Virus record (IMG/VR): IMGVR_UViG_3300021977_000001
From: a virus
Reading direction: 5' to 3' (one strand)
Length of the DNA stretch: 64,000 nucleotides
This document shows, piece by piece, positions 1 to 64,000 of the stretch. The translations under genes and the position numbers were made by a program. Under the pieces are notes generated by a model, which ran no database searches, was not told the DNA's origin, and worked only from the letters and a program-made list of their open reading frames with translations. Numbering within the stretch: position 1 is the first letter of the stretch; every line of letters begins with the position of its first letter.

Positions 1-834
1 CATTAAACGCACCCTAACGTCATCCTGGCGCTCGCAGAACAAACGATAGACCACTACGCCACACAAGACGTCTAGTACGCCTAGAAGACCACCTAAACGG
101 CGTGTAGGATGATCTTTACCTAAGGTGTTTAAAATACCGATAGCGTAGTTAACATTATAGCTAAGTAAACGCTTAAACCTATTCTCGCTAGCACTACGTT
201 TAACGTCATAATCCACTTCTGTAAACTGCTGTACGAGTAAAAGAGGAAGTAGATCATCAAGGGTAGATTTACCTAACTGACCTATAATAGCCTGCATACT
301 CTGTTTACCTACATCAATCTTGCTATATTTTCCACTGCGCTGTTCTTTAACAATAAACTTCAATACCCCGTCTGTCAATATATCAGACTGACCGATGGCA
401 TTAACCAGTTTCTTATAGTCGACGTTAGGATGGTATAGTGTATCAATGAGATCTGGCAAGGCACGCCCAATAGCATGGAGTGGGCGTTCGGTTAATTGAA
501 TCTCTATATCTTTTTTAAGCTCGCGATGATATAGTTCGCTGGCTTTAACCTGCCACTCTACCTGTTTTGCGTTGGCCCGTATTTTATCCTCTTGCCTTAC
601 ACGTTCTACATCCAGCAGCGTTCGATTAGCGTTAGCAACAATAGGTTCTTTAATACCGCGTTTTATTACAGTATCTATATCAGGCGTATAGCCTGCTGAT
701 ATAGAGGAAGCGAGATTAAGATCAAACAAATGTGCACGGCATCGCTGCGTCATCAAGTGCTTGACTAATGAAAATTGACTAACCTGCTCTTCAGTAAGTC
801 GGGTTGGGTCTAGTAGAAATTTAACAGCCTGCAT
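1..834 (-). CDS. HDOD-domain-like protein (3' end runs off the window)
   Basis: Absent from the ORF track. Manual translation from ATG 834 (AAGGA upstream) is open to position 1. LPDLIDTLYHPNVDYKKLVNAIGQSDILTDGVLKF...MQAIIGQLGKSTLDDLLPLLL...RLGGLLGVLDVLCGVVVY fits the HDOD helical pattern. Confidence 0.55.
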   Translation of the reverse strand, partial: MQAVKFLLDPTRLTEEQVSQFSLVKHLMTQRCRAHLFDLNLASSISAGYTPDIDTVIKRGIKEPIVANANRTLLDVERVRQEDKIRANAKQVEWQVKASELYHRELKKDIEIQLTERPLHAIGRALPDLIDTLYHPNVDYKKLVNAIGQSDILTDGVLKFIVKEQRSGKYSKIDVGKQSMQAIIGQLGKSTLDDLLPLLLVQQFTEVDYDVKRSASENRFKRLLSYNVNYAIGILNTLGKDHPTRRLGGLLGVLDVLCGVVVYRLFCERQDDVRVRLM

Positions 835-868
835 GGTTTGTGGTCCTTCATCGTCATAAGGTGAGGAC

Positions 869-1576
869 CTATTGGTCCTCACTGCTTATTAATAAATTAC
901 GCAACGTAATGATGTCATCTAGACATCGGTTAAGTGGGTCGGCGGGGAAGTGTATAGCATCTTTCTCATCGTCATGATCTAAAAGCTCTTTAGCCGAATT
1001 AGCATGATCGATAAAAAGATCCAACATGGCCTCGGCAGCATCTAGCTTATCTTCAATGCTATTAGTTTCCTCTAACAATCTTTGAAGATAGCCACCGTAT
1101 TGATCCAAATTAACCACCCAGTAAACAATACCTGTACGAATATCTTGCTGTTTATTTACCTCCAGGTAATTAAACGCTGTTTCGCCCCGATATAGCTCAT
1201 GTCTGTCGCGGTTTCTTTTCTTATCGATATCTATCACTACATCAAAATGGTTGCGACGTGTAGGTTTAAGACCTACTTTGTCAAATACACCCATGATAAC
1301 ATCAATTAACCGCATGTAAGTGTTATAGAACAACTTATAGCGTTTAAAGGTAACGTAGTGTAGTTCTTTATTCACATAAGACTTAACTGCCTTATCTACC
1401 TCACCATAGACACGTGTCGATTGGTTAGGATTTTCTACTGCTTCGGTGAAGCATTGATCGCGTTGATTAGTTAAAATACCTCTTATGGATATTGCGCACT
1501 GCTTCCTTTCGTTTAAACGCTCGATCAACGCACCGATATTAGCTTTAGTGTAGCTAATGGTGAGTAATCGTCTCAT
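869..1576 (-). CDS. hypothetical protein
   Basis: 235-aa ORF with an AGGA-like RBS, in a co-directional gene run. Confidence 0.7.
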   Translation of the reverse strand: MRRLLTISYTKANIGALIERLNERKQCAISIRGILTNQRDQCFTEAVENPNQSTRVYGEVDKAVKSYVNKELHYVTFKRYKLFYNTYMRLIDVIMGVFDKVGLKPTRRNHFDVVIDIDKKRNRDRHELYRGETAFNYLEVNKQQDIRTGIVYWVVNLDQYGGYLQRLLEETNSIEDKLDAAEAMLDLFIDHANSAKELLDHDDEKDAIHFPADPLNRCLDDIITLRNLLISSEDQ

Positions 1577-1603
1577 ACCAGTGTCCTATGATGTTAACGC
1601 TCC

Positions 1604-2155
1604 CTACCAGTTTAGAGATACAATCATAGCATGAGTATCTTCTAAGCTCACCTTTGCTGATTGAGCTAGTTTCCTTGCATTACGCTTTACCTGTTCATCG
1701 CTGTAGCGAGTTTGACTATCCCACGCCCACTGTAGTAGTGCTTGACGTTGTTTAGGTCGACATTCTCTATCCTTTAAATTACAATTAGCGTTGATCTGTC
1801 CTTGATGTCTTGCCACAAAGCTACGCCAGCGTTTGATTTCCAATTCGTCTTTCTCACCTAAACGTCGACCTAGGTAATAGAGACAATACCACTGAAACCA
1901 TCCTAGAGGATAATCGGGGTCTGTCCATCCATTCTTTTTCCAAATAGATAAAGGCTGTCGGGATTTAACACCGTAATAGTTAATGGTAGGGTCAGGGTCA
2001 TCGCTGCGTTTCAACACTTTAGGGATGTCGTACCATGACTTAGGTAGTCCTTCAACGGCATTTATATATTTACCTTCAAAGATGCCAAGCTTTAACATCT
2101 GCTCCGGTGTATAAGACGGGCCGAATGTTGGATCCCAGGTTATTGTCTTACTCAT
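1604..2155 (-). CDS. conserved hypothetical protein (TPxQMLxLGxFxGKY / GWFQWYCxYYxGRR / CRPxQRQALLxWAxD family of large phages, giant viruses and bacteria)
   Basis: Family motifs recognised. Start moved to MSKTITW (2155) because the longer start overlaps the upstream terminator. Confidence 0.7.
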   Translation of the reverse strand: MSKTITWDPTFGPSYTPEQMLKLGIFEGKYINAVEGLPKSWYDIPKVLKRSDDPDPTINYYGVKSRQPLSIWKKNGWTDPDYPLGWFQWYCLYYLGRRLGEKDELEIKRWRSFVARHQGQINANCNLKDRECRPKQRQALLQWAWDSQTRYSDEQVKRNARKLAQSAKVSLEDTHAMIVSLNW

Positions 2156-2183
2156 GATGATTCCATATTTTCTTATTAAAGAC

Positions 2184-2209
2184 AAAAAAGAACAGGATCC
2201 GAAGATCCC
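2184..2209 (-). terminator. intrinsic terminator (UUCG hairpin + U tract)
   Basis: GGATC-TTCG-GATCC followed by TTTTTT on the minus strand, just after stop 2215. Confidence 0.7.
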
Positions 2210-2214
2210 GTGGG

Positions 2215-2856
2215 CTATTTACTTACATTATCAGAATAGTAGGTTAGTGCGTCAGCACACTGCATGTTATAAGGTATTTGGAAACTAACTTGATGCGTCC
2301 CACCTTTCCACGTATTGACACGTGGTCCTACTTCTTCATTAAACGTTATCTCTGCACGATAGATACGCCAGGAGATAAACCGCGCCCATCGTAAACATAA
2401 CGGCGCTACACGAATATAATACGTACGCACATGACATTGTACCATGTTCAAATTAGCTTGATCGTGGTATTTCATGTTATTTACTTGCTTTAACGTCACC
2501 TCGGTATAAGGTTCTAAGCAGCGTATCTGCCAAGGCATATCATACCCGCGATACCCTTTACGTCCAAGGTAGAATGACACAGAATCCGCATGAAAGAATA
2601 CCCCATACCAGATATCTTCCTCATTATTATCCAATGCTTCAACGCACCATCTTGCACTAAGTTTAATGGTGATGTTAATCAGGTATAAGAATAACGTAAC
2701 ACTATTATCGCCCTCACCGTAGCTAAGGTTTTGCTTGGTGGTTCGACTTAAAAGGAAATGGATACTCCTATCTACCTTAGGAATATTCCACTTTACCGAC
2801 AACATGCCTAAGCTAAACACACCGCTGGCTTTTAGTCGTTTTAATGCAGCTAACAT
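2215..2856 (-). CDS. hypothetical protein
   Basis: 213-aa ORF followed by a terminator. Confidence 0.6.
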   Translation of the reverse strand: MLAALKRLKASGVFSLGMLSVKWNIPKVDRSIHFLLSRTTKQNLSYGEGDNSVTLFLYLINITIKLSARWCVEALDNNEEDIWYGVFFHADSVSFYLGRKGYRGYDMPWQIRCLEPYTEVTLKQVNNMKYHDQANLNMVQCHVRTYYIRVAPLCLRWARFISWRIYRAEITFNEEVGPRVNTWKGGTHQVSFQIPYNMQCADALTYYSDNVSK

Positions 2857-2924
2857 AATACACGTCCTGTTATTGAAGTTAAAAAAAGAAGGTCATAATA
2901 AACCTTCTTTATGTTAATACTGAC

Positions 2925-3338
2925 TTACTTTGTAAGATCCAAGCCCAGGTTACGCACTAGGCGTATGCCTTTAGACGTCATCCCGTAGGCCATAAAACGC
3001 CCATGGCGTTCTTTATCTAAATAACCTAGGTTAACCAGCTTGTTTAGCATGCGTGCTATGGCGGAGTAACTCCAACGATTACCCCCGCGTCTATAATAGC
3101 TCATAAAGAAACCTTCTACCTCACCTACATACACTAGCGGGTATTTGCCACTATGGTTACTATTGACAATGGATAACGCCAGCATAGCAGGAAGACTTAA
3201 GTTAGACAGCCTAAGTTTTACCATGATCTCTAACGGGCTTAGTTGGACATCATGTTTGTCTTTAAATAGCTGAATAACTTCAGCACTTTGCTGTTGGACT
3301 TCTTCGCGTTGAGGTTTAGTCTTTATTGTTTTCATCAT
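2925..3338 (-). CDS. winged helix-turn-helix protein (MarR/PadR-like)
   Basis: WSYSAIARMLNKLVNLGYLDKERHGRFMAYGMTSKG = recognition helix, wing and LTxKG motif. Confidence 0.65.
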   Translation of the reverse strand: MMKTIKTKPQREEVQQQSAEVIQLFKDKHDVQLSPLEIMVKLRLSNLSLPAMLALSIVNSNHSGKYPLVYVGEVEGFFMSYYRRGGNRWSYSAIARMLNKLVNLGYLDKERHGRFMAYGMTSKGIRLVRNLGLDLTK

Positions 3339-3808
3339 TACGCTTCCTTGCTGTATTTTATCATATCACATATAGCCTTACCTAGATTGTATCGCACGCT
3401 ATTGTTAATACTTGCATCCGATAACTGACCACGCATTAAAGAACCGTACATGCGGGTTATCTGCACAGGCATATTGGCTACTACGACTGCGCTATCGCCA
3501 TGTGGATAACGATCAAATAAGATTACGTTACCGTTAGGGGTGTTGGTAACGTGGACCAACCTTTGCTTGCTGTCTAATCCAATTATCTGGATATTATCTG
3601 ATAAACTACTATCATCAACCCCGCCATCTAAATACCCTGATCCGTTATCCCAACTGTCTGGAATCTTATCGCAGACATACAAGTTATCATCAACTACCTC
3701 GTTATCATCAAGTCCTGTTAGCAGTTCTTTAATAGCTTTAGCTAGACGTCCTTCATTGTCTTCTATTATTGCATTGATATTACTAGGGGTTGCTTTAGTT
3801 AAGTTCAT
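3338..3808 (-). CDS. hypothetical protein (phage family, W-NG-GY-D / GNVxxFxRY pattern)
   Basis: 156-aa ORF whose stop overlaps the next start. Confidence 0.65.
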   Translation of the reverse strand: MNLTKATPSNINAIIEDNEGRLAKAIKELLTGLDDNEVVDDNLYVCDKIPDSWDNGSGYLDGGVDDSSLSDNIQIIGLDSKQRLVHVTNTPNGNVILFDRYPHGDSAVVVANMPVQITRMYGSLMRGQLSDASINNSVRYNLGKAICDMIKYSKEA

Positions 3809-3863
3809 GTTAGTTTCCTTAATTTAAAAGACCAAGCCTTTATTGACCTGGTCGTATAAGTGT

Positions 3864-4682
3864 TTATTTAGTTTTGAAATTACCCATACCGTCATGACTT
3901 GCTGGGGTAAGGCTATCGAAAATGGTAGCTTCAACGACGGTATCATCATCTACATGGTAAAACTCTTTAAACTGTCGAGATTTAACCACCTCACCATCTC
4001 TAACAGTAAGACGTACTCTGGCTGACGCGCTGAGTTGAATTAACGTCCCTGGACGAGCTAGACTGATTTCTATCATCCTTTCTTTAATATCAACCACGCC
4101 ACTGTCTACGCCAATTTCTTCAATAGACCACGCACTGCCTGCTTCACTTATAAACCAGTACGGATATTTATAGGACGTATTTTCACTTGACTCAGATTCT
4201 GTAGTGTCGTCTACTTTTATCTCATCGTTTACCTTTACCGTTACTTGATCTTTACCCATGCGCTCTTTAAGCGCCACCATGCGTCTGGTAGAAGACAAGT
4301 CTTTAGATTGTACTAGTTGTTTTAGATTCATAGCCACGTCCACTAGCGAGTTAAGTATACCCATGTAGTCTTTCAATAGATCTACACCATATGCCATAAG
4401 CTCAGAAAAGACCACATCGTCAATCGATATAGATAGCGTAACTTCAACATCGTCTTTAACACGTAACATGTAAGCAATGTTGCTAAGGCTGTTAGCTACC
4501 TTTACGTCGACTGTGATACTCTCTTTAAGCATCTCTATAAGTAAATCGCCTTTCACTTTAGCGTGTTCTTCTGTATTGACTTTAGCTACTAAGGGTTTAA
4601 GTAACTCGATGGCCTGTGTTGCGTTTTCACGATAAGCAGCTACTTCAACACGTGACAGGGTGAAGGTTTGTGTAATTTGCAT
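3864..4682 (-). CDS. hypothetical protein (probably early)
   Basis: 272-aa ORF with AAGG RBS, preceded by a TATATTAC motif. Confidence 0.7.
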   Translation of the reverse strand: MQITQTFTLSRVEVAAYRENATQAIELLKPLVAKVNTEEHAKVKGDLLIEMLKESITVDVKVANSLSNIAYMLRVKDDVEVTLSISIDDVVFSELMAYGVDLLKDYMGILNSLVDVAMNLKQLVQSKDLSSTRRMVALKERMGKDQVTVKVNDEIKVDDTTESESSENTSYKYPYWFISEAGSAWSIEEIGVDSGVVDIKERMIEISLARPGTLIQLSASARVRLTVRDGEVVKSRQFKEFYHVDDDTVVEATIFDSLTPASHDGMGNFKTK

Positions 4683-4738
4683 GATGTTATACCTTTTAAA
4701 GTTTAAAGAATGTTACCTTATTGTAATCATTCACTACA

Positions 4739-4747
4739 GTAATATAG
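4739..4747 (-). promoter_or_regulatory. phiKZ-type early promoter motif (CTATATTAC)
   Basis: Matches the TATATTAC early consensus of phiKZ; intergenic, upstream of 3864..4682. Confidence 0.55.
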
Positions 4748-4765
4748 AGGTATAATGTTGTCGAA

Positions 4766-4795
4766 ACGGCATAAAGTGGGCAGGTTGCCCTGCCC
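4766..4795 (-). terminator. hairpin + TTTATGCCGT terminator
   Basis: GGGCAGG-GCAA-CCTGCCC then ACTTTATGCCGT, after the dcd stop. Confidence 0.7.
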
Positions 4796-4812
4796 TTGCT
4801 AATAGTAGCAGC

Positions 4813-5430
4813 CTATAGCTTGCTGCCGGTAATACCTGTCTGACCCTGATACTTACCCCCTCTATCACCATAGGTAACGTTAGGGCGTTGTTTAGAGGCC
4901 TTAAACTCTATCTGTGCAATACCTACTCCAGCATAGATCCGCATCGGTAGATTAGTGCAGTTAGTGATCTCTACTACTAAGTGACCTTCCCAACCCGCTT
5001 CCAGAGGCGTGATCAGGCTAAACATCCCTAACCTGGCCCAAGTGCTTTTATTAGAACACGTGGCCATTACGTTGTCTGGTATATGGAAGTATTCTACTGT
5101 ACGCGATAGTAGCAATCCACCAGGCGGTAGGATGACGCTATCGGCCTTTACCTCTTCAACAAACTCACGTTCATCAAAGTTCATGATATCAATGATACGT
5201 CCGTCGTTAGGTTTACTAAAGAGTTTAAACTCAGGCGCTAAACGGATATCGTACCCAAAACTACTAAGTCCATAGCTAGGTATGCGTTGGCCTTTATCGT
5301 TAGTATTAATGCTTTTACTAATAAAGGGTTCAATCATGGGTTGTTGATGATTGTTAATCATTACGCCATCTAGATTAATTTGACATAAGTCGGTACATAA
5401 CGCTTCTATTGCAAAGTCAGGTATTAACAT
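4813..5430 (-). CDS. dcd: dCTP deaminase
   Basis: SYGLSSFGYDIRL, KSTWARLG, TPLEAGWEGHLVVEITN, IAQIEF, YGDRGGKYQGQTGIT. Confidence 0.95.
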   Translation of the reverse strand: MLIPDFAIEALCTDLCQINLDGVMINNHQQPMIEPFISKSINTNDKGQRIPSYGLSSFGYDIRLAPEFKLFSKPNDGRIIDIMNFDEREFVEEVKADSVILPPGGLLLSRTVEYFHIPDNVMATCSNKSTWARLGMFSLITPLEAGWEGHLVVEITNCTNLPMRIYAGVGIAQIEFKASKQRPNVTYGDRGGKYQGQTGITGSKL

Positions 5431-5855
5431 GCGTTATCTCCATTTACCATCCCCACACATTCTAGCTTAAGCATGATGCTAAACGGGTCGATGCCAGTCT
5501 CAAATTTAGTATGCTTAGGTGGAGCGTGTATATCCATGTGGTCTACCCAGTCCTGATAGTCCTTTAACGCGCTCTGTACAAGCATGTTAAGTTCTTTATC
5601 AATGACGGCTATCTCATCAGACATAGCGGTAATGGCGCGCTCTGCATGCCAGGCAGCGCCTTCTACAGATGGTTTCTCTTCAAACCTTAAGCTAGTAAGG
5701 TACTGTGTTATACCTGAACGTAGGTTATCGGTACCAACAAACTCACATTTCATTTCTTGCGTGATAGCGTGACCTGGAACGTCAACATCAAAATAAACAT
5801 TGTGTCCCATAACTTTAATTAGTATTTGAAAAACTGGCGTTGTCATTAATAGCAT
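5424..5855 (-). CDS. hypothetical protein
   Basis: 143-aa ORF overlapping the dcd start. Confidence 0.6.
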   Translation of the reverse strand: MLLMTTPVFQILIKVMGHNVYFDVDVPGHAITQEMKCEFVGTDNLRSGITQYLTSLRFEEKPSVEGAAWHAERAITAMSDEIAVIDKELNMLVQSALKDYQDWVDHMDIHAPPKHTKFETGIDPFSIMLKLECVGMVNGDNAC

Positions 5856-5912
5856 CCTTTAATAATAGATCTTTGGGCTTGTAGGATTAATGATCTATGT
5901 AAATAAAGAAAG

Positions 5913-5947
5913 ACGGCATAAGGGATGCAAGGTTACCCCCACATCCC
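5913..5947 (-). terminator. hairpin + TTATGCCGT terminator
   Basis: GGGATG-TGGGG-GTAA-CCTTG-CATCCC (G-U pairs) followed by TTATGCCGT. Confidence 0.6.
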
Positions 5948-5952
5948 AATAG

Positions 5953-6153
5953 TTAACTTAATCCTACAGTAAGGTCAAAGAACTCGTCTTTAGCCGACAC
6001 TATTACCTGGTCACCATCTACAGTATACCCGTTAAATAGCTGATTCTCTACCATCAATAATACTTTAACGCTTGAAAACTTACGTACTTGTTTTCCATCC
6101 TTGCTTTTTACTATTGCGGGTAGATCGTTGTAATTCTCAATACCTTCAAACAT
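5953..6153 (-). CDS. small hypothetical protein
   Basis: 66-aa ORF with AAGGA RBS, followed by a terminator. Confidence 0.6.
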   Translation of the reverse strand: MFEGIENYNDLPAIVKSKDGKQVRKFSSVKVLLMVENQLFNGYTVDGDQVIVSAKDEFFDLTVGLS

Positions 6154-6179
6154 AGAGGATTCCTTACACTATTTATAAA

Positions 6180-7058
6180 CTACGACGCCATCTCAGCTGA
6201 GATAGGCGCGTGGTGATCATAACCAAAGACTTCAAAATCTTTATCGGTCATGTGATTAACCACATAATCCCAATCCGTTATACGATCACTTAACACGATT
6301 GTGGGTGGGTCATATGGATCGCGACTTAGTTGTTCAGTTACCTGCTCGAAATGATTATCGTAGATGTGGAAGTTATTATGGTCGTGTTTAACCCAACCTG
6401 GTTTATGACCAGTTATCTTAGCCATAACGGCTAAAAATACATAACACTGCATCATGTTCCAATTCATACCCAAAAATCCATCTGTGGATCTTTGTGTGGA
6501 TGTCATATGGAGCGTATCACCTAACAATGTAAAAGTATGGCTATACATGCATGGTCTTAATGCCCCTAGTTCAAATAGACCTGGGTTCCAAAAGGTAACA
6601 ATCTCACCACGATCATCGATACCAGCTTTAAGGTTAGTATAGACCTTTTTAAATAGATCCATCGTGTAACCGTCATGGGTTGGCCAGTTCTTAGCAACAC
6701 CACCATACACCACACCAATATCATCTGTACCTTTACGGTGCGGATTATCTAACCACGCACGTGTTTCGTTAGCGTTAATGTCCCAGCTATCTGTCCCTAG
6801 GTCTCTAAACTGCGCCGCGCTATTAAACCCACGGAAATAACCACAGAGTTCTCTTATAGCTTTACGCCAATAGCTTTTACGCGTGGTCACTAGTGGAAAC
6901 TCACCACCCCCTACATTGTAATATAGCACAGCGCCTGTTACCGTACGACAAACCTTACCGGTGCGGTCATTATGTATATCATAACCATGTTTCATGGTGT
7001 GTCTTAGTAGATCTAGATACTGTACTTCTGCAGTAGGTAGATGCTTTGGTATAATCAT
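6180..7058 (-). CDS. thyA: thymidylate synthase (Vibrio/Pasteurellaceae-type ThyA)
   Basis: QYLDL, NDRTGK, FPLVTTRKSYW, LRPCMYSH (catalytic Cys), QRSTD-FLG-NWN (dUMP-specifying Asn), HIYDNH. Confidence 0.95.
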   Translation of the reverse strand: MIIPKHLPTAEVQYLDLLRHTMKHGYDIHNDRTGKVCRTVTGAVLYYNVGGGEFPLVTTRKSYWRKAIRELCGYFRGFNSAAQFRDLGTDSWDINANETRAWLDNPHRKGTDDIGVVYGGVAKNWPTHDGYTMDLFKKVYTNLKAGIDDRGEIVTFWNPGLFELGALRPCMYSHTFTLLGDTLHMTSTQRSTDGFLGMNWNMMQCYVFLAVMAKITGHKPGWVKHDHNNFHIYDNHFEQVTEQLSRDPYDPPTIVLSDRITDWDYVVNHMTDKDFEVFGYDHHAPISAEMAS

Positions 7059-7546
7059 TACATGTCTCCCATATCGTTAAAATAGTCACGTAGCTCCATC
7101 AACAACTTGCCTAAATGGTTTTCTCCTTTCCCATCTCGATTAGATACACCCCAATACTTATCTCCATGCCAGTTACCTTCAACCAATGCCGCGTTACCCG
7201 TTGCTATTAACTTACGTTTAAGGTCTAAGTTGAGGTTAAATTTAAGCAGCAATATTTCCCACATCAGCGGTAGTTTAATAGCGTCCCAATCATCTCGCAG
7301 CTTAAGCTTCCTACCATGTATTTTAGCCTGGCCTGGATAAGGTAGGGTGGTGATAAAGGCCCGTTCTTTTACATCAGTGGTTTTAGCCGCCACGTAGGCG
7401 TGCTCGGCAGTGCTAAAGCTATACGTCTGAAGCTGTTTGCCTGGAAATACCGCAGTATAAGGAATAGGGTTAGTTAGTGGATAGAAGTTACTTAAAAACG
7501 CATAGTCGTCTTTAAATCTATCTATTCTATTCTCCTGAAATAACAT
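7058..7546 (-). CDS. NADAR family N-glycosidase (YbiA-like)
   Basis: FLSNFY, TAEHAYVAAK, GRKLKLRDDWD, KF...L..LIATGNAALVEGNWHGDKYWGV, GENHLGKLLMELR. Confidence 0.9.
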   Translation of the reverse strand: MLFQENRIDRFKDDYAFLSNFYPLTNPIPYTAVFPGKQLQTYSFSTAEHAYVAAKTTDVKERAFITTLPYPGQAKIHGRKLKLRDDWDAIKLPLMWEILLLKFNLNLDLKRKLIATGNAALVEGNWHGDKYWGVSNRDGKGENHLGKLLMELRDYFNDMGDM

Positions 7547-7556
7547 AGCAATATCC

Positions 7557-7994
7557 TTATTTAAATATTACATTCGGCAGAGGTCTGGCTGCTAGGCGCG
7601 TGGTCTCATCGATAATGAATTTATCATTAGGCTTTCCGCGATTAACGCTATCGTTATAACGTATCACGTGAAGGCTACGTCGCATGCGATAGGCGCGCCT
7701 AAGCGCAGGATTGAACACGTCATTGTTCCATTCCAGATACGTAGTATTGGTTCCTTCTAATTCACGCATATCCACCACCACAGGTGTGAGTTTATAATAC
7801 AGTCTCTGTAGTAGCAATGTGATAATGTAGACGATTAATAAACTTAAAATAAACATTCCCATGTAAAAGGCAATTCTCTTTATTATAATTAGGTTATAGT
7901 ATTTAAACAGGGTGTTAAATGCGACGTTGATGACAAAAAAGAAACAATAATCAAAGAGCAGCGCTAACCGCATGCTTGATCTTGTTTCTCTCAT
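7557..7994 (-). CDS. hypothetical membrane protein
   Basis: Two N-terminal hydrophobic segments. Confidence 0.6.
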   Translation of the reverse strand: MRETRSSMRLALLFDYCFFFVINVAFNTLFKYYNLIIIKRIAFYMGMFILSLLIVYIITLLLQRLYYKLTPVVVDMRELEGTNTTYLEWNNDVFNPALRRAYRMRRSLHVIRYNDSVNRGKPNDKFIIDETTRLAARPLPNVIFK

Positions 7995-7996
7995 TA

Positions 7997-8206
7997 TTAT
8001 TCACTGGCCGTTATACTCTCTGCAATGGTTGAGAACAATACCCCCGCTTTACGTTTTGCTTGAATATTGTATTTGAACGTATCGCCTTTAATAGATAGTT
8101 CAGCAGTGTAGTCATAATGACCTGCCTCTATTAAATCAGCAAGGCTGCGTAACCGAGCAACAACGTCAAGCTCATCGTCGGTTACATTAATGGTTGAATC
8201 GGTCAT
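7997..8206 (-). CDS. small hypothetical protein
   Basis: 69-aa ORF in the co-directional run. Confidence 0.55.
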   Translation of the reverse strand: MTDSTINVTDDELDVVARLRSLADLIEAGHYDYTAELSIKGDTFKYNIQAKRKAGVLFSTIAESITASE

Positions 8207-8222
8207 ATTTGATCACCCTACT

Positions 8223-8252
8223 AAGGCATAAAGGGAGGACCGAAGCCCTCCC
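8223..8252 (-). terminator. hairpin + TTTATGCCTT terminator
   Basis: GGGAGGGC-TTCG-GTCCTCCC then TTTATGCC. Confidence 0.7.
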
Positions 8253-8265
8253 CTTACTATGTTTA

Positions 8266-9039
8266 TTATTCGCAAACGCCTACGTAATGGTTACCACTGC
8301 CCTGCTTATCACAGATACGCTGGTTACGTAAACGTTCATCATCTCCAATAGGATCTTTTAAATCCCAGTAGTATAGATGCATAAGTTCGTCGTTGGTAAT
8401 ATCTATACCTAGAGGAACGGCGTATGCGTCTAGCATGTATAAATAGATACGCGCTACGTCACCGCGTTTAATATCACGTATCTCTACAGCCTCTGAGGTA
8501 ACCTCTACGTCGCATCTTCCAAAGTCCCTCGCCTCACCTATGATGTTAGCAAAGGGTTTATCAGAACGTAGATTGTTAAGCTCACCTATAGCAGGTACAA
8601 CGTTAACAAGATCATTCTGCGCACGCTCGTAGACCAGATTCGTTTTCTCACAGCACGCACGTGATGACATCAGGTCACCATCCGACTCGTAGCACTCTGA
8701 TATCTCTTCACGACCCTCACCCCAACACTGTAGCGCTCCACCTATCTTTGAAGCAGGCATGACGTGTTCGCCTTCTACGCGATTAGCACGTGTAGACGTT
8801 GCACTTATAGGCTGATAGTCGCAGTCGGAATAATCTACTTGCTTATCTTCTGTAAACCCACATCCACAGTAAAACGTCTGGTTTAACGGACTAGCATGTA
8901 CATCTTCAATCATCCAGCGGGTTGTAGTTGAAAATGACTTAGGAATGTCTTTAGCATAGCCGGTACTTGCAGACATGATAATACCAATAGCAATAACTGC
9001 TAGTAGTATGGTGAATAGTCCTACTGATTTTTGTTTCAT
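8266..9039 (-). CDS. endA: endonuclease I (EndA/Dns/Vvn family) with Sec signal peptide
   Basis: TFYCGC, RANRVEGEHVMPA, NDLVNVVPAIGELNNLRSD, FGRCD, RGDVARIYLYM, ERLRN...QGSGNHYV. Start MKQKSVGLFTILLAVIAIGII at 9039 (AAGGA RBS; ATGA overlap with the upstream stop). Confidence 0.9.
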   Translation of the reverse strand: MKQKSVGLFTILLAVIAIGIIMSASTGYAKDIPKSFSTTTRWMIEDVHASPLNQTFYCGCGFTEDKQVDYSDCDYQPISATSTRANRVEGEHVMPASKIGGALQCWGEGREEISECYESDGDLMSSRACCEKTNLVYERAQNDLVNVVPAIGELNNLRSDKPFANIIGEARDFGRCDVEVTSEAVEIRDIKRGDVARIYLYMLDAYAVPLGIDITNDELMHLYYWDLKDPIGDDERLRNQRICDKQGSGNHYVGVCE

Positions 9040-9653
9040 TTTATTATATCCTTTAAAAGGGGTGAGCGTTTTAATAGTTCTTTGTATAATGCAGCAAACT
9101 TCGTTGCACGTTCCGCACAAGCCTTCAGTAAAGCGGACGATGGCTTACCTGTACAGACGTGTCGTTCGAGTATGAGGATGTTACCCAGTATTAATATATG
9201 GCGCAAATACCAATCTAATACCCTATCCTGCAGCATCACGTTGAAGTTAATAACTGACTTCCTATTCCTAGCAAAGATACCACGACCTATTTTAACGGTG
9301 GGGATGCTATCTGGTAGCATTACAATCTCATTAACAAGATCTTGGTATATGGCATTTTGCATAGCCGTGTATGGCAGGTGTTTAACTACAGCCATAGTTA
9401 CACGCGCGGCAGGTTCAGTTAGACCCAACGCGTTGATCTCAGCAGTATTAAAAACGTGTGTTAGTGTAACCGATGAGGTGTTGCGGAATTGGAAGTTTTC
9501 TAGTTGTCTGAGCGATGCTTCGTAAACGTTGTTGAATCCCTGGATGAAATTACTTGCTCGTCTGTCCAAAGACGGATCAAGAAACTGCTTTAAAAACATC
9601 CGGGCTTTGTTGGCTTCCTGCCTTACAGTTATTAAATTGGCATTGTTGCTCAT
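9036..9653 (-). CDS. hypothetical protein
   Basis: 205-aa ORF, AAGGA RBS, translationally coupled to endA. Confidence 0.7.
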   Translation of the reverse strand: MSNNANLITVRQEANKARMFLKQFLDPSLDRRASNFIQGFNNVYEASLRQLENFQFRNTSSVTLTHVFNTAEINALGLTEPAARVTMAVVKHLPYTAMQNAIYQDLVNEIVMLPDSIPTVKIGRGIFARNRKSVINFNVMLQDRVLDWYLRHILILGNILILERHVCTGKPSSALLKACAERATKFAALYKELLKRSPLLKDIIK

Positions 9654-9662
9654 TACCTATCC

Positions 9663-10199
9663 TTATATGCAAACACTTTCTTTAATAAATGCCTTGCCGT
9701 TAATTAACCGGTAAAACGTCTTTGTAAGCGTAGGTGCGTACTGCCCCATGGCTTCTATCTCACACCACGAAACAGTTGGACGATCCCATATAGTAGTACG
9801 ATGGATGTCCATTGCTTTTTCAATAGCAGTTAGGTCTATTGCGTGAGGGTCGTTATGTAATTGCTCGATCTCATCTAAATGAGCATTAGTCAGCAAGTCT
9901 TCATCATACAGACGACCTGACATGATGTTAGTTAACGCAAGAATACGCAGTTGAGCATTATCCAAGCGGTTTACACGACACACCCACTCCAGACATGCTG
10001 CAACGCAATCTGACGACACATTCATGTCAATGCTGTACTGATCAACCAAGGCGGTAGGTAGACCCTTAGCTGGATGTAGCGCGCCTACAACTTGTTTAAA
10101 ATGCGACAGATTAGTTAGGGTAATCAGACGCTTGGCGTTGTCAGCAACACGGTGTTTAGGAGAATGAAATACGGTATTTAAAGGGATTGAATTGTTCAT
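9663..10199 (-). CDS. hypothetical protein
   Basis: 178-aa ORF. Confidence 0.65.
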   Translation of the reverse strand: MNNSIPLNTVFHSPKHRVADNAKRLITLTNLSHFKQVVGALHPAKGLPTALVDQYSIDMNVSSDCVAACLEWVCRVNRLDNAQLRILALTNIMSGRLYDEDLLTNAHLDEIEQLHNDPHAIDLTAIEKAMDIHRTTIWDRPTVSWCEIEAMGQYAPTLTKTFYRLINGKAFIKESVCI

Positions 10200-10322
10200 T
10201 GTAATAATCCATTAATTTATTATTTTGGTTTAAAAGGCAGTAAGCGTGTTTAACGAACACGTCTCATAGTAGTTTAAGGGACACGTGTATTTATATAACG
10301 ATCCAGTGCGGTAGTGGTTTTC

Positions 10323-10787
10323 TTATTCTCCTTTAATAAAGGGCGAGTCTTTACGCTGAATGGCTTTTATTAATTCAGTTTGACACACCGGGCGAATGAT
10401 ACAGGGGTGACCATTAATCCAATTAACCATCCCCATGGTAAGTTTAAGGTCACGTCTGAATGGAAACCCATTTTTAGCATGCAGTGGGTGATGTTGTTTA
10501 TGCATCCATACTGCATCGGTACTTTTATCGAACGTGACAGGTAGACCATGATGCAGCATTAGTCGTTCTATTGCGGTCCATCCTTTAAAGGCGCGAGGAA
10601 ACTCACCCTTTAATGCGTGTCGTCTAAAAGCACGTTCAGTAGGTAGGTCGTTGTTAAGGTGATTTACCATCAACGCATTGAACGCTTTAACCGGCTCGGG
10701 TGAGGTCTCGGCAATGCCTAATAACAACGCTATTCTTTCTTGATTCTTCTGGTAGGCTTTAACATCCAGAGATTTCAATCTAGCCAT
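10323..10787 (-). CDS. hypothetical protein
   Basis: 154-aa ORF with AAGGA RBS. Confidence 0.65.
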   Translation of the reverse strand: MARLKSLDVKAYQKNQERIALLLGIAETSPEPVKAFNALMVNHLNNDLPTERAFRRHALKGEFPRAFKGWTAIERLMLHHGLPVTFDKSTDAVWMHKQHHPLHAKNGFPFRRDLKLTMGMVNWINGHPCIIRPVCQTELIKAIQRKDSPFIKGE

Positions 10788-10801
10788 GTATTATTTGTCC
10801 T

Positions 10802-11353
10802 TTAGGTACTACTTGGTTTTTTAGTAACTGTAAAATCTATCCTATCTGACATCGCCTTCATGTCTTTAAATGGACTAGTGGGTTGAGGAAAGATATCAAA
10901 GTTATCTTCTACGGTGTGATGAAGTTTATTTAACACAACCCCAAACGTCTTTTCATTAATTGTAACAATTAACGATATAAAGAACGCTACTGACGATAAT
11001 AAATACACACCACCTGTAGAATTTATAGAAACAACACAGTGACCATTGACGGCAGCAGTACGATAAAGCCGATTAAATAATCTAATAAGCTTTGATGTAA
11101 AAAACATCCGTCCCAACTTATAGTCTATCTCATCATGCTGTACAAGTAGGCTTTCTATAAATACGGTTTTAGAGGTAGAGTTTTCTAACTCTTCAATTAA
11201 TTCAACATATTCATCTATGTTCCTTAACGGTTCACGTATGGTCATGTCAAATGCATTTAATTCACTTTCTAACTTTTCAGTATGTGAAGGTGTCGATATC
11301 GCCTCAACAATAACACCCTTTAGCAGGCATAGTTTTTTAATATCTTCTTTCAT
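10802..11353 (-). CDS. hypothetical protein
   Basis: Start moved to MKEDIKK (11353, AAGGA RBS) because the listed start lies in the upstream terminator motif. Confidence 0.65.
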   Translation of the reverse strand: MKEDIKKLCLLKGVIVEAISTPSHTEKLESELNAFDMTIREPLRNIDEYVELIEELENSTSKTVFIESLLVQHDEIDYKLGRMFFTSKLIRLFNRLYRTAAVNGHCVVSINSTGGVYLLSSVAFFISLIVTINEKTFGVVLNKLHHTVEDNFDIFPQPTSPFKDMKAMSDRIDFTVTKKPSST

Positions 11354-11368
11354 GTGTAAATCCTTAGA

Positions 11369-11397
11369 GGGCATAAAGCGAGAACCCGAAGGTTCTC
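11369..11397 (-). terminator. UUCG hairpin + TTTATGCCC terminator
   Basis: GAGAACC-TTCG-GGTTCTC then GCTTTATGCCC, directly after stop 11406. Confidence 0.7.
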
Positions 11398-11405
11398 TGC
11401 TCTAT

Positions 11406-11555
11406 TTATATCTTACAGGCCCCGCCTTCACAGTCGTCAACATCACCTTCCGTTAAAGCTTTTGCTTCTTCGTTCTGCTCTGCCATACGCTCTGCGTTAG
11501 CGCGTTCTAGGGCCTCTTCATCGATGTTTAAATCGAAATCATCAAAATCACTCAC
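11406..11555 (-). CDS. 49-aa acidic microprotein ending in an RNR-alpha-like redox tail (DDCEGGACKI)
   Basis: Absent from the ORF track. GTG start with AAGGAG 7 nt upstream; MSDFDDFDLNIDEEALERANAERMAEQNEEAKALTEGDVDDCEGGACKI; own promoter motif and terminator. Confidence 0.8.
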   Translation of the reverse strand: MSDFDDFDLNIDEEALERANAERMAEQNEEAKALTEGDVDDCEGGACKI

Positions 11556-11571
11556 GTGATTGCTCCTTTAT

Positions 11572-11581
11572 GTAATATAGG
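11572..11581 (-). promoter_or_regulatory. early promoter motif (CCTATATTAC)
   Basis: TATATTAC match just upstream of the RBS of the 49-aa ORF. Confidence 0.6.
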
Positions 11582-11589
11582 TGTTAAGG

Positions 11590-13026
11590 TTAATCGGTTT
11601 TATCACGCTCTACCCAAATAGTCATGGTCGCGTTTCTAACATGACGATGCTCGCTAGGCCCCGGCTCTATAGCGCTTGAATCTTGATCGATGCGCTGCAA
11701 GGTACCGTAGAGTTTAGCAATATTGCCATCTAATAAATATAGCAGCAATACAGGCATGCCTGGATAGACTTGATCAATATCAGCATTCTCCCAACGTAGT
11801 TGTACGTGAGAGCCAACCTGTCTAGCTAAGCGGCTGTTCTCTACAAACGCATTATGCGTGATAGACTCTTTGCTTAACTTTAAAAAGTTAGTATGGATTC
11901 GGCTTTCTACCGCAGCTTGTACCTCATGGTCATCATCTACCACCGTGGTCACATTAGCACTGCTACTGCTAAAGACATCCATAACGCGATCAGCGTTGAC
12001 GTGGTAATAAGCATTACCCTCGTTCATCTGACGACGCTCAGAATGATCCTTTTGCACTACGTCACCGGTTGCCATCATGTACACTTTACCGTAGTGACGT
12101 TTAGGGTCATTGACTTTAAACGTGCGCTCCACCCCCGGCATCCTGTTAGCAGGCATGTTAGCTATCGTTAACGTTTGTTCAACGCCATCATAGCGCTTAG
12201 TGTGATAGGCAGGATAAATGAACCATATTGTCTTTTGGAAGAAATACCCTATACCTGTCTTATAGACCCCGTAGGTCTTCTGCAAGTAATTTGGCAAATC
12301 AACCAACCGCGTACCCTGAGGTATTAAAATATGGTCATAGACACGTGTGTTATCAGGTTCGACAATATCGGCCCCGCTTACCAGATTCTTTAACTTCCAG
12401 TCTTGATAGTCTTGTGACGTTACCGTTAAACGACTAGGTGGCGTATCTACTTGCTGTACGTTAGCAAAGAATAACTCCATGACTTGTTTCACTGTGCAGT
12501 TTTTAAATATACCGCCAATTTCAACAACTCTAAACTCATCAACGATTTGTTCGATAAGCTGTAGCTCAACGTTAATGACATCGCTACGATCACCTGTTTC
12601 CTGATCCGCAGTGGCTTCTGTAGAGGCTACTACAGAGGGTGATTGATCACCCACTACGATGCATTGATATTCCCATGTTTCCTCACCTACGTCCGATACA
12701 AGCTTACCGTTAGCCGCTGTAAGTACTAACTGTCGATATAGCTTAGCCGTTAACCCTTGTTTGTTAGGGTATATGGCATGGGCGTAGGTTCCCGCACCAT
12801 ACACCGCTTCCACAATCATAGACTGGCTAAACTCACCTTGGAAGTCACGCTGTATATCAACTGCTACGACTTTAATCGCCTCGTAAGGCGTATCGTTAAC
12901 ATATAGCTCTAGGCGGTAACGATAGTGTTTATCTGGGCGATAACGGTCATCGATATCATCGTACTTTTCACGAATGACATCTAATACGTCGTTGTATAAC
13001 GCACTTTCATCTACTATTCCCGCCAT
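11590..13026 (-). CDS. virion structural protein (phiKZ gp101-like)
   Basis: LPNYLQKTYGVYKTGIGYFFQ...WFIYPAY and PGMPV...YGTL recalled from the family; synteny. Confidence 0.65.
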   Translation of the reverse strand: MAGIVDESALYNDVLDVIREKYDDIDDRYRPDKHYRYRLELYVNDTPYEAIKVVAVDIQRDFQGEFSQSMIVEAVYGAGTYAHAIYPNKQGLTAKLYRQLVLTAANGKLVSDVGEETWEYQCIVVGDQSPSVVASTEATADQETGDRSDVINVELQLIEQIVDEFRVVEIGGIFKNCTVKQVMELFFANVQQVDTPPSRLTVTSQDYQDWKLKNLVSGADIVEPDNTRVYDHILIPQGTRLVDLPNYLQKTYGVYKTGIGYFFQKTIWFIYPAYHTKRYDGVEQTLTIANMPANRMPGVERTFKVNDPKRHYGKVYMMATGDVVQKDHSERRQMNEGNAYYHVNADRVMDVFSSSSANVTTVVDDDHEVQAAVESRIHTNFLKLSKESITHNAFVENSRLARQVGSHVQLRWENADIDQVYPGMPVLLLYLLDGNIAKLYGTLQRIDQDSSAIEPGPSEHRHVRNATMTIWVERDKTD

Positions 13027-13580
13027 TGTCGCATTCCTTTAAGATCACTTACGTCAGCTAGCATTTCAGAGATAGGGTGTTTATGATCCTTCGCTACCGC
13101 ATCTTTCACTAGTTTAGTTGGTGACGCCATTGGTGACATGTTCATTAGTTTCTCAACTAACGTCGGCACAGAGGTACTGGTAACAATTTTAATACGTGCA
13201 CTTCTATAGATCATTGACGCTAATGCATCGAGTTGACGTAAATCGTCTTTAGGCGGTTTACGCATGTTAACACGTGTATTAATCGCATCTACCCAATCGC
13301 TTAAGTGACCGACAATGATATCATAAGCGCGCTGCGCATCGTCCCCTGATATAAATGTAAACGCCCCGCCCATCTCTACAATCTCAGCCATTTTGGCAAT
13401 CGTTACCATACGGCGACATTCCTGCTGGGCAAGTTGTTGATCTTGCTGCATGTTACCTGTTGAAAACGTACCAATTGATTCCGCTTCAACTTCAGACACC
13501 ATATACATATTTGCTACCCATACCGTAAATGGGTAGTTAAATAGTTTATAGGCGTTAGAGTGTTTGGGTTGTTTAGCCAT
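13014..13580 (-). CDS. conserved phiKZ-like protein (gp100-like)
   Basis: AYKLFNY..., TIAKMAEI motif; synteny. Confidence 0.6.
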   Translation of the reverse strand: MAKQPKHSNAYKLFNYPFTVWVANMYMVSEVEAESIGTFSTGNMQQDQQLAQQECRRMVTIAKMAEIVEMGGAFTFISGDDAQRAYDIIVGHLSDWVDAINTRVNMRKPPKDDLRQLDALASMIYRSARIKIVTSTSVPTLVEKLMNMSPMASPTKLVKDAVAKDHKHPISEMLADVSDLKGMRQWRE

Positions 13581-13582
13581 AG

Positions 13583-14953
13583 TTATAAATTCCTAACGAA
13601 GACTTTAATAAGAACCAGTACTACCGGTATATAATAGAACTGTTGAAGAGGCGTAGCGCTATATAGCGCGTCAGCTACGTCTTTAAGATCACCTACGCGT
13701 ATCTTATCCCCATCTAGATACTGATCAACAACATATTCAAGTTTAGACATGCGCTCTGCATCACCTTCGTAGAATGGACGACTAAAGACATAGTAGTCAT
13801 CAATATCAGGTGGGTAGAAATCAATACTATCTGGACCTGAGTAAACAATGCTGTCGTCATCTTCTAATGCGTCAATAAGGTGACTGCGTTTTGTACCTTG
13901 TTGTTTCTCACGATGAGTAAGCTCTGAAGCAGGCCAGACTACATTTTGGATACCGGTCATGGCAATCGATGAGAAGAACGGTTGGACCGAAAACTCTTTA
14001 GCTAATACTAGGCGAGATCGTGTAGCGGCAAAACGAAGTAAGTCCGCATCGCGTTTAAGTAACACATCCCATATAGTGACGGTGTCGGTTTCTACATCAC
14101 CACCTACCTGTTTAATAGTTGGGTATTCATAACCCACAACATCAGCCCGAGGGATAATAAGGTGGAATAACTTTAACACCATCGGATCATAAGCTGACGC
14201 ATGCTCACCTTTATCGGTAGGTAAAACGAACGTACGAAACTCTCGACTAGAGAATAACTGCATGTAGTATTCTAACAAGCTGTAATAGTCTTTTGTTAAC
14301 TCTTGTTCTAAGTTGTGATCAGACGTACTTAGAAAAGGATCTTCACCGTTAAGTAAATAATCTTTATTAAAGTAACGCGTCTCAACTACCTTTTCACTTA
14401 AGTCATGTTCTGTTTCTGCAGTAAGGAAGTTAGTCATCCGGTATTCAATACCGTAGACTGTATCACGCAGCATGCTCATGCGTCTAGAGCTAGTAATGGT
14501 GAAAAGTCCTACTCTACCATCGCCTACATCTGCAGTGAACATATCTCCAGTTATAGGCGTAAGACCAGGCAAGGTTGTTGCTGACCCTGTAACCGTAAAT
14601 GAACCGTCTTCTGAGTTTTGATCCTGGCTAAGTTCACCATTAACCTTTATACCCATCCCCACAATTAAACGATATTGTTGATGAACCGCATCTTGCGATA
14701 ATGCTTGGGGGTTGGCCTCTGAACCTTCAGTCATGACCTGACTGTAATAGTTAGTTGTCCATTCTGAGCCCTCTACGTGCGCTAGAAGCGCGTTTGCGGC
14801 TAAGAACTCCGTATCTATCACTTCTTCTAGATGAGCACGCTGAGACTCCTCTGGGTGCGTTATAGGCGTGATGATTTCTTTGAGGCTCTTATCGCGCTTT
14901 TCTAATTGCGTCGCAGTGCGAGCATCTGGCTTGGGTGGTGTCATAAGTGGCAT
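13583..14953 (-). CDS. virion structural protein (phiKZ gp99-like)
   Basis: LLAHVEGSEWTTNYYSQV, PITGDMFTADVGDGRVGLFTIT; synteny. Confidence 0.7.
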   Translation of the reverse strand: MPLMTPPKPDARTATQLEKRDKSLKEIITPITHPEESQRAHLEEVIDTEFLAANALLAHVEGSEWTTNYYSQVMTEGSEANPQALSQDAVHQQYRLIVGMGIKVNGELSQDQNSEDGSFTVTGSATTLPGLTPITGDMFTADVGDGRVGLFTITSSRRMSMLRDTVYGIEYRMTNFLTAETEHDLSEKVVETRYFNKDYLLNGEDPFLSTSDHNLEQELTKDYYSLLEYYMQLFSSREFRTFVLPTDKGEHASAYDPMVLKLFHLIIPRADVVGYEYPTIKQVGGDVETDTVTIWDVLLKRDADLLRFAATRSRLVLAKEFSVQPFFSSIAMTGIQNVVWPASELTHREKQQGTKRSHLIDALEDDDSIVYSGPDSIDFYPPDIDDYYVFSRPFYEGDAERMSKLEYVVDQYLDGDKIRVGDLKDVADALYSATPLQQFYYIPVVLVLIKVFVRNL

Positions 14954-14963
14954 TATAAAACTC

Positions 14964-16499
14964 CTACGCGTACTGTGTTGGACGGTTCGCGGTTAACATT
15001 AAACTGGCAACCGTAAAACGGGAGACTTCTATGTTGTTCTTGTATTGCGCATTTGTACCTTTGATTTTAGCCACCGCGTCCCAAAACTGACGTTTAGGCA
15101 ACCTGCCATCGTCCAGTAAGTTTAGTAGCGGGTCATCTTTTAACTTAGGTTCTAAGGCGCTTAACAAGATACGTGCAAATTCTCCATTAAGTCGTATATC
15201 TTCAAGGCTATCTTCATTTAGTAAAGATAGGTCATTATAAACGCCGACTCGTAAGTGATAGACACGACGCAACGATAGATCTATAGTGGTAAATAGATTA
15301 CCTTGATCATCCATCTCCAACACGCTATCTGACATACGTGTATCATCCTGGTATAGGCTAAAGAATACGGGTGATGACTTTACTTTAGTGGCAAAGGCAG
15401 CTCTATCTTTAAGATAAGTAACCACTTCGTCAATTAATGCAAATTCCCCTAATTCTTCAATGTTACATAGGTAGCGTGGGTTGTCGGCATCAACCGCAAG
15501 TAATATACGAGCCATGGTGGATGTACCCATAGGTACGCTGCTGGGCAGCCACTCATCGAAAGCCGGTACTGAATAACCCATAATGGTAGACAATGCAGGT
15601 AGACGATGGCGGTTAGCAATAACATCTAAGCCTTGATTAAACGCCGTACTTAGGTACATCTCTAGATTTAAGTTAAAGTTTTGATTAGCGTCAAAGTAAC
15701 GCGCTTCTAATAACTGGTTATGTACGACTAGAGGATACTGCATGACGACCGAATGAGGACGATCGAATTGAACGATATAGTCAAATTGACTAATCCAGTT
15801 TCCAGTCTCTCCCTTCTCAAGCTCAGGTACTGATTCAAAATCAAAATACCCTAAGATATCGTGTTGACGTTCTCTGACACCTGGGGTTTTTCTCATACCG
15901 CTTTGATTAGTTAACCAGGTTACTTTAGGATGCCAATATTTATTTAGATACGTGCCAAGATCCTCACCGTAACCCGCTACGGCTTCACGACGTTGATGGA
16001 TCTGGTCTAAGATGACCAGCATCTCTTTAGGGATAAGGTAGTGATACTCGCTCTCATGCAGTAGCTCTTTAAACCCTTGTGCAGTACGTCGTTTAACTTC
16101 GCTTAACCAACGCTCCGCTGAGTTTCTACTCTGTGCTTTATACTTAACACTAATCGTTACCTGCGTCTGACCATAGACTGGTGAGATAACAACACCTAAC
16201 TCAGGATCTTTAAAGATAGGGATGTTACCTCGTGCAAAGATGGTGTTGGTCAACATATCACCATCCATGTATTGGGTTCTTACTTCTAATTGCAAGTATT
16301 CTTCATTAGTAAATGACACATCGCTTTCTTTACCATTAAGGCTGTTACCTATCTGGGGAGTGTTATCAGGATCCCCTGTAAACAATGTTTTAACCTTACT
16401 TAAACCTGTCACTTTCTTTACTTTCTCAACTACCGATAATACGGTAGGGCGGATTACGCTATCGTAACTGTCACCGCAATCTATAGCTATACGAGGCAT
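14964..16499 (-). CDS. virion structural protein (phiKZ gp98-like)
   Basis: MPRI...YDSVIRP, IFKDPELGVVISPVY, LMQYPLVVHNQ-like and PAFDEW motifs; synteny. Confidence 0.7.
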   Translation of the reverse strand: MPRIAIDCGDSYDSVIRPTVLSVVEKVKKVTGLSKVKTLFTGDPDNTPQIGNSLNGKESDVSFTNEEYLQLEVRTQYMDGDMLTNTIFARGNIPIFKDPELGVVISPVYGQTQVTISVKYKAQSRNSAERWLSEVKRRTAQGFKELLHESEYHYLIPKEMLVILDQIHQRREAVAGYGEDLGTYLNKYWHPKVTWLTNQSGMRKTPGVRERQHDILGYFDFESVPELEKGETGNWISQFDYIVQFDRPHSVVMQYPLVVHNQLLEARYFDANQNFNLNLEMYLSTAFNQGLDVIANRHRLPALSTIMGYSVPAFDEWLPSSVPMGTSTMARILLAVDADNPRYLCNIEELGEFALIDEVVTYLKDRAAFATKVKSSPVFFSLYQDDTRMSDSVLEMDDQGNLFTTIDLSLRRVYHLRVGVYNDLSLLNEDSLEDIRLNGEFARILLSALEPKLKDDPLLNLLDDGRLPKRQFWDAVAKIKGTNAQYKNNIEVSRFTVASLMLTANRPTQYA

Positions 16500-16572
16500 G
16501 GGTCTAGTTCCAATCTTTTATATTAATACAATCATACGAATTGGGTATGGCGTTAAATTCATACCATCACTG

Positions 16573-16620
16573 ACGGCATAAGTAGGGATGGTGGCCCCTA
16601 CGACCACCATCCCACCTACT
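16573..16620 (-). terminator. long hairpin + TTATGCCGT, closing the non-coding element
   Basis: GGGATGGTGG / CCACCATCCC stem followed by TACTTATGCCGT. Confidence 0.65.
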
Positions 16621-16865
16621 GACACCACGTGGCGTCTCAGCTAGCATTGTGATAGTCTGTCCAGGAACTATCGGCCGATAGGGAAAACCATGTAAAAAAC
16701 CTATCTGGAGACAATGCTAGGAGGGTACGGTTAAGGAAAAGCACGTGTAGGTAAATAGCCCAACCCAAAACCTACACGTTGTTATCAAAAGAGCGATATG
16801 GCAGGAAGACTCATGTTACGTCAACACACCGCCTAGATAACCAAAGACCGTTTATCCCATCATAA
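16573..16865 (-). ncRNA. candidate ~300-nt structured non-coding RNA
   Basis: No credible ORF. Nested inverted repeats: 16641-50/16711-20, 16651-56/16667-72, 16677-82/16700-05, 16743-52/16770-79, 16781-86/16836-41. Bounded by two terminator motifs. Confidence 0.55.
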
Positions 16866-16869
16866 CTAT

Positions 16870-16901
16870 ACGGCATAAAGCTAGGAGGTTTCCCTCCTAG
16901 C
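16870..16901 (-). terminator. GAAA hairpin + TTTATGCCGT terminator
   Basis: GCTAGGAGG-GAAA-CCTCCTAGC then TTTATGCCGT, after stop 16948. Confidence 0.75.
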
Positions 16902-16947
16902 CTAAGACCCAGATAATGGGATTTTTAAAGCACGTGATGCTTAACGC

Positions 16948-18282
16948 TTACGCTTTGTCTTTCTTGTACTGTGACAAGTTAGACTGAGCAACGCTAAGTG
17001 CCGCGCGAACCGTGGTCATCGCAACGCGAGAAACCTGAGCTTCAAACTTCGTTGATGCAGTAGTAAATGCAATGTTGAATTTCATTGCAGAATCTACATA
17101 GCTAGATGCAGAGCTTACACCGCTCTCTTCTTTGCTTGCATCTTTGAACTTCTTGTTCAACGTATCTGACGCTTTGATGATGTTATCCGCAACAGCTTTA
17201 ACAGCTTTAGCATCGTGGTCAGCAACCATGTCGCAGATAGCGATACAACGCTCAGCAATAGTTACTACGTCAGACGTTGCAAAGACTTCCATCTCTACTT
17301 CTTTGTCTTTAGACTTAGCTTCTTGCTCGCTAGATCGCATAACAACTAGAGACGCTTTACGTAGACGCTCAGCGCGACCTAGTACGTCTTCGTTTTCTTC
17401 AACAGGTGCTTCAACGTGGAAGATTGCCATGTCAGTTGGTAGGTGAACTGCTTCAACAGATTCAGAGCGGTTGAAACGCGTATCGCGACCTACTTTAACC
17501 ATCTTAACGCCTTTGAACTCACTGATCTCGTGAATACCAGCGTAAGCTGAGCTAACCGCGTCTAGAGAGCTGCGAGCAGTCTCAATAGAAGCTACATCAA
17601 ACTCACCAAGCGCAGCGTCGATGTCTTTACCTGCTTTAACCAACTGTTCTTTGTACTTGCCGTACAGGTGGCTAGAGATTGATTCAACTAGCGAAAGACC
17701 TTCGATAAGATCAGAACCTTTCTTAGGTACCTGACCATTTACAGATAGTGTCTTAAGTGCACGACCTGGTGAGAATGTTTTCTCTTCAGCCGTAGCGCTG
17801 CCTAGTTCAGTTACCTTTTCAGATAACGCTTCTGCACGAAGCTTAAGACCAGGCGCTGACTTAGTCATGTTGCCCCAGAAGATTTGGATCTGTTTCCACA
17901 TGTTAGCGATAACTTTCTTGATCGCGTCCCAGATCTTCTGTACGGTTTCTTTAACAGCTTCTGTAGAGATGGTTTTACCTTCCATGTCTTCAAGACCTGG
18001 AGCAATCTCTTCAGTACCAATACCAGTACCTACTAGAGCAAGGCCAAGGCCTGCATCAAAGAAAGCAAGGTCAGTGTTACGTGCTTCGGTAACGTGACCA
18101 GCAACCATAGCTAGGTTTTCAAGACCCGCTGCAATTTCCATTGCACGAGTGGTTTCAGCATCAGCTGCCATGAATTCTTGGAAGCTTTCTTCAGAGGCAA
18201 TCAGTGCATCTGTTTGTTCTTCTACGCTAAGAGCCTGCGGAGTAGCTTTAGGCTCTGCAGGGGTAACAAAGAAATTACGCAT
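16948..18282 (-). CDS. internal head (inner-body/ejection) protein, phiKZ gp93-97 family
   Basis: Acidic propeptide with repeated S/A/G-x-E sites, then STE|AVKETVQKIWDAIKK amphipathic helix. Confidence 0.7.
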   Translation of the reverse strand: MRNFFVTPAEPKATPQALSVEEQTDALIASEESFQEFMAADAETTRAMEIAAGLENLAMVAGHVTEARNTDLAFFDAGLGLALVGTGIGTEEIAPGLEDMEGKTISTEAVKETVQKIWDAIKKVIANMWKQIQIFWGNMTKSAPGLKLRAEALSEKVTELGSATAEEKTFSPGRALKTLSVNGQVPKKGSDLIEGLSLVESISSHLYGKYKEQLVKAGKDIDAALGEFDVASIETARSSLDAVSSAYAGIHEISEFKGVKMVKVGRDTRFNRSESVEAVHLPTDMAIFHVEAPVEENEDVLGRAERLRKASLVVMRSSEQEAKSKDKEVEMEVFATSDVVTIAERCIAICDMVADHDAKAVKAVADNIIKASDTLNKKFKDASKEESGVSSASSYVDSAMKFNIAFTTASTKFEAQVSRVAMTTVRAALSVAQSNLSQYKKDKA

Positions 18283-18334
18283 TGTTCTATCCTAATAAAA
18301 CGAAAAATGAGTGTTAATTAAATAACAGGGAGTA

Positions 18335-18358
18335 GGAGCAGGTAACATTACCTGCTCC
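18335..18358 (-). terminator. hairpin between head-protein paralogs
   Basis: GGAGCAGGTA / TACCTGCTCC perfect 10-bp stem after stop 18371. Confidence 0.5.
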
Positions 18359-18370
18359 CAGAAACAAGGT

Positions 18371-19684
18371 TTACTTGTATTGCTTAGCAGAAGCTGCCGC
18401 GATATCTAGTACACCACCTAACGCTTTTGCAGAGTGTGCAAGTAGCGCCATTGCTGGTTGATCAACCATACGTGTAAACGTAGGCAGCATGCGAACCATA
18501 GATTGCGTGTTGTCAGCAACTGCTTTGTCAGTGTCGTCTTTCAACTTACCTGACGCGTCTTTACCTGCTTTAAGAAGATCATCTTTAGTTGCGCTAGCTT
18601 TATCAAAGACTTTCTCTTTTGCACCAGCAAGATCGTCAGCACATTCAACTACTACATCACACAAGCTTTCGATGTCTGCAACAGGTAGAGTAGTGACTTC
18701 TTTATCGGCATCAGCGATTTCAACTTTACCTGCATCTTGAAGCGATGCAGAGTAAGATTTCTCACCTACTTGCATCTTAACAACTTTACCGCCTGGTAGT
18801 TCGTCAGAGTAGTACGCTTTCTCACCAGCTTCTGTACGCTCTTTAAGATCCAATGCGCCTTTGAAAAGTTCAGGTGCTTCGATCAATTTAAGACCAGCAG
18901 CAGTAACTAGCTCAGCACCTTTAGTACCGTCTTCGTCAACTACTTTAGCAACCATGTCGCCTAGTTCACCCGCTGTCTTAACAAGACCATCGTGCGCGAC
19001 CATCACGTCACCTAGAATGCCTTTTACTTCAGCAGCCACTGCAGATACAGAAGCCAGCTTGCCGCCTTTGTGTAGTTTAGCTACCGCACCACCAACTGAT
19101 ACTTTAGCTTCTTCAGCATCACCAGTCTTGTCTTTAACTGATGCCTTAACCGCTTCAGCACGTGCTTTGATTTTCTCAGCGTTAACGAAGAACTTGGTGA
19201 ACCATGCTTTAACCGCTTCAATGGCTTTAACCAAAGCAGCTTGAACGGCTTCCCATACGCGCTTGATAGTATCTTTGATACCTTCAACTGATACTTGCGT
19301 GGCTGTCATGGCTTCGCCTTCTGAACCAAAAGACTCAATAGAAGGTACCATTGCTTCTTCTAGGCCAAGACGATTAGCATAGCCTTCAACAGCAACATGC
19401 ATCATTGATGCAGCGGCACGTTTAAGACCACCTTCTGGGATAGTTGCAGAAGCCGCTACATGAATAGACTCAAGACCGCTTGCGATCTCAATCAGCTCGT
19501 TTACATCATGATCAGCGTGCTCAACACCAACCATAGCAAGATCAAGCTGAGCGTCAGCGTGTTCAAGCGCAGGACCTGTAAGGTCAACTTGTGGCTGTGG
19601 TTTAGCAACAGCTTTGTTTTGTTGTTCTTCAACGCTTACTGATGGCGCGGTTGAAGCAAGTAAAGATTTTAAACGGTTAGACAT
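18371..19684 (-). CDS. internal head protein, phiKZ gp93-97 family
   Basis: Multiple SVE/ALE/GLE/SIE sites, SVE|GIKDTIKRVWEAVQ; Ala/Lys-rich. Confidence 0.7.
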   Translation of the reverse strand: MSNRLKSLLASTAPSVSVEEQQNKAVAKPQPQVDLTGPALEHADAQLDLAMVGVEHADHDVNELIEIASGLESIHVAASATIPEGGLKRAAASMMHVAVEGYANRLGLEEAMVPSIESFGSEGEAMTATQVSVEGIKDTIKRVWEAVQAALVKAIEAVKAWFTKFFVNAEKIKARAEAVKASVKDKTGDAEEAKVSVGGAVAKLHKGGKLASVSAVAAEVKGILGDVMVAHDGLVKTAGELGDMVAKVVDEDGTKGAELVTAAGLKLIEAPELFKGALDLKERTEAGEKAYYSDELPGGKVVKMQVGEKSYSASLQDAGKVEIADADKEVTTLPVADIESLCDVVVECADDLAGAKEKVFDKASATKDDLLKAGKDASGKLKDDTDKAVADNTQSMVRMLPTFTRMVDQPAMALLAHSAKALGGVLDIAAASAKQYK

Positions 19685-19746
19685 AATTGTCTTACTCCCA
19701 TATTTAAAAGTTGTTTAATTAAACATTCGGATAGTTTTACGTAAAA

Positions 19747-20334
19747 CTACACCCTGTTAGGGGTAATCTGCCAAGGATCAAAGTTCGCTTGGGCAAATAA
19801 GATGTACAGCGTTGTCAGGAGGTCTTCAAAACCACCGTCCATGGCAAGCCATGTCGCTATAGGGTTAGCGGGCAACGTTGCATTTAACGCGTCATATAAA
19901 GCGTGATCAGAGATAGGTCCTTTCTTAGGCGCGCTGTATTCTGCAAAGGTAGCAGTAGTTAAACGCAGCCAGGTATAGATACTCATCTTACGTGAACCTG
20001 TAGATAACATTTCAACCGTATCAACTAGGAAATCACGGGTCTCATCTTTAAGCGCGTTATTATCACACTGCATGGCTAGGATGTCGTAGAAGCTCTGACC
20101 ACCGGTTAACCAAATTGCATATTTAACAACTTCGTTAACTAAGTCCATAGGAACGTTATCTGTACGACGGTGAACGACTTGTTCCATAAAGCCATGTAGG
20201 ACGTCATGGATATCTTCCACGCTATAATACGTTTCTTCATCACGCATTAGTCGAGGTTGTACCATACCGCTTTGAAAAACCGTGGCATTATAAGCACGGT
20301 ACATGCGGGGACGATTAAGCGGCTTTTTCTTCAT
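19747..20334 (-). CDS. virion protein (phiKZ gp92-like)
   Basis: NPIATWLAMDGGFEDLLTTLYILF motif. Start probably MKKKPLNRPRMY (20334), which reduces the overlap. Confidence 0.55.
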   Translation of the reverse strand: MKKKPLNRPRMYRAYNATVFQSGMVQPRLMRDEETYYSVEDIHDVLHGFMEQVVHRRTDNVPMDLVNEVVKYAIWLTGGQSFYDILAMQCDNNALKDETRDFLVDTVEMLSTGSRKMSIYTWLRLTTATFAEYSAPKKGPISDHALYDALNATLPANPIATWLAMDGGFEDLLTTLYILFAQANFDPWQITPNRV

Positions 20335-21202
20335 CACGATGGAGTTTGTAGCGCAGCTTGTCGATGCGGCCTTGGGTGTAATTGATTTGCTGTTCAATGG
20401 TTGCATTTTCTTTACCGTCACGACGTTGTTTAAGGTGAAGTAGGCGAAGTTCTAACGCTTCAAGTTCTTCTTGTGCAAGCTTTGCATTTTGAACTTGGTA
20501 GTTAGTGATAGCCATACGAAGGTGGTATATTGGATTCCAACGATAAGGAATGAAACCAAACTTAAACGGATCGATGCGTGTGATGCCTACCGTTTGCTTA
20601 GTTGTCTCTACCGTATCTGGATCTAACAAGATGTCAGGAATCTTTGCAAACGATTCCACGGTTTCTTGTTTCTTACCACCGATCGCGTTGATACCGCGAA
20701 GGAAACCATCCATATAACGGTTAACGTATTCGATGTCGCGCTTCAACGACTTACTGTAATCGTCCGCTAATACCGTAGACGCTTCTTCAGTCATCACTAG
20801 TAGAAGACGACGAGCATAGCTTGCGCAGAAACGGGTAACTTGAATGTATTGCAAAATGCTAGCCTGAGTATAGGTCATAGCGTCACGCATTAAACTTTCT
20901 TGCTCTACATCTTTACGTACAAGATCTTCAACTACTGACAAATTAACCACGGCGCGGGTTAACGCAGTGTGGATAGTTTGAAGTGCATTGTCTTTATAAA
21001 GATCCAGCTCACGTTTGGCTTTCTTCTCCAACGTCTCAGCGATATCGCCTTTAAGCGGCGCTTTACGTGTAAGATCAGCCGCAGTCTTATACACAGGCAG
21101 GGTGTGTAAGTTAATAGACTCGCGAATTAGATTGATATCACCCAATACCGTCTCCTTAGAGGTAGAAGGCAGGAGCGATGTAAACAGGGCTGTGAGTTTC
21201 AT
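20315..21202 (-). CDS. capsid-associated protein (phiKZ gp90-like)
   Basis: NPIYHLRM...ALELRLLHLKQRRDGKENATIEQQINY; synteny. Confidence 0.7.
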   Translation of the reverse strand: MKLTALFTSLLPSTSKETVLGDINLIRESINLHTLPVYKTAADLTRKAPLKGDIAETLEKKAKRELDLYKDNALQTIHTALTRAVVNLSVVEDLVRKDVEQESLMRDAMTYTQASILQYIQVTRFCASYARRLLLVMTEEASTVLADDYSKSLKRDIEYVNRYMDGFLRGINAIGGKKQETVESFAKIPDILLDPDTVETTKQTVGITRIDPFKFGFIPYRWNPIYHLRMAITNYQVQNAKLAQEELEALELRLLHLKQRRDGKENATIEQQINYTQGRIDKLRYKLHRDEEKAA

Positions 21203-21214
21203 AGATTCGTTTCC

Positions 21215-22264
21215 TTAATAACGAGGTGTGTTACCTGCTTGGAATGCTTTAAGCAGTTCAACAACATCAGGACCGCTACGTTTGTTAGCTGTTTGCAAGT
21301 CACGATAGCTTAGCTCAGACTCATCCTCAATACCGCGATGGTAGATCGTTACACGTTCCCATTCGGTATCTACAACAACCATCAACATAACAAAAGCATT
21401 CTTAAACAATGCTTCGCGATGTTTGAACTTACTTAGCTTGCCGCCGATTTCCTTTTCAACGTCAGCTGCAGTCTCACTAGAGATAACAACAATACCAGAC
21501 GCATCATTAAGCGATGCCTTGCCTGATAGGATTCCTGACAAACGGTTTTTATTACGACGCTTTTCAATACGAGCAAGGGTGTCAGTTTTATCTTCCAACA
21601 TTGCTTGTCTACGCGCATCAATAATGTCTTGACACAGGATTAAATCCTTGATGAAGGTAAGTTCACCAGCACGCCAGCGGTAGAAACGCTCTTTAGCGCT
21701 GTTATCCTTAACCCCGGCAGCTAAAATATGAACCAATCCTTGCGCGTTAATGTCTTTGACGTTTAAACGAACGGACATAGGGATCGTTACTTTCTGATCA
21801 CCCGTGCCGACATTAACCTCAAACAATTTACCTACTGCTAAGTTAGTTACGGTGGTTAACTCATTAAGACCACGGTCTTCTACGCTAGGAAGTGACTCGA
21901 CGCTTGCTTGACCTACGGTCTTTGAATCGTAGTTAGGCAACGCGTACTTATAGGCTTCTGCACCAATCGCATCAACTGGCGAGCGTTCAGTAGCTAAACG
22001 GTCTAAGGTACGTACAACTTCAACACCGTTAACCTTAGTCAATACAGCAACGGCTTGTAAATAATACCCTGCAAAGATAGACGATAGTGTTTGTAACACA
22101 TCGGTCATTGCAGCTTCCTGGCGAAGACGTGATTCCATCATCACGATGGGTTCAACACGTGTTGAACGTGTAACGTCAGTTAACGTTGAGCCTTTAGCAG
22201 ATTCAATAATACCGGCTATTTTGCTCACCACTGAAATAGTGGTATCGGCCGTGTCTTTAATCAT
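21215..22264 (-). CDS. head protein (phiKZ gp89-like)
   Basis: TRVEPIVM, IFAGYYLQAV, AVGKLFEV, ERFYRWRAGEL..IKDLILCQD. Confidence 0.75.
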   Translation of the reverse strand: MIKDTADTTISVVSKIAGIIESAKGSTLTDVTRSTRVEPIVMMESRLRQEAAMTDVLQTLSSIFAGYYLQAVAVLTKVNGVEVVRTLDRLATERSPVDAIGAEAYKYALPNYDSKTVGQASVESLPSVEDRGLNELTTVTNLAVGKLFEVNVGTGDQKVTIPMSVRLNVKDINAQGLVHILAAGVKDNSAKERFYRWRAGELTFIKDLILCQDIIDARRQAMLEDKTDTLARIEKRRNKNRLSGILSGKASLNDASGIVVISSETAADVEKEIGGKLSKFKHREALFKNAFVMLMVVVDTEWERVTIYHRGIEDESELSYRDLQTANKRSGPDVVELLKAFQAGNTPRY

Positions 22265-22297
22265 GATAACAAGTCCTATAATGGGAGAGTAATTAGA

Positions 22298-23326
22298 ATG
22301 TCAAATCGTGAAACGATTAACCTTATCTCGAAAGGGAGTGGGCTTGGGAATTTGTCAGCCACGGCAACGAATGTCCATAAAGGCATTAATCATCGTGGTG
22401 TTGGGAACCCGGTTACCCAGAATACGGATAATCACGGCCTGACGTTTTTCACACGGCCTAGATTAAATTTGTCATACGATAACTTAAGCGCTAGCCGTAT
22501 ACTTGCCCCACTCCTTACTCAATCAGAGTTAACGCAACAACGTTTGATACGTGTTTTATTAGATCCTGATGGTGCTAAAGCACCGCGTTCAGTACAGTCA
22601 CCTGGGCTAGTGGATGACCGAAGTGCGTTCATACCCATGTTAACTAATAATCTATTATCCATCAGTGGTTGGCCTGATGTGGATGTTGACACCTATACAT
22701 CGCAAGAAGGTATCGCAAAAGAAAGCTGGTCAATGATTGACGACATACCGCGTAATTATGGTACGTTTTCATTGACGGCAAACTTTCGTAACATCATAGG
22801 TGATCCGATCTCTGCATTGTTTTACGCCTGGACTCATTATGCAATGGCGGTAGGTCGAGGTGAGTTAGTGCCTTATCCAGAGATGATTGTTGAAAACGAA
22901 ATAGACTACATGACGCGTATCTATCGCTTAGTCTTGGATCCAACAAGAACCTATGTTCAAAAAATAGCAAACTGTGGCGCTGCATTTCCAACCGCCGTCC
23001 CTATGGGAGCAGCCTTTAACTATACATCGGATAGTCCACTTGCTAACGATAATGAACAAATATCGATACCCTTCCAATGTATAGGGGTGGAGTATAATGA
23101 CCCTATCAGCATTCAGGAATTTAACGATACCGTAATGTATTTTAATCCTGAAATGGGAGATAGCAGTAGAACACAGCTCTTTACTAAATTAAGTAAATCG
23201 GAGCTAGCACTATTTAACTACCAGGGCTATCCTCGTATTGCTGAAGATAATGAATTAGAGTGGTGGGTAAGTAATGATGTTTATCAACTTACCGTCAACG
23301 AACAAGTTAATTTACTAGGAGTGTAA
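22298..23326 (+). CDS. virion structural protein (phiKZ gp88-like)
   Basis: GLTFFTRPRLNLSYDNL, FIPMLTNNLLSISGWPD, RIYRLVLDPT; divergent from the gp89-like gene. Confidence 0.75.
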   Translation: MSNRETINLISKGSGLGNLSATATNVHKGINHRGVGNPVTQNTDNHGLTFFTRPRLNLSYDNLSASRILAPLLTQSELTQQRLIRVLLDPDGAKAPRSVQSPGLVDDRSAFIPMLTNNLLSISGWPDVDVDTYTSQEGIAKESWSMIDDIPRNYGTFSLTANFRNIIGDPISALFYAWTHYAMAVGRGELVPYPEMIVENEIDYMTRIYRLVLDPTRTYVQKIANCGAAFPTAVPMGAAFNYTSDSPLANDNEQISIPFQCIGVEYNDPISIQEFNDTVMYFNPEMGDSSRTQLFTKLSKSELALFNYQGYPRIAEDNELEWWVSNDVYQLTVNEQVNLLGV

Positions 23327-23329
23327 TGC

Positions 23330-26221
23330 ATGAGCACGTTAAACGACGCCATGACGAAGTTAGGTCTGTTTCGATTCGATCCAGGCAATATACAGCGTAC
23401 TGCTTTGGATGCGCTAGAAGAAGCTTACGAGGGCGCTTATGATCTTACTGATCCAACGAATCCGTTTATATTCCTACTAGAAGCCTCTGCCGTTCAAGCA
23501 GCCTCTGCAGGTATCCAAAACGACATTGCTTTGCGTAAGCTTTACCCTACGTTAGCCGAAAGTGAAGAAGACCTATACCGACACATGGCGGATGAAGATT
23601 ACATTGGTCGCTTTGCGTTACCGTCTACGGCAACCTTTAGCCTGCTGTTCTCTAAAGAAGAACTTATTGCCCAGGCGGTAGCGACAGGCAATGCTGGTGT
23701 AAGATTGATTACCATACCGCGCAATACGGTATTTGTAGTGTCTGAAACCTACTTCGGCATACACTATCCGATTAATATCCGGGTATTGGAAAATGACGCC
23801 ATACAGGTACTTTACGATACGTCGTTGGAATCGCCTTTAGAGACGTTGGCGACTAACGTGGTAGATCATGAGACCGTAACCATTGAGGGGTTTGACTATC
23901 TACGTATTAATGTCGACGTTGCGCAATTTAAACTAACGCCCAAGTACTTTGCAACGACCGTGTCGACCAGCTTAACGCAGCAGTTTACATTCACTAATCA
24001 GTTTTACTACGCGCGTGTGTGGATGGGAGATGGTCAGGGTAACTATACTGAAATACACACTACGCATTCTGATCAGGTTTTTGCTAGCGATAGCGTGACC
24101 GCATTACTACGGGTAGCTGACCAGACGCTAACTGTGACAATTCCTGAGATCTACTACACTAATGGTTTACTACAGTCTAACATACGTGTAGATATCTATA
24201 CCACGTTAGGTGAGCTAGATCTTATATTAGGCAATTATCCAACATCAGAATATGCCGTTGAATGGCGAGATATTGATAATGTTGCTAACGCGCCATGGGT
24301 AGCACCTCTAGGGTCTTTGTCTAATGTGTCTATATTTTCAGAAGACACTACCCGCAATGGTCGTGGTGGTTTAACAGTGGATGAACTTAAGCAACGCGTT
24401 ATCTATAACGATAATCGTCAAGATGTACCCATCACAGATACTGCCCTATCCACCACGTTAAGCGATTTAGGGTACAAGGTAGTTAAACGCTTAGATAATG
24501 TCACCGATAGAATCTATCAAGCGACCAGACTATTGCCTTCGCCTAACTTAAGTACGCTGACGTCACCTATTGGCGCGTTAACACGTACGATACAAGTAAA
24601 CATGGGTGAACTGGCTACTCTAAACACATGCTACGATAATGGTCTACGGCTAACCATTGGTCCTAATACACTTTATCGATTAGAAGATGGGTTATTAAAA
24701 TATCTACCTTCCGATGAGCAAGCGGTGTATGAGAGTTTAGCGGCGGATTCATTAATCTCTGCTATGAACAATAATACGTTCTTATACACGCCATTTCACT
24801 ATGTATTAGATACAACTGAGAATGCATTTGATTGTAGACCGTACTATCTAGATAACCCTAGCATTGTTACACGTCGCTTCTATGAGGATAATAACCTTAT
24901 AACGCAACAGGCTTCAACATCAGCGTTGTCGTTTGAACGTGTAGAATCAGGTTATCGATTATTGGTAACGGTAGAGACTAAAGACCTAGGAGATGATGTT
25001 GATATTAGTCAACTTATTGTACAGCTAGGCTTTAACCCGCCCGGTGATGTCAATTTAAGCGTACAGCATGGCGAGTTTATCGGTTACAGTGATGATCTTC
25101 CTGTATATAGCTTCATGATTACAACTAACTTTGATGTTACTGTCGAAGATAGAATAGCCATGACAGGTTTTAAACAGTACCATGAAGATCTTCAAGTTTA
25201 CTATATTGACCTAGAATCAGAGTTGACGTTAACTTATATTCTTACTGATACTGATGCGACCACTCAAGAAGTCAACGCCTTTAAAGGACAGATCAACGCT
25301 AACTTGATTGACGGCGGATATGTCGGTCTTCTACAAGAAGGTATTACCTTTAAGTTTGGTACAGCGATGTCTCTTTTACGGTCTGACTCTCGCTCCATCG
25401 TGTCGTCGCTTAAATACGCCACCTATGACGAGCCTGTTTACGTTACCTACGCTGATGACGTATATGAGACTGATGCATATGGTGCACGGACTTATGAGGT
25501 AGATGATGAAGGTAACGTGACCTTTAATAAACTCCACAGCAAAGGTGATTTGGTACTGAAAGATGACGAGCCTATCGTAAGACATCAAGCAGGTGAAACC
25601 ATTTTAGATAATAATGGCAACCCGATCATTGCCAATGAGCGCACCATTAATAATGTAATAACGCTTGTGTGTTTTGACGCTAAGTACCGGTATGCAACAT
25701 CCGATGATGTAGTTAATTATCGTAAGAGTATTCCTGATACTATCATTGAGTATCTAGAAGAAGACATTGCAAGTCTTGATGGTCTTTTATTAGAACGTAC
25801 AGACATTAGCTTTGCACCTCGTCAGACGTTGGGTGATTTGACCATTACCGTTAGTGATAACATTAGTCAGACCATACCGGCCGCTCAGGCATTTGTGGTG
25901 ACTTACTACATGACCGCTGATGGTAATGGAGATAATGATCTGCGTAACGCCATAGAACGTCAGACACGTACGTTAATAGCGGAGGCGCTGGATAGCGATA
26001 CTGTTACCACACTAGGTATAGAGCGTGCGTTGCTAACCGCTGGCGGAAGTGAGGTAGTCTCAGTGTCTATTGATGGACTAGGACCTGATAACAACATCGA
26101 CGCTTATACGGTATTAGATGCTAATGGCGTTAGCACCATTGCTAATCGATTGTCATTATCTACGGATGGTACATTAACAGTAGTGGACGATATCACTATT
26201 AACTTTATCTTACACCAATAA
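23330..26221 (+). CDS. large baseplate/tail structural protein (phiKZ gp87-like)
   Basis: 963 aa; DPTNPFIFLLEAS, YPTLAESEEDLYRHMADEDY, LYTPFHYVLD; synteny. Confidence 0.75.
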   Translation: MSTLNDAMTKLGLFRFDPGNIQRTALDALEEAYEGAYDLTDPTNPFIFLLEASAVQAASAGIQNDIALRKLYPTLAESEEDLYRHMADEDYIGRFALPSTATFSLLFSKEELIAQAVATGNAGVRLITIPRNTVFVVSETYFGIHYPINIRVLENDAIQVLYDTSLESPLETLATNVVDHETVTIEGFDYLRINVDVAQFKLTPKYFATTVSTSLTQQFTFTNQFYYARVWMGDGQGNYTEIHTTHSDQVFASDSVTALLRVADQTLTVTIPEIYYTNGLLQSNIRVDIYTTLGELDLILGNYPTSEYAVEWRDIDNVANAPWVAPLGSLSNVSIFSEDTTRNGRGGLTVDELKQRVIYNDNRQDVPITDTALSTTLSDLGYKVVKRLDNVTDRIYQATRLLPSPNLSTLTSPIGALTRTIQVNMGELATLNTCYDNGLRLTIGPNTLYRLEDGLLKYLPSDEQAVYESLAADSLISAMNNNTFLYTPFHYVLDTTENAFDCRPYYLDNPSIVTRRFYEDNNLITQQASTSALSFERVESGYRLLVTVETKDLGDDVDISQLIVQLGFNPPGDVNLSVQHGEFIGYSDDLPVYSFMITTNFDVTVEDRIAMTGFKQYHEDLQVYYIDLESELTLTYILTDTDATTQEVNAFKGQINANLIDGGYVGLLQEGITFKFGTAMSLLRSDSRSIVSSLKYATYDEPVYVTYADDVYETDAYGARTYEVDDEGNVTFNKLHSKGDLVLKDDEPIVRHQAGETILDNNGNPIIANERTINNVITLVCFDAKYRYATSDDVVNYRKSIPDTIIEYLEEDIASLDGLLLERTDISFAPRQTLGDLTITVSDNISQTIPAAQAFVVTYYMTADGNGDNDLRNAIERQTRTLIAEALDSDTVTTLGIERALLTAGGSEVVSVSIDGLGPDNNIDAYTVLDANGVSTIANRLSLSTDGTLTVVDDITINFILHQ

Positions 26222-26222
26222 A

Positions 26223-26264
26223 ACGGCATAAGCTAACCACCCGGCCTCACGGCTAGGTGGTTAG
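26223..26264. terminator. bidirectional terminator between convergent genes
   Basis: CTAACCACC...GGTGGTTAG stem with TATGCCGT on the minus side and TTTTATGC on the plus side. Confidence 0.7.
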
Positions 26265-26268
26265 GCTT

Positions 26269-27540
26269 TTATGCGTCAAGCTCGTAAAGTTCTTTAACGG
26301 TCAGTAGTTCACCGTAGAGTTTACTTTCAAACTGTTGCTGCGCATGGCTAAAGCGCGCAAGGGCGTTGATGACAATCGCGCATGAGGTCATGATCTGCGT
26401 ATTAAAACGGCTACGGTTCTTGAAATATTCAAGGTATTCATTAACTACCGTCTGTACGCGCTCACGTACCTCAGGTTCCCATCCTTTATCTGTCAAAGTA
26501 AATGAGGTTTTCTTAAACCCATTAATACCTTTGTCCAGTTTCTTGATCTGTTTATCAAGTTCTTTAATTGCATCTAGCTGACTCATGTCGTAACGACTTC
26601 TCACTAGACGCTTAAAGATAGGATCAGTATTAGCATCCCCATCATAACGCTCTTTATCCGCTTGATTGAGTAGTGCGATCAGCGAACCTAACCCATGACC
26701 CACTAAGTTAGGTAAGTCGTCCTGAATCTGATCACCATGGTCGACTAAGCTAGCAATAGGTTTAATGTCGTGATGGTGTTCGCGCATCTCTTCAGTACGC
26801 ATCCATTTAACCAGCGGCTGAAGCGTATCGTTAGTAGGCGAGGTGTTAAACTCTTTAACTAAATCAACAAACTCTTCATAAATCGCGTTAGTCGCTCTTG
26901 CGTCTCTAAGTGCCGCCATTACGTTTTGTTGAAGCACGCCAGGAGTGATGTTACGATCAAAGACAGCGACGACTAGTGGCGATAGCGCATCCTTAATTAA
27001 CCCATAATGAAGCGTAAGGGTATAGTCTCCGTCTTTAAGCTCAACACGGTCATTTAACGTATAGCTACCATCGTCAGGATTATAATCCTTAATAGCACTA
27101 CCGTCTAGATCAGCAGCAACTTCATTATTTTTAGCTTCTTGCTCTTCAGCACGCTTTTGACCTTGAGCAACACGTTTAACTTTATCAAACAGATTACTAA
27201 TCGCATCCATGATAGAACGATAAAGCTTTACAATAAACTCAATTACAGCCTTAGATGCATTATGGATAGCTTTTAAAACCGCCTGTACGGCACTCTCAGC
27301 AGCTATTGTTAAATTCGTAGGCGTTGGGTCCTGTGTAAAGCTTTCTCTAGGATAACGGGCAGGTAGCGCCTCAGGATCAATAGACTCGATCATGATAGCT
27401 AGCTCTTGAGACGCGCCTTCTTTGTTTAAACGCGCTGTAATCTCTTTAAGTAAGCTAATCCCTTCTACCGCGTGTTGGGTAAGGGTGTTAGTATGGCGCT
27501 CATCGTCCATCAGAGCTTGATCGTCGAAGGGAATTAACAT
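26269..27540 (-). CDS. head protein with x-x-E propeptide (phiKZ gp86-like)
   Basis: AVEG..., AAE|SAVQAVLKAIHNASKAVIEFIVKLY helix; synteny. Confidence 0.6.
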   Translation of the reverse strand: MLIPFDDQALMDDERHTNTLTQHAVEGISLLKEITARLNKEGASQELAIMIESIDPEALPARYPRESFTQDPTPTNLTIAAESAVQAVLKAIHNASKAVIEFIVKLYRSIMDAISNLFDKVKRVAQGQKRAEEQEAKNNEVAADLDGSAIKDYNPDDGSYTLNDRVELKDGDYTLTLHYGLIKDALSPLVVAVFDRNITPGVLQQNVMAALRDARATNAIYEEFVDLVKEFNTSPTNDTLQPLVKWMRTEEMREHHHDIKPIASLVDHGDQIQDDLPNLVGHGLGSLIALLNQADKERYDGDANTDPIFKRLVRSRYDMSQLDAIKELDKQIKKLDKGINGFKKTSFTLTDKGWEPEVRERVQTVVNEYLEYFKNRSRFNTQIMTSCAIVINALARFSHAQQQFESKLYGELLTVKELYELDA

Positions 27541-27543
27541 AAC

Positions 27544-27984
27544 TTACTCCGGTTGTGTAAACGTGTCGAGAGTCTTGCTAAATTGCGTGGCAAAGACGTT
27601 CCACTTCTCTTTGTACTCAACGTTACTAAATGACTTGCTATCACTCATGGATAGCAGAGACTCAATAGATAGAGCAGATGGTACGTGTACTAGTTTATAA
27701 CGCGTTGACCATAGCTTAAACGCTAAATCCATAGCCGCTGTAACATCGACAACAAACTGCTCGTTAACTGATGATAGAAACGCATTCACTTCTTCTTGGT
27801 AGTTTTCTAAGAAGAAAGTACGTACGTTGTGTACTTCGCTTGTTGGGAGCGGACACGCGTACGCGATATGACGTGCTAGAGCTAGACTTACTGCCGCTTT
27901 TCTGTCCTGAGGTAGGATAGAACAACGATTAAATAACTGCGTAAAGGCACCTACTAGCATCGCAGTCTTTTTAAGTTGTTTCAT
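27544..27984 (-). CDS. virion protein (phiKZ gp85-like)
   Basis: Start MKQLKK at 27984 with AAGGA RBS; synteny. Confidence 0.55.
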   Translation of the reverse strand: MKQLKKTAMLVGAFTQLFNRCSILPQDRKAAVSLALARHIAYACPLPTSEVHNVRTFFLENYQEEVNAFLSSVNEQFVVDVTAAMDLAFKLWSTRYKLVHVPSALSIESLLSMSDSKSFSNVEYKEKWNVFATQFSKTLDTFTQPE

Positions 27985-27994
27985 GGTTGTTTCC

Positions 27995-29281
27995 TTAAAG
28001 TTTAAATTGTTCAAGTTCTGTGGCTTTTAAATAAAGATCGTTAGCCAACATGGTCTCAATGTCTTGTTGGAAAGACTTAGAGCGGTCAGCACGACGTCTA
28101 CTTGGAATAAGGTGATTAAATACAAACGCCATCATGCTTGTATGTTCAGACAAGTTGCTAACAATAGCATCTATCTGCTTAATGTCTGCTACTGTGGATG
28201 TACGTTGGCTATCAGAAATGCCAGGCTGTTTTAACCCGTCAATAAGTTGATGACGAATACGTTTAAAACGTTGAGGTAACTCATCGTATTCTTCAACTTC
28301 AAAGAGAGTAAAGAATACCTTTAAAATACCAAAACCAGTCAACACACCCACACCGATTGGTGATAGTAAGCTAGCACCTACTAGGCTACCCCATAATACC
28401 AGCTTTATACCGACCATGGTCATCGTTGATAGATGGGCTGGGTTACCAGTAACGCGAGCAATTCTATCTAGTCCCGTCACTAGCTCTAGAGCAAGGCCGT
28501 GCCGCGCTGCAAACTGATCAGCTAGAGATTCTGCACCTACCGTGTCGTACGCGCTAAACCCTAACTCGCTACGTGTATAATCGTCTTGCTTCTTATACAA
28601 AGTAACGGCCACTGCACGTCTATCTGCAATATCAGCTAGTTCGTCAATATCGCCTAGGTCGACACCGGTTCTATCTTGCGTGTCTTTAAGGATGCGTATT
28701 TTATCTTTACGGTCCTTTGCCTCCGACAACTGCTCTACAGTACCACGTATAATGTAGTTAGCTGACGCTTGACGGGTCATCATTTCAAAATACGTAAACA
28801 CGTGGCCAACTTCGTGAAGAATGATAGCAACTATTTCTTCACTGGAAAACGTTACAGTAGGATGACGCAGTAACTGATCACCTATACCAAGGGTCTGTTT
28901 TACTTCCGTAAACACACCGTCTACCTTACCCTTTCTAAGGTCGATGGTGCCGTCTAATGGCTTGTCTGCAGCGTTGATTAGATCAACGCCTTTCTTAGAC
29001 ATCCATGGTCCCTTTCGCCACTGGTTGACGATAGGGTTACTCGCTGTAAGGGCAGGCAGTTCAACCACCGCACCCATGCCTTTAAATAACCTAACGGTTA
29101 GAGAGATGCCCGTGTGTTGTTTAATGGTTGCAGCCATTTCATCTAAAAGTTCGCCATTTGCAGGTTCTTTTAAAGATTTAAGCTGACTCACTTTAGAGAC
29201 TAACGCCGCTTTTAACACGCCGTTGAACTGATGATCAATCGCCTCGGTAGAGGCAGTGAAGTAATGGGGTAAGCGGTTCAT
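27995..29281 (-). CDS. virion protein with zincin HExxH motif (phiKZ gp84-like)
   Basis: EEIVAIILHEVGHVFTYFE, ESLADQFAARHG, N-terminal ASTE site, internal hydrophobic hairpin. Confidence 0.7.
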   Translation of the reverse strand: MNRLPHYFTASTEAIDHQFNGVLKAALVSKVSQLKSLKEPANGELLDEMAATIKQHTGISLTVRLFKGMGAVVELPALTASNPIVNQWRKGPWMSKKGVDLINAADKPLDGTIDLRKGKVDGVFTEVKQTLGIGDQLLRHPTVTFSSEEIVAIILHEVGHVFTYFEMMTRQASANYIIRGTVEQLSEAKDRKDKIRILKDTQDRTGVDLGDIDELADIADRRAVAVTLYKKQDDYTRSELGFSAYDTVGAESLADQFAARHGLALELVTGLDRIARVTGNPAHLSTMTMVGIKLVLWGSLVGASLLSPIGVGVLTGFGILKVFFTLFEVEEYDELPQRFKRIRHQLIDGLKQPGISDSQRTSTVADIKQIDAIVSNLSEHTSMMAFVFNHLIPSRRRADRSKSFQQDIETMLANDLYLKATELEQFKL

Positions 29282-29360
29282 TATATTCTACTCTATAATA
29301 GATGTGGATTTATACGTATCATAGAAATAGTATAGCCGTGTTAATTAAGGAGCCTTACTA

Positions 29361-31274
29361 ATGGCCATTAATCCAGATGAAATTGCAGGTATTGAGTGCA
29401 TTCATGCTAACTATTTTGTTAATCAGAACACTAAAAAAGATGACCTTGTATTGGTTAAAGAACGTGTGCATTTAAAAGACGGTTCTACTGTATCACGTAT
29501 GGTGCCTAAGATTAATGTAAAGAAATCATTTTACATTACACGTGAAGGCCATCAGAACCATCACGAGAAAAAAGAATGGGAAGATAGAAACAAAGTACAG
29601 CGTTATCAGTCTACTCAGGTGCTGTTAGCTGACAACGTAGCCCGTGCCTTAGGGCAGACGCCTGGGTTTATGCGTTTAGGTATGCTAAACCGTAATCCTT
29701 ACGTATACGGTACCGACATCATGCCTACGGTGTTAGTTAAACACAAATACATAAAAGACTATCCAGACTATAACGATGCGCGTTATGATGCAGATAATGC
29801 GGTACTGGATTTAGAGACTAATACCGTTTTTGAACACCTACATCCAGACGACCAGGCGATGTGTCGTAAGTTTGACGATAAGATAGGCGATGTCCAGCGA
29901 CGCATGGACTTCATGCGTCTACAACAGGAAGAGGCCAATCAGAAACCTGACGGTAAGAAAGCGGCTAAACGCATTGCAGAACAGCTAAAGCTTGCAAGGG
30001 AAGAAGTAGTACAGCTACAGGCGGAACGTAAACCGTACGAGCAACCTATTATCTCTGGTTCGTTAACCATGAAAGATAAAGTCTTTATTGCTGTAACTAA
30101 ACGTTTCGCACAGCGTATACAGGGCAAGGCGGTACCGGTCGTTGAGGGGCTATTTGATCTTTATCTGAGCAAATATAAAGAAGAAAGAAACATTACTTTA
30201 GAGGTGGAGATAGTTGAAAACGACTTTGAAGTAACTCGCGCTTTACTTCAACGCGCTCATGCGTGGAGACCAGATTTCATTCTAATTTGGAATATGAACT
30301 TTGATATTCCAAAGATGATAGAGTCATGCAAGCGCCATAATGAAGATCCTGCTTACGTATTTAGCGACCCTAAAATACCGCCTGAGTATAAGTATTTTAA
30401 ATATAAAGAAGGGCAATTACAGAAGACTAAGGCAGATGGCAAAACGTACTCCCAACACGTTGCCGACCTATGGCATACGGTCATAGCGCCTGCTAGCTTC
30501 TACTTTATTGACTCTATGTGTTTGTATAAGAAACTACGTGTAACGGAAGCACAGCAACCATCCTATAGCTTAGATGCTATTTTAGGTAGGCACTTAAATC
30601 TATCTAAATTAAAGTTTGAGGAAGCTGACGCTTATAAAGGGTTAGAATGGCATCAGTTCATGCAGACTAACTACCCTGCTGAATACCTTATCTATAACGC
30701 TTTTGACTGCATAGCGGTTGAACTATTAGATGAAGATCAGACAGACATTAAGAAGATGCGTATCTTGTTAGGTCACTCAGACCTTATCAAGTTCCCCTCT
30801 ACACCAAGACGTCTTGCAGATGACTTACATTTCGTCTGCGAGGAAGAAGAAGGTAAGGTGATGGGGTCGACTAGTGATCAGATGGTCGCAGATGAAGATG
30901 AATTGCTTCCTTCTCTACAGGGGTGGATTTGTACCCTACCTAGCCATCTAATCCACAAGCGTGGTTTAAATCTATTAGAAGAAGATCCTAATGTAGAAAC
31001 CGGTCTATCGGTAGCGGTGAGCGATCTAGACGTTGCGGCGGGTTATCCAAACATCGGTATTATCACTAACGCCTCTAGAGAGACAACAATTCTTGAATTC
31101 TGCCGTATACAGAATAAGAGTGATGATGTCTACAGACGCGCTGCGTTAAACCTCACAGCAGCACAGACCAATGCGGTAGAAGTGTGTAGGGATATTCTCT
31201 CCATGCCGGATATGAACACGTTGTTAAAGGAGTTTACTAAAGAACACAACATCGATCATCCTGTAAACAGTTAA
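29361..31274 (+). CDS. split family-B DNA polymerase, exonuclease-containing subunit (phiKZ gp82-like)
   Basis: ExoI DLETN, ExoII IWNMNFDIPKM, FIDSMCLYKKLR, SYSLDAIL, ExoIII YNAFD, motif A-like DLDVAAGYP. Confidence 0.85.
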   Translation: MAINPDEIAGIECIHANYFVNQNTKKDDLVLVKERVHLKDGSTVSRMVPKINVKKSFYITREGHQNHHEKKEWEDRNKVQRYQSTQVLLADNVARALGQTPGFMRLGMLNRNPYVYGTDIMPTVLVKHKYIKDYPDYNDARYDADNAVLDLETNTVFEHLHPDDQAMCRKFDDKIGDVQRRMDFMRLQQEEANQKPDGKKAAKRIAEQLKLAREEVVQLQAERKPYEQPIISGSLTMKDKVFIAVTKRFAQRIQGKAVPVVEGLFDLYLSKYKEERNITLEVEIVENDFEVTRALLQRAHAWRPDFILIWNMNFDIPKMIESCKRHNEDPAYVFSDPKIPPEYKYFKYKEGQLQKTKADGKTYSQHVADLWHTVIAPASFYFIDSMCLYKKLRVTEAQQPSYSLDAILGRHLNLSKLKFEEADAYKGLEWHQFMQTNYPAEYLIYNAFDCIAVELLDEDQTDIKKMRILLGHSDLIKFPSTPRRLADDLHFVCEEEEGKVMGSTSDQMVADEDELLPSLQGWICTLPSHLIHKRGLNLLEEDPNVETGLSVAVSDLDVAAGYPNIGIITNASRETTILEFCRIQNKSDDVYRRAALNLTAAQTNAVEVCRDILSMPDMNTLLKEFTKEHNIDHPVNS

Positions 31275-31284
31275 AAAAAGAAAG

Positions 31285-31322
31285 ACAGCATAACCCTCCC
31301 TACCCATTACAGGTAGGGAGGG
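31285..31322. terminator. bidirectional terminator
   Basis: CCCTCCCTACC / GGTAGGGAGGG stem; TATGCTGT variant on the minus side. Confidence 0.7.
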
Positions 31323-31327
31323 TGGTG

Positions 31328-31588
31328 TTATGCGTTTAGGTTCTTTTCAATAGACCTAAAGATAGACTCTTCCATCCACGTAGGAACAACAAAGAACACG
31401 GGATTACCGAATAGTTTAGGATAACCTACACCATCTGTACCGTTCCACCGTACGCCCATCGTTGAACGCCAAGTACCATCGTCATGACGATACTCACCTT
31501 TCACAACACTAAAGTTACCATCATCGAAAGCGACCTCAGTATTCTTCCAACGTTTAGCTTTTGTTACTACATCAATTGCGTTTGGCAT
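31328..31588 (-). CDS. small conserved hypothetical protein
   Basis: 86 aa, GVRWNG...GYPKLFGNPVFFVVP. Confidence 0.6.
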   Translation of the reverse strand: MPNAIDVVTKAKRWKNTEVAFDDGNFSVVKGEYRHDDGTWRSTMGVRWNGTDGVGYPKLFGNPVFFVVPTWMEESIFRSIEKNLNA

Positions 31589-31655
31589 ATTATAGATTCC
31601 TCAAATATATACACAACGTTAATTAAAGATAGATGAATGCCCATCTATCCGTTTA

Positions 31656-32102
31656 TCATACCACCTCACCATTACCTAGTGAGATAGCTTTAACACCCTG
31701 GGTTATTTCTACAGGGGTTACATTTCTAAGCGCGTTAGATAGGTTATTAACCATTGCTAGGCAGGCCTGGCTTTGACCTATCCCCTCATCGCTGTATCTT
31801 ACAATGTCAGTAATGAGTTGTTTTTCCATTACTGCCATATAAAAGGTACGTTCTTTAACAGTACCCGGCTGCTCACCTAGTTCAATAAGACCGCGACGTA
31901 AGGTGTTTAAATGCTCGTCAAAGAACACCATAGCTAGGGAACCATACGGGTGACCTATACTTTGGAATATGGATTTTAACCCATCAAGACGCGTATGGAC
32001 CATAGAGTGGATATCTCCAGCGTCGATTAAAGCTTGACCTATGTTATACTTAACCCAGTAATTATTGTGGTATTGGCTAAGGAGTTTTAGTTTATTATTC
32101 AT
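31656..32102 (-). CDS. hypothetical protein (probably early)
   Basis: Probable start MNNKLK (32102), downstream of an early promoter motif. Confidence 0.6.
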   Translation of the reverse strand: MNNKLKLLSQYHNNYWVKYNIGQALIDAGDIHSMVHTRLDGLKSIFQSIGHPYGSLAMVFFDEHLNTLRRGLIELGEQPGTVKERTFYMAVMEKQLITDIVRYSDEGIGQSQACLAMVNNLSNALRNVTPVEITQGVKAISLGNGEVV

Positions 32103-32162
32103 TGGCTTATTCTCTTTTATATTAATAATAGCGCAGCTCAATAAGGGCATTGAGTCACAATA

Positions 32163-32172
32163 GTAATATAGG
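32163..32172 (-). promoter_or_regulatory. early promoter motif (CCTATATTAC)
   Basis: Exact TATATTAC, intergenic. Confidence 0.55.
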
Positions 32173-32197
32173 TCTATAAACTTTTACCTTGATCTTG

Positions 32198-32238
32198 ACG
32201 GCATAAAACCAGCCTCTACCTGGAGGGATAGAGGCTGG
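32198..32238 (-). terminator. hairpin + TTTTATGCCGT terminator
   Basis: CCAGCCTCTA / TAGAGGCTGG stem then TTTTATGCCGT. Confidence 0.7.
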
Positions 32239-32265
32239 AGTGGGGCGCTGATTGCAGAAAGCTAA

Positions 32266-33051
32266 TTAGCTTGAAAAGAAAGCAATCAACTTCTGCTCTT
32301 TTTCACTGTTACGCAAGGTTGCTGCTGTAAGCTCAACATCAATTTGCTTCAGTGCTTGTTTACGTGACGATGGATCACATACCATAATGAACATGTTCAT
32401 TAAGCGCTCAAAGCATTTACGATCTTGTGTAGATAGCTTCACCTGATCGATAAAGCGGTAAACACGCTTCTCATGGAAAGCACTAGCACGGTTATCATTG
32501 ATGATGGAAAGTACAGTATTGATAGTAGTGTACAGTTCCTTACCTTCAAGACCTAACATACGCTGGAAGGCACGATAGATCAGTACCTGTTGCTGCGTAC
32601 CAATGGTGGCATTGATAGGAATACCTTTAGCCATCTTTTCCGCGTACGTACGTACCGCGTTGATTACACCTTCAGCAGTAATGCTTAACCCTTCAGGCAT
32701 GGTGAAACCAGCTTCAGAAGTTTCTTCTTGGCTTTCTTCACTCTCACCGTCTTGCTCTTTAGCGGTTTCTTGCTCAGTGGCGTCACCAGACTCAGATTCG
32801 CTATCATCGCCGCTATCTTGAACATCCGCTAGGTTAACGTCAGTGCTGCCTTCTACTGGAGCAGGGTCTGCTGGCGGAGCGTCGTTAGCTTCTGCTTCAG
32901 CCTGCTGGGTCGCCTCTACCTTTTGCTGTTCTTCTTTAGAAGGCGCAGGAGCGGCTGTTGATTTCTTGGTTGATGCGCCACGGCGCGATGAACGACGCTT
33001 GCCGCTAGTTGATTCAGTCATATTTATCACCTTAGTCGATGGGTTGGACAA
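32266..33051 (-). CDS. conserved phiKZ-like protein with acidic disordered N-terminus
   Basis: Low-complexity N half; conserved-looking C half (IYRAFQRMLGLEG...AFHEKRVYRF). Confidence 0.65.
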   Translation of the reverse strand: MSNPSTKVINMTESTSGKRRSSRRGASTKKSTAAPAPSKEEQQKVEATQQAEAEANDAPPADPAPVEGSTDVNLADVQDSGDDSESESGDATEQETAKEQDGESEESQEETSEAGFTMPEGLSITAEGVINAVRTYAEKMAKGIPINATIGTQQQVLIYRAFQRMLGLEGKELYTTINTVLSIINDNRASAFHEKRVYRFIDQVKLSTQDRKCFERLMNMFIMVCDPSSRKQALKQIDVELTAATLRNSEKEQKLIAFFSS

Positions 33052-33124
33052 CGTTTATACATAGAATTAAACCATAAAGGTTAGCTTCTACGTATAATTG
33101 CTTCTGGATTAACTTGTCATAGTA

Positions 33125-33640
33125 TCACCTGACCGGCACTGTTCTTATGTGGCCGTTGATGATCTCTGTTTTAACACTATTATCTAAACTTGCGTAAGGA
33201 TAACCAAATTTAGTGTGTGCTTTTAAAAAGTGATCAACAATACCGACCCCTAAGTTATCATAAGGCATATAGTTGTCATGTAAGGTCCTAACCGTTACTT
33301 CTTTGATTAGATTATCAGCATAATAACCATACATGTCTTTATGAGACGACGCACCTGTTGGTGTTAACGTATCATAATAAACACCATCGACGCTAAAGTA
33401 AGCATGGTTGACATTATCAAAGAATTTAACATCATACCCACGGCGTTTTAGATAAAGACCGATAGCCATTGCAGCAACGCCACAGTCACCTGAGTTGATA
33501 CGTTCTAACGTAGCATGGTTAGGTAGACTGGCTTGTTCTATACGGCGTGTTAAGTCTTTATGCGTCTTTACGGGGACAGGTTGAATATTCATTAGCTTTT
33601 CATAATGCAAGATGAACGTGTGGGTAGCGATAGCTATCAT
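33125..33640 (-). CDS. transglutaminase/papain-like fold protein
   Basis: Candidate triad INSGDCG ... NHAYF ... YYDT. Confidence 0.45.
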   Translation of the reverse strand: MIAIATHTFILHYEKLMNIQPVPVKTHKDLTRRIEQASLPNHATLERINSGDCGVAAMAIGLYLKRRGYDVKFFDNVNHAYFSVDGVYYDTLTPTGASSHKDMYGYYADNLIKEVTVRTLHDNYMPYDNLGVGIVDHFLKAHTKFGYPYASLDNSVKTEIINGHIRTVPVR

Positions 33641-33679
33641 TCTCTATTCCTTAGTTTAGAATTATTATATCTCATAGGT

Positions 33680-33689
33680 GTAATGTAGG
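33680..33689 (-). promoter_or_regulatory. early promoter motif variant (CCTACATTAC)
   Basis: One mismatch to TATATTAC, upstream of 33125..33640. Confidence 0.45.
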
Positions 33690-33703
33690 GGTGTTTTTAA
33701 TTA

Positions 33704-33734
33704 ACGGCATAAAGAGAGGGCTAAGCCCTCTTCT
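33704..33734 (-). terminator. hairpin + TTTATGCCGT terminator
   Basis: GAGGGC / GCCCTC stem then TCTTTATGCCGT. Confidence 0.65.
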
Positions 33735-34463
33735 TTAATTTACAGGATCGACAACGCCAAGCTGTTTTCTAAATCCATCAATGAGTTTAACATAACTTAT
33801 TGTTTCTTTAGAATGACGGCCAGTGATGTCTGGCAGGCAGGCAATGATATCATTATAACCACTAGGACCACCGCAGGCCTTTTGTGCATTGAGAATATGC
33901 CCACACCCTGCGTTATAGCACGCTTGCGCTAACCATATTCTGTCAAGTTGAGGACGAGGGGATGTCCAGAAGTTATAGCGCGTATTCATATACCACGCCC
34001 CTGCTTCAATATTAGTCCGCGCATCCCATACATCGCGGCCTTGTTTAACCGCTTCAGGCACACCTTCAAATGTACCGGGCATGAATTGACAGACACCCCC
34101 GGCACCTACCGGACTTACTGCTTTAGGATTAAAACGACTCTCCTGCCAACATTGCGCCTTTAACCATTTCCAGTCTATCTGAGGCATATGCCAGCTCATC
34201 GCTGCCTTAAAAAACACATCGTATTTAATAGACTGAAGACCGGTTAACTTAGACGCATCGACAACTTGATAGGTGTTTTCTTCTATCTCGTCTTTTTCAA
34301 CAGCTATAGGATCAGGTTCTTCCATTACCTCTTCTACAACAGGTGCTGGCGGGACATCGATTACCTCTACAGTAACGGGTTCGGTCTTATCGTAATCTGG
34401 CGGCGGGATAGACTCCCCACATGCCGTTAACAAAACCAATGTCAGTAATAATGACAAACGCAT
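33735..34463 (-). CDS. lipoprotein lytic transglycosylase (SLT domain)
   Basis: Lipobox LLTAC(15); Pro/Glu-rich linker; SLT motifs AQCWQESRFNPKAVSPVGAGGVCQFMPGT, NIEAGAWY, YNAGCG, ETISYV. Confidence 0.9.
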   Translation of the reverse strand: MRLSLLLTLVLLTACGESIPPPDYDKTEPVTVEVIDVPPAPVVEEVMEEPDPIAVEKDEIEENTYQVVDASKLTGLQSIKYDVFFKAAMSWHMPQIDWKWLKAQCWQESRFNPKAVSPVGAGGVCQFMPGTFEGVPEAVKQGRDVWDARTNIEAGAWYMNTRYNFWTSPRPQLDRIWLAQACYNAGCGHILNAQKACGGPSGYNDIIACLPDITGRHSKETISYVKLIDGFRKQLGVVDPVN

Positions 34464-34472
34464 ACTGTCTCC

Positions 34473-34703
34473 TTATACCAAGGCAAAGCAGCCTAGTAGC
34501 ATAATAGCAAATGCAATCATGCGAGTGTTCCAGTAACTGACTTTTGCCTTATCATCCTCGATCTCATCCCACTCTTCTTTAAATCGAATGTCAAGTACTT
34601 TATCGGCAACACGTAAAGCGACAAACCAAAACACTAATACGATAGTAGCTGCAATGAGCTTTTTAGAAATAGCAAACAAGATTGGATATACAAACGCTTC
34701 CAT
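34473..34703 (-). CDS. two-TM small membrane protein (holin-like, next to the SLT gene)
   Basis: Two hydrophobic helices around a charged loop; directly upstream of the transglycosylase. Confidence 0.5.
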   Translation of the reverse strand: MEAFVYPILFAISKKLIAATIVLVFWFVALRVADKVLDIRFKEEWDEIEDDKAKVSYWNTRMIAFAIMLLGCFALV

Positions 34704-34718
34704 AATGGACTCCTTAAA

Positions 34719-36008
34719 TTAACCAAGAGACTTCTGTGCATAAGTCATTAACGCGTACATAGACCTAACACCATGCCCCATAAGTGATACATAGGGTTTG
34801 TCTAATCGCATCGCTTGAAACCTAACTACGTTACGTACAAGCTCGGAAACGGCTTGTTTGGCCTCGTCGCCGTCATCGGTAATGATACCTACCGCTTTAT
34901 TCCCTACCTTGATAAGTTTCTCTTTAACCCGCTCTATCTCATCTATCTGATCGTGGTAGATTTCAAAAGATTCAATAATACCTCGACACACATTACACAC
35001 CTCTTGCACCTGCACTTCGGTTAAAGGTTCAACGTCAACAGAGGTGTTGGTTGTATTGATGGTGCGACTATATACGTCAACATGACTACTGGCTAAATGC
35101 TTAGCACCTAACTTAGCATAATTGACAATAGTAGGAAGGTGCTTGAGTACCGCTTTATGTCCCTCGCTGTGGAATCTAGGGTAACGATATAAAGGCATTC
35201 TTCCACCTAAGATCTCACCCTGACGCGGGGCGAAGGTAAGGTGACGTTCGGTGGTTATACCTTTTACATTAACAGACTCACCCCATATGCCTGCTGGAGG
35301 GTGTCTCTCACCTATTTCAACATCTACACGAGATAGCGTCATAAGCTGCTTGACAAGCTCTTTAGCCTCATCGTAACCAGGGGTGTTAAAATCGTCTAAC
35401 TCACCTTGAAAGGTCGTAGGTACTGTCTCTACTGCTTTAATAGTAGATTCGGCATTGCTTAATACAGAGGGAAAATCTACTTCAAAACAATCACGTATAA
35501 CGATGTGTGTTTGATTTAGATCCTTTAATATCTGTTCACGTGTTATTTTACTGCCAGCTAGATAGGCAAGTTCTTCACTAAGCGTCACCGTGTCGCTATA
35601 GTGGTAACTGTGTTTCATTTTGCTAACGGACTCAACTAGCGCCTTTAGTTTAGGAATAGCGGAAGATATCTTCTTAGCCCACACCTTAACTTTCTTCATC
35701 CCTTCGATGATGTGTTTGATGATGTTCTTCCACACTACTTTTACTTGATCACGCAGTCCCTCTAAACTCATAGAAGTGCTAGGTATCCCCACTCGCTTAA
35801 GCATTGCAACCTGGTGATCCTCTAAAGACACGTTGTTTTCTATTGAGTCAGCTATGCGTTCAATCGCGTTGAGTGTAGCGGTCTCTTTTTCTATCGTATC
35901 AAAAACACCTTCAAGGGTCATGGTTAATCCCTCTACCTGCATTAGCGTGGTGGACATTTGCAAGTGATCTATCATAGCTCTTGCTACACCTGGTCGTAAG
36001 ACTGACAT
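34719..36008 (-). CDS. internal head protein paralog
   Basis: TLE/SLE/SLE|GLRDQVKVVWKNIIKHII propeptide and helix pattern shared with 16948 and 18371. Confidence 0.65.
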   Translation of the reverse strand: MSVLRPGVARAMIDHLQMSTTLMQVEGLTMTLEGVFDTIEKETATLNAIERIADSIENNVSLEDHQVAMLKRVGIPSTSMSLEGLRDQVKVVWKNIIKHIIEGMKKVKVWAKKISSAIPKLKALVESVSKMKHSYHYSDTVTLSEELAYLAGSKITREQILKDLNQTHIVIRDCFEVDFPSVLSNAESTIKAVETVPTTFQGELDDFNTPGYDEAKELVKQLMTLSRVDVEIGERHPPAGIWGESVNVKGITTERHLTFAPRQGEILGGRMPLYRYPRFHSEGHKAVLKHLPTIVNYAKLGAKHLASSHVDVYSRTINTTNTSVDVEPLTEVQVQEVCNVCRGIIESFEIYHDQIDEIERVKEKLIKVGNKAVGIITDDGDEAKQAVSELVRNVVRFQAMRLDKPYVSLMGHGVRSMYALMTYAQKSLG

Positions 36009-36033
36009 GGTCTCTCCTTGTTAAATAAGTAAT

Positions 36034-36489
36034 TCATAAGCATACCGTGATATCTAGATCTAAGTCCTCGTAAAGGTCTTCATCGAATACCTCTTTAAAT
36101 AAAGCTATTACGCTATCTGACGACAAACCTCCCTTACCACACCCCAATAAAGGAAAGGCTATTCGTTTAACATTGCGCTTAGGTAAGTTATCTAAGCACG
36201 AATATAAACCTTTTTGTATCCATGCTAGTTGTGAGCCATTCATCCAATGATCTTTGGTTGCAAAACACAGTACATTTATATTGCTTTGTTTATATAGCCA
36301 GCAGTCACCTGGCCTTAGTTGCCTATTAAGACATAAATTACGATAACCTTCAAACAATGCTGAAGGAAACCGTAGTTTAAAAGCAAGCGCCAGCCCATTA
36401 CCCATAGTACCCATGCAGTTAACAGGACATACTAGGGTATCTACGTCGTTTAAATAGAATAAGTCAGCATGGATAAATCGTAATCTCAT
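36034..36489 (-). CDS. stand-alone DarG-like macrodomain (ADP-ribosyl hydrolase)
   Basis: LVCPVNCMGTMGNGLALAFKLRFP, FATKDHW (DarG FPTKxHW catalytic Lys), IAFPLLGCGKGGL. Confidence 0.85.
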   Translation of the reverse strand: MRLRFIHADLFYLNDVDTLVCPVNCMGTMGNGLALAFKLRFPSALFEGYRNLCLNRQLRPGDCWLYKQSNINVLCFATKDHWMNGSQLAWIQKGLYSCLDNLPKRNVKRIAFPLLGCGKGGLSSDSVIALFKEVFDEDLYEDLDLDITVCL

Positions 36490-36542
36490 ACATCACCTAT
36501 ATTGTTATACATACGTTAACTAGGTACTGTAATTGTCAACTG

Positions 36543-36574
36543 ACGGCATAGAGAGGAGGTGTTACCCTCCCTCT
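36543..36574 (-). terminator. hairpin + TATGCCGT terminator
   Basis: GAGGGAGG / CCTCCTCTC stem then TATGCCGT. Confidence 0.6.
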
Positions 36575-36980
36575 ATTTCTTTACCTTTTTAGACCTTTGG
36601 GCCCGCATGGCTTTACGCTTAGCATTACGCTGCTCGTTAACAGCTTCACGCATCTCCTCTTGAATTTGCTGCATCTGTTCTTCTTCTTCAGTGATTGCTT
36701 TAGCAGCATCATCGAAGATATCAGTCACTGTATCGCGAGGCAGTGCAAGTAGCTCTGTTAACGAAAGACCGTAGCGTTTCTGAATATCGTAAATTCTAAA
36801 CCGTTTAATAATAAAAGGTTTTAGCCCCACCTTTAAGGTATCTTCAATAGGATGCTGGGCAACAATACTTAAAGGATTGTAAGCTGCGCTGTCGTAGTTA
36901 AAGATACCGTAGGTGTGGTCATACGCTTCAGATAATGCAATCTGCGCCCCTATGTTATCTAGAGGCGGTAAATGCATCAT
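36573..36980 (-). CDS. conserved phiKZ-like protein
   Basis: AYDHTYGIFNY...PLSIVAQHPIED...YGLSLTELLALPRD family pattern; true start may lie upstream. Confidence 0.6.
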   Translation of the reverse strand: MMHLPPLDNIGAQIALSEAYDHTYGIFNYDSAAYNPLSIVAQHPIEDTLKVGLKPFIIKRFRIYDIQKRYGLSLTELLALPRDTVTDIFDDAAKAITEEEEQMQQIQEEMREAVNEQRNAKRKAMRAQRSKKVKK

Positions 36981-37039
36981 TGCTTGGTTTAGCGGTGAAC
37001 TAGCGTCTTGTTCTTTTTCAAGCCCAAAGCGAGGCGATA

Positions 37040-38563
37040 TTAATCGACCTCGTTGCGCTCGTTTATCCTCTTGCTCCGTTTGAACGCTACGAGGATAATA
37101 AAAAGTTGCTCAATCTCAAGCGGGATGATGTATGGACTACGTCCATGAACATCTTCTTGTTCTCCACCACAAGACGGACAAGTATAGGTTGGAATACCTA
37201 CAATGCTAAAGGCTGCGTTCTCAATGAACGTTTGGACATGGTCACGAAACTCACGAATAGTATCTGAATCAGCGGATAACTGTTCACATAGTTTATCAAT
37301 GGTTTCACGATCATCACCTGACACTATAGAAGCGTCGTCATCATCACCAATAACAAAACGCCCTACCCAATGCGAATAACGACGTAGCATGATTAGTTTA
37401 CTCTGCTCATTCATATAGCGAGCACGCTTCTCATACTTAATGTCTTTACCCAAACCTTCCTCGGTCATGCGTTCGATGTCTTCAGCCCACTGCACGCCTG
37501 AGGTAATAGACTCAGCCATAGTAGGAACACGAAGGTCCATAGACACCGCTGCATTTATACGAAGCGACGTAGCATGGGGATGTTCAAATTCATCTTGGTA
37601 CCACTGTACGCGATCTAGCGTTACCTTGCTGGCACGCTGTGCCATATGGGTGCGTTGTTTATCAGATAACACACTATTATCCGTCCACAGGAGTTTAGGG
37701 ATATTAAGTGTTTCTTTAATAACGTGCTGGCACTCAGTGATATTGGAAACGCAAGCACGAGTAAAGGGATAGCCCTTAGGATACACCGCACACGATAAAC
37801 CCCATACAAGCAATGAGAAGTCCGTTGCTAAGATGTGGTCTCGTAGAAACTGCTCATTCCAGTCTTTAACATTACAATCGTAGATATGATCAATGATGAA
37901 GTTAAATAGATGACCGCGTATATAAACACCTGAGTGGCTAAAGGCAGTACCGCGTGTATTTCGACCTAGCTTGCCTTTCTCTAACGAGATACGCTCATCT
38001 AGCTCAATTAATGCGCCTTCTGATGGGGCTTTAATGCTTACCCAAAAACCAGAGTGCCATAATGGTATCTGAACCGACGTACCCATAGTCAACATAGCGT
38101 TAACCTTTAGGATAGCTGCCTCGCCGCTAATTGTACTACCTGGCGCACTCTTACCGATTCTAGGTTTAACTGCAGATAAACGACCTGAGTCTGAATCTAC
38201 ATATTGGCGGAAATCGCTTCCTTCTTGACCTAAACGCTCTTCAAATAGAGGTTTAGAGAACATCTTAGAATAAGGCATGATGTCCATAGAACTGCTGTAC
38301 TCTAAGGTATCCGCCCACAGCTTTGCTGATGTTGATGAAATCTGAACCTTAGCCATGCTAGATAACGTATCTAGTAGATTAGATAAGTTTGCACTAGGTA
38401 ACGCCAACGGGATGTCTGAGTTCTTCTCTTCATCCAGTGGTCCACTATAGTCCCCGGTCTGCGTAAATGTAGCAGTAGGGCGTTCGCTACTTTCCTCTAG
38501 CTCGTGTTGCTCGTAATGGTCGCTTACCTTGGTACGGGGTTGGTTTTCGTTATCCTGGCTCAC
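37040..38563 (-). CDS. conserved core protein (phiKZ gp77-like), C-terminal CxxC
   Basis: QIPLWHSGFWVSIKAP, LVWGLSCAVYPKGYP, IPTYTCPSCGG. Confidence 0.65.
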   Translation of the reverse strand: MSQDNENQPRTKVSDHYEQHELEESSERPTATFTQTGDYSGPLDEEKNSDIPLALPSANLSNLLDTLSSMAKVQISSTSAKLWADTLEYSSSMDIMPYSKMFSKPLFEERLGQEGSDFRQYVDSDSGRLSAVKPRIGKSAPGSTISGEAAILKVNAMLTMGTSVQIPLWHSGFWVSIKAPSEGALIELDERISLEKGKLGRNTRGTAFSHSGVYIRGHLFNFIIDHIYDCNVKDWNEQFLRDHILATDFSLLVWGLSCAVYPKGYPFTRACVSNITECQHVIKETLNIPKLLWTDNSVLSDKQRTHMAQRASKVTLDRVQWYQDEFEHPHATSLRINAAVSMDLRVPTMAESITSGVQWAEDIERMTEEGLGKDIKYEKRARYMNEQSKLIMLRRYSHWVGRFVIGDDDDASIVSGDDRETIDKLCEQLSADSDTIREFRDHVQTFIENAAFSIVGIPTYTCPSCGGEQEDVHGRSPYIIPLEIEQLFIILVAFKRSKRINERNEVD

Positions 38564-39117
38564 TTTCTACCTCCTTTCGCCATCGCCATAAGGTCTAATG
38601 TCTTTTTAGGTGTGGTGGTTACCGCACCTAGTCGGCGTTGTTTGACTTTAGGTTGAGTCTTTTGTTTATCGATCTCAGCCTGTGCTTGTTTTGCGTTCTC
38701 CTCAACTTCCTCAACGGAACGCCCTTCCGTTAACTCTAGGATTTGCGCAGTGGTAATTGGAACAACCGTATTGTAGTCTTCAATCCACTGTTGGTAGTCC
38801 TGGCCAATGTCGATGGCAATCATGCTAGCTTCAACATCGTCCTTAGGTTTATCGCGGTTGATGTGGCGATCGCGAATAGCAACTAAGCGTGTATTAAAGT
38901 TAGTCAAGTCATTTAACAGCACACGACCTAATGCATTTAGCTTTTGCTTGTCTTGTACTTTCTTCAATGCCTCTGGACTTTTAAACAATTCAGAGACCTT
39001 AGATGCCGCTGCAAGCATGCCAGCAGCCGCGCCGCTAAGTTGTCTTAATTCAGCCCACGCATCCGTAACTGGCGCTGCCTGGGTCTTTTTCGCTTTCTTC
39101 TTTGGTGTTTTGGCCAT
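38560..39117 (-). CDS. conserved phiKZ-like protein
   Basis: Start MAKTPKKK (39117, AGGA RBS); helical; stop overlaps the next start. Confidence 0.6.
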   Translation of the reverse strand: MAKTPKKKAKKTQAAPVTDAWAELRQLSGAAAGMLAAASKVSELFKSPEALKKVQDKQKLNALGRVLLNDLTNFNTRLVAIRDRHINRDKPKDDVEASMIAIDIGQDYQQWIEDYNTVVPITTAQILELTEGRSVEEVEENAKQAQAEIDKQKTQPKVKQRRLGAVTTTPKKTLDLMAMAKGGRK

Positions 39118-39217
39118 TTTATTTATATTCCTGTTTGATAAAATATGAATAACTCGTCTTGTATAATTACAAGATGCTGTATTAATTAACGTAGCAACCA
39201 GTACTAAGGTAATAACC

Positions 39218-40072
39218 ATGTATATAACTGATGCCGATGCACTCACTGCCACTTTGCCTGAAGCGCGTCAGGCTTTCTTTATAAGCTGCAATAAGCTTTT
39301 CTTTGATATGCAGATCGTAGGATTTGTCGAAACCATTGATGCCTTTGTATTGAGCAAAAACACACAGGACAACACATACATCATTGATGAGGTAACGTTA
39401 ATGTATAACGAATACCTTATTAACCTGCTTGCTAGTCATGGTGTTATGATTGATGAGGATCAGTCACCGCAGCCCTTTACCTACATAGCACTATTAGAGA
39501 CCCTAAATCTTTTACCTAAGGTAGATGACGGCCAGATGATACTTGACACGGTTGAAGCAAGTGAAGACGACATTACCGCGTTAGCTATGTTTATGGAATC
39601 GCTACACAGTAGTGGTAGTGTTGTTACTTTCTCTAACGTCTTAGAAGTTGTCCGCTATGTAGAACCTGCACTTATTGAAAGAATTGTAGAAATAGCCACT
39701 GCGGATGTTGATAATCTTATACTTAACAGTGACCTGTCTAAAGATCGTGCTAAACTGCGTTATGAGAACCATCCTATATCTAAGCAATCTATTAACCCAA
39801 CCAAAGGGTTATTAGAGCGAGGCATAGATTACGGGTTACCCTTGACAACCCTATGGCTACATGCTGATGCATTGGTAGGTGAGTTTATTGAACTTAAATC
39901 TATTATCCCGTTAGCATCGCTTATCTATGGTCTTGTTTTAATTAGCGACGTGGAAGACCATATTGTAGATGAATCAGTATCGCTGCTTATTAATAGCGAG
40001 ATAGGGGATGAAGTATTAGCCTTAGCGCTGCTTCGTGAAGTTAACCAGATTAAAATGGCTGAGTCAGTATAA
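39218..40072 (+). CDS. conserved phiKZ-like protein upstream of vRNAP beta'
   Basis: 284-aa ORF coupled (TAATG) to the RNAP gene; synteny. Confidence 0.6.
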   Translation: MYITDADALTATLPEARQAFFISCNKLFFDMQIVGFVETIDAFVLSKNTQDNTYIIDEVTLMYNEYLINLLASHGVMIDEDQSPQPFTYIALLETLNLLPKVDDGQMILDTVEASEDDITALAMFMESLHSSGSVVTFSNVLEVVRYVEPALIERIVEIATADVDNLILNSDLSKDRAKLRYENHPISKQSINPTKGLLERGIDYGLPLTTLWLHADALVGEFIELKSIIPLASLIYGLVLISDVEDHIVDESVSLLINSEIGDEVLALALLREVNQIKMAESV

Positions 40073-41337
40073 TGAGTATTGAAAAGAACGACTATTTAAG
40101 ATTTGCACTTAAGCATAATGCCTTTATTTATAAGCATTGGCATTTAAGTGTCTTTGGTATCTTCACACCTCAACCACGCGAAGACATGTACGTTGGTATG
40201 TTGGTAGAGTATGATGACGATATCTATTACATCGACGAACAGGGTAGTCGTCAGGGTCCTGTATTGGGTTTTAAAAACGACCAGCCTTTATTTACACCTA
40301 ACGACATAGTAACGCTATCTAAAGGCGATCTGGCTAACGTTACCGTATCTACCGAATCTACCGTAGGACGTACTCTGGCTAACGCTATGCTGCTAGCGTA
40401 TCCCTTTCAAGATACGTTTGATTTTATTAACGAAGAAGTTAAAGCAGGCAAGATAGGTGATCAAATTGCAATAGCGCTTAAAGACGATGTTATTACTGCA
40501 GAGCAGGTATCTGTCTATTTTAAACAACTTTACTTCATGTCTAGTTTAACCAGCCTTTGGGTCCCTTCTGCTTCTGAGAAGTCAATCACCACGTCGCCTG
40601 CTATTGTAAAACGACGTGATCAGTTGCTTAAACAACACAAAGACGAGTTAGATAATCCAGCGGTAATTGCTAAGATTGAGAAAGAGCTCATCGACATGGA
40701 CCGGGAGTATATTAAAGACGACCCATCTGCGGGGTTCTATAAGTCAGCTAAGGCCTTTAACGTTACCCGTAAGCAAGCATATATCATGCATGGTGGCGAG
40801 GCGTCCTTTGAAGATCCCTCTAAAATTGAAGTTATTCCGCGCTCGCTTCAAGATGGATGGAACGTTGACGACTTGCCTGCATTGATCAACTCGCTACGTG
40901 ACGGGTCTTACGCGCGTTCTACTCAGACGGCGTTAGGTGGTGAAGCGGTGAAGACCATCACTCGCGTATTCCAAAATAGCTTTATCTCTCAAGATGATTG
41001 TAAAGATAAAGTAGGGATGCCTATGATTATTACAGAATTGAATTATCGTTCTTTTATAGGTCGTCATTTAGTATCATCACCTGACAAATCCCTTACTGAA
41101 GCAGAGTTAAAGAACAGCATAGGTAAGACACTTGTACTCAGAAGCCCAATGAGCTGTAAAGTACCCTTTACCGACTATTGTAAAGTCTGCATGGGTGACG
41201 CGATTGCTGATAACGATAAAGCACTATCGTTACTTGCTTCGGCCACAGGTAGTGCCTTTCTCTCTTTATTCCTTAAACGCTTCCACGCGTCTAACATTGA
41301 GACAGAGGTCTTACAGGGAATGGATTTCATCCAGTAA
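40072..41337 (+). CDS. virion RNA polymerase beta' subunit fragment (phiKZ gp80-like)
   Basis: TVGRTLAN, GSYARSTQTALGGE (bridge-helix region), DDC...LRSPMSC...CKVCMG zinc site. Confidence 0.85.
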   Translation: MSIEKNDYLRFALKHNAFIYKHWHLSVFGIFTPQPREDMYVGMLVEYDDDIYYIDEQGSRQGPVLGFKNDQPLFTPNDIVTLSKGDLANVTVSTESTVGRTLANAMLLAYPFQDTFDFINEEVKAGKIGDQIAIALKDDVITAEQVSVYFKQLYFMSSLTSLWVPSASEKSITTSPAIVKRRDQLLKQHKDELDNPAVIAKIEKELIDMDREYIKDDPSAGFYKSAKAFNVTRKQAYIMHGGEASFEDPSKIEVIPRSLQDGWNVDDLPALINSLRDGSYARSTQTALGGEAVKTITRVFQNSFISQDDCKDKVGMPMIITELNYRSFIGRHLVSSPDKSLTEAELKNSIGKTLVLRSPMSCKVPFTDYCKVCMGDAIADNDKALSLLASATGSAFLSLFLKRFHASNIETEVLQGMDFIQ

Positions 41338-41375
41338 CTGATATTTACCTATTATATTAAGGTAGTTAGAATAAA

Positions 41376-41681
41376 ATGAAAATACATCTTACGTATGAGT
41401 TGATGGGGACATCAGAAATACGTCAACAAAAACAGGTTTTCGACGTTAACGAGTGCCGTAAAGATCCTGTGGGTTTTTTGACCTCTATGGTCGAGCTGCA
41501 AACTAAACGTTGGATTGTAATTAGGGATCAGTTTTACGTATGTCAGTTAATCAAGGAAGTATTAACCGAGAACCCCGTTACTCTATCTACGGTACTGACT
41601 ACTGATGACTTATCGTGGGTAAGACAGATACCTAGTCATAAACCGGGCATTTACGTTGAATTAACATTAACACTATTATAA
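41376..41681 (+). CDS. hypothetical protein
   Basis: 101-aa ORF in the plus-strand run. Confidence 0.5.
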   Translation: MKIHLTYELMGTSEIRQQKQVFDVNECRKDPVGFLTSMVELQTKRWIVIRDQFYVCQLIKEVLTENPVTLSTVLTTDDLSWVRQIPSHKPGIYVELTLTLL

Positions 41682-41694
41682 TAAGGAAACACAC

Positions 41695-42105
41695 ATGCCT
41701 ACAGTAAGCGCAGAAGCGCAACGTAAAATAGATGATCTAATTCATCGTTTCAAATATACTGCCGATGGTAAAGTTGATAGCTGGCGTATCATGAAACCAG
41801 ACAGTATGGGTAACTATCGTGGAGACTGTGATGACTTTGCTATCACTACGTGGTGGTTTATCTGCGGTGAGAGCTATTGGAAGTTCTGGATAGGTATACT
41901 ATTCTTTCGTGTTAAGCTATGGCGGGTGTTGACGACACCTGATAACATTGGCCATTTAGTGTTAGAGTACGATGGTAAGTTCATAGATAACATCTATCGC
42001 AAGTGGTTACCTAAAGAAGAGATGACACATCACTTTAGAGGGTATTTAGTAAACAATGCTTTCATGGCTGCTATTAAAATGCTATTAGGTAAAATAGCTA
42101 AATAA
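41695..42105 (+). CDS. transglutaminase-like cysteine proteinase (BTLCP/LapG-like)
   Basis: RGDCDDFAIT, IGHLVLEY, FIDN triad; AAGGA RBS. Confidence 0.6.
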   Translation: MPTVSAEAQRKIDDLIHRFKYTADGKVDSWRIMKPDSMGNYRGDCDDFAITTWWFICGESYWKFWIGILFFRVKLWRVLTTPDNIGHLVLEYDGKFIDNIYRKWLPKEEMTHHFRGYLVNNAFMAAIKMLLGKIAK

Positions 42106-42118
42106 AGGCAAAAAAGAA

Positions 42119-42170
42119 ACAGCATAAATAAGGTAGAGGTAACGTGACGTTACCTCTACCTCTGTGCCGT
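42119..42170. terminator. bidirectional terminator with TGC(C/T)GT motif on both sides
   Basis: GGTAGAGGTAAC / GTTACCTCTACC; TGTGCCGT on plus, TATGCTGT on minus. Confidence 0.75.
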
Positions 42171-42985
42171 TATGACGTTTGTGTGTTATATTCGTTAACC
42201 GTAACATCTTTTCCTTTTACGTATTCTAGTTTAAATGACGTTGCATCTACATAGCCCCGCTCATCGAGTTTAGCGTAAGTGAAAAGAACACCAACATCAT
42301 GTACCATTAAAGAGGCAATGTTGTTACCGTACGTGTAGTCTGTCTCCCAGAGCATAGACTCTTTGGTTTGAAAAGAAACACCGTTATCTATATTAATCGC
42401 ATGTTCACGTTGATAGAGTTTAATACCATTTAAAAACTCGATATCGTAGATCTTACCTTGGTTAAATTCGGTTATAGATGTTAACCCACGAGGACGTAGC
42501 GGGTGGGCATCTTCTATACGGGTTTTTGTTGATAAAGCAAAACACTGGGTACTTATGCCGTTGTGGTTTAAACGTTGATAGAGTCTAACACTATCTATAG
42601 TTTCTAGTGACGGTATAGGGGTATTATTCAGACCGACCAAACCATCTTTAACTACCGCGGATTCTTTTAACTGCGCATCGATAATTAACTTTCTATACCT
42701 TATCTCATTATTAGATCTATAAAGTACAGTAACTAGGTCATCCACAACAGCAACGTCATATACGCCATCAGGTATTCCTAATGCTGTTACTTGGGTTAGT
42801 GCAGCATGGTTGTCAATTAATCTAACAGCGTACAGACCGGGGTGGTTAGGTAATGTAAAGGGGTGGTTGAAGTGAACCGTCTCTATTTTGCTAATATCGC
42901 TATCTATGGTTAGCACGCAGATATCCTCACCCACGAACGGCTGAGGTTCCATGACTTGCTCACCGTTATATAGGTGGTATAACAT
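42170..42985 (-). CDS. hypothetical protein
   Basis: 271-aa ORF with AAGGA RBS. Confidence 0.65.
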   Translation of the reverse strand: MLYHLYNGEQVMEPQPFVGEDICVLTIDSDISKIETVHFNHPFTLPNHPGLYAVRLIDNHAALTQVTALGIPDGVYDVAVVDDLVTVLYRSNNEIRYRKLIIDAQLKESAVVKDGLVGLNNTPIPSLETIDSVRLYQRLNHNGISTQCFALSTKTRIEDAHPLRPRGLTSITEFNQGKIYDIEFLNGIKLYQREHAINIDNGVSFQTKESMLWETDYTYGNNIASLMVHDVGVLFTYAKLDERGYVDATSFKLEYVKGKDVTVNEYNTQTS

Positions 42986-42998
42986 AACTATTCCTTAA

Positions 42999-43030
42999 GG
43001 GCATAAGTCCACCCCATTAGGAGTGGACTT
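42999..43030 (-). terminator. hairpin + TTATGCCC terminator
   Basis: AAGTCCAC / GTGGACTT stem after the microprotein stop. Confidence 0.55.
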
Positions 43031-43038
43031 GTATGGGT

Positions 43039-43131
43039 CTATGTTGACTTTTTAAGCCTGCGGTTAAGTAACGCAAGCAGTTTAGGATTTAAACGCTTAG
43101 AAGCAGTTTTAGAGGATGTTACAGTAGGCAT
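43039..43131 (-). CDS. 30-aa basic microprotein
   Basis: Absent from the ORF track. AAGGAGAG RBS overlaps the helicase stop; MPTVTSSKTASKRLNPKLLALLNRRLKKST. Confidence 0.6.
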   Translation of the reverse strand: MPTVTSSKTASKRLNPKLLALLNRRLKKST

Positions 43132-43140
43132 GATCTCTCC

Positions 43141-44679
43141 TTATATTACATACGCTGTTTGCAACGTACGATGCGTTTTAACTTTATCTGAGAAAGTAGC
43201 AAGTTTTCTTTCATGGTACTTAACATGAGAATCTATATCTTCGCAAACTAAATAAAAGAAACGAGGTACGTTATCTTTAAACCCTTTTAATTTACGCAAA
43301 CGACCCAGTATCTGCGCGTTTAATTGGCGTGAACCAATTGCAGATGTCAATAAGGTAACTTTAAGTCCTTTGATATCTACCGCAGTACCTGCAGACTTAG
43401 GTGTAGTAATGACCACATCAGACTCATACAAATACTCATCTGGATCTTCACCTACAAACCTATTGACAGTTAAGTCAGTCAGACGTGGTTTTATAAAGTT
43501 TGCAAGAAACGTACACATCTCGATAGTGTCAGCAAAGATCATCATCTTCTGACCCGGCTCACGGATACTGATATATTCATTGAGCACGATATCATAGATC
43601 ATTTCAGCATAAGCTTCACTACGAAACTTCTTCTTCAATATAGACGCCTCAAAGAGCATCTGAGAGTACATCTTGCGTCGCTTATGCGATAGTAGCTCTA
43701 CCTTGTTACAACGGTACGTGAGTGCCGTACAGGCGATGTATTTGCCATCATAATCTGGCGTTATACGCTCACCTACAGGATAGGCCACTTCCAACATGCT
43801 ATTGATAAAGCTGTTGTCCGATACTAGCGTAGCCGACATGTATATCGTCTTGGCCACATGTCCATATAGGTCCTGCATGTAATTCAAATGGAAGTTCTCA
43901 TGCACTTCATCGATAATACGCAAACCAGCTTTAATGACCGTATATAATTCATCGGGATCACAATTGTATCCTTCTTCTTCCATACGACCTTCTTCATAAG
44001 CCTTATAGAAGTTATACATGGTTGTTGCAGAGATGATAATAAAATCATAATCCATCTCATCAGCTAAGCCTAGGTCTATAATGGTACGCATGGCTTTGGA
44101 GCCCTTGACCACACATAGCTTGTCTCTAGGTACATTTAACGTTTTAGTAATGTCTCCTATCCATTTACCTTCAGTTATATACTTAGCAGGTACAACCATG
44201 ACGGTACGTTTAGCAATTACCATGGCCGCCCACATGGACATAAGTGATTTTCCACTACCCGTCGGCGCGTTAGTTGTTTTACTGACACCGGGTGTTAAAA
44301 AGTGATCTATGACAGGTAGTTGATATTCGTAAGGCTGTATACTATCGTCAATAGCAAAACTATCAACATCTTCCCCCTCGATTGGAACGTAATGTTCTAT
44401 CTTTAAATTATCGGTCTTTATCCCTAATACATTTAAATGTTCTAGGACTTGTTTAAACTGATTGATGTGGAAGCGAAGCTCCCTACGGTCATGTGGAGAA
44501 GCTGCAAATACCCGTTTGGGGATCTTATAGTAACTATGGGTACGAGGATCGTACCCTTGGTCATAGTCTATTAGCCTCTCACAGAACTCATAGAGCGCCC
44601 GCTTACATTCAGGCATCATGGTGTGGAATCGCACATGGTGACTTTTTACATCCACATGTGCGTAATACTGAGTTGGCAC
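43141..44679 (-). CDS. superfamily 2 helicase (phiKZ gp75-like, UvsW/XPB-type)
   Basis: Walker A APTGSGKS, IIDEVHE, MSATL, QILGRLR. Confidence 0.9.
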   Translation of the reverse strand: MPTQYYAHVDVKSHHVRFHTMMPECKRALYEFCERLIDYDQGYDPRTHSYYKIPKRVFAASPHDRRELRFHINQFKQVLEHLNVLGIKTDNLKIEHYVPIEGEDVDSFAIDDSIQPYEYQLPVIDHFLTPGVSKTTNAPTGSGKSLMSMWAAMVIAKRTVMVVPAKYITEGKWIGDITKTLNVPRDKLCVVKGSKAMRTIIDLGLADEMDYDFIIISATTMYNFYKAYEEGRMEEEGYNCDPDELYTVIKAGLRIIDEVHENFHLNYMQDLYGHVAKTIYMSATLVSDNSFINSMLEVAYPVGERITPDYDGKYIACTALTYRCNKVELLSHKRRKMYSQMLFEASILKKKFRSEAYAEMIYDIVLNEYISIREPGQKMMIFADTIEMCTFLANFIKPRLTDLTVNRFVGEDPDEYLYESDVVITTPKSAGTAVDIKGLKVTLLTSAIGSRQLNAQILGRLRKLKGFKDNVPRFFYLVCEDIDSHVKYHERKLATFSDKVKTHRTLQTAYVI

Positions 44680-44698
44680 GATGCCCTCCTTTTATTGT

Positions 44699-46675
44699 TT
44701 ACTTACCCATGAACACCATATCCATAGGGTGCTTAGGTCGATTAGTTAGCGCAAACGACGTAGGTGAGATAAGCATAAGTGCTTGGTTCATCCACGCAGC
44801 TTGACCCGTTAACGATCTAAGTTCCATGTTTTGCTTATACGTGCCAAAGACCTTCTGGTCTTGAGGACGCGGCAAACGGTGATCCATACGATCAGGGTTA
44901 CGTGCCAGAATTGACAGTATGATGATCTCTAGATGTACAATGTTAACGCCTAGCTTTTCAGACACCAATACGTGTAAGTCCATCAACGCTTGAGACAAAG
45001 AATCACAGTTAACAATACGGTTACGTTTGTCATCTGTAGGTTTCTTGGTACTGCGTGAGGTCATGCTCGCATTCTTATCCTCTTGAGAGCTAGATGATTC
45101 AATGAATGTCTTAATGACGTCCATATATTCTAACATGTTCAAATGCTTCATGGGTAGGATGAACGCAGGTTCATTAAAATCCCAATGGCTTAGATCACAT
45201 ACATAAAACCCTTTCTCATTTAAAGACCATCCATGCTCTTTTAGGTAGTTTAACATTGCACCTGAGAGCGATGAGTAGTTCTTACCTGACGATACCGACA
45301 ACAACACATCTTCAAACTCATCCCCACGATAACCGTTCAACACCACATCACGACACGATGAAATACGGTTAGAGGATAGGTCTGTAATGTCCTCAATGGT
45401 GTTGATATCGCCGATGTGTTTAACATCATTATGGTTAAGAACCAGCTCCATACGATCGTAGCGTTTCTGTTCGCGGATGAACACCTTATCACCTTTAGCA
45501 TTTAACTTAAGGTATTGGCGGTGGTGGTCATCTAAGCTGATCTCAATAGCTACTGAACTTACCTCTAAGTGTTTAATCGATAATACACTTTGAGAAATAA
45601 CCGCACATAGCTCCACAGCCGCTACGTGACCTAGGTTAGCCCCCGGTGGTACTGACGCTGCCACCGTACCCATACATTTGCTACAGACACCATAAGGGTC
45701 GGGATGTTCACAGGTAAGAGGAGAACGTATCTTAATTGTCTCACCAATTAGATGTTTCTCATCACCTTTAATTACCTGTAGCTCATTCTTACTGTCGTAA
45801 TAGTGTTTACCTACTAGCACCTTTAGGCTTTGAGGAAGGACTCTAAAGCGCACTGTACGCGTTGTACCGCAGTCTACTCTATGTAAGTTCTGGATAATAG
45901 CACAACCTAACTGCATTCGACGGTTATAGTACTGTGTCATCTGTAATGGATCTTTCTGTGCAAGTGATGCTTTAGAACCAGAACGCGACTCAACCATCGA
46001 GTCATGTAGCGTATTCATCCCTTCCGTATAGCTAGTTGGAATAGGACGGGGCGGTATCCAGCTGTCTATGTCGGTTACGAATCCACGTGCTGCGACCGAC
46101 TGAACAATCTGCCCTACGCTCAATACGTTAGCGCGACACATGCTCGTTACATTGTTTTCAGCTAGCTGATCTTCGCGCTTATAAAGCAGGTCTTTGATTT
46201 TATCATAACCCTTTTCAATTGCACGTTCGTTAGGTCTAAACTCATCACGCACTTGTTTGGTCGTTTCATGGTTGTGTATCTCAATATAATCTAAGATACT
46301 TACCGTTGATACATATCCTGCTAGGTTAGTCGTTGTATCGTTGTAGATCTTGTTAGTGATCTCGTAAGCGATACGACTTAGTAACATGATATCTACTGCT
46401 TCATTAAGCGCATAGTAGGTATCAAACAACACATGACTTAGCACTTCTTCATGTAGCTTGGGTGTGAAATGACCATTGCCGATGTGGTGACGCTTTAAGA
46501 TAGTCGCATTTGGGAAATGACGTTGCATTTCCCAGTAGTAATGACTTAAGATAGTTGGACGAGTTGACGTTTCTAACTCCCCATCATCAAAGACGAGGGT
46601 AAATACTTTGTCTTCCATTGCCCACATCTCTTCAGGTGAAAGTTGTTGTAACTCTCTAACATTAATCTTTGTCAT
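44699..46675 (-). CDS. non-virion RNAP beta' subunit, C-terminal part (phiKZ gp74-like)
   Basis: ARGFVTDID, SRSGSKASL...QYYNRRMQL, DCGT...RSPLTC...CSKCMG, SQSVLSIKH, VHLEII. Confidence 0.9.
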   Translation of the reverse strand: MTKINVRELQQLSPEEMWAMEDKVFTLVFDDGELETSTRPTILSHYYWEMQRHFPNATILKRHHIGNGHFTPKLHEEVLSHVLFDTYYALNEAVDIMLLSRIAYEITNKIYNDTTTNLAGYVSTVSILDYIEIHNHETTKQVRDEFRPNERAIEKGYDKIKDLLYKREDQLAENNVTSMCRANVLSVGQIVQSVAARGFVTDIDSWIPPRPIPTSYTEGMNTLHDSMVESRSGSKASLAQKDPLQMTQYYNRRMQLGCAIIQNLHRVDCGTTRTVRFRVLPQSLKVLVGKHYYDSKNELQVIKGDEKHLIGETIKIRSPLTCEHPDPYGVCSKCMGTVAASVPPGANLGHVAAVELCAVISQSVLSIKHLEVSSVAIEISLDDHHRQYLKLNAKGDKVFIREQKRYDRMELVLNHNDVKHIGDINTIEDITDLSSNRISSCRDVVLNGYRGDEFEDVLLSVSSGKNYSSLSGAMLNYLKEHGWSLNEKGFYVCDLSHWDFNEPAFILPMKHLNMLEYMDVIKTFIESSSSQEDKNASMTSRSTKKPTDDKRNRIVNCDSLSQALMDLHVLVSEKLGVNIVHLEIIILSILARNPDRMDHRLPRPQDQKVFGTYKQNMELRSLTGQAAWMNQALMLISPTSFALTNRPKHPMDMVFMGK

Positions 46676-48722
46676 GATCGTACGTTCCTCTTACAAATTT
46701 AACACCCGCACAACTTAGTAGATGGTTTACATACTCGTGAGACCTTCCTCTACCCAGCGGTACTTTTCTACGATTCACCGATTGTTCAATATTTGACGGA
46801 GAATCCGCATTAAGTATAGAGCGGATGATTTCCTTTTGTGTCATTGGTGATGCAGACCCATCTAGTAGATCTGTTGTTAACTCAGGACCCACTGCCGCAT
46901 TAAATAACCTTACCTCATCTTCACCCATAATCCTTACAGGCAATTCTCGGTTAGGCGACCCATAGCGGTCACTCTTAGATGCTTTAGCTGGCAGACCGTG
47001 ATGTTGTAGTTTAGCAGTAGATACTGAAGACCAGTTATCCGGCGCTGCTTCTAGTAACATCATGTATTTAGATCCAATTAATACCGGGTCTGCGGTTGTC
47101 ACTTGCGTTACACCATCAGGTGAATAAGTTACAGGTTGAATATCAACAGGAAACTTATCTACCAAGCTAGTGATTAACTCTGGACCAATGTGCTCGCTAT
47201 TAACAGGCAGGTATAGATAAATACCATGCTCTGCGACAATATCCAAATGAGTAGCTATACGTCTATCATTAGTAAGGACTTCTTCAATGGTTTGGATCAT
47301 TGGCGGTGACACAACACTGTAATACGCTTTCAGATACTCCCATGCCTGCTGATGTTGACCTTTAGACATTAGCTCCTTTATCACACACACTACCATATGG
47401 CTAGTTGCATTAACATACTGCTCGTAAAGCTGAGATAAGTTAATACGCTTAACCGGCGAGATAGGATCCATGATGACTTCTGCACGCAGACCATTTTGAC
47501 CTACAGGCATATTTTCCGTTGGCCAGATATCTACCACAACACCCTTTGACCCACTACTGTCTGTAAGTTTAAAGCCTTTGGTTGCTTTAACCTTCTTTGC
47601 ATATTTAATCTCTACACGTCTATCGTCTAACGGCGTGTAGCGATACTTCTGCGTGACTTTATGCGGGGCCGAGTTAGGCTTGTTTGCTATCGCACGTGTT
47701 ACTATGTTAGTTAGTGCAGGTGAAAGCTGTAGTCCCTTTCCGCGCTGTTTGGCCAGTCTGCGATACTCGTTGTAGATTGTATCGTAGAACTGATCGCTTA
47801 GACGTAGGTATTTATCAGGTTGTGCATTCATTCCCACTGGCGTATTGCTATACGGAAGGTTATGATCCATATCCACTATAACATCATAGACAGTAGCTCC
47901 TGCTGCTGGCGCAACGTACGTTAATTTATCGTACGTATAATCAGGTGTCATTAACGCCTTAGGTGTCATCTCAACCATACCTAACGCCGGATCATACTTA
48001 CGTAGTGCTATAAGTAGACCATCTTCACGTATTTTATCACCGATATCTGGGAATGGCTTGTAGTTGTCTTTGTCCCCGTATAAGTTTAGCGGGTAGTATT
48101 CTTTACCCCAACTTACTACTCGAGAACCTGTCATGGTGGTTGTTAGACGCTCTGCCATACTTTCACTGATAATGAAACCATCTTCAATAGTAGCAGGTAG
48201 TGTCATATAGGCAACATTAGCTTCTAAACCATACGCGTAGTTACCATCGTCCTTCAGTGCCTTAGATTTAGCAAGGATAGTACCTTTAGGTACTTGCATA
48301 CCTGCGTATATCTTTTCAAGGGCTGATGTTGGATGGTATTGAAAACCAAAGGTGTTGTGATCAGAACAGTAGTTCTCAACAAGCAGTATATCAACCTCTT
48401 GTGTTTCTATGTTCTCGTAGATGATAGCGGTTGTAGGGTTTTCTTTAATAGAATCCGCACCTGGTCTACGTGGATAGCGTTGAATCACTTTAATTATAGA
48501 TGCATCTACAGGCATCTCGATTGCTTTAGTATATTTACCAAGCTCACGTTCTGCACCGGTTTGGATCCGTTTAGGGGTAGATCCTTCAATAACCAACGCC
48601 TGGCTTAAGTGGGAGGCAAACATCTTTCTACGAGATGCTGAGTTATGTTTACCAAACGGGTCTAAGTTATTACCTAGTCCCATAAGTTCTGGATGAAGTT
48701 CAGATGTGTTATTATCTAACAT
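46662..48722 (-). CDS. non-virion RNAP beta subunit, C-terminal part (phiKZ gp71-73-like), uninterrupted
   Basis: HNSASRRKMFASHLSQ, GFKLTDSSGSKGVV, AEVIMDP, GSKYMMLLE, VRIMGEDEVR. Confidence 0.9.
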   Translation of the reverse strand: MLDNNTSELHPELMGLGNNLDPFGKHNSASRRKMFASHLSQALVIEGSTPKRIQTGAERELGKYTKAIEMPVDASIIKVIQRYPRRPGADSIKENPTTAIIYENIETQEVDILLVENYCSDHNTFGFQYHPTSALEKIYAGMQVPKGTILAKSKALKDDGNYAYGLEANVAYMTLPATIEDGFIISESMAERLTTTMTGSRVVSWGKEYYPLNLYGDKDNYKPFPDIGDKIREDGLLIALRKYDPALGMVEMTPKALMTPDYTYDKLTYVAPAAGATVYDVIVDMDHNLPYSNTPVGMNAQPDKYLRLSDQFYDTIYNEYRRLAKQRGKGLQLSPALTNIVTRAIANKPNSAPHKVTQKYRYTPLDDRRVEIKYAKKVKATKGFKLTDSSGSKGVVVDIWPTENMPVGQNGLRAEVIMDPISPVKRINLSQLYEQYVNATSHMVVCVIKELMSKGQHQQAWEYLKAYYSVVSPPMIQTIEEVLTNDRRIATHLDIVAEHGIYLYLPVNSEHIGPELITSLVDKFPVDIQPVTYSPDGVTQVTTADPVLIGSKYMMLLEAAPDNWSSVSTAKLQHHGLPAKASKSDRYGSPNRELPVRIMGEDEVRLFNAAVGPELTTDLLDGSASPMTQKEIIRSILNADSPSNIEQSVNRRKVPLGRGRSHEYVNHLLSCAGVKFVRGTYDHDKD

Positions 48723-48766
48723 CGTTAATTATCCTATGTAAAGGGCTTGTTATGTATTGCTCTATG

Positions 48767-48785
48767 ATAATGTAGGTGTTAAGTT
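48767..48785 (-). promoter_or_regulatory. early promoter variant (AACTTAACACCTACATTAT) for nvRNAP beta
   Basis: 19-nt sequence identical to the one upstream of the gp68-like gene (53586-53604). Confidence 0.55.
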
Positions 48786-48801
48786 GTTTAGGAGAGGTTT
48801 C

Positions 48802-49137
48802 ATGGCGTTTAAAATTAATGATCTGCAACGTGATAACGGAGCAAGTGTTTACTATGATCCGGATTTCCGCGTAATGATTGAAACGCATCTTAATCATCTA
48901 CGTGGTCATGAAAAGACACAAAGCGTAGTAATAGACGAACATCGTGTATTTCGTCAAGAATCTGATTTCTATGGACTGTTATTAGAGTTGGACATCTCGC
49001 CTAAGTACTTTTGGATCCTGTTACGTGTTAACGGGTATGAGCATCCTGGTGACTTTGTTAATAAAAATACCGTCATCATGCCAGCAATAGAAGAAATAGA
49101 ACGTCTAAAGTCCATGCATCTTGCTAACAAAGTTTAA
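48802..49137 (+). CDS. conserved small phiKZ-like protein (T4 gp53/LysM-like pattern)
   Basis: Start MAFKIND (AGGAG RBS); FYGLLLELDI...YFWILLRVNGYEHP. Confidence 0.55.
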   Translation: MAFKINDLQRDNGASVYYDPDFRVMIETHLNHLRGHEKTQSVVIDEHRVFRQESDFYGLLLELDISPKYFWILLRVNGYEHPGDFVNKNTVIMPAIEEIERLKSMHLANKV

Positions 49138-49174
49138 CATATTATCTGTTTCCCATGTAAAAATCGACAGTATG

Positions 49175-49222
49175 ACGGCAAAAAAGAATAGATAGAGGGG
49201 ATTAGCCCTCTATCTATGCCGT
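49175..49222. terminator. bidirectional terminator, TATGCCGT on the plus side
   Basis: ATAGATAGAGGG / CCCTCTATCTAT; TTTTTTGCCGT on the minus side. Confidence 0.75.
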
Positions 49223-49234
49223 TAGTCGAACGGT

Positions 49235-50470
49235 TTAAACACCGCCTCCATTATAGCCGCCGTTGTTCCAACCGCCACCTTGGTTACCGCCCCAAGCGTT
49301 TTGCTGGTTACCCCACTGACCTTGAGGATTACCCCAACTACCTTGGTTACCATAACCTTGACGTTGCTTCTGCATAGCTGCTGCACGCCCAGTAGCGGGC
49401 GGCGCGTATGATGCATTACCCCATCCAACATTTGGAGCCTGATAGCCATTTTGAGGCGCACGATTACCTACTACGCTATTCCACTCACGACCGCCTGTTT
49501 TCTTAGGCGCTGATGTAGATTGAGTAGCGTTAGGTTTAGCTGTAGTCGTGTTAGGTGTTGGTGCAGCATTGCTCGCCTGTGTGTTAGCAGGCACAGAACT
49601 TGCTACTTCCACATCACCTTGGTTACCGTCTAATACCGGTATCTCATCACGCATGTCTGACAAACACCCCATCTCAGCTTCAAAGCTAACATCAATGGTT
49701 AACTCATCTACATCGACTAGATGTTCTTTAAACAACTCAATACGCTGATTTAACTGTTTAGCTAAATTAAGATAACTAAGCATTAGTGCATGGAAGAACG
49801 GTGCTGTTTTGTTATGCGTACCGTAGCTGTATGCGTTATCATTCACACCTGGTAAGATATACTCAAATAAAGCAGGTATTGACGTGAAGTCACGTTTACG
49901 CACCTTATGGTCAAAGAGTGTACGCGCTTCATCGTCACTATCCAGTAACGGCATGCTCACTACACAAAGACGCGCGTATTTAGTATTGTTCAATGTACCT
50001 GAACGTTTAAGGTACATGTTAATTAAACGATGTTTGCCATCTATGGTGGCATGGCCCATCATCTTACTATACGCTTCAACCATCTTACCATCAGCATCTT
50101 TAAGATGCGTTAGGTATTCTAACTGCGCGGGGGAGAACTTCTCATGATGCTGCGTGTTAGCCGCCATGGAAAGAAGTTGATAGGCCAGTCCATCCAACAC
50201 GCGTGTAGTACGTATCAGTAGTAGCTCTTTAAGCTTCTTAATAATAGGCGACTCGCCGCGTGCTACATTCTCACTAAGTGGGTGAAAGGCAATAGCGTTT
50301 GACCAATCAGTATCTTTCAATACATCTTTGGTAGGGAGTAGTAGTGCTTTCTCCCCTACGCTACAGGGGATAGATTCCCCTGCTAGTTTTTGATAGATGC
50401 GTCCCTGCGCATCTGACTCAAGACCCGCCGAGGTCAGTATTGTCTTATAAAGGTTTAACAGGCGGCTCAT
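49235..50470 (-). CDS. conserved core protein (phiKZ gp70-like) with G/N/Q/W low-complexity tail
   Basis: IAFHPLSENVARGESP motif; position next to the gp69-like gene. Confidence 0.7.
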   Translation of the reverse strand: MSRLLNLYKTILTSAGLESDAQGRIYQKLAGESIPCSVGEKALLLPTKDVLKDTDWSNAIAFHPLSENVARGESPIIKKLKELLLIRTTRVLDGLAYQLLSMAANTQHHEKFSPAQLEYLTHLKDADGKMVEAYSKMMGHATIDGKHRLINMYLKRSGTLNNTKYARLCVVSMPLLDSDDEARTLFDHKVRKRDFTSIPALFEYILPGVNDNAYSYGTHNKTAPFFHALMLSYLNLAKQLNQRIELFKEHLVDVDELTIDVSFEAEMGCLSDMRDEIPVLDGNQGDVEVASSVPANTQASNAAPTPNTTTAKPNATQSTSAPKKTGGREWNSVVGNRAPQNGYQAPNVGWGNASYAPPATGRAAAMQKQRQGYGNQGSWGNPQGQWGNQQNAWGGNQGGGWNNGGYNGGGV

Positions 50471-50472
50471 GG

Positions 50473-51945
50473 TTATACTCCTTGATTATCGTAAGGGGTT
50501 TGTGCAACGCTGTGCATCTGATGGGTGGTTTCTAAGTTACTACTAATAGAGATAATATCGTTAGCGACGTTGTCTAGATCAGTTCGCTGGTTAGTGAATA
50601 CCGGAGTAGTCAGCGCATCGCAGAAACTAGGCATGCTGAATCGCTCAGTATTGCCATCTAGTGTAATATCGATCACGGTATCGGATACAATGTCACATCG
50701 CATTTGAATACCAAATGAGATACGGTTACGACGCGAGATATCGGATAATATCTCTAACTTCAAACGATCGATGAAACGTGTCACGTAAGGTGTTAGGTCT
50801 ATGTTTTCTGCAAAACTATTAGCACCTGTCACCGCAACAGCGTAGTCGGTATCCATAGTGCTATTGGTAGCGGTAAACTCTACACCCAGCAACATAAGGT
50901 CAAGCATTAACGCAGGTACTGAATGACTTAGTATAGTAGCTATTAACGTTTCATTATTAGCACCGTTCCAATGGTTAGCATCGCGACCATGGTGAATAGG
51001 CGCGCCTGCTTTACGTTTAACGACCTCGCAGATCTGATCTACGTGGGGGTTAGACATACAGAGCTCACCGTATGTTAGCGACCCTGTTGCCATGATTTGG
51101 CTATGCGCGTCTAGAGATGATAGAAACCCATCGTCCATCATGCTTTGTTCAGCAACACTACCTTTAGCAGCATCGTAAATCGCTAAATCATCATCCATTG
51201 CATCCATGCTGTTACGTTCAGCAGTTTGATGCGCTGAAAGTAGACGACTTAGGTAGATAGGTGCCGATGCGTTAGAGCGTCGACTCTTCTTAGGTCCTTG
51301 GATGAAACTAACACGGCTATCTATCGCGTTATTAGTGTAGACGCTTTCTTGAAGCAATGCAGAGCCTCCTACACGATGGAAGATATCTTGAGGACGCATG
51401 CTGCATGCGTAGTTCATGTTATTCTGAGCGTTACCCCAACCGCCCGCAGTTGGACTATTGACATTACCTACGCTATCGGTCATGATGTGTGAAGCGTCTC
51501 TTACTGCCATCTGCATCTGACGACCATTAGGTCCTAGGATTTGAGATTGTCTAATCTCTACCGAGTTATTAAAATGCAGACGCATCTCAGGGTTAAGTGA
51601 ACCTTGTAGACTTAGACCCATATGGTCAGTATAACCTGACAACACCTGGTGAATAGTCGTGCCCATTTTCTCAATAGAGACATTCATGAGAAAGACAAAA
51701 CGTGTTTCATCCCAGCCGCCTGCGATGTTAGCGTTACCGCTTGCTTGAGCGGCAGGACGCACTAGTCCATCACACCCTTGTGCGATAGCGTTAGGGTTAA
51801 GGTTTGTACCGCCAAAAGTTACATCGTTAAATATACCTAAAGACTGCGCGTCGGCGTGTGTCTGATAAGGTCTAATAGCTAACGCATGGTAACTACCTAC
51901 CTCGAAAAACATTAAACGATGAACTGTCATATTACTTTGGTACAT
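50473..51945 (-). CDS. phage-nucleus import factor PicA/Imp1-like (phiKZ gp69-like)
   Basis: RPYQT, GWDETRFVFLM, GYTDH, MRPQDIF; position between the gp68- and gp70-like genes. Confidence 0.7.
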   Translation of the reverse strand: MYQSNMTVHRLMFFEVGSYHALAIRPYQTHADAQSLGIFNDVTFGGTNLNPNAIAQGCDGLVRPAAQASGNANIAGGWDETRFVFLMNVSIEKMGTTIHQVLSGYTDHMGLSLQGSLNPEMRLHFNNSVEIRQSQILGPNGRQMQMAVRDASHIMTDSVGNVNSPTAGGWGNAQNNMNYACSMRPQDIFHRVGGSALLQESVYTNNAIDSRVSFIQGPKKSRRSNASAPIYLSRLLSAHQTAERNSMDAMDDDLAIYDAAKGSVAEQSMMDDGFLSSLDAHSQIMATGSLTYGELCMSNPHVDQICEVVKRKAGAPIHHGRDANHWNGANNETLIATILSHSVPALMLDLMLLGVEFTATNSTMDTDYAVAVTGANSFAENIDLTPYVTRFIDRLKLEILSDISRRNRISFGIQMRCDIVSDTVIDITLDGNTERFSMPSFCDALTTPVFTNQRTDLDNVANDIISISSNLETTHQMHSVAQTPYDNQGV

Positions 51946-51984
51946 AGTCGCACTTCCTATTTACGTAGTTTATTTTTAAAAGGG

Positions 51985-53547
51985 TTATACTGTCTTTTCA
52001 GACGGGGTTGGATCATCAAGGAACATTAGAAGCATAGTAGCCAGTTGGTTTCTAATATCCGTTGGGATCAACATAGGCTTACCATTAACCGCTGGCGGTG
52101 TACTGGTATTAAGTAAGCTATCTGGAGAGTTATAAAACCAATCTAGCGTTTGGGTGTGTTTATTGAATCCCTCTATAAATTCAACACCTTCACAATCAGT
52201 TTTCTTACGCTCTGTAGGTTTAGCTTTTAGTTTATAATACGGATAGAGCTTCATCAACGCATCGACGTTTTCTTTAGTTAGTCGTGAGCGTGTGTTGTTG
52301 CTATATGTATCGCCTCGTATTATGGTTGGATCTTGTGATTGGCAGCGTGCGGTCAGTATATGTGCTATGTCGTACATGCCTCTATGGATTAATATAGATT
52401 GTACAACACCAATCAATCGTAGTAATTCAGGATAGTGCAAAGAGTGCAAGGATCTAATAGATACTGCTTCCGATGCTACAATAGCCACTAGATTAACTCT
52501 AAATGGCTCTATCTCTAAATCGCCCGCTTTAACTAACCTAACTACACACTCCCGCACTAGACGAATAGGGACGGCAGGTTCTAACTCTTTAGCCATCTCT
52601 ACATATTTGGATACGTAAGTTTCTGCTATAATAGGATGGACGTCAGAGACTCTCTGAGAGACTTGCAGACTTTCTGCTACCGAATCATTGTCTTCTCTTT
52701 CTTCTCCTCGCTTAGGACGATACCGGTCCATATCCAATACCATACCGCCACCACCAAACGTCTTATCCATATTTTCAATAAGGTTAGTGATAACGTTATA
52801 GATGGTTGATATAATAGACCCATCTGGCTTGTCCGTTTCAGCCACTGCGATACGGCCTAGTAGCGTACGGGCTAAAAGCCAGTCGGTTTGTTGGGCACTA
52901 CCTAGACCACCATGAATAGTGGTAGGTTTTAACGTGTCCTGATTACCTACACGTGCTTCAATATACTCAATGAGTCTATTGATTTCTGGCGTATCGTAGA
53001 TGTCGGACTGACCTATCAAAGCAGTAGCCATGTACTCTTTATACGCGGTGCCTATTTCGGCTTTATTACGTTTAATATACTCGCCCCAAATCGGCACCAT
53101 AAAACGTAATGCTGTTGTTAGAAATAGCAATCCTTTATAATCACTACGAAGGTATGTCAGCTCTTTGCTAAACCCCTCGCTGTATTCATCCTGTAGATCA
53201 GGTGGCATGGTATAGTTACCATACAACATACACCACTGACGCAGGGCTTCTACATCTATCAGAGTATACAGGCGGTTAACTAATTCGGTTACCGTCTGCT
53301 GCAATACATCAATGTTTTCTATCTCTTCAAAGGTGTAATATACCTCGTCGTATAGATTCCATATGCGATGCTGGGTCTCTTTGTCTAGTTTTTCCAGATA
53401 CGCGTTGGCATTGTCAAATAATCGGTCAGGGTTTTGAAAGGTCGTTCTCTCATAAGGACTTAACATCCACTCGTGACTTCTATCACCATGGCTAGTCAGT
53501 ACAGACGCTATTCCATTGGGCTTGCGCTGCGCAATAGTGATTTTCAT
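51985..53547 (-). CDS. non-virion RNAP promoter-specificity (sigma-like) subunit (phiKZ gp68-like)
   Basis: PPDL..., TYLRSDYKGLLFLTTALRFMVPIWGEY; synteny; early promoter upstream. Confidence 0.75.
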   Translation of the reverse strand: MKITIAQRKPNGIASVLTSHGDRSHEWMLSPYERTTFQNPDRLFDNANAYLEKLDKETQHRIWNLYDEVYYTFEEIENIDVLQQTVTELVNRLYTLIDVEALRQWCMLYGNYTMPPDLQDEYSEGFSKELTYLRSDYKGLLFLTTALRFMVPIWGEYIKRNKAEIGTAYKEYMATALIGQSDIYDTPEINRLIEYIEARVGNQDTLKPTTIHGGLGSAQQTDWLLARTLLGRIAVAETDKPDGSIISTIYNVITNLIENMDKTFGGGGMVLDMDRYRPKRGEEREDNDSVAESLQVSQRVSDVHPIIAETYVSKYVEMAKELEPAVPIRLVRECVVRLVKAGDLEIEPFRVNLVAIVASEAVSIRSLHSLHYPELLRLIGVVQSILIHRGMYDIAHILTARCQSQDPTIIRGDTYSNNTRSRLTKENVDALMKLYPYYKLKAKPTERKKTDCEGVEFIEGFNKHTQTLDWFYNSPDSLLNTSTPPAVNGKPMLIPTDIRNQLATMLLMFLDDPTPSEKTV

Positions 53548-53585
53548 AGTTACCTCTTTAAACGTTAGGGATAAGGTTCATCTAA

Positions 53586-53604
53586 ATAATGTAGGTGTTA
53601 AGTT
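53586..53604 (-). promoter_or_regulatory. early promoter variant (AACTTAACACCTACATTAT)
   Basis: Identical to the 48767-48785 motif. Confidence 0.55.
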
Positions 53605-53621
53605 ACGTGGTATCGATTACT

Positions 53622-53653
53622 GGGCATAAGAGGTAGGCAAATGCCTACCTCTT
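53622..53653 (-). terminator. hairpin + TATGCCC terminator
   Basis: AAGAGGTAGGCA / TGCCTACCTCTT. Confidence 0.65.
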
Positions 53654-53669
53654 TCACGTACCTGTGATC

Positions 53670-54371
53670 TTAAAAGATATCTTCATCAAAGTCGATGTTG
53701 CTTGATGATTGAGACTGACCACCGTAGCTATTACCGCCACCTTGGTTATTGTAGCCCTTATTACCTTGACCACCTTGCTGATCGCGTGGTGCTGGAGGCT
53801 CATACTCGTTAGCGGCAACTATAGGTATCAATCCTTTAAGCATTTCAACAAATGCTGTTGCGGCTAGTACACTATCTTCAGCTTCAGTGAACGGTGTGCC
53901 GTTACCATGGTAAAGGTCATGCCAGTAGCCTGATGAGAAAATAAACTTAATCTTAGGACGGCTGTTGTCTTCCTTATCAATAACGCTGATAAAGATTCGA
54001 CCTTCGGCGTCCTTACCTGCCAACGTATCGCTTAGGTTAACTGGCGCGTCTGATTTCTTACCTTGACCAAACCATTTGTAGTTCTTGTTTTGAATCACGT
54101 AACGTGTATTTGGTTCAGCTTCAATCGCTTTATTAATAAGCGCTAGTAATGCAAAGAACACAGGCCCGTCCATTGCAGCACGGATATTACCATTGTTCTT
54201 ATCGCCTTCTACATTAGTATAGACGTCAATACGTGGGTTGTTCTTTACCACGCTAAACGCTAACGATGGACGACGCTTAGAACCTGATACAGGATCTGCG
54301 CTTAAGCGGAATTTGGTCTCGTCTAGAACGTTCTTCTTACGTGGTGGACGGCGGAAATTGTTATCGGCCAT
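53670..54371 (-). CDS. conserved core protein (phiKZ gp67-like), SSB-like acidic tail
   Basis: KNNPRIDVYTN core; G/Q/N linker ending DFDEDIF. Confidence 0.65.
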   Translation of the reverse strand: MADNNFRRPPRKKNVLDETKFRLSADPVSGSKRRPSLAFSVVKNNPRIDVYTNVEGDKNNGNIRAAMDGPVFFALLALINKAIEAEPNTRYVIQNKNYKWFGQGKKSDAPVNLSDTLAGKDAEGRIFISVIDKEDNSRPKIKFIFSSGYWHDLYHGNGTPFTEAEDSVLAATAFVEMLKGLIPIVAANEYEPPAPRDQQGGQGNKGYNNQGGGNSYGGQSQSSSNIDFDEDIF

Positions 54372-54422
54372 TGGAGTTTCCTTTATGGGCTAATGTTCTT
54401 CATGTTATTGCTCGCCTGTGTA

Positions 54423-55229
54423 TTATCTGACACTTACAGCTAACAATTGCTTATAAAAACTTGCTGCTATTTTATCTTTTAATGTATCGATATCATAGAG
54501 CATTTTATCTTTAGTGGTTAACGCATGCCATCGTTTTTCTTTGGCAAGTTCATTTAACGTTACTTTGATACGATGAGGCATGGTGTTGAAATTAGTCGCA
54601 CCGTCGCCAAATACCTGTAACGTCATGCTATTGAACGGCATGTGTGTTAACTGTTTACCCCCTGTAAGTTTACTATTCCATTTATTACGGGTTTTAATTG
54701 AACCTGTATGGCTTTCAATGAGACTTAACTCATCAAAGAACGTATGGGATAGTAAATCAACAGGGTAGTGGGTGAGGATCATTCCTTTATTACGCTCACC
54801 TTTAACCGCAACGTCCATTTGACGTATACTGTTATCTTGCGCTAGAAGACGCTTACATACTGCACGTTCAAGCACGCGATATTGTAACTGCCCTGGTGTT
54901 TTGGGTTTCTTTATCTGCGCCTTGGGGAATTGCTTTTCTAGCGTATTATGGCTTGTATGGTAGAAGATACATGTTGTCTTTTCTTGACTTAATGCAGTAA
55001 TAGCGCTATCTAGCCCTTCCATTTCTTCTACCATCATCTCCACTAACGCTGTATCGCTAATACCTACGCTGTCTTTAACCGCGCCGTGGGTATTGCGTAG
55101 TAACGTACGTATATTAACCCAGAAACTATCCGGGTAGCGCTCTAGTTGGCTAAAGCCTTCTTCTAACGCTACCGATGTACCTATGTTAATACCGTACTCA
55201 CCTAACTCACGTGTTAGATCCATCGTCAT
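54423..55229 (-). CDS. conserved core protein (phiKZ gp66-like; possible nuclease-fold)
   Basis: IGTSVALE, WVNIRTLLRN, LTHYPVDLL, ESHTG, LQVFGD. Confidence 0.6.
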   Translation of the reverse strand: MTMDLTRELGEYGINIGTSVALEEGFSQLERYPDSFWVNIRTLLRNTHGAVKDSVGISDTALVEMMVEEMEGLDSAITALSQEKTTCIFYHTSHNTLEKQFPKAQIKKPKTPGQLQYRVLERAVCKRLLAQDNSIRQMDVAVKGERNKGMILTHYPVDLLSHTFFDELSLIESHTGSIKTRNKWNSKLTGGKQLTHMPFNSMTLQVFGDGATNFNTMPHRIKVTLNELAKEKRWHALTTKDKMLYDIDTLKDKIAASFYKQLLAVSVR

Positions 55230-55746
55230 CTCCTAACACCGCGTCCATTCTTAAATGCATGGACTCTCTTGATAGCTGACCTTGACGCAGACGCGTACCG
55301 GGACCTAATAACAGCCAGCCTATTTCTGATTTATAAGCAGGCTTGTCTAACAGTATAGTGCCTGAGTCCCAACAGTAGTTATCCTTAACCGTAACACTAC
55401 TACGTTTAATTTTATCAAGGAATAACCTCACCTTGGTCATCCCTGCAACCGTCTCGCCATAGAGTCGCATTAGGCTTTCTTTGATGTTATTAACCGAAGC
55501 ATTGCTGCTAGGATTTACGACTTGACGTTCTACCATGATGAGAAAATCTAAAAGGTCATCATCCGTCGGGAAGACCTTTTGAAATAACTCAGCTAACGGC
55601 GTATACGTGCCGCTAGGAGGTCTTCCAGGAACCACGTCCCATTGTTCTAACATTAAGTAGATCTTATCTACATCTTTGTCTTTAAAATTAGCACACATAA
55701 GTAGTGTATGGTGCAGGGCAATTTTCAAACGAATCTCTGGTTTCAT
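55207..55746 (-). CDS. hypothetical protein
   Basis: 179-aa ORF overlapping both neighbours by short couplings. Confidence 0.6.
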   Translation of the reverse strand: MKPEIRLKIALHHTLLMCANFKDKDVDKIYLMLEQWDVVPGRPPSGTYTPLAELFQKVFPTDDDLLDFLIMVERQVVNPSSNASVNNIKESLMRLYGETVAGMTKVRLFLDKIKRSSVTVKDNYCWDSGTILLDKPAYKSEIGWLLLGPGTRLRQGQLSRESMHLRMDAVLGDDDGSNT

Positions 55747-56888
55747 TGGGCTTGTACTCTTTTAAGTAATGCTTTAACTTGCTCGGTTCTATTAGCATCT
55801 AAACCAGCCGCTATGCACTTTTCTTCTAATAGAGCAGTAATGTTAGCAGATGAGATTTCTACCGCCTCGTATTTGGCGGTAAGTCCAGTAACGTCACTGT
55901 CTGTGGTGGTTTTATCACTGACCACTTTTAACTTCATCGTGTAGTGTGGAAAGTGTTCCCTTAATGTACTAATGGCGTTTTTAACATCGCCATCACTGGT
56001 ACACTGGATACGCACATGGCTACCTTTAGGAAGGTCGTCGTGTGCTTTTAACTTATTGATAACGCCTGCTGTGTCCATATCGGTTGCGTCGATGGTGACA
56101 AAGCGGGTTGCGTCGTGGTTGATTCTGAATTCAACTCGGTCATGGTGACCATCTTCGCTCACTCTAACGCGTACATGGCCTTTTGCTTCTTCCTCACCAT
56201 GACCTAGGCGGTCGAACGACCCTTGTGTGATAATGCGATCATACACGCTATGGGTGTGGAAGTGGCCAATAAAGATATAATGTTTAACTATATCTAAATA
56301 ACGCGCGGACTGATGGCTAGGTATTTTAAGGTGCTCGGGTAGATGGTATTCAAAGTTACCATGCATGATGGCAAAGTCTACTTTATCTAACCCTTGTTCT
56401 TCTAATAAACCCTTTACCGACCCCCAGGTGATGTCTGGGTCGTGGTCCCATTCATCGGGCACATAAAGCGCATGTATATCAAGGCTAGTTATGTATTCGA
56501 TAGATAGCGTATCTACGTATTTAAAGTCAACAAACTTATCTTCTTTATCATACCCCACAGTAAGATATATCATCTCAAACTGCCTACCCTGACCACGGTC
56601 ATGGCTAGGTGTTCCTTCCAATACTCTCAACACAATGTCGTGTCTATGGCAAAGCTCAAATAGATCGGCTATCCATATTTGAATTTCTAACACCGGCGCA
56701 TCAGGTAAGAACAATAGCTTGTCAAAGACATCGCCTGCTAGAAAGATAGCGTCTAGCTTATCAGTTTCACTATTACTAGGTAAAGCTTTGTAAAGACGGG
56801 AGATAATATCATTAGTAGATACCAGACTATGTCCTAGGTGAATATCTGATAAACAAGCAAGTTCTAAATACTTTCCCTTACCCTGCAT
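55743..56888 (-). CDS. SbcD/Mre11-like metallophosphoesterase nuclease (phiKZ gp65-like)
   Basis: SDIHLGH, AGDVFD, GTPSHD, MHGNF, GHFHTH, GSFDR. Confidence 0.9.
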   Translation of the reverse strand: MQGKGKYLELACLSDIHLGHSLVSTNDIISRLYKALPSNSETDKLDAIFLAGDVFDKLLFLPDAPVLEIQIWIADLFELCHRHDIVLRVLEGTPSHDRGQGRQFEMIYLTVGYDKEDKFVDFKYVDTLSIEYITSLDIHALYVPDEWDHDPDITWGSVKGLLEEQGLDKVDFAIMHGNFEYHLPEHLKIPSHQSARYLDIVKHYIFIGHFHTHSVYDRIITQGSFDRLGHGEEEAKGHVRVRVSEDGHHDRVEFRINHDATRFVTIDATDMDTAGVINKLKAHDDLPKGSHVRIQCTSDGDVKNAISTLREHFPHYTMKLKVVSDKTTTDSDVTGLTAKYEAVEISSANITALLEEKCIAAGLDANRTEQVKALLKRVQAQ

Positions 56889-56897
56889 GGTGGTTCC

Positions 56898-57464
56898 TTA
56901 CAATTCATCAACATCATCCCCGTACAGTGAAGCGGTGGCTATGTTTGGTTTTTTATTACTAGATGGGACGGCGTCTAACTCAATAGGATCATAACCGTAT
57001 TTAACCAACACGCGGTTCCATTCTTGTAATGCCTCAGGGTTAACTCTTTCACGCCCTACATAACTCAGAAGTCCTTGCCTTAGGTAATTCTGTCCCATCA
57101 TGGGGTGTGCATCACCTTTCTGCTTAGCCACAACAGCTATGGTGGTTAACGAGTCTTTACTGTTCTCATTAATACGTGTATTACGGCGATTAAGTAAAGG
57201 CGGTACAGTGAATACCACGCTACCATTACTTACCACATCGACAGGGTTATACGGGCCTTTAGATATCGCCAGCCATGGGTTCATGTCTAACGGTTCATCG
57301 TGCTCCTGCCCTAATGCGGGTAAAAAGGTACGGACAAACAAATCTAAGTCTATAGTAGGCTTAGCTTCTACTCCCTCATTTAATACACGCATGGCTTCTC
57401 GTGTGGTGTCATCTAACAGTATACTGTCATTGATCTTGCGTTGTTTAGCTTTTGCATCATCCAT
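56898..57464 (-). CDS. conserved core protein (phiKZ gp64-like)
   Basis: FVRTFLP..., WLAISKGPYNPVDVV...VFTVPPL; synteny. Confidence 0.6.
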   Translation of the reverse strand: MDDAKAKQRKINDSILLDDTTREAMRVLNEGVEAKPTIDLDLFVRTFLPALGQEHDEPLDMNPWLAISKGPYNPVDVVSNGSVVFTVPPLLNRRNTRINENSKDSLTTIAVVAKQKGDAHPMMGQNYLRQGLLSYVGRERVNPEALQEWNRVLVKYGYDPIELDAVPSSNKKPNIATASLYGDDVDEL

Positions 57465-57876
57465 TGTTTAGCTCCGCTATATTCTGGACTACTGAATTAA
57501 TCAAACTTACCTGTCTACCTACGTTATAGCTAATATCGCCACGTCTGACGATAAGTTCGGTCACTATCTCATACTGCGCCTCATTATCCTCATCGCGCGT
57601 TATATTTGCGCTAACTTCTACAGAGTCAAAATAACGATTAAACAACGTTGTTAGCGTGCTTTGAATACGCAGTAGCATAGTCTGCTCATCGTGACCGTTT
57701 TCTTGAATGATGTAAGCAAGTGAGGATATCTTACCGTAGTAGAGGTTGGATTGAGAATACTGACTTAAAAAGAAATAAGCCAATAGATAGTCACAGGTCT
57801 GTGGTACTGAATGAACAAACCCATCTACAGTAAGAGTAGGTAAAACCTTTTTAGTCATGGTGTCGTATCCTAACAA
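57457..57876 (-). CDS. conserved core protein (phiKZ gp63-like)
   Basis: LPTLTVDGFV...DYLLAYFFLSQYSQS; synteny. Confidence 0.6.
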   Translation of the reverse strand: MLGYDTMTKKVLPTLTVDGFVHSVPQTCDYLLAYFFLSQYSQSNLYYGKISSLAYIIQENGHDEQTMLLRIQSTLTTLFNRYFDSVEVSANITRDEDNEAQYEIVTELIVRRGDISYNVGRQVSLINSVVQNIAELNNG

Positions 57877-57912
57877 AAAAGAAAGATGGTCAACCCACCT
57901 TTCTTATTTAGA

Positions 57913-58524
57913 TTATAGACTTGCGTTAAATGGACTAGTAGGGTCTTCTTTGTTCTCCTCGATAGCGGCTTTAACGCTATCCCAAGTACGTAGAATGGCT
58001 ACTTGATCGTCAATATCTAACTCATCGCCTTCTTTGATCTCGTCAAAGTATTGGACACTTACTAGCTCATCATCCTGCTCCATCACCATACCGTCCACAA
58101 CACGACGATAATCGTAATGCTGTTCCCCAACATCACCAGGATGCATGTCAACATACGTGTCAGTATAGCCCTCACATCGCTGCTGATGATACATCTTACG
58201 TATAGTAGGCTCTGCCATAATCCAACGCTGCATAGTTAGATTTGCATGTTGCAATTCACCAATGTCTAACATCGGATAGATGCCTTCTTTGGTCCACAGA
58301 CTATCTACTTTACGTTTGACTGCTTTAGCCAGACGCATGGCTTCTGAGCTATTAAAGGAATCAAAGGTCTGACGTGCTAAATCAACGTAGTGTTGAGCGC
58401 CTTGACTGACTTGGGCTGAGAACTGATCTAGTTGCTGAGATAAAAACCCAGTTAAGTTTGGGCTTGGTGCGCTATAGGCCACAGCCCTGAATGTCTCGGG
58501 ACCGCCTTCTATAATCACAGGCAT
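57913..58524 (-). CDS. conserved core protein (phiKZ gp62-like)
   Basis: MQRWIMAEP, CEGYTDTYVD, YDYRRVVDG, EDPTSPFNASL. Confidence 0.7.
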   Translation of the reverse strand: MPVIIEGGPETFRAVAYSAPSPNLTGFLSQQLDQFSAQVSQGAQHYVDLARQTFDSFNSSEAMRLAKAVKRKVDSLWTKEGIYPMLDIGELQHANLTMQRWIMAEPTIRKMYHQQRCEGYTDTYVDMHPGDVGEQHYDYRRVVDGMVMEQDDELVSVQYFDEIKEGDELDIDDQVAILRTWDSVKAAIEENKEDPTSPFNASL

Positions 58525-58601
58525 AGATTAGCTCCTTGTTATTAAGGTTAAAGGGTTTCATACTCTTAATGGAGCATGTAAGTTTAGATAGATTACCTAT
58601 C

Positions 58602-58634
58602 CGGCATAAGGCGGGGTAGGCGAATGCCTACCCC
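58602..58634 (-). terminator. hairpin + TTATGCCGG terminator
   Basis: GGGGTAGGC / GCCTACCCC. Confidence 0.65.
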
Positions 58635-58640
58635 TAGCGA

Positions 58641-59102
58641 TTATGCGTCTCTTTGAAATAAGAACGCTTTATCTTTGTCGGTTAAGGATGTTAAGTAATC
58701 AACGGTAACTAATTGTAGATTACGCGTACGGCTATTTATAGCAGTAGCATGTAGAGTCTCAATAAACTCTTGTTGGTTGATGTTTTTAGCATCAATAGGA
58801 AGTAAGGTAAAGTGTAATATACCTGGCTTAACGGTGTTATTAATTTCGCTAATAACTTCTAATGCGGTTAGAGGAACATGGTGTGTAAACAAACCACAGA
58901 ATCCTTTAAAGGCGTTAATTAACGCATCTGTGTAACCTACTGCGTCACATAGTACAACAATATCCTGCTCGCCCTTCCCTATGTTCTTAGGGTTAAGTGC
59001 TTGGATGTGGATTGCATCTTGGCTATCGCCCTTAGGTAGGGTGTCAAGTAAACTGCTGACTTCATCATGATGCTGGATGATAGGCTTAAATATAGTGTTC
59101 AT
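58641..59102 (-). CDS. hypothetical protein
   Basis: 153-aa ORF with GAGG RBS. Confidence 0.6.
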   Translation of the reverse strand: MNTIFKPIIQHHDEVSSLLDTLPKGDSQDAIHIQALNPKNIGKGEQDIVVLCDAVGYTDALINAFKGFCGLFTHHVPLTALEVISEINNTVKPGILHFTLLPIDAKNINQQEFIETLHATAINSRTRNLQLVTVDYLTSLTDKDKAFLFQRDA

Positions 59103-59297
59103 GTTAACCTCTTTAATTAATGTTCTCGTTTAAGACGATGGCATGTTACTTAGTCCATTAGATAATATATGGTTGAAAATAAGTGGATTACTATCACATA
59201 GTTCACATCGGCATAACTGCTAATCAGGCAGAGGCACGGGTAGGTAAGTTAATGGGATAGGTCATATTATACTTAATTAGATGTATAAATTTACACG

Positions 59298-59339
59298 ACG
59301 GCATAACCACCATACCCGACGCTAGGTCAGATATGGTGA
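59298..59339 (-). terminator. hairpin + TTATGCCGT terminator
   Basis: CACCATA / TATGGTG imperfect stem. Confidence 0.55.
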
Positions 59340-59344
59340 CTATA

Positions 59345-60157
59345 TCACTTAGCTTCTTTGACCGTTAGGTAACTATCGACTAATGCTTTCTTAGCTACAG
59401 CTAGATTGAACCCATGTAGACCATAGAGTTCTACTTCTTTTGCTGTAAGGTAAACTGCGTCTATCAGTGCTGATAGGGTGGTACCTTTATAACTATAGAC
59501 ATCGGGTTGACTTTTAATGCGTTCCATCAAAAGAGATAGATGTTCTGAAAGCTCTGTAACAGAAGCAAGGACTTCGCTATTAGGTTCACGTTGATACTGC
59601 TCGTCGAGCATGTTAACCGTACTAATGATACCTTTCCAGTCACTGTTACGTGCTACTGCTTCACCATAGGTGATCTTATCGCCTTTGTCATCTGCATCTA
59701 CCGCTTTGTTAAAACGGGCTTTCAATGCTTCCACGTCCACTGTCTTATAGTTGACCGGAAACGCTTGAGTAAGACGTTTAGGTTCTGCAAGCATTTGGGC
59801 CACGGTGCGTTTAAGCGGAGCTAGTAGACGTTTCTCAATATCAGCAATCTCGTCCTGAAAATCAGACAGCATTTCAACATAGTCGATATAGCTACCGCGC
59901 ATGCCTGTTGGACGATAGATTGCAATGGGTGAAAGGCTTACGTAATTGGTGTCGTGCAAAAGCTTTTCAAATGCCTTGGGGTGAAGTTCTTGACTAGGTG
60001 TTTCACCTTTAGTCATGTTGATATCACTTGTTACTTTCTCACGTAGCTGTTCTAAAAACTGCGGTATACGATTGAAAAACGACGTACTCTCAGCTTTAGC
60101 TTCCACCGAAGCAATGACAGCAAGTGTTTTAAATGAAAGTTTACCTGGAATAACCAT
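59345..60157 (-). CDS. conserved phiKZ-like protein
   Basis: YVSLSPIAIYRPTGMRGSYIDY family pattern; N-terminal SVE site. Confidence 0.6.
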   Translation of the reverse strand: MVIPGKLSFKTLAVIASVEAKAESTSFFNRIPQFLEQLREKVTSDINMTKGETPSQELHPKAFEKLLHDTNYVSLSPIAIYRPTGMRGSYIDYVEMLSDFQDEIADIEKRLLAPLKRTVAQMLAEPKRLTQAFPVNYKTVDVEALKARFNKAVDADDKGDKITYGEAVARNSDWKGIISTVNMLDEQYQREPNSEVLASVTELSEHLSLLMERIKSQPDVYSYKGTTLSALIDAVYLTAKEVELYGLHGFNLAVAKKALVDSYLTVKEAK

Positions 60158-60169
60158 CGTTAACGATCC

Positions 60170-60589
60170 TTAAATAGAATGAGTGGGGTATACATACGAT
60201 GGTGTATCTAGCTGCTGATTTACCCACTCTACTAGCGTCTCTTTATCTAGCGACGCTAGATCTACCCGTAGGTCAATAACCTTTGCCACATCCCATCCTA
60301 GATAGTTAGCCACCTGGAATCCCTGCTCACCTTTAACAACTGCTTTACTCACTAAACCCTTTTCAAGTAACCAATCTCGCTGACTTTTAGAAGGTAGGTC
60401 TCCATCGTATAAAGGCCCACGTTTGATAATAGCGTCTAGCGTGTCTGCGGCATGTTTGACGGCCTGCTTAGCTAGTAGAATAGTATCTATAGCTTCGGTT
60501 ATTACTTCAGGCTCATCATCAAATAGCTCAGGTGGGGTGAAAAGGGCATTAAATAGCGTGTTGATTGCTTGATCTTGTTGGTCGCTCAT
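60170..60589 (-). CDS. hypothetical phage protein (GPLYDGDLPSKSQRDWL pattern)
   Basis: 139-aa ORF with AAGGA RBS. Confidence 0.6.
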   Translation of the reverse strand: MSDQQDQAINTLFNALFTPPELFDDEPEVITEAIDTILLAKQAVKHAADTLDAIIKRGPLYDGDLPSKSQRDWLLEKGLVSKAVVKGEQGFQVANYLGWDVAKVIDLRVDLASLDKETLVEWVNQQLDTPSYVYPTHSI

Positions 60590-60625
60590 GAATCTTCCTT
60601 AATAAAAAACAAATAGATAAAGTTA

Positions 60626-60643
60626 AGGGGACCTAAGTCCCCT
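60626..60643 (-). terminator. hairpin terminator
   Basis: AGGGGAC / GTCCCCT followed by T-rich sequence on the minus strand. Confidence 0.55.
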
Positions 60644-60655
60644 AGTCGTACGATG

Positions 60656-61078
60656 TTATTCTACGGATGCGCTGTCTTCTAGATCATCACGGTCTAGTAT
60701 TTCAATAGTGACAATAACGCCCGTTCTGTTTACATCAGCCTCGTAGATAAGGCGTAGAGAGGTTAACTCTAATTCTAACTGCGCCTTTAATTGGTCGATG
60801 AGTTCTTCATCATCCCACTCCTCTATCATGGCTTTAAGTTTATCATTAGCCATGTTAGCAATATCCTGATAGCCAGCATCGTTAGCTAAAGGAACCGCTT
60901 CAACTTTATCCAGCGTGTCAACAATCAAATTAGAGATAGTTTTGAGTGAACACGGATAAGGCAGGTTGATGTCAAAGCTGGGAGAGGTTATCCAACCCAT
61001 AGGGGTATTAAACTCCAAGCGTTTAATTAAGCTTGTTAATTTAATAGAGAGTACACAAGGTTGTTCTAGGTTTACCAT
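60656..61078 (-). CDS. hypothetical protein
   Basis: 140-aa ORF. Confidence 0.6.
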   Translation of the reverse strand: MVNLEQPCVLSIKLTSLIKRLEFNTPMGWITSPSFDINLPYPCSLKTISNLIVDTLDKVEAVPLANDAGYQDIANMANDKLKAMIEEWDDEELIDQLKAQLELELTSLRLIYEADVNRTGVIVTIEILDRDDLEDSASVE

Positions 61079-61091
61079 AACAAGGGCTTCC

Positions 61092-61490
61092 TTATTTAAT
61101 TATAGGTTGACGAATTAACAATTTAACGGAATACGCATTACATAATGCGATGAATTTAGATTCGACCACTTTATCTAGATATTCGTCTATGACGATCATG
61201 GTAGACTGCTGGTCTCTTTTATGCGATTGCAGGTAGCTAACTAGCCACCGGTAAGGGTCATCGCTATCGACATCATAAGCGAACGTACCTGGACTGTATT
61301 CGCTTACTATAGATGATAGAGTTAGATTACCGAAATATATAACAGTATCCAGACTAAAGTGGCTAACAATCTCTTTAATGTCATAGTCGGCATTGACGCC
61401 AATATAGCTTACTAAGGGCAGGTATGTAGCACCGTTGCGTCTATAGCGGTAACGTTGATAAGTGGCATAGATAGTATCTATTAGGGACAT
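61092..61490 (-). CDS. hypothetical protein (probably early)
   Basis: 132-aa ORF after a TATATTAC motif. Confidence 0.6.
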   Translation of the reverse strand: MSLIDTIYATYQRYRYRRNGATYLPLVSYIGVNADYDIKEIVSHFSLDTVIYFGNLTLSSIVSEYSPGTFAYDVDSDDPYRWLVSYLQSHKRDQQSTMIVIDEYLDKVVESKFIALCNAYSVKLLIRQPIIK

Positions 61491-61525
61491 GAAATTCTCA
61501 CTATATATAGTTTATAATCACATCG

Positions 61526-61535
61526 GTAATATAGG
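61526..61535 (-). promoter_or_regulatory. early promoter motif (CCTATATTAC)
   Basis: Exact TATATTAC, intergenic. Confidence 0.55.
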
Positions 61536-61570
61536 TCTATAGATATTTGGATCTTAAGTAAAAAAGAAAG

Positions 61571-61604
61571 ACGGCATAACAGGACCACCGGTATCGGTGG
61601 TCCT
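61571..61604 (-). terminator. hairpin + TTATGCCGT terminator
   Basis: AGGACCACCG / CGGTGGTCCT perfect 10-bp stem. Confidence 0.75.
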
Positions 61605-61610
61605 TATTGT

Positions 61611-62120
61611 TTACATCAAACTAGCCACTGTCACCCCATGGTTGTCTTTAAGATCTAGTATATCGTCACTTGCAAAGTTATGGCCACCACGTGCCATCTC
61701 GTGAGCCACGGTCCATCCGGAGTCGTTAGCCAGTTTGAGTACGTTGCTGTCTTCAGGAAACTGATATCCATTAACAGCCATGGTGTGGGCTATGGTCCAC
61801 CCCGACACATTGGCAAAGATAATACACTCATTGCTCTCTGTGAACATATAACCCTGCTCAGCCATTACTGCTGCAACTGTCTGGCCAAGATCATTGCTTA
61901 GTTTCAATGCGGGATGATCTTCTGGAAAAACAAACCCTGCATTAGCCATCTCATGGGCGACCGTCCACCCTGCATTTGTTGCTAGATGCAGTAAAGGTGA
62001 TTCTAATGGAAAGATGTAACCACGACGTGCCATGATGTGGGCTACGCTGAGTCCGTTTCCGGTCGATTCTTTTTGTTCTGCAATAAATTCAACAACAGAC
62101 ATTGCTTTATTAAAATCCAT
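61611..62120 (-). CDS. ankyrin-like repeat protein (28-aa repeats)
   Basis: Start MDFNKAM (62120, AAGGA RBS); five GxTVAHxMAxxGyxFpedsxxLxLxNxx repeats plus a partial sixth. Confidence 0.75.
   Translation of the reverse strand: MDFNKAMSVVEFIAEQKESTGNGLSVAHIMARRGYIFPLESPLLHLATNAGWTVAHEMANAGFVFPEDHPALKLSNDLGQTVAAVMAEQGYMFTESNECIIFANVSGWTIAHTMAVNGYQFPEDSNVLKLANDSGWTVAHEMARGGHNFASDDILDLKDNHGVTVASLM
61614..62054 (-). repeat. tandem ~84-bp coding repeats
   Basis: GLSVAH/GWTVAH/GQTVAA/GWTIAH/GWTVAH/GVTVAS spaced 28,28,28,28,27 aa. Confidence 0.8.
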
Positions 62121-62130
62121 AATCTTTTCC

Positions 62131-62565
62131 TTACACTGGTGATAGAACACGTGTTTTACACAATACATCGGCGTCATCAGGACCCCAGAAATCCCATATA
62201 CCTTTAATATATGGTTCAGCCCAAGCACGACGTGCCTTATGGGTATCGACTTCAGGGGTATATGCGCCTAACTCTTGCATCTCATTAAAGAAACCTTCAC
62301 CAGGAAGCCCTGTATGGTTTCCTGAGCTTCTAACGACTAACGCAGTAAGCCATGGTTGCTGCCGCTCCCAACACCACTGGTTAACCCGCTCAAGCGTCGG
62401 ACTCAACACTTTACCTAGCGCCATGTTAGGTACATTGTACCCTAGGCGTTCGGCTAACTCACTGTAGTAGATAGTTCTACGTTGCATTGCCAGACGTATC
62501 AACATGCGTGTGGTGGTGAGTTGTCTCTTTTGATCTACAGTGTAGATACTTTTCTTACGTGCCAT
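62131..62565 (-). CDS. small wHTH-type protein (IYYSELA...LTALVV...GLPGEGFF family)
   Basis: Family pattern recognised; GGAG RBS. Confidence 0.55.
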   Translation of the reverse strand: MARKKSIYTVDQKRQLTTTRMLIRLAMQRRTIYYSELAERLGYNVPNMALGKVLSPTLERVNQWCWERQQPWLTALVVRSSGNHTGLPGEGFFNEMQELGAYTPEVDTHKARRAWAEPYIKGIWDFWGPDDADVLCKTRVLSPV

Positions 62566-62662
62566 TATAATGACTCCATTGTAAATACCTGGCTTTCAAT
62601 GAAAGCACCTACGGTATTTGGGTTTAATAAAGCATACAGACCCTTTCTACATGCCATTCCAT

Positions 62663-62860
62663 TTATTCTGGTTTAACCGGCACCTTAGGGCCTTTCTTCA
62701 ACCAGTTATCTATTGTACTTACTACCGGTTTAGGCATACCTACGCAACCTGAGACTTTAGAAGGCTCTTGAAGCGATAAGATACCATAGTGTGGTGATAG
62801 TCTGTACATCTTACGCATCATCTCCTTATCAATAATAAGAAGAAGATTTAAAGCATCGCC
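62663..62860 (-). CDS. non-virion RNAP beta' (phiKZ gp55/56.1-like), 3' exon
   Basis: Begins GGC GAT GCT (GDALN), completing NADFD|GD after splicing. Confidence 0.85.
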   Translation of the reverse strand, partial: GDALNLLLIIDKEMMRKMYRLSPHYGILSLQEPSKVSGCVGMPKPVVSTIDNWLKKGPKVPVKPE

Positions 62861-63272
62861 CGATGCCATTCCGTCTAACATAGTTAGATTTTCAAGTAGA
62901 ACGCCACCTCTACCCCTAGCTTATGTTGGTAAGCCAGTTCCGATACTTTCACACCGGTCGAGACTATATCTTCCCTTACATGGTGTAAGGGCTTCCCGTT
63001 TCGATTTAAAGGCTAACGCCTACCCGCTTGGGCCCTACTCTACTCACTGCCAATTATATTGACGCTTTCGATAGTCGTTGAACACACTCCATCATCTTTA
63101 CATGTTAAGGAGCTTCGCTGCGACGATTACCCAATTCCTATAGGTTTTTACCATGCCTGCTACTTCCATTACTGGAGCAGGTATTAACCTACCTTTCGGT
63201 GGTTAAGGGGTACTATAAGACTCTAAGGGTGTTCCCGCAATTAGAGAAGTTTTACTTCGACAAGCAAAGCTA
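62861..63272 (-). mobile_element. ORF-less group I intron (412 nt) in the NADFDGD codons
   Basis: Exon ends in U, intron ends in G; P1 UUCGAU/GUCGAA; P element AAUUGCGGGAA; R GUUCAACGACUA; S AAGAUAUAGUC (P7 GACUA/UAGUC); splicing restores the frame. Confidence 0.9.
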
Positions 63273-64000
63273 ATCGAAATCAGCGTTGGGGCCAGACAGG
63301 CTGAGGACGCTCATGGAGATAGTTTGTATATTTGGATCCTTAATGATCTTAGTAACTCGCATGAACTGCGCAGACAACCGATGTAACGAGGGATTACGCT
63401 GGAGGATTGTTGGTATTCCTTTGCGTTTCTGATTAGTCTGAGCATGCTCAGCATATTCGTCAATCTCAGGCGCTTCAGCAATAAGCTCTTCTAGAAGCTG
63501 ATCAACCAATGGATGGTACTGGCTGATTGACTCTTGAAGTAGAGAAGCAGCACCGCGAGGTGTGTATCCTAGCTTCATTAACTTATTAGTTAGATGTGTA
63601 CGCAAAAGACCTACTGACAGACCCCATGGAAGATGTATCTCATCGTACTCGTGGGACTCACTCAACGACACGATAACTGCACGGGCGGTATAGTGAAGTC
63701 GTCCTGATATCTTGTGTTTACGGATAAACCCATCTTTAGACGCTATACGTGTCTTGTACGTCTCCTCGTAATAGTTAGAAATCTGCTTAACACACTTAAG
63801 TGTTCGATTCTCCAACTGTTTAGGCATCAGAGGCTTGATAGCCTGTTTAATAGACGACATCGTTCTTACTGCATTAATAGCAAGTGAGGTAGATGTATCT
63901 GATGTTAACGTAGAGTCGTTTTGTTCCGTAACGAACGCCACCTTAGATGGAATAGGCAGGTATTCGCTAAAGATACAATGACGATACTTGCGCATGGTCA
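63273..64000 (-). CDS. non-virion RNAP beta' (phiKZ gp55-like), 5' exon, truncated by the window edge
   Basis: GFIRKHKISGRLHYTARAVI, LQRNPSLHRLS, GPNADFD; frame still open upstream of ATG 63995. Confidence 0.9.

Follow-up and report, generated by a model that had tools for sequence, protein, structure and literature searches.

A conserved 49-residue phage peptide copying the C-terminal tails of both subunits of class Ia ribonucleotide reductase

In class Ia ribonucleotide reductase (RNR), the large subunit alpha (NrdA) ends in a mobile tail (about the last 25 residues of E. coli NrdA, with Cys754 and Cys759) that re-reduces the active-site disulfide after each turnover and is then recharged by thioredoxin (Trx) or glutaredoxin (Grx), while the small subunit beta (NrdB) is tethered to its cleft on alpha by its own C-terminus (PMC11903788). 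The E. coli NrdB 20-mer has been co-crystallised with R1 (PDB 1R1R/2R1R), and NrdB/R2 C-terminal peptides, synthetic versions of which are used as RNR inhibitors, bind the large subunit competitively (PMC3483043). Cysteine pairs separated from the catalytic barrel occur in the split class II enzyme NrdJa/NrdJb of P. aeruginosa, in which the partner RNR is encoded alongside. In Facklamia ignava a folded Grx domain is fused to full-length NrdB, a published precedent showing that tethering a reductant to the complex works (PMC6187632), and cryo-EM indicates that catalysis and re-reduction occupy opposite halves of alpha2beta2 (PMC11903788). The yeast proteins Sml1, Spd1 and Hug1 are small, largely disordered RNR regulators that act as inhibitors without copied tails or a redox Cys pair; Sml1 interferes with tail-mediated regeneration. 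Full-text searches for the motifs described below, for phage proteins acting on NrdA and for tail mimics found no description of a protein of the present type, in agreement with the statement in an earlier note that no stand-alone RNR-tail gene was known.

The locus analysed here lies in a 64,000-nucleotide stretch of the IMG/VR virus record IMGVR_UViG_3300021977_000001 (hereafter the window), from a marine phage of roughly 190 kb. The earlier note, made from the sequence alone, had reported a free-standing 49-aa gene with a GTG start, an AAGGAG ribosome-binding site (RBS), an early promoter and a UUCG terminator, forming its own transcription unit and ending in an NrdA-like tail, with no RNR gene in the window. 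The gene it described was confirmed as real, and its statement that E. coli NrdA ends DDGCESGACKI was also correct (PDB chains 5r1r and others). Its functional interpretation was supported only in part, as set out below. The features are collected in Table 1.

Table 1. Positions of the peptide gene, its parts and related features (window coordinates unless another record is named)
Feature	Coordinates	Strand	Remarks
CDS of the acidic peptide, stop codon included	11406..11555	-	49 aa, GTG start; ends DVDDCEGGACKI
Residues 3-9, copy of the NrdB alpha-docking tail	11529..11549	-	DFDDFDL
Residues 13-39, acidic linker	11439..11519	-	Predicted single helix, low confidence
Residues 40-49, copy of the NrdA CxxxxC redox tail	11409..11438	-	DDCEGGACKI
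Ribosome-binding site	11564..11569	-	AAGGAG, 8 nt upstream of the GTG
phiKZ-type promoter-like motif	11572..11581	-	CCTATATTAC; core TATATTAC at 11572-11579
Stem-loop right after the stop codon, candidate terminator or RNA-stability element	11373..11405	-	Inner stem 11380-11397, UUCG loop; dG -19.6 kcal/mol, z -3.4
Start region of the downstream 190-aa ORF	11351-11374		Listed start ATG at 11374, inside the 3' arm of the hairpin; probable start ATG at 11353
Further exact or near-exact CCTATATTAC motifs	32163-32172, 61526-61535, 33680-33689		Immediately upstream of minus-strand genes
gp49-like protein (PF13876), Klebsiella phage Pylas (locus L013)	1193-1585		130 aa; ends in the NrdA-tail decapeptide
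Larger phage protein (locus L009)	2429-3220		263 aa; ends in the NrdA-tail decapeptide
Larger phage protein (locus L010)	5787-6158		123 aa, unknown fold; ends in the NrdA-tail decapeptide
Stand-alone homologue, Rheinheimera chromosome (locus L161)	8001-8153		Further bacterial loci: L170-L199

Neighbouring proteins indicated a phiKZ-like jumbo phage, the 478-aa upstream gene being about 26-30% identical to virion proteins of PhiPA3, phiKZ-type and Xanthomonas jumbo phages. A megablast of the locus against phages returned nothing, but eight related IMG/VR loci (L134-L141) carried the orthologue with conserved synteny (virion gene, peptide, two orphan genes), with GTG or ATG as start at the same codon, a conserved RBS and a promoter-like motif kept as CCTA[TC]ATTAC. 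The downstream hairpin was conserved in structure while its sequence differed, locus L136 having a GCAA loop on a different stem and locus L137 another stem again. The hairpin lacks a U-tract, so that 'terminator' remains an inference. Compared with the nearest record (locus L135), 11 synonymous and no non-synonymous differences were found, and dN/dS against L137 was 0.02; in the nearest record, the 189-kb G001, the peptide is identical apart from how the start codon is read. Against the most distant relative (L136) the peptide was 75% identical, while the adjacent virion protein was 46% identical. The possibilities of a chance ORF and of an untranslated one, the latter named in advance by the earlier note as a refuting outcome, were thus contradicted by strong purifying selection, although transcription and translation were not observed directly. 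TATATTAC is the published predicted promoter motif of phiKZ (PMC7058600, Table 2), and CCTATATTAC matches predicted promoters of phiKZ, 201phi2-1 and EL, the EL version, CCTACATTAT, resembling the variant seen here. The three exact CCTATATTAC copies in the window all lie in intergenic DNA just upstream of minus-strand genes, while the total motif count was not above chance; the further copies in Table 1 are candidate phiKZ-type promoters that define other transcription units. For the downstream 190-aa ORF, the second ATG follows an AAGGA site and orthologue similarity begins at residue 8, which makes the later start more probable than the listed one.

The C-terminal motif was examined by a degenerate DNA scan for DCEGGACKI-stop in one genome per bacterial species, which returned at least 120 loci. 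In nearly all of the 120 loci inspected the motif ends an NrdA of about 760-800 aa (the same decapeptide or octapeptide in about 110), in Yersinia, Serratia, Proteus, Providencia, Xenorhabdus, Photorhabdus, Pseudoalteromonas, Shewanella, Colwellia, Psychrosphaera and Oleispira; the last 10 residues of the peptide thus equal the NrdA tails of many Gammaproteobacteria (Enterobacterales and Alteromonadales), including the CxxxxC spacing and the position at the extreme C-terminus. In Psychrosphaera algicola (L019) and Providencia stuartii NCTC11800 (L102) the tail sits in a short open frame (23 and 37 aa, respectively), suggesting a frameshift or assembly error in nrdA rather than a free-standing peptide, and short tail-bearing ORFs in contigs binned outside the Gammaproteobacteria (a Neisseria MAG contig, L047; a 778-bp Terrabacter contig, L021; a Flavobacterium MAG, L062) may be phage or prophage DNA, or mis-binned contigs. 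The best PDB match of the peptide was the tail of the L. leichmannii class II reductase (RTPR). Compared with the tail of E. coli NrdA, the last 8-10 residues are identical or nearly so, but the phage tail is not attached to an RNR catalytic domain, is encoded as its own gene, and is accompanied by an extra N-terminal motif.

That N-terminal motif, which the earlier note had missed, became apparent when NrdB C-termini were read from the same bacterial loci. NrdB of Pseudocolwellia sp. AS88 and of a Psychrobium MAG ends in the exact heptapeptide found at residues 3-9, and relative L136 has DFDDFEL, identical to the NrdB end of Shewanella canadensis. Out of 100,000 composition-preserving shuffles of residues 2-39, none gave a 7/7 match to any of 22 distinct NrdB ends (the best was 6/7, in 215 shuffles), and a PSSM test gave 0/2000. 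The stretch aligns with the E. coli NrdB C-terminus, the peptide seen bound to R1 in crystals (PDB 1r1r_D and others), and matches the hydrophobic pattern of its tail DDLSNFQL (phi-x-x-F-x-L among acidic residues). In contrast to a genuine NrdB tail, the copy is followed by further residues, the chain leaves the motif in the opposite topological sense, and it lacks the free C-terminal carboxylate that contributes to binding in the yeast and mammalian systems (PMC3483043). The Psychrobium MAG carries both exact motifs, on its own NrdB and NrdA, from which a marine Alteromonadales-type host is inferred. AlphaFold2 (alignment A2) predicted a helix at residues 13-39 with low confidence (mean pLDDT 59.6) and both ends unstructured, so that the peptide consists of a beta-tail copy, a spacer of about 27 residues and an alpha-tail copy, and is small and mostly disordered, as are the Sml1-type regulators. 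No sequence relationship to the latter is known, and none turned up in Pfam, PHROGs or NCBIfam searches.

The family proved widespread, which the earlier note had not recognised. A profile search of 1.84 billion representatives found 9 small proteins (44-60 aa) at E<=0.001, and a word-indexed search with a broader alignment found 129 clusters at E<=0.01, all of 42-108 aa and all annotated as hypothetical apart from one UniRef label; a 'longer' word-indexed homologue search found nothing. Pfam, PHROGs and NCBIfam gave no named family, only weak end-matches to small PHROGs of unknown function, such as phrog_14561. Named carriers were Chaseviridae (E. coli and Yersinia Carltongylesvirus), Siatvirus (Klebsiella/Serratia, about 300 kb), Erwinia phage pEa_SNUABM_14 (264 kb), Pectobacterium phage Wc4-1 (Ounavirinae), Vibrio phage 275E43-1 (Zobellviridae) and Enterobacter phage Entb_48. 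The same tail decapeptide also ends the larger phage proteins of Table 1 and is therefore a portable module; an atlas search of the 263-aa fused protein gave no usable fold. A PSSM built from NrdB ends detected a significant beta-tail-like motif in three rows of this lineage and in four others (two Siatvirus-type peptides, the Erwinia phage and Entb_48), but not in the Chaseviridae or Vibrio phage 275E43-1 peptides or in the fused proteins, and about two thirds of the family members tested showed no statistically detectable motif. An alignment nevertheless showed a shared N-terminal D-phi-D-x-F-x-L-like consensus. Double mimicry is therefore solid for this lineage and several others, and is not shown for the whole family.

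Several readings unrelated to RNR were considered and found unlikely. One bacterial homologue (P0090, from Alishewanella tabrizica) is named 'FxLD family lantipeptide' in UniRef, but no NCBIfam lanthipeptide model matched it or the window peptide even at E<=10, no modifying enzymes lie nearby (neighbours being virion and orphan genes in the phage, and housekeeping genes in Rheinheimera), and the putative core holds no Ser and only one Thr, so that the label looks like a misannotation. The N-terminus loosely resembles the acidic SSB tail, but an SSB-tail mimic would share only DFDD, whereas the NrdB match is 7/7. A DNA mimic or generic acidic peptide would fit the net charge of about -13, but only the two end motifs, exact copies of the two RNR tails, are conserved, while the rest of the peptide varies.

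The earlier note had proposed, as its first option, a split RNR in which a tail-less phage NrdA elsewhere is served in trans by the peptide, and had named the state of the tail of the phage's own NrdA as the point to examine. No match to PF02867, PF00268 or PF13597 was found in G001 or in the two direct-terminal-repeat (DTR) genomes of close relatives (G010, 194,866 bp; G011, 190,650 bp, with a peptide about 90% identical to that of the window), and none in any of 20 carrier records, 13 of which are complete or DTR genomes. NrdB, NrdD, glutaredoxin and thioredoxin families were also absent from this lineage, and no RNR gene was found in the window. The full genome of the window's phage was not inspected, but given the size of the DTR relatives the 189-kb nearest record is probably near-complete. 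Out of seven phiKZ-like relatives without the peptide, four encode NrdA, each with its own covalent CxxxxC tail; the contrast (0 of about 11 lineages versus 4 of 7 relatives) is only suggestive statistically. Although detached tails next to RNR genes exist in other systems, such as NrdJa/NrdJb, the split-RNR reading is therefore considered refuted, or at best very unlikely, and the partner must be a host protein. The two other options of the earlier note, a booster or competitor of host NrdA and a Trx/Grx decoy, survive. The alpha-tail copy alone could act on NrdA, Trx or Grx, but with the added beta-tail copy direct action on NrdA is now favoured, because NrdA is the only known partner of the NrdB tail.

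The decoy reading, in which the tail engages host Trx/Grx as a pseudo-substrate and diverts or titrates reducing power without touching NrdA, possibly to disable Trx-dependent processes or competing phages, has in its favour that the tail is identical to the natural Trx/Grx substrate and that some family members and the fused proteins show no detectable beta-tail motif. It is nonetheless unlikely, since it does not explain the exact NrdB-tail copy in this lineage and several others, and since a catalytic reductase is not easily titrated by a small dithiol substrate that it simply turns over.

The family is cellular as well as viral, which also escaped the earlier note. About 37 of 401 sampled genomes of the Pseudocolwellia family group carry a stand-alone homologue, and in Rheinheimera the gene sits among housekeeping genes, not in a prophage and not near nrdAB. 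An NrdR-type box was sought by eye upstream of the bacterial homologues, and only a conserved TGCTACACT, read as an extended -10 promoter, was found. All 25 genomes checked keep a full-length NrdA ending in its tail; in the 24 for which the peptide and both tails were read, NrdA ends CAGGACKI and NrdB, which is normal, ends DFGDFDL, while the peptide begins DFDFDL-like and ends C[SA]GGACKI. The peptide is thus not simply a detached tail replacing a missing one; a 'spare tail' looks redundant in these bacteria, where a regulatory role is equally plausible.

The main rival reading is that the peptide is an RNR inhibitor, the beta-tail copy competing with NrdB for its groove and the alpha-tail copy adding avidity or blocking the active-site entrance, which would shut down host dNTP synthesis as a prokaryotic and viral analogue of Sml1-type inhibitors. 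Coexistence of the bacterial homologues with tailed NrdA fits a regulator better than a spare part, the motif is an exact NrdB-tail copy, and a peptide occupying the beta-tail groove is classically a competitive inhibitor, so docking could lower RNR activity rather than raise it. Against this, carriers are RNR-less phages, including genomes of 190-320 kb whose DNA demand is inferred to exceed what the host chromosome could supply, and which would be starved by a block of host RNR. In addition, a pure inhibitor would not need the redox Cys pair, the conservation of which had been named beforehand as a test and which is strictly conserved, and would be expected to place the beta motif at the C-terminus; the putative extended -10 promoter in the Rheinheimera group, if constitutive, would be odd for an inhibitor unless the protein is controlled after translation. 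Inhibition is therefore possible but was judged the less likely sign of the effect.

The explanation favoured, with moderate confidence, is that the peptide is a double short-motif mimic aimed at the class Ia RNR of the host. In this view the peptide docks early in infection on host NrdA through its beta-tail copy, which raises the local concentration of its cysteine pair, and this pair then serves as an extra, tethered re-reduction arm that is itself recharged by host Trx/Grx. As in the Grx-NrdB fusion, a reductant would be kept at the RNR complex by physical linkage, but here a 49-aa peptide carries only the two linear motifs. What the analysis itself demonstrates is that the gene is real and under strong purifying selection, that both motifs are exact copies of host-type tails and that carrier phages lack RNR, whereas binding to NrdA, the redox chemistry and the sign of the effect are inferred. 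Binding to the NrdA groove, electron transfer from Trx/Grx to the active-site disulfide, and competition with tail-mediated regeneration were not assayed, and a complex prediction of Pseudocolwellia NrdA (residues 1-738) with the peptide alignment, a type of modelling that the earlier note had suggested, gave a score of 0.01 and was used neither for nor against the proposal. A boosting role is preferred over inhibition because RNR-less jumbo phages depend on host RNR, but the internal position of the beta motif and the bacterial homologues beside tailed NrdA keep inhibition or regulation possible.

A broader and more tentative reading is that phages and some bacteria encode a previously undescribed class of RNR accessory microprotein, built from copies of both mobile tails of the enzyme, which docks on NrdA as a tethered, exchangeable re-reduction arm and is used by RNR-less phages to raise the output of the host enzyme instead of carrying their own reductase. 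RNR sets the supply of DNA precursors, and its two flexible tails are the parts that couple radical delivery to re-reduction, so that a natural 49-residue protein made of copies of both would be a new way of controlling this enzyme. It would provide a natural peptide probe, or an inhibitor scaffold, for bacterial class Ia RNR, and it links to recent findings that defence systems sense phage-driven dNTP changes (DRT4 preprint). For the phages it would also be a cheap alternative to carrying an RNR, and could explain how large RNR-less phages obtain enough dNTPs.

Follow-up and report, generated by a model that had tools for sequence, protein, structure and literature searches.

Several kinds of structured RNA encoded by phages have been described. 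The pRNA of phi29 (RF00044) is a stand-alone RNA with a three-way junction; it is 120-174 nt long, small podoviruses encode it at their genome end, and its copies join into oligomers via complementary loops. ROOL (~580 nt) and GOLLD (~800 nt) are complex multi-helix RNAs carried by phages and prophages. The put RNA of HK022 and the EAR RNA of Bacillus are structured elements ahead of terminator-separated genes; they are ~70-120 nt long, lie next to the promoter at the operon start and act in cis. Regulators of the S. aureus RNAIII type use C/U-rich anti-Shine-Dalgarno loops. A count made in 2021 gives 21 known phage ncRNAs (PMC8545117). Further candidates come from nucleus-forming jumbo phages, namely 3'UTR_PHIKZ298 and 5'UTR_gp40 of phiKZ, and sRNA005 with ten others of 201phi2-1 (PMC8545117, PMC10914365, PMC11512511). 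These candidates are ORF-less, run from a start motif to a hairpin terminator and lie beside structural genes; they are 89 to ~250 nt long and were found by transcriptomics, with little or no covariation evidence.

Here we analyse a locus in a 64-kb stretch of DNA (the window) from an uncultured marine phiKZ-like jumbo phage. Our comparison of related sequences suggests that positions 16581-16874 on the minus strand are probably a gene for a ~290-nt structured ncRNA, a member of a new family confined to a small clade of such phages. The unit resembles the phiKZ and 201phi2-1 candidates in its layout, with a start motif (TATG at 16874-77 or 16861-64) and a hairpin terminator (16585-16613) and no ORF between them, beside structural genes of a nucleus-forming jumbo phage. 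It differs from them in being larger, with nine helices, in showing no similarity to them in sequence, and in being known from covariation, not from expression.

The unit lies in an ORF-free gap of 448 nt (16500-16947) among genes that are all on the minus strand, and is flanked by genes for phiKZ_IP and virion proteins. The phiKZ_IP annotation has an E-value of 1.8e-28 (Pfam PF12699), and a further flanking gene encodes a head-tail-joining-type virion protein. The features of the locus are as follows.

18371-19684, minus strand: gene for phiKZ_IP internal head protein, paralogue 1 (Pfam PF12699)
16948-18282, minus strand: gene for phiKZ_IP internal head protein, paralogue 2, 444 aa (Pfam PF12699)
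16880-16901, minus strand: hairpin of cassette 1, GCUAGGAGG-GAAA-CCUCCUAGC, a perfect 9 bp, kept in L015, L006 and L021
16870-16877, minus strand: TATGCCGT motif of cassette 1, with TATG at 16874-77 and G16874 as candidate +1
16861-16864, minus strand: second TATG, 13 nt beyond the first and shared by all four lineages; an alternative start candidate
16581-16874, minus strand: putative body of the ncRNA, ~290 nt, helices P1-P9, marked by covariation, an excess of G-U pairs and no conserved ORF
16573-16580, minus strand: TATGCCGT motif of cassette 2, with the 511-aa gene following 81 nt downstream
14964-16499, minus strand: gene for a 511-aa protein (PHROG 3289)

The unit fills the slot of a gene between two standard gene-end cassettes, each a hairpin followed by TATGCCGT (16880-16901 with 16870-16877, and 16585-16613 with 16573-16580), which agrees with the ORF-less, doubly bounded stretch described in the earlier note on this DNA. 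The hairpin of cassette 1 lies ~45 nt past the stop of the 444-aa phiKZ_IP gene, the 45 nt upstream of its motif have a folding energy of -23.3 kcal/mol, and it is likely the terminator of that gene.

Relatives of the locus were gathered by comparing the 511-aa neighbour with 5.8 billion proteins and by adding IMG/VR loci. This protein is at most 34% identical to those of cultured relatives, and only five clusters among the 5.8 billion proteins reach at least 50% identity to it. A 189-kb IMG/VR contig, G001, is 99% identical to the window and was used for genome-wide counts. The relatives form four lineages, ranked by identity of the neighbour protein.

Lineage A: the window itself and its 99% relatives
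Lineage B: L015 and L017, 84% identity
Lineage C: L006 and L018, 74% identity
Lineage D: L012 (= L021), plus L013 (cut), 50% identity

The gap is found at the same place in all four lineages, with lengths of 409-448 nt, and in each of them the inner unit has a hairpin+TATGCCGT cassette at both ends. The span from TATG to TATG is 297, 293, 294, 297, 297 and 300 nt in the six sequences. FLC9 and most of the phages with ~30% identity have a 70-130-nt gap at the syntenic position. In three such phages, L029, L030 and L042, the gap (at about positions 2170-2500 of each locus) is longer; the place of the RNA unit is taken there by a short ORF, conserved among them, of 53-66 codons (M..MTHGQM..). A separate observation concerns L072 (26% identity), where a 233-nt gap upstream of the homologous gene (2267-2500) consists of three long perfect hairpins with a mononucleotide-shuffle z of about -9.5; it is unrelated to the ncRNA unit.

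The predicted fold has two domains. In the 5' domain, P1 encloses the P4 hairpin as well as the arm made of P2 and P3. P5, P6 and P7 form the three-way junction of the 3' domain, after which come P8 and then the terminator hairpin P9.

16727-16851, minus strand: P1, ACGGU (16847-51) with ACCGU (16727-31), closes the 5' domain; the weakest helix
16781-16841, minus strand: P2 arm, GUUAUC (16836-41) with GAUAAC (16781-86); 100% paired in both alignments
16790-16834, minus strand: P3, 16825-34 with 16790-16800; 91% paired, 3 compensated pairs
16743-16779, minus strand: P4 hairpin, ACGUGUAGGU/ACCUACACGU; 96% paired, mostly invariant
16641-16720, minus strand: P5, outer stem of the three-way junction, CUAGCAUUGU (16711-20) with ACAAUGCUAG (16641-50); 7 of 10 pairs compensated
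16677-16705, minus strand: P6 hairpin, GAUAGG/CCUAUC with a U-rich 17-nt loop; 100% paired
16651-16672, minus strand: P7 hairpin, (G)AUAGU/ACUAU(C) with loop UCCUGGAC; 4 compensated pairs
16621-16636, minus strand: P8 hairpin, GACGCC-ACGU-GGUGUC; 100% paired, 3 compensated pairs
16581-16616, minus strand: P9, the hairpin of cassette 2, core GGGAUGGUGG/CCACCAUCCC (16585-16613), a perfect 10 bp; predicted 3' end of the RNA

All the inverted repeats named in the earlier note are present at the positions it gave: the perfect 10-bp outer stem 16641-50/16711-20, the GATAGT/ACTATC and GATAGG/CCTATC hairpins, the ACGTGTAGGT/ACCTACACGT hairpin, the GTTATC/GATAAC arm, and the hairpin at 16621-36, whose G-U pairing is indeed confined to the minus strand. 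The TATG that it had put near the 5' end is the second one, at 16861-16864. Two of its proposals fared less well. The closing stem of its second domain exists, but it has only 5 bp (ACGGT/ACCGT) and its register moves in the relatives. The suggested TCCAG/CTGGA pseudoknot shows complementarity in the window, but it needs wobbles and a 1-nt shift in the 84% lineage and is absent from the 74% lineage C, and we consider it unsupported.

The strongest evidence for the fold comes from compensatory changes. We built a covariance model from the window fold and aligned lineages A-C with it. In this structure-fitted alignment 90.3% of the cells of 68 pairs are paired, and sliding the 3' partners by 1-3 columns lowers this to 33-45%. 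Both sides have changed in 25 of the 68 pairs, and none of 500 shuffles matches the observed values on four of five measures. Because the model alignment is fitted to the structure, the same structure was also projected onto a structure-blind MAFFT alignment. There 70.9% of the cells are paired (39-49% in the controls) and 19 pairs are compensated (3-10 in the controls), and neither value is reached by any of 500 shuffles. RNAalifold on the MAFFT alignment likewise gives 19 compensated pairs, and when the window and L006/L018 are each folded by MFE, their differing sequences give the same helices. The covariation analysis of the same intergenic interval, a check proposed in the earlier note, thus yields compensatory changes in three lineages, which are the only independent ones that carry the signal and are too few for a statistic of the R-scape type. 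Selection acts on the fold, since the helices covary.

P5 has a wholly different sequence in each lineage, e.g. CUAGCAUUGU/ACAAUGCUAG becomes ACUGUCUGA/UCAGACAGU. GUUAUC/GAUAAC of P2 becomes GUUCAC/GUGAAC in L006 and L018 (two compensated pairs), CGGUGU/AUAUCG of P3 becomes CAAGUU/AACUUG, and A-U pairs of P6 become G-C or G-U in relatives. P8 changes from GACGCC/GGUGUC to GACCAC/GUGGUC and to GUCACC/GGUGGC, and its G-U pair, possible on the minus strand alone, is G-C in the 99% relatives. P1 is 84% paired with 2 compensated pairs in the model-fitted alignment and 44% paired in the MAFFT alignment, its register shifting between lineages.

Judging from these alignments, selection is also acting on several loop sequences, namely the P4 loop, UUCCUG in the P3 loop and UCCUGGAC in the P7 loop. 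In the P4 loop UUUUGGGUUGGGCUAUUU the last base alone varies (C in the 74% lineage). The 24-nt P3 loop (16801-16824) has (G)UCUUCCUG as its 3' part, seen as UUCC(C)U in lineages A-D, and the P7 loop UCCUGGAC is nearly conserved on a covarying stem. The U-rich 17-nt loop of P6 likewise stays the same. Unchanging loops on changing stems are the pattern expected of recognition surfaces.

Lineage D has a full-length match to the covariance model at the syntenic place, with 12.9 bits. A spurious antisense match scores 14.7 bits, so the match itself is at noise level. By inspection we found a P2-P3-P4-like arm in which the helices are entirely different (GUCUG/CGGAC, GUGGUA/UAUCAC and GUAAGGGGGG/CCCUCCUUAU), together with the terminator, a hairpin resembling P8 and the UUUUCCUGG loop motif. 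That D is a probable homologue is suggested by synteny, by its two cassettes and 300-nt length, by the comparable P2-P3-P4 layout and by UUUUCCUGG.

The unit could instead be an element of the DNA itself, i.e. a replication origin, a packaging signal or a set of cruciforms, as the earlier note had also entertained. The inverted repeats do fold on the plus strand as well, with z between -3.3 and -3.9. However, the lineage alignment has 23 G-U cells and 7 A-C cells; the opposite strand hence pairs worse, as expected if a minus-sense RNA, and not a cruciform or DNA site, is what pairs. There are no iterons, no AT-rich block and no skew turn at the unit, the direct repeats being chance matches of 8-15 nt only, and a branched layout with covarying short helices is typical of RNA. 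We therefore hold a DNA-level element to be very improbable. The compensatory changes, the excess of G-U over A-C and the lack of a conserved frame agree with the main proposal of that note, a structured ncRNA read from the minus strand among the late head genes.

A decaying protein gene or a functionless spacer would explain the gene-sized slot between two gene-end cassettes, and in L018 one frame is open for 98 codons. The near-identical L006 has two stops in that frame, and all the other frames of the unit have 2-11 stops. A decaying gene would be expected neither to hold its length at 293-300 nt nor to show compensatory changes, and we give hardly any credence to this reading. A small peptide encoded by the unit can be discarded as well, because there are stops in every frame and the lineages differ by frame-breaking indels of 1-4 nt.

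Folding energy gives a less sharp picture than the comparison. The 448-nt gap has an MFE of -161.6 kcal/mol (z = -6.4) on the minus strand and -130.7 kcal/mol (z = -3.9) on the plus strand, and the 294-nt unit folded alone has moderate and similar z values of -3.1 and -3.3 on the two strands. Among 2124 windows of 297 nt over the whole 64 kb (mean MFE -73.3, SD 10.0), those over the unit rank 2nd, 3rd and 5th by raw MFE. Thermodynamics alone is thus suggestive but not decisive for the unit, and the comparative data carry the argument. Another stretch, 31275-31655 on the minus strand, came up as a second structured RNA candidate (z = -5.5) and was rejected, as an ORF of 88 codons preceded by the ribosome site GAGGAA lies within it; a hairpin and a TTATGCTGT variant of the cassette motif form its end.

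The unit matches none of the known RNA families. We searched the region 16500-16947 with Rfam 15 (4227 models), as had been suggested, and found no match even at E <= 10, including none to pRNA (RF00044), ROOL, GOLLD or the group I intron (RF00028). ARAGORN finds no tRNA or tmRNA in the 64-kb window, and the unit is intergenic between two gene-end cassettes, all in line with the earlier reading that tRNA, tmRNA and intron motifs are absent here. The unit is like the phi29 pRNA in being a phage-encoded stand-alone structured RNA with a three-way junction, and unlike it in being ~290 nt long. Its place among head genes had led the earlier note to the idea of a packaging RNA. The P3 and P6 loops of the window share the 4-nt palindrome CAUG, which is not kept in L006, and we saw no covarying loop-loop complementarity in the unit. 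With ROOL and GOLLD the unit shares the complex multi-helix build and the carriage by phages. It would be a new family within the stand-alone phage ncRNAs, and these searches give no sign of a pRNA, ROOL, GOLLD, intron, tRNA or tmRNA.

The search does work on the DNA of the window, where its only gathering-level match is a group I intron at 62940-63281 on the minus strand (RF00028, 64.9 bits, E = 3.5e-14). An ORF matching Rpb1 domain 2 of RNA polymerase (63270-63995) is immediately upstream of the intron, which appears to interrupt the gene for the beta'-like subunit of the phage RNA polymerase. An intron in the corresponding gene of 201phi2-1 has reportedly been found.

The family seems to be confined to few phages. 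Among cultured phages the gap has no match by blastn, with 50,697 phage records compared, and the covariance model has no match in 22 kb of phiKZ or at the Eowyn and FLC9 loci, and no second copy in the 189-kb genome. A metagenome scan with an invariant 20-mer returned no new variants, only contigs of whole-phage DNA and chance matches; three of the latter fall in coding sequence that translates as IGFGLGY. An ORF-less unit of ~270 nt follows the IP-like gp122 in Klebsiella phage Eowyn (NC_070650, 94693-95051; L004:2346-2704); it is placed between two hairpin+TATGCTG cassettes and holds a G-rich stretch. This unit is not matched by the RNA model, and as part of a cultured phage it is a possible tractable analogue.

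How the RNA would be made depends on the meaning of the cassettes. In each, a GC-rich hairpin is followed after a fixed 1-4 nt by TATGCCGT. TATGCCG occurs 43 times in G001, and in ~36 of these cases a strong intergenic hairpin immediately precedes it. Of the 165 co-directional junctions 21 have a cassette, as do 13 of the 36 convergent gene ends, whereas none of the 34 divergent starts has one. Further cassettes in the window lie at 4766-4774, 5913-5921, 26223-26231, 32198-32206, 33704-33712, 59298-59306 and 61571-61579. The same composite of hairpin and motif is present in relatives at 25-34% identity, and phiKZ has its own version, hairpin+TATGTTGT, which follows gp120 and is also present where gp129 and gp130 converge. 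This gene-end distribution indicates that the cassette is primarily a 3'-end signal. The late promoter of the phiKZ nvRNAP is TATG, with the G as start site (PMC4666361; PMC12809450), and the terminator may be joined with the TATG of the late promoter in a single signal. Since the cassettes are general gene-end punctuation, a late promoter of the RNA's own at the cassette TATG is something that we infer only.

These data also bear on an account in which the same folded RNA has no independent gene. The cassette would then be a signal for termination or processing, to which TATGCCGT may belong rather than acting as a promoter, and the RNA would be a stable 3'-UTR-derived species, made by read-through of cassette 1 and trimmed between the terminators. 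Besides the constant position of the cassette after gene ends and its fixed spacing, a separate promoter-like motif, CCTAYATTAC, lies 25-40 nt beyond several cassettes. The validated phiKZ promoter P119L, at a divergent junction, has no hairpin and reads TATGTAGA, and the phiKZ gene ends carry the hairpin+TATGTTGT described above, one of them where two genes converge. 3'-UTR-derived phage ncRNAs are known in PAK_P3 (PMC10914365). Against this account, nvRNAP is established to start at TATG, a further promoter cannot be recognised between many of the cassettes and the gene that follows, and the second TATG, 13 nt downstream, is conserved in all lineages. The cassette 1 hairpin is also strong, so read-through may be rare. 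We regard this account as possible, though on the unlikely side.

Two side observations follow. CCTAYATTAC is found in G001 at 72013, 95528, 110448, 142128, 143634, 171620 and 182238, with window equivalents that include ~61540, 33740, 32240 and 4250, and it often has TATG or TGTG within the next 3-4 nt; from its sequence it looks like a separate promoter class resembling the early/middle TTAC-type motifs of phiKZ. In read-through transcripts 16854-16863 could pair with 16913-16922 in a 7-10-bp stem (AUCCCAU/AUGGGAU) enclosing cassette 1; this stem, partly kept in relatives, might be a processing site.

The position of the unit directly upstream of the 511-aa gene, and its end in a terminator hairpin, raise another hypothesis, in which the unit serves in cis as the leader of the virion genes downstream. 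Such a leader might resemble an attenuator or a riboswitch, or might work by processive antitermination of the put/EAR type past cassette 2 and later hairpins, and there are many hairpins to be passed in the late cluster. Prematurely ending 5'-UTR transcripts are numerous in phiKZ and 201phi2-1 (PMC10914365, PMC11512511). However, cassette 2 is a standard one with its own TATGCCGT and shows no specialised expression platform, and the sole alternative pairing found, of GGGAU in the leader with AUCCC in the terminator arm, spans 5 bp and is missing from the 50% lineage. P9, at -26.2 kcal/mol, is the most stable cassette hairpin in the 189-kb genome. The unit is like the put and EAR elements in being a structured RNA ahead of a terminator-separated gene, but with ~290 nt and nine helices it is far larger than they are. 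A cis leader is thus quite unlikely in our view.

We return to the reading of the unit as a gene for an ncRNA of its own. The RNA would be made late, along with the head genes on the same strand. It could start at the cassette 1 TATG (G16874), by analogy with the nvRNAP late promoter of phiKZ, or at the conserved second TATG (G16861), or could arise by read-through and processing of the upstream internal-head-protein mRNA; under all three routes it would be co-expressed with the late head genes. Its 3' end is predicted at the very stable P9 hairpin. We speculate that the RNA acts in trans as a ribonucleoprotein scaffold or decoy, its unpaired conserved loops on covarying stems binding a protein or nucleic-acid partner in late infection. 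This mode of action is weakly inferred, the sole basis being that the loops are conserved while the stems change. A still more specific proposal, and a doubtful one, is that the RNA is a component of head/inner-body assembly or packaging, with an independent pRNA-like role, or a late decoy for a host defence protein that binds or targets RNA.

Another possible kind of partner is mRNA, as the P3 and P7 loops contain UUCCU in the manner of the RNAIII-type regulators. The linker between P4 and P1, UUCCUUAA, is an exact complement of the phage's common ribosome site UUAAGGAA in the window only, and the motif is lost in the 74% lineage. Pairing of these anti-ribosome-site segments to 158 translation-start regions is no better than that of shuffled controls (z from -2.0 to +1.3), with z of -0.7 for the P3 loop and -1.6 for the P7 loop, while the linker gives -2.0 in lineage A, -1.4 in B and +0.8 in C; we rejected this idea. 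One strong candidate mRNA target pairs the P7 region with the ribosome site of a virion gene (G001 81649) at -21.2 kcal/mol. This site is invariant in all lineages and the RNA side degrades in lineage C, and the pairing is probably due to chance.

We know of comparative support for a complex fold in almost none of the known phage ncRNAs, and the unit, placed like a gene within the late head cluster, has nine helices and covaries clearly, although its reach is that of a small, uncultured clade. The cassette statistics bear on how a promoter of the phiKZ-type polymerase is specified by the four bases TATG, since in G001 the extended TATGCCGT is welded to a hairpin and occurs at gene ends only. 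Nucleus-forming jumbo phages carry out their own transcription, kept apart from translation, which makes RNA-level control or RNA-protein machines plausible in them. A pRNA-like role, if true, would have arisen independently in a nucleus-forming phage, and a decoy, if true, would be abundant in the cytoplasm, where the phage messages are exposed.
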